In this document: piece after piece, positions 1-4,112 of the stretch | How positions within the stretch are numbered: the first letter of the stretch is position 1 | Layout: each line of letters starts with the position of its first letter | Source of the DNA: a virus | Lineage: Duplodnaviria > Heunggongvirae > Uroviricota > Caudoviricetes | Strand: one strand, 5' to 3' | Length of the DNA stretch: 4,112 nucleotides | Virus record (IMG/VR): IMGVR_UViG_3300014970_000012 | The notes under the pieces: generated by a model | What the model was told of the DNA's origin: nothing | The model's database searches: none | The model's input: the letters and a program-made list of their open reading frames with translations, nothing else | Position numbers and translations under genes: made by a program

Positions 1-89
1 CAGCGATCTGTTCAAATGTTATTACCCGATCTCGATGGAAGTTATTGAGTGATCTCCTTTCATGAAAATACGCAGCACCCATTAACCAC

Positions 90-93
90 GGAG
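90..93 (+). promoter_or_regulatory. Shine-Dalgarno (GGAG) for the tail sheath gene, 8 nt upstream of the ATG at 102
   Basis: GGAG at 90-93 followed by ATG at 102-104, which opens the 396-aa ORF. Confidence 0.6.
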
Positions 94-101
94 TTAAACG
101 G

Positions 102-1292
102 ATGAGTGACTATCATCACGGCGTGCAGGTGCTGGAGATTAACGACGGCACCCGCGTCATTTCCACCGTATCCACCGCCATTGTTGGCATGGTCTGCACG
201 GCCAGCGATGCGGATGCGGAAATCTTCCCCCTCAATAAACCAGTGCTGATTACCAATGTGCAGAGCGCAATTGCAAAGGCCGGTAAAAAAGGCACGCTGG
301 CGGCATCGTTGCAGGCCATCGCCGACCAGTCAAAACCGGTCACCGTTGTCGTGCGTGTGGAAGACGGCACCGGCGACGACGAGGAAACGAAACTTGCGCA
401 GACCGTTTCCAATATCATCGGCACCACCGACGAAAACGGTCAGTACACCGGACTGAAAGCCCTGCTGGCGGCGGAGTCGGTAACCGGTGTTAAACCGCGT
501 ATTCTCGGTGTGCCGGGACTGGACACCAAAGAGGTGGCTGTTGCACTGGTATCCGTCTGTCAGAAGCTGCGCGCTTTCGGGTATATCAGCGCATGGGGCT
601 GTAAGACCATTTCCGAGGTGAAAGCCTACCGCCAGAATTTCAGCCAGCGTGAGCTGATGGTCATCTGGCCGGATTTCCTCGCATGGGATACGGTCACCAG
701 CACCACCGCCACCGCGTATGCCACCGCCCGTGCGCTGGGTCTGCGTGCCAGAATCGACCAGGAGCAGGGCTGGCATAAAACGCTGTCCAATGTCGGGGTG
801 AACGGTGTTACCGGCATTAGCGCATCTGTATTCTGGGATTTGCAGGAGTCCGGCACCGATGCTGACCTGCTTAACGAGTCAGGCGTCACTACGCTGATTC
901 GCCGCGACGGTTTCCGATTCTGGGGTAACCGTACCTGCTCTGATGACCCGCTGTTCCTCTTTGAAAACTACACCCGCACCGCGCAGGTGCTGGCCGACAC
1001 GATGGCTGAGGCGCACATGTGGGCGGTGGACAAGCCCATCACCGCAACGCTGATTCGCGACATCGTTGACGGCATCAATGCCAAATTCCGTGAGCTGAAA
1101 ACAAACGGCTATATCGTGGATGCGACCTGCTGGTTCAGCGAAGAATCCAACGATGCGGAAACCCTTAAGGCCGGAAAACTGTATATCGACTACGACTATA
1201 CCCCGGTGCCTCCTCTTGAAAACCTGACCCTGCGCCAGCGTATTACCGATAAATACCTGGCAAATCTGGTCACCTCGGTTAACAGCAATTAA
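102..1292 (+). CDS. FI: Contractile tail sheath protein (P2 gpFI family), 396 aa
   Basis: Complete ORF from the six-frame track (ATG 102, TAA 1290-1292). Length and sequence (MSDYHHGVQVLEINDGTRVISTV...YIDYDYTPVPPLENLTLRQRITDKYLANLVTSVNSN) match my recollection of the phage P2 FI sheath protein, and it sits immediately upstream of a tube-like gene. Assignment is by recognition, not by search. Confidence 0.93.
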   Translation: MSDYHHGVQVLEINDGTRVISTVSTAIVGMVCTASDADAEIFPLNKPVLITNVQSAIAKAGKKGTLAASLQAIADQSKPVTVVVRVEDGTGDDEETKLAQTVSNIIGTTDENGQYTGLKALLAAESVTGVKPRILGVPGLDTKEVAVALVSVCQKLRAFGYISAWGCKTISEVKAYRQNFSQRELMVIWPDFLAWDTVTSTTATAYATARALGLRARIDQEQGWHKTLSNVGVNGVTGISASVFWDLQESGTDADLLNESGVTTLIRRDGFRFWGNRTCSDDPLFLFENYTRTAQVLADTMAEAHMWAVDKPITATLIRDIVDGINAKFRELKTNGYIVDATCWFSEESNDAETLKAGKLYIDYDYTPVPPLENLTLRQRITDKYLANLVTSVNSN

Positions 1293-1296
1293 GGAG
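1291..1296 (+). promoter_or_regulatory. Shine-Dalgarno (AAGGAG) for the tail tube gene, overlapping the FI stop codon
   Basis: TAAGGAG with TAA at 1290-1292 and ATG at 1305, a spacing of 8 nt; the close packing suggests coupled translation of sheath and tube. Confidence 0.65.
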
Positions 1297-1304
1297 CCTG
1301 ACCG

Positions 1305-1823
1305 ATGGCAATGCCGCGCAAACTCAAGTTAATGAACGTCTTTCTGAACGGCTACAGCTATCAGGGCGTTGCAAAGTCCGTCACGCTGCCAAAACTGACC
1401 CGTAAGCTCGAAAACTATCGCGGTGCGGGGATGAACGGCAGCGCACCGGTAGACCTCGGCCTTGATGACGATGCGCTGTCAATGGAGTGGTCACTCGGTG
1501 GCTTCCCGGATTCGGTTATCTGGGAGCTTTACGCCGCAACCGGTGTGGATGCTGTGCCGATTCGTTTTGCAGGCTCTTACCAGCGTGACGATACCGGCGA
1601 AACGGTGGCCGTCGAAGTGGTCATGCGTGGACGTCAGAAAGAAATCGACACCGGCGAGGGTAAACAGGGAGAAGACACTGAGTCGAAAATCTCCGTGGTC
1701 TGCACCTATTTCCGGCTGACGATGGACGGTAAGGAGCTGGTCGAAATCGACACCATCAACATGATTGAGAAGGTGAACGGCGTCGACCGGCTGGAGCAAC
1801 ACCGCCGCAATATCGGCCTGTGA
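1305..1823 (+). CDS. FII: Tail tube protein (P2 gpFII family), 172 aa
   Basis: Complete ORF (ATG 1305, TGA 1821-1823) directly after the sheath gene. The sequence MAMPRKLKLMNVFLNGYSYQGVAKSVTLPKL... is recognisable as a P2 FII-type tube protein, and the size and position are canonical. Confidence 0.93.
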   Translation: MAMPRKLKLMNVFLNGYSYQGVAKSVTLPKLTRKLENYRGAGMNGSAPVDLGLDDDALSMEWSLGGFPDSVIWELYAATGVDAVPIRFAGSYQRDDTGETVAVEVVMRGRQKEIDTGEGKQGEDTESKISVVCTYFRLTMDGKELVEIDTINMIEKVNGVDRLEQHRRNIGL

Positions 1824-1830
1824 TTTTCAT

Positions 1831-1851
1831 CCGGTCAGCCTGGCTGACCGG
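1831..1851. other. Perfect 21-bp palindrome (CCGGTCAGCC-T-GGCTGACCGG) in the FII-E intergenic region; potential RNA hairpin
   Basis: Arms 1831-1840 and 1842-1851 are exact reverse complements. No U-tract follows on either strand, so it is not a canonical intrinsic terminator. Confidence 0.45.
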
Positions 1852-1879
1852 TTAACCCCGATTCAGAAGTGAGAAAACC

Positions 1880-2155
1880 ATGAACAAAGAAAATGTGATT
1901 ACCCTGGACAATCCGGTCAAGCGTGGTGAGCAGGTTATCGAACAGGTCACGCTGATGAAACCTAATGCCGGGACGCTGCGCGGTGTCAGTCTGGCTGCGG
2001 TCGCGAACTCCGAAGTCGATGCACTGATTAAGGTGCTGCCGCGCATGACGGCACCGATGCTGACCGAGCAGGAAGTCGCCGCGCTGGAACTGCCTGACCT
2101 TGTGGCGCTGGCCGGTAAGGTGGTCGGTTTTTTGTCGCCGAACTCGGTGCAGTAA
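1880..2155 (+). CDS. E: Tail assembly chaperone gpE (P2 E family), 91 aa
   Basis: ORF from the track (ATG 1880, TAA 2153-2155), located between the tube and tape measure genes and carrying a slippery heptamer near its 3' end. The sequence resembles P2 gpE. The upstream SD is weak (GAG at 1871-1873). Confidence 0.85.
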   Translation: MNKENVITLDNPVKRGEQVIEQVTLMKPNAGTLRGVSLAAVANSEVDALIKVLPRMTAPMLTEQEVAALELPDLVALAGKVVGFLSPNSVQ

Positions 2156-2307
2156 CGTTCCCGAAAAATCTCTCGGTCGATGACCTGATGGCGGATGTGG
2201 CAGTGATATTTCACTGGCCGCCATCAGAACTGTATCCCATGAGTCTGACCGAACTCATCACATGGCGCGAAAAGGCGCTCCGGCGAAGCGGAAACACGAA
2301 TGAGTAA
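1880..2307 (+). CDS. E+E': Tail assembly chaperone E+E' frameshift fusion, 142 aa (85 aa of E, then 57 aa from the -1 frame)
   Basis: Manual translation after a -1 slip at 2128-2134 gives ...GFL-VAELGAVTFPKNLSVDDLMADVAVIFHWPPSELYPMSLTELITWREKALRRSGNTNE, ending at TAA 2305-2307. The total of 142 aa matches the expected size of P2 gpE+E'. Base 2134 is read twice. Confidence 0.75.
2128..2134 (+). promoter_or_regulatory. Programmed -1 ribosomal frameshift slippery heptamer T_TTT_TTG (X_XXY_YYZ)
   Basis: In the E frame the codons are GGT TTT TTG (2126-2134), so the heptamer 2128-2134 is in the correct phase. The -1 frame is open from here to the TAA at 2305-2307. Confidence 0.78.
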
Positions 2308-4112
2308 CAATGTAAAATTACAGGTATTGCTCAGGGCTGTTGACCAGGCATCCCGCCCGTTTAAATCCATCCGCACAGCGAGTAAGTCGCTGTCGGGGGA
2401 TATCCGGGAAACACAAAAATCACTGCGCGAGCTGAACGGTCACGCATCCCGTATTGAGGGGTTCCGCAAGACCAGTGCACAGCTCGCCGTGACTGGTCAT
2501 GCACTTGAAAAGGCGCGGCAGGAAGCCGAAGCCCTTGCCACACAGTTTAAAAATACCGAACGACCGACCCGTGCTCAGGCGAAAGTGCTGGAATCCGCAA
2601 AGCGTGCGGCGGAGGACTTACAGGCGAAATATAACCGCCTCACGGATTCCGTTAAACGCCAGCAGCGGGAACTGGCCGCTGTGGGAATTAATACCCGCAA
2701 TCTTGCACATGATGAGCAGGGGCTGAAAAACCGTATCAGTGAAACCACCGCACAGCTTAACCGTCAGCGCGACGCACTGGCGCGTGTCAGTGCACAACAG
2801 GCAAAACTTAACGCAGTCAAACAGCGTTATCAGGCCGGAAAAGAACTGGCAGGAAATATGGCCTCAGTGGGCGCTGCCGGTGTGGGGATTGCTGCTGCGG
2901 GAACGATGGCCGGAGTTAAGCTGCTGATGCCCGGTTATGAGTTTGCGCAGAAAAACTCAGAATTGCAGGCTGTGCTCGGTGTGGCAAAAGACTCCGCCGA
3001 AATGGCTGCACTACGCAAGCAGGCGCGCCAGCTCGGTGACAATACCGCCGCCTCAGCGGATGATGCGGCCGGTGCGCAGATTATCATTGCGAAAGCGGGT
3101 GGAGATGTTGATGCCATTCAGGCGGCAACGCCGGTCACGCTGAACATGGCGCTGGCGAACCGTCGCACGATGGAAGAAAACGCCGCCCTGCTGATGGGGA
3201 TGAAATCTGCCTTTCAGCTTTCAAACGATAAGGTCGCTCATATCGGGGATGTTCTCTCCATGACGATGAACAAAACCGCCGCCGATTTTGATGGCATGAG
3301 CGATGCGCTGACCTATGCCGCACCTGTGGCAAAAAATGCCGGTGTCAGCATTGAAGAAACCGCCGCAATGGTCGGGGCGCTGCATGATGCAAAAATTACC
3401 GGTTCAATGGCGGGGACGGGAAGCCGTGCCGTGTTAAGCCGCCTGCAGGCACCGACGGGAAAAGCATGGGATGCACTGAAAGAGCTTGGCGTGAAAACCT
3501 CAGACAGCAAGGGGAATACCCGACCAGTATTTACCATTCTGAAAGAAATGCAGGCCAGTTTTGAGAAAAACCGGCTCGGTACTGCCCAGCAGGCTGAATA
3601 CATGAAAACTATTTTCGGGGAGGAGGCCAGCTCAGCCGCCGCCGTGCTGATGACTGCCGCCTCAACTGGAAAGCTGGACAAACTGACCGCTGCGTTTAAA
3701 GCCTCAGACGGGAAGACCGCCGAGCTGGTAAATATCATGCAGGACAACCTCGGCGGTGACTTTAAGGAGTTTCAGTCCGCTTATGAGGCGGTGGGGACTG
3801 ACCTGTTTGACCAGCAGGAAGGCGCACTGCGTAAGCTCACGCAGACGGCCACAAAGTATGTGTTAAAACTCGACGGCTGGATACAGAAAAACAAATCACT
3901 GGCGTCAACCATCGGCATCATTGTCGGTGGTGCACTGGCACTGATTGGTGTCATCGGTGCCATTGGCCTCGTAGCCTGGCCGGTTATCACCGGCATCAAT
4001 GCCATCATCGCGGCAGCAGGCGCAATGGGAGCAATCTTCACGACGGTTGGCAGTGCTGTTATGACGGCCATCGGGGCGATTAGCTGGCCGGTTGTGGCCG
4101 TGGTGGCCGCCA
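2300..4112 (+). CDS. T: Tail tape measure protein (P2 gpT family), 5' partial: 604 codons in the window, 3' end beyond the window
   Basis: This frame has no stop from 2249 to the window end, and the first ATG is at 2300, overlapping the E' stop (ATGAGTAA). Manual translation begins MSNNVKLQVLLRAVDQASRPFKSIRTASKSLSGDIRETQKSLRELNGHA... with a coiled-coil-like N-terminus and Ala/Gly-rich hydrophobic repeats near the window end, as is typical of tape measure proteins. It is absent from the supplied ORF track, presumably because no stop lies inside the window. Confidence 0.9.
   Translation, partial: MSNNVKLQVLLRAVDQASRPFKSIRTASKSLSGDIRETQKSLRELNGHASRIEGFRKTSAQLAVTGHALEKARQEAEALATQFKNTERPTRAQAKVLESAKRAAEDLQAKYNRLTDSVKRQQRELAAVGINTRNLAHDEQGLKNRISETTAQLNRQRDALARVSAQQAKLNAVKQRYQAGKELAGNMASVGAAGVGIAAAGTMAGVKLLMPGYEFAQKNSELQAVLGVAKDSAEMAALRKQARQLGDNTAASADDAAGAQIIIAKAGGDVDAIQAATPVTLNMALANRRTMEENAALLMGMKSAFQLSNDKVAHIGDVLSMTMNKTAADFDGMSDALTYAAPVAKNAGVSIEETAAMVGALHDAKITGSMAGTGSRAVLSRLQAPTGKAWDALKELGVKTSDSKGNTRPVFTILKEMQASFEKNRLGTAQQAEYMKTIFGEEASSAAAVLMTAASTGKLDKLTAAFKASDGKTAELVNIMQDNLGGDFKEFQSAYEAVGTDLFDQQEGALRKLTQTATKYVLKLDGWIQKNKSLASTIGIIVGGALALIGVIGAIGLVAWPVITGINAIIAAAGAMGAIFTTVGSAVMTAIGAISWPVVAVVAA

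What the first reader, a model, noticed from the sequence alone, without database searches (positions are those of the whole stretch)
2126..2307. Programmed -1 frameshift producing E+E' from the chaperone gene
The heptamer T_TTT_TTG is in the correct phase in E, and the -1 frame stays open for 57 codons to a TAA at 2305-2307, giving a 142-aa fusion. This is the conserved tail-chaperone frameshift, analogous to lambda G/GT and described for P2 E/E'. It should be annotated as a join rather than left as a missing gene.
Basis: partly seen in the sequence, partly recalled or inferred. Interest (0 to 1): 0.45.

Follow-up and report, generated by a model that had tools for sequence, protein, structure and literature searches.

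The report
Known phage P2 tail-chaperone frameshift site

Summary
The window is a P2-like prophage tail operon, 97.1% identical to phage P2 over 3663 bases: FI sheath, FII tube, E, E', T tape measure. Gene E (1880-2155, 91 aa) carries an in-phase T_TTT_TTG heptamer at 2128-2134. The -1 frame runs from 2134 for 57 codons to TAA at 2305-2307, giving a 142-aa fusion.

That fusion is 141/142 identical to the P2 gpE+E' protein. GenBank AF063097 annotates this protein as a join with a "site of -1 translational frameshift" at the same base. The extension matches Pfam PF06528 (Phage_P2_GpE, E = 2e-22) and the E part matches PF10109 (tail assembly chaperone).

- An in-phase slippery heptamer followed by a homologous -1 extension is kept in 26 of 27 related bacterial loci and in 8 distant phages, some with other heptamers (G_GGA_AAG, A_AAT_TTT).
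- All 119 viral contigs retrieved have exactly six T.
- GGTTTTTTGTC is invariant in 24 distinct sequences, although 78 of 79 third codon positions vary elsewhere in E.
- No stimulatory RNA structure lies next to the site, as published for P2.

RefSeq annotation often calls E' as a separate 39-aa gene. Novelty: none.

The parts
102..1292 (+). FI, tail sheath gene (396 aa)
   Evidence: ORF. Pfam Phage_sheath_1, sheath_1C and Gp18_domIII_N. Corresponds to P2 gpFI.
1305..1823 (+). FII, tail tube gene (172 aa)
   Evidence: ORF. Pfam PF04985 Phage_tube, E = 2e-60.
1880..2155 (+). E, tail assembly chaperone, product of standard decoding (91 aa)
   Evidence: Pfam PF10109 Phage_TAC_7, 47 bits against a cut-off of 25. 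PHROG 103, E = 3e-45.
2119..2155 (+). Stretch in which both the E frame and the -1 frame are open; the shift must occur here
   Evidence: the -1 frame opens at 2119 and the E stop codon starts at 2153.
2128..2134 (+). Slippery heptamer T_TTT_TTG, in phase with E
   Evidence: Same base as the P2 misc_feature 'site of -1 translational frameshift'. GGTTTTTTGTC is invariant in 24 distinct relatives. All 119 IMG/VR matches have six T.
2134..2307 (+). E' extension, -1 frame (57 codons plus TAA). The full product E+E' is join(1880..2134, 2134..2307), 142 aa.
   Evidence: Pfam PF06528 Phage_P2_GpE, E = 2e-22. 57/57 identical to P2 E'. Variation over 2188-2299 follows this frame's codon positions: 18/38, 10/37 and 32/37 sites vary at positions 1, 2 and 3.
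2300..4112 (+). T, tape measure gene. Its start ATG at 2300 overlaps the E' stop (ATGAGTAA). The gene runs off the window.
   Evidence: Pfam PF10145 PhageMin_Tail, E = 1e-45. P2 T starts at the homologous base.

Best explanation
This is the programmed -1 ribosomal frameshift site of the tail-assembly chaperone gene E of a P2-type (Peduovirus) prophage. Most ribosomes read E through to its stop at 2153-2155 and make the 91-aa gpE. A minority slip back one base while decoding T_TTT_TTG (2128-2134). In that slip, tRNA-Phe on UUU and tRNA-Leu on UUG re-pair on UUU UUU. These ribosomes continue from GUC at 2134 through 57 more codons and make the 142-aa gpE+E'. The two proteins share their N-terminal 85 residues.

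The function is inferred by analogy with lambda gpG/gpGT. The shared E domain would coat the tape measure protein T. The E' domain would recruit the tube protein FII. The low fixed ratio set by the frameshift would be needed for correct tail assembly.

Shown here: the anatomy, the near-identity to P2, the homology of both parts, and purifying selection on the heptamer and on the -1 frame. Taken from the literature: that P2 really makes both proteins by a -1 shift at TTTTTTG. Inferred: tandem slippage as opposed to P-site-only slippage, and the binding partners of the two domains.
For: - The fusion is 141/142 identical to P2 gpE+E'. The P2 record AF063097 annotates a join, a 'site of -1 translational frameshift' and 'essential tail protein'. 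The L-413C record does the same.
- Pfam PF10109 matches residues 7-85 and PF06528 matches the -1 extension, both well above their gathering scores. PHROGs 103 and 1756 also match.
- The gene order is sheath, tube, E/E', tape measure.
- 26 of 27 related bacterial loci (52-95% E identity) keep an in-phase T_TTT_TTN and a 57-62 codon homologous -1 extension. The one exception is an indel-ridden assembly.
- Eight distant phages (Burkholderia, Pseudomonas phiCTX, Ralstonia, Klebsiella, Mannheimia, Aeromonas, Microcystis, Xuanwuvirus) all have E' in the -1 frame with an in-phase slippery heptamer. These include the non-homopolymeric G_GGA_AAG and A_AAT_TTT.
- 401 of 418 phage records match the fusion over at least 80% of its length; every listed match of that kind falls in two pieces.
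- The three synonymous sites inside the heptamer (2128, 2131, 2134) never vary in 24 distinct sequences, whereas 78 of 79 third positions vary in the rest of E.
- All 119 IMG/VR matches have exactly six T.
- Literature: PMC3091744 states that the P2 -1 frameshift occurs at TTTTTTG and gives the 91-aa E and the 142-aa E+E' (citing Christie 2002 and Xu 2004), and that no downstream structure is present. PMC5009743 describes the lambda G/GT mechanism.
Against: - Nothing contradicts the reading.
- No experiment on this particular prophage exists. The primary paper (Christie et al. 2002) could not be read here, so the experimental basis is cited second-hand.
- U_UU.U_UU.G is not among the motifs listed as most efficient in E. 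coli by PMC4066793. No stimulator lies next to the site (z = 0.10). The efficiency is therefore probably low and cannot be estimated from sequence.
- Sequence alone cannot say whether the junction residue is Leu (tandem slip) or Phe (P-site slip or transcriptional slippage).
Confidence: 0.95

Rival explanations
1. E' is a separate small gene translated on its own from the ATG at 2188, giving a 39-aa protein as RefSeq/PGAP annotates it. No frameshift is involved.
For: PGAP annotates WP_000785970.1, 'GpE family phage tail protein', as a free-standing CDS at the homologous 2188-2307. Several phage records do likewise. The Pfam PF06528 model covers only residues 19-54 of the extension, which is roughly the region after that ATG.
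Against: No Shine-Dalgarno-like sequence precedes ATG 2188 (atctctcggtcgatgacctgATG). That Met is replaced by Ile, Val, Ala, Glu or Gln in Mannheimia, Klebsiella, Xuanwuvirus, Microcystis, Ralstonia, Aeromonas and Croceibacterium relatives. In every relative the -1 frame stays open back to the heptamer, and residues upstream of the Met (VDDL) are conserved. The invariant synonymous sites of the heptamer would be unexplained. P2 is reported to make a 142-aa E+E' (PMC3091744).
Confidence: 0.02
2. The fusion arises wholly or partly by transcriptional slippage. RNA polymerase adds one extra U on the T6 run, and the resulting mRNA encodes E fused in frame to E' with the junction GFFVAEL.
For: The site is a homopolymer. 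A one-base insertion gives the same downstream frame. DNA-level T7 and T4 variants that fuse the frames exist in public assemblies, which shows the run is indel-prone at least during replication or sequencing.
Against: Six T is shorter than the runs known to give substantial polymerase slippage; this rests on general knowledge and was not tested here. Distant family members use G_GGA_AAG or A_AAT_TTT at the equivalent place. Those are two-tRNA slippery heptamers, not homopolymers. The heptamer is in the X_XXY_YYZ phase in all relatives. The site is published and annotated as a translational frameshift (PMC3091744).
Confidence: 0.03
3. It is a chance coincidence of a T-rich heptamer with an open alternative frame, and no second product is made.
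For: TTTTTTG is expected about once per window by chance. Long open alternative frames are common in this window.
Against: The extension matches a curated family at E = 2e-22. It shows coding-type variation in its own frame. It is conserved together with the heptamer across proteobacterial Peduoviridae.
Confidence: 0.005

Closest known systems
Bacteriophage P2 genes E and E+E' (GenBank AF063097, AAD03291/AAD03292; Christie et al. 2002, J Bacteriol 184:6522)
   Same: The gene order, the heptamer T_TTT_TTG and the shift base are the same, as are the 91-aa and 142-aa products. The protein is 141/142 identical (N29 in place of S29). The E-E' DNA is 418/428 identical, and the window is 97.1% identical to P2 over 3663 bases.
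   Different: Only point substitutions differ, for example the E stop is TAA here and TGA in P2 (position 2154). This copy sits in an E. coli chromosome as a prophage. Matching sequence is found in 1583 of 5426 complete E. coli genomes.
Phage lambda G / GT tail assembly chaperone frameshift (Levin, Hendrix and Casjens 1993; Xu, Hendrix and Duda 2004, 2013, 2014)
   Same: The gene lies between the major tail (tube) gene and the tape measure gene. [quoted passage not shown] Neither protein is expected in the virion (PMC5009743, PMC3091744).
   Different: The heptamer differs (G_GGA_AAG in lambda). There is no detectable sequence similarity: the Pfam scan gave only PF10109 and PF06528. This is a contractile-tail phage rather than a siphophage. 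The binding partners of E and E' are inferred, not shown.
E. coli dnaX gamma/tau frameshift (A_AAA_AAG with an upstream Shine-Dalgarno sequence and a downstream hairpin)
   Same: A -1 tandem slippage on a heptamer in E. coli gives two products from one start.
   Different: dnaX relies on two strong stimulators and shifts at high efficiency into a short frame. Here no adjacent stimulatory hairpin is predicted, and the shift leads to a longer product.

Membership tests
P2 gpE / gpE+E' (Peduoviridae tail assembly chaperone pair) | The N-terminal part belongs to the E/gp41/gp14 chaperone family (Pfam PF10109) | tested here: met
   47 bits against a gathering score of 25, residues 7-85. PHROG 103, E = 3e-45.
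P2 gpE / gpE+E' (Peduoviridae tail assembly chaperone pair) | The -1 frame extension belongs to Pfam PF06528 Phage_P2_GpE | tested here: met
   78.7 bits against a gathering score of 23. 57/57 identical to P2 E'.
P2 gpE / gpE+E' (Peduoviridae tail assembly chaperone pair) | In-phase slippery heptamer TTTTTTG at the P2 shift position, inside the stretch where both frames are open | tested here: met
   Heptamer at 2128-2134. It aligns with the P2 misc_feature at base 19685.
P2 gpE / gpE+E' (Peduoviridae tail assembly chaperone pair) | Gene order FI (sheath), FII (tube), E/E', T (tape measure) | tested here: met
P2 gpE / gpE+E' (Peduoviridae tail assembly chaperone pair) | Both the 91-aa and the 142-aa proteins are made, and both are essential for tail assembly | not testable with these tools
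   Reported for P2 (annotation; PMC3091744 citing Christie 2002). The primary paper is not held.
Conserved tail-assembly-chaperone frameshift of dsDNA tailed phages (lambda G/GT type, Xu et al. 2004) | Two overlapping ORFs between the major tail/tube gene and the tape measure gene, the second without a conserved start of its own | tested here: met
   The internal Met at 2188 is not conserved in distant relatives and has no Shine-Dalgarno sequence.
Conserved tail-assembly-chaperone frameshift of dsDNA tailed phages (lambda G/GT type, Xu et al. 2004) | The slippery sequence and the frame relation are conserved among relatives | tested here: met
   26/27 bacterial loci, 8/8 distant phages and 119/119 viral contigs. 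Synonymous sites in the heptamer are invariant.
Conserved tail-assembly-chaperone frameshift of dsDNA tailed phages (lambda G/GT type, Xu et al. 2004) | Sequence membership of the lambda gpG / gpT protein families themselves | tested here: not met
   The Pfam scan at E <= 0.01 returned only PF10109 and PF06528. The relation to lambda G/GT is one of position and mechanism, not of detectable sequence homology.
Conserved tail-assembly-chaperone frameshift of dsDNA tailed phages (lambda G/GT type, Xu et al. 2004) | The chaperone domain binds the tape measure protein, and the extension binds the tube protein | not testable with these tools
   Inferred from lambda (PMC5009743). The structure model gave only weak support: Foldseek against BFVD found small chaperone-like proteins and a 'tape measure chaperone', and there was no PDB match.

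The most novel reading that the evidence does not exclude
The most novel reading not excluded concerns the hairpin at 2185-2228, inside the E' coding region and 51 nt downstream of the shift site. It could be a functional RNA element rather than a by-product of the conserved LMAD...PPSE peptide motifs. Together with the overlap of the E' stop and the T start (ATGAGTAA), it might tune frameshift efficiency at a distance or couple tape-measure translation to the frameshifted ribosomes. A related possibility is that length changes of the T run (T4 and T7 alleles exist in assemblies) act as an on/off switch for prophage tail production.
Probability: 0.05. Interest if true: 0.35.

Novelty: already known. 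Interest (0 to 1): 0.07.

Why it matters
The main value is for annotation. The frameshift is a textbook case of recoding that sets the ratio of two tail-assembly chaperones. Automatic pipelines nevertheless still split it into a 91-aa 'tail assembly protein' and a spurious 39-aa 'GpE family' gene in well over a thousand E. coli genomes. Annotating join(1880..2134, 2134..2307) gives the true 142-aa product. Nothing here changes what is known about the mechanism.

Tried and rejected
- **NCBIfam:** the scan of E, E' and the fusion gave no hits.
- **PDB:** the sequence search gave only a chance hit at E = 1. Foldseek of the AlphaFold model against PDB gave nothing at E <= 0.001. Only one of the five models was confident (pLDDT 83.6 against 59.6 or lower), so the model carries little weight.
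- **Rfam:** the scan of the whole window at E <= 1 gave no match, so no curated frameshift element is present.
- **Adjacent stimulator:** the 60 nt after the heptamer fold no better than shuffles (z = 0.10). A 5-bp hairpin at 2136-2149 (-6 kcal/mol) starts too close to the heptamer and is too weak.
- **Terminator-like hit:** the scan flagged 2107-2128 plus the T run. It is a G.U-rich stem of -9.9 kcal/mol, and the number of such hits is within the shuffle expectation.
- **SD-like AGGTG at 2118-2122:** it lies only 5 nt upstream of the heptamer and sits in conserved codons (K-V-V-G), so no conclusion can be drawn.
- **L028, the one locus without the heptamer (T5):** it has 7 single-base gaps in 562 bases, and its sheath and tape measure ORFs are broken. 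I reject it as counter-evidence.
- **Literature:** the primary paper Christie 2002 could not be opened by DOI or PMC id. No measured efficiency for U_UU.U_UU.G in E. coli was found in the main text of PMC4066793.

Full report
**What is in the window.** The window contains four co-directional genes on the + strand.
- ORF 102-1292 (396 aa) matches the phage sheath domains.
- ORF 1305-1823 (172 aa) matches Phage_tube FII at E = 2e-60.
- ORF 1880-2155 (91 aa) matches PF10109, 'Phage tail assembly chaperone proteins, E, or 41 or 14'.
- The open frame from ATG 2300 to the end of the window matches the tape measure family PF10145.

This is the FI-FII-E-T part of the P2 tail operon. The window aligns without gaps to phage P2 (AF063097) at 97.1% identity over 3663 bases. 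The 601 bases around the finding are 100% identical to an E. coli chromosome, and similar sequence occurs in 1583 of 5426 complete E. coli genomes. The window is therefore a common P2-like prophage.

**Checking the observation.** E ends ...GGT(2126) TTT(2129) TTG(2132) TCG CCG AAC TCG GTG CAG TAA. The heptamer TTTTTTG occupies 2128-2134 and is in the X_XXY_YYZ phase. From 2134 the -1 frame reads VAELGAVTFPKNLSVDDLMADVAVIFHWPPSELYPMSLTELITWREKALRRSGNTNE and stops at TAA 2305-2307. That makes 85 + 57 = 142 residues. The -1 frame opens only at 2119, so the two frames are both open for just 37 bases, and the heptamer lies within them. It is the only in-phase X_XXY_YYZ motif in E and one of three in all 1266 codons of the window's genes. 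Taken alone, the motif (1.09 expected per window) and the open frame are not significant. The case rests on the evidence below.

**Identity with the known P2 site.** Translating the P2 join and the window's join gives proteins that differ at one residue of 142 (N29/S29). The E' part is identical. Yersinia phage L-413C is annotated the same way. [quoted passage not shown] 2002 and Xu et al. 2004. I could not open the primary paper.

**Homology of the extension.**
- The 57-aa extension matches Pfam PF06528 Phage_P2_GpE at E = 2e-22 (78.7 bits against a cut-off of 23).
- It also matches PHROGs 1756 and 6416, both tail proteins.
- In the 5.8-billion-protein search, annotated gpE+E' proteins such as that of phage Wphi are 99% identical.

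**Conservation of the heptamer and frame.**
- Among 27 loci from other bacterial species (52-95% E identity), 26 have an in-phase T_TTT_TTG at the homologous position, followed by a 57-62 codon -1 extension homologous to E'. The third-base variants are one T_TTT_TTA and one T_TTT_TTC.
- The one exception, L028, has five T. It also has seven single-base gaps in 562 bases, and its neighbouring genes are broken. It is an error-rich or decayed copy.
- A pattern allowing four to eight bases in the run retrieved 119 IMG/VR contigs, all with exactly six T.
- In a gap-free alignment of 24 distinct sequences, GGTTTTTTGTC is invariant. This includes the three synonymous sites 2128, 2131 and 2134. By contrast, 78 of 79 third codon positions vary in the rest of E. 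That is selection on the nucleotide sequence itself.
- Downstream, variation over 2188-2299 follows the codon positions of the E' frame: 18/38, 10/37 and 32/37 sites vary at positions 1, 2 and 3.
- A tblastn search with the fusion found 418 phage records. In 401 of them the match covers at least 80% of the fusion, and every listed match of that kind falls in two pieces.
- Eight distant examples all place E' in the -1 frame behind an in-phase slippery heptamer. T_TTT_TTG occurs in Burkholderia PhiBP82.2, Pseudomonas phiCTX, a Klebsiella Elveevirus and Ralstonia RSY1. T_TTT_TTC occurs in an Aeromonas phage and T_TTT_TTT in a Microcystis phage. G_GGA_AAG, the lambda heptamer, occurs in a Mannheimia phage, and A_AAT_TTT in an E. 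coli Xuanwuvirus.
- Replacement of the T run by other classical two-tRNA heptamers argues that the conserved property is ribosomal slipperiness, not the T run as such.

**Mechanism.** The best-supported reading is simultaneous slippage of tRNA-Phe (UUU) and tRNA-Leu (UUG) onto UUU UUU, with decoding resuming at GUC 2134. I found no stimulator.
- The 60 nt after the site fold no better than shuffles (z = 0.10).
- Rfam has no match.
- PMC3091744 reports that such structures are absent in P2 and its Burkholderia relatives.
- PMC4066793 does not list U_UU.U_UU.G among the most efficient E. coli motifs. This fits a low-level shift that yields a minor product, as with lambda G:GT at about 30:1 (PMC5009743).

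The roles of the two proteins are inferred from lambda, not shown here: E coats the tape measure, and E' recruits the tube protein. A structure model of the fusion (pLDDT 83.6, but only one of five models was confident) has no PDB counterpart. Among viral models it resembles small 83-89-aa proteins and a 'tape measure chaperone'.

**Rivals.**
- *Independent translation of a 39-aa E' from ATG 2188,* as PGAP annotates it. This is unlikely. There is no Shine-Dalgarno sequence. The Met is not conserved in distant relatives. Conserved residues and an open frame extend upstream to the heptamer. The invariant synonymous sites would be unexplained.
- *Transcriptional slippage on T6.* It would give the same frame with a Phe at the junction. 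Sequence cannot exclude it, but the non-homopolymeric heptamers in relatives and the short run make it unlikely as the main route.
- *Chance.* This is excluded by the homology.

**Verdict.** The feature is already known in full. Its only practical consequence is correct annotation as join(1880..2134, 2134..2307).

Noticed in passing
window 2185-2228: A strong hairpin (CUGAUGGCGG...CCGCCAUCAG, about -25 kcal/mol) lies inside the E' coding region, 51 nt after the shift site. The 100 nt downstream of the site fold with z = -3.2. Across 27 relatives, 96% of cells are paired, with one covarying pair, but most pairs lie in conserved LMAD/PPSE codons. A comparable hairpin appears in Burkholderia PhiBP82.2 and a Croceibacterium prophage, but not in the Mannheimia, Aeromonas or Ralstonia phages. 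It is too far from the site for a canonical stimulator, and its function is unknown.
   Followed up: partly
window 1831-1851 (FII-E intergenic region): A perfect 9-bp inverted repeat, CCGGTCAGC CTG GCTGACCGG, lies just after the FII stop and has no T tail. The same repeat is seen in Kosakonia and Enterobacter relatives (alignment). A Mannheimia phage record annotates a rho-independent terminator at the equivalent position. It could be an attenuator or mRNA-stability element that lowers expression of E, T, U and D relative to sheath and tube.
   Followed up: partly
L045-L048 (T7) and L039-L044 (T4), at the homologue of window 2128-2133: Some public assemblies carry seven T (junction GFFVAEL, 142 aa) or four T (GFVAEL, 144 aa in a Serratia/Yersinia-type element). 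Both changes fuse E and E' in one frame. The T4 allele is seen on 11 contigs of one SRR233845xx/233846xx series with intact neighbouring genes. Two of the T7 contigs have fragmented neighbours, which suggests homopolymer errors. These could be real slip-site mutants of defective prophages or sequencing artefacts.
   Followed up: partly
window 2300-2307: The tape measure start ATG (2300) overlaps the E' stop TAA (2305-2307) as ATGAGTAA. Ribosomes that frameshifted therefore terminate right at the T start, whereas ribosomes finishing E stop 145 nt upstream. The arrangement is the same in P2. Possible termination-reinitiation coupling was not examined.
   Followed up: no
L002 2389-2508 (= window 2188-2307) and many E. 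coli RefSeq genomes: PGAP annotates E' as a separate 39-aa CDS, 'GpE family phage tail protein' (WP_000785970.1), and annotates no E+E' join. Several phage records do the same. The Ralstonia RSY1 record instead calls the whole long -1 frame ORF as one gene.
   Followed up: yes
L009 (Vagococcus sp. WN89Y) and L030 (Asticcacaulis sp. AC460, 799-bp contig): Assemblies labelled as a Firmicute and an alphaproteobacterium carry enterobacterial-type P2-like E/E' sequence (82% and about 88% identity to the query in the matched part). This is probably contamination of those assemblies.
   Followed up: no
window 3331-3337 and 3457-3463 (inside T): Two other in-phase X_XXY_YYZ heptamers occur in T. A_AAA_AAT leads into a 5-codon -1 frame, and G_GGA_AAA leads into a 33-codon -1 frame. 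No evidence of function was found, and they are probably chance.
   Followed up: no
window 2107-2128: A weak G.U-rich hairpin (-9.9 kcal/mol) directly precedes the T run and was flagged as terminator-like. An SD-like AGGTG lies at 2118-2122. The number of terminator-like hits is within the shuffle expectation, and the sequence is constrained by the K-V-V-G codons.
   Followed up: partly
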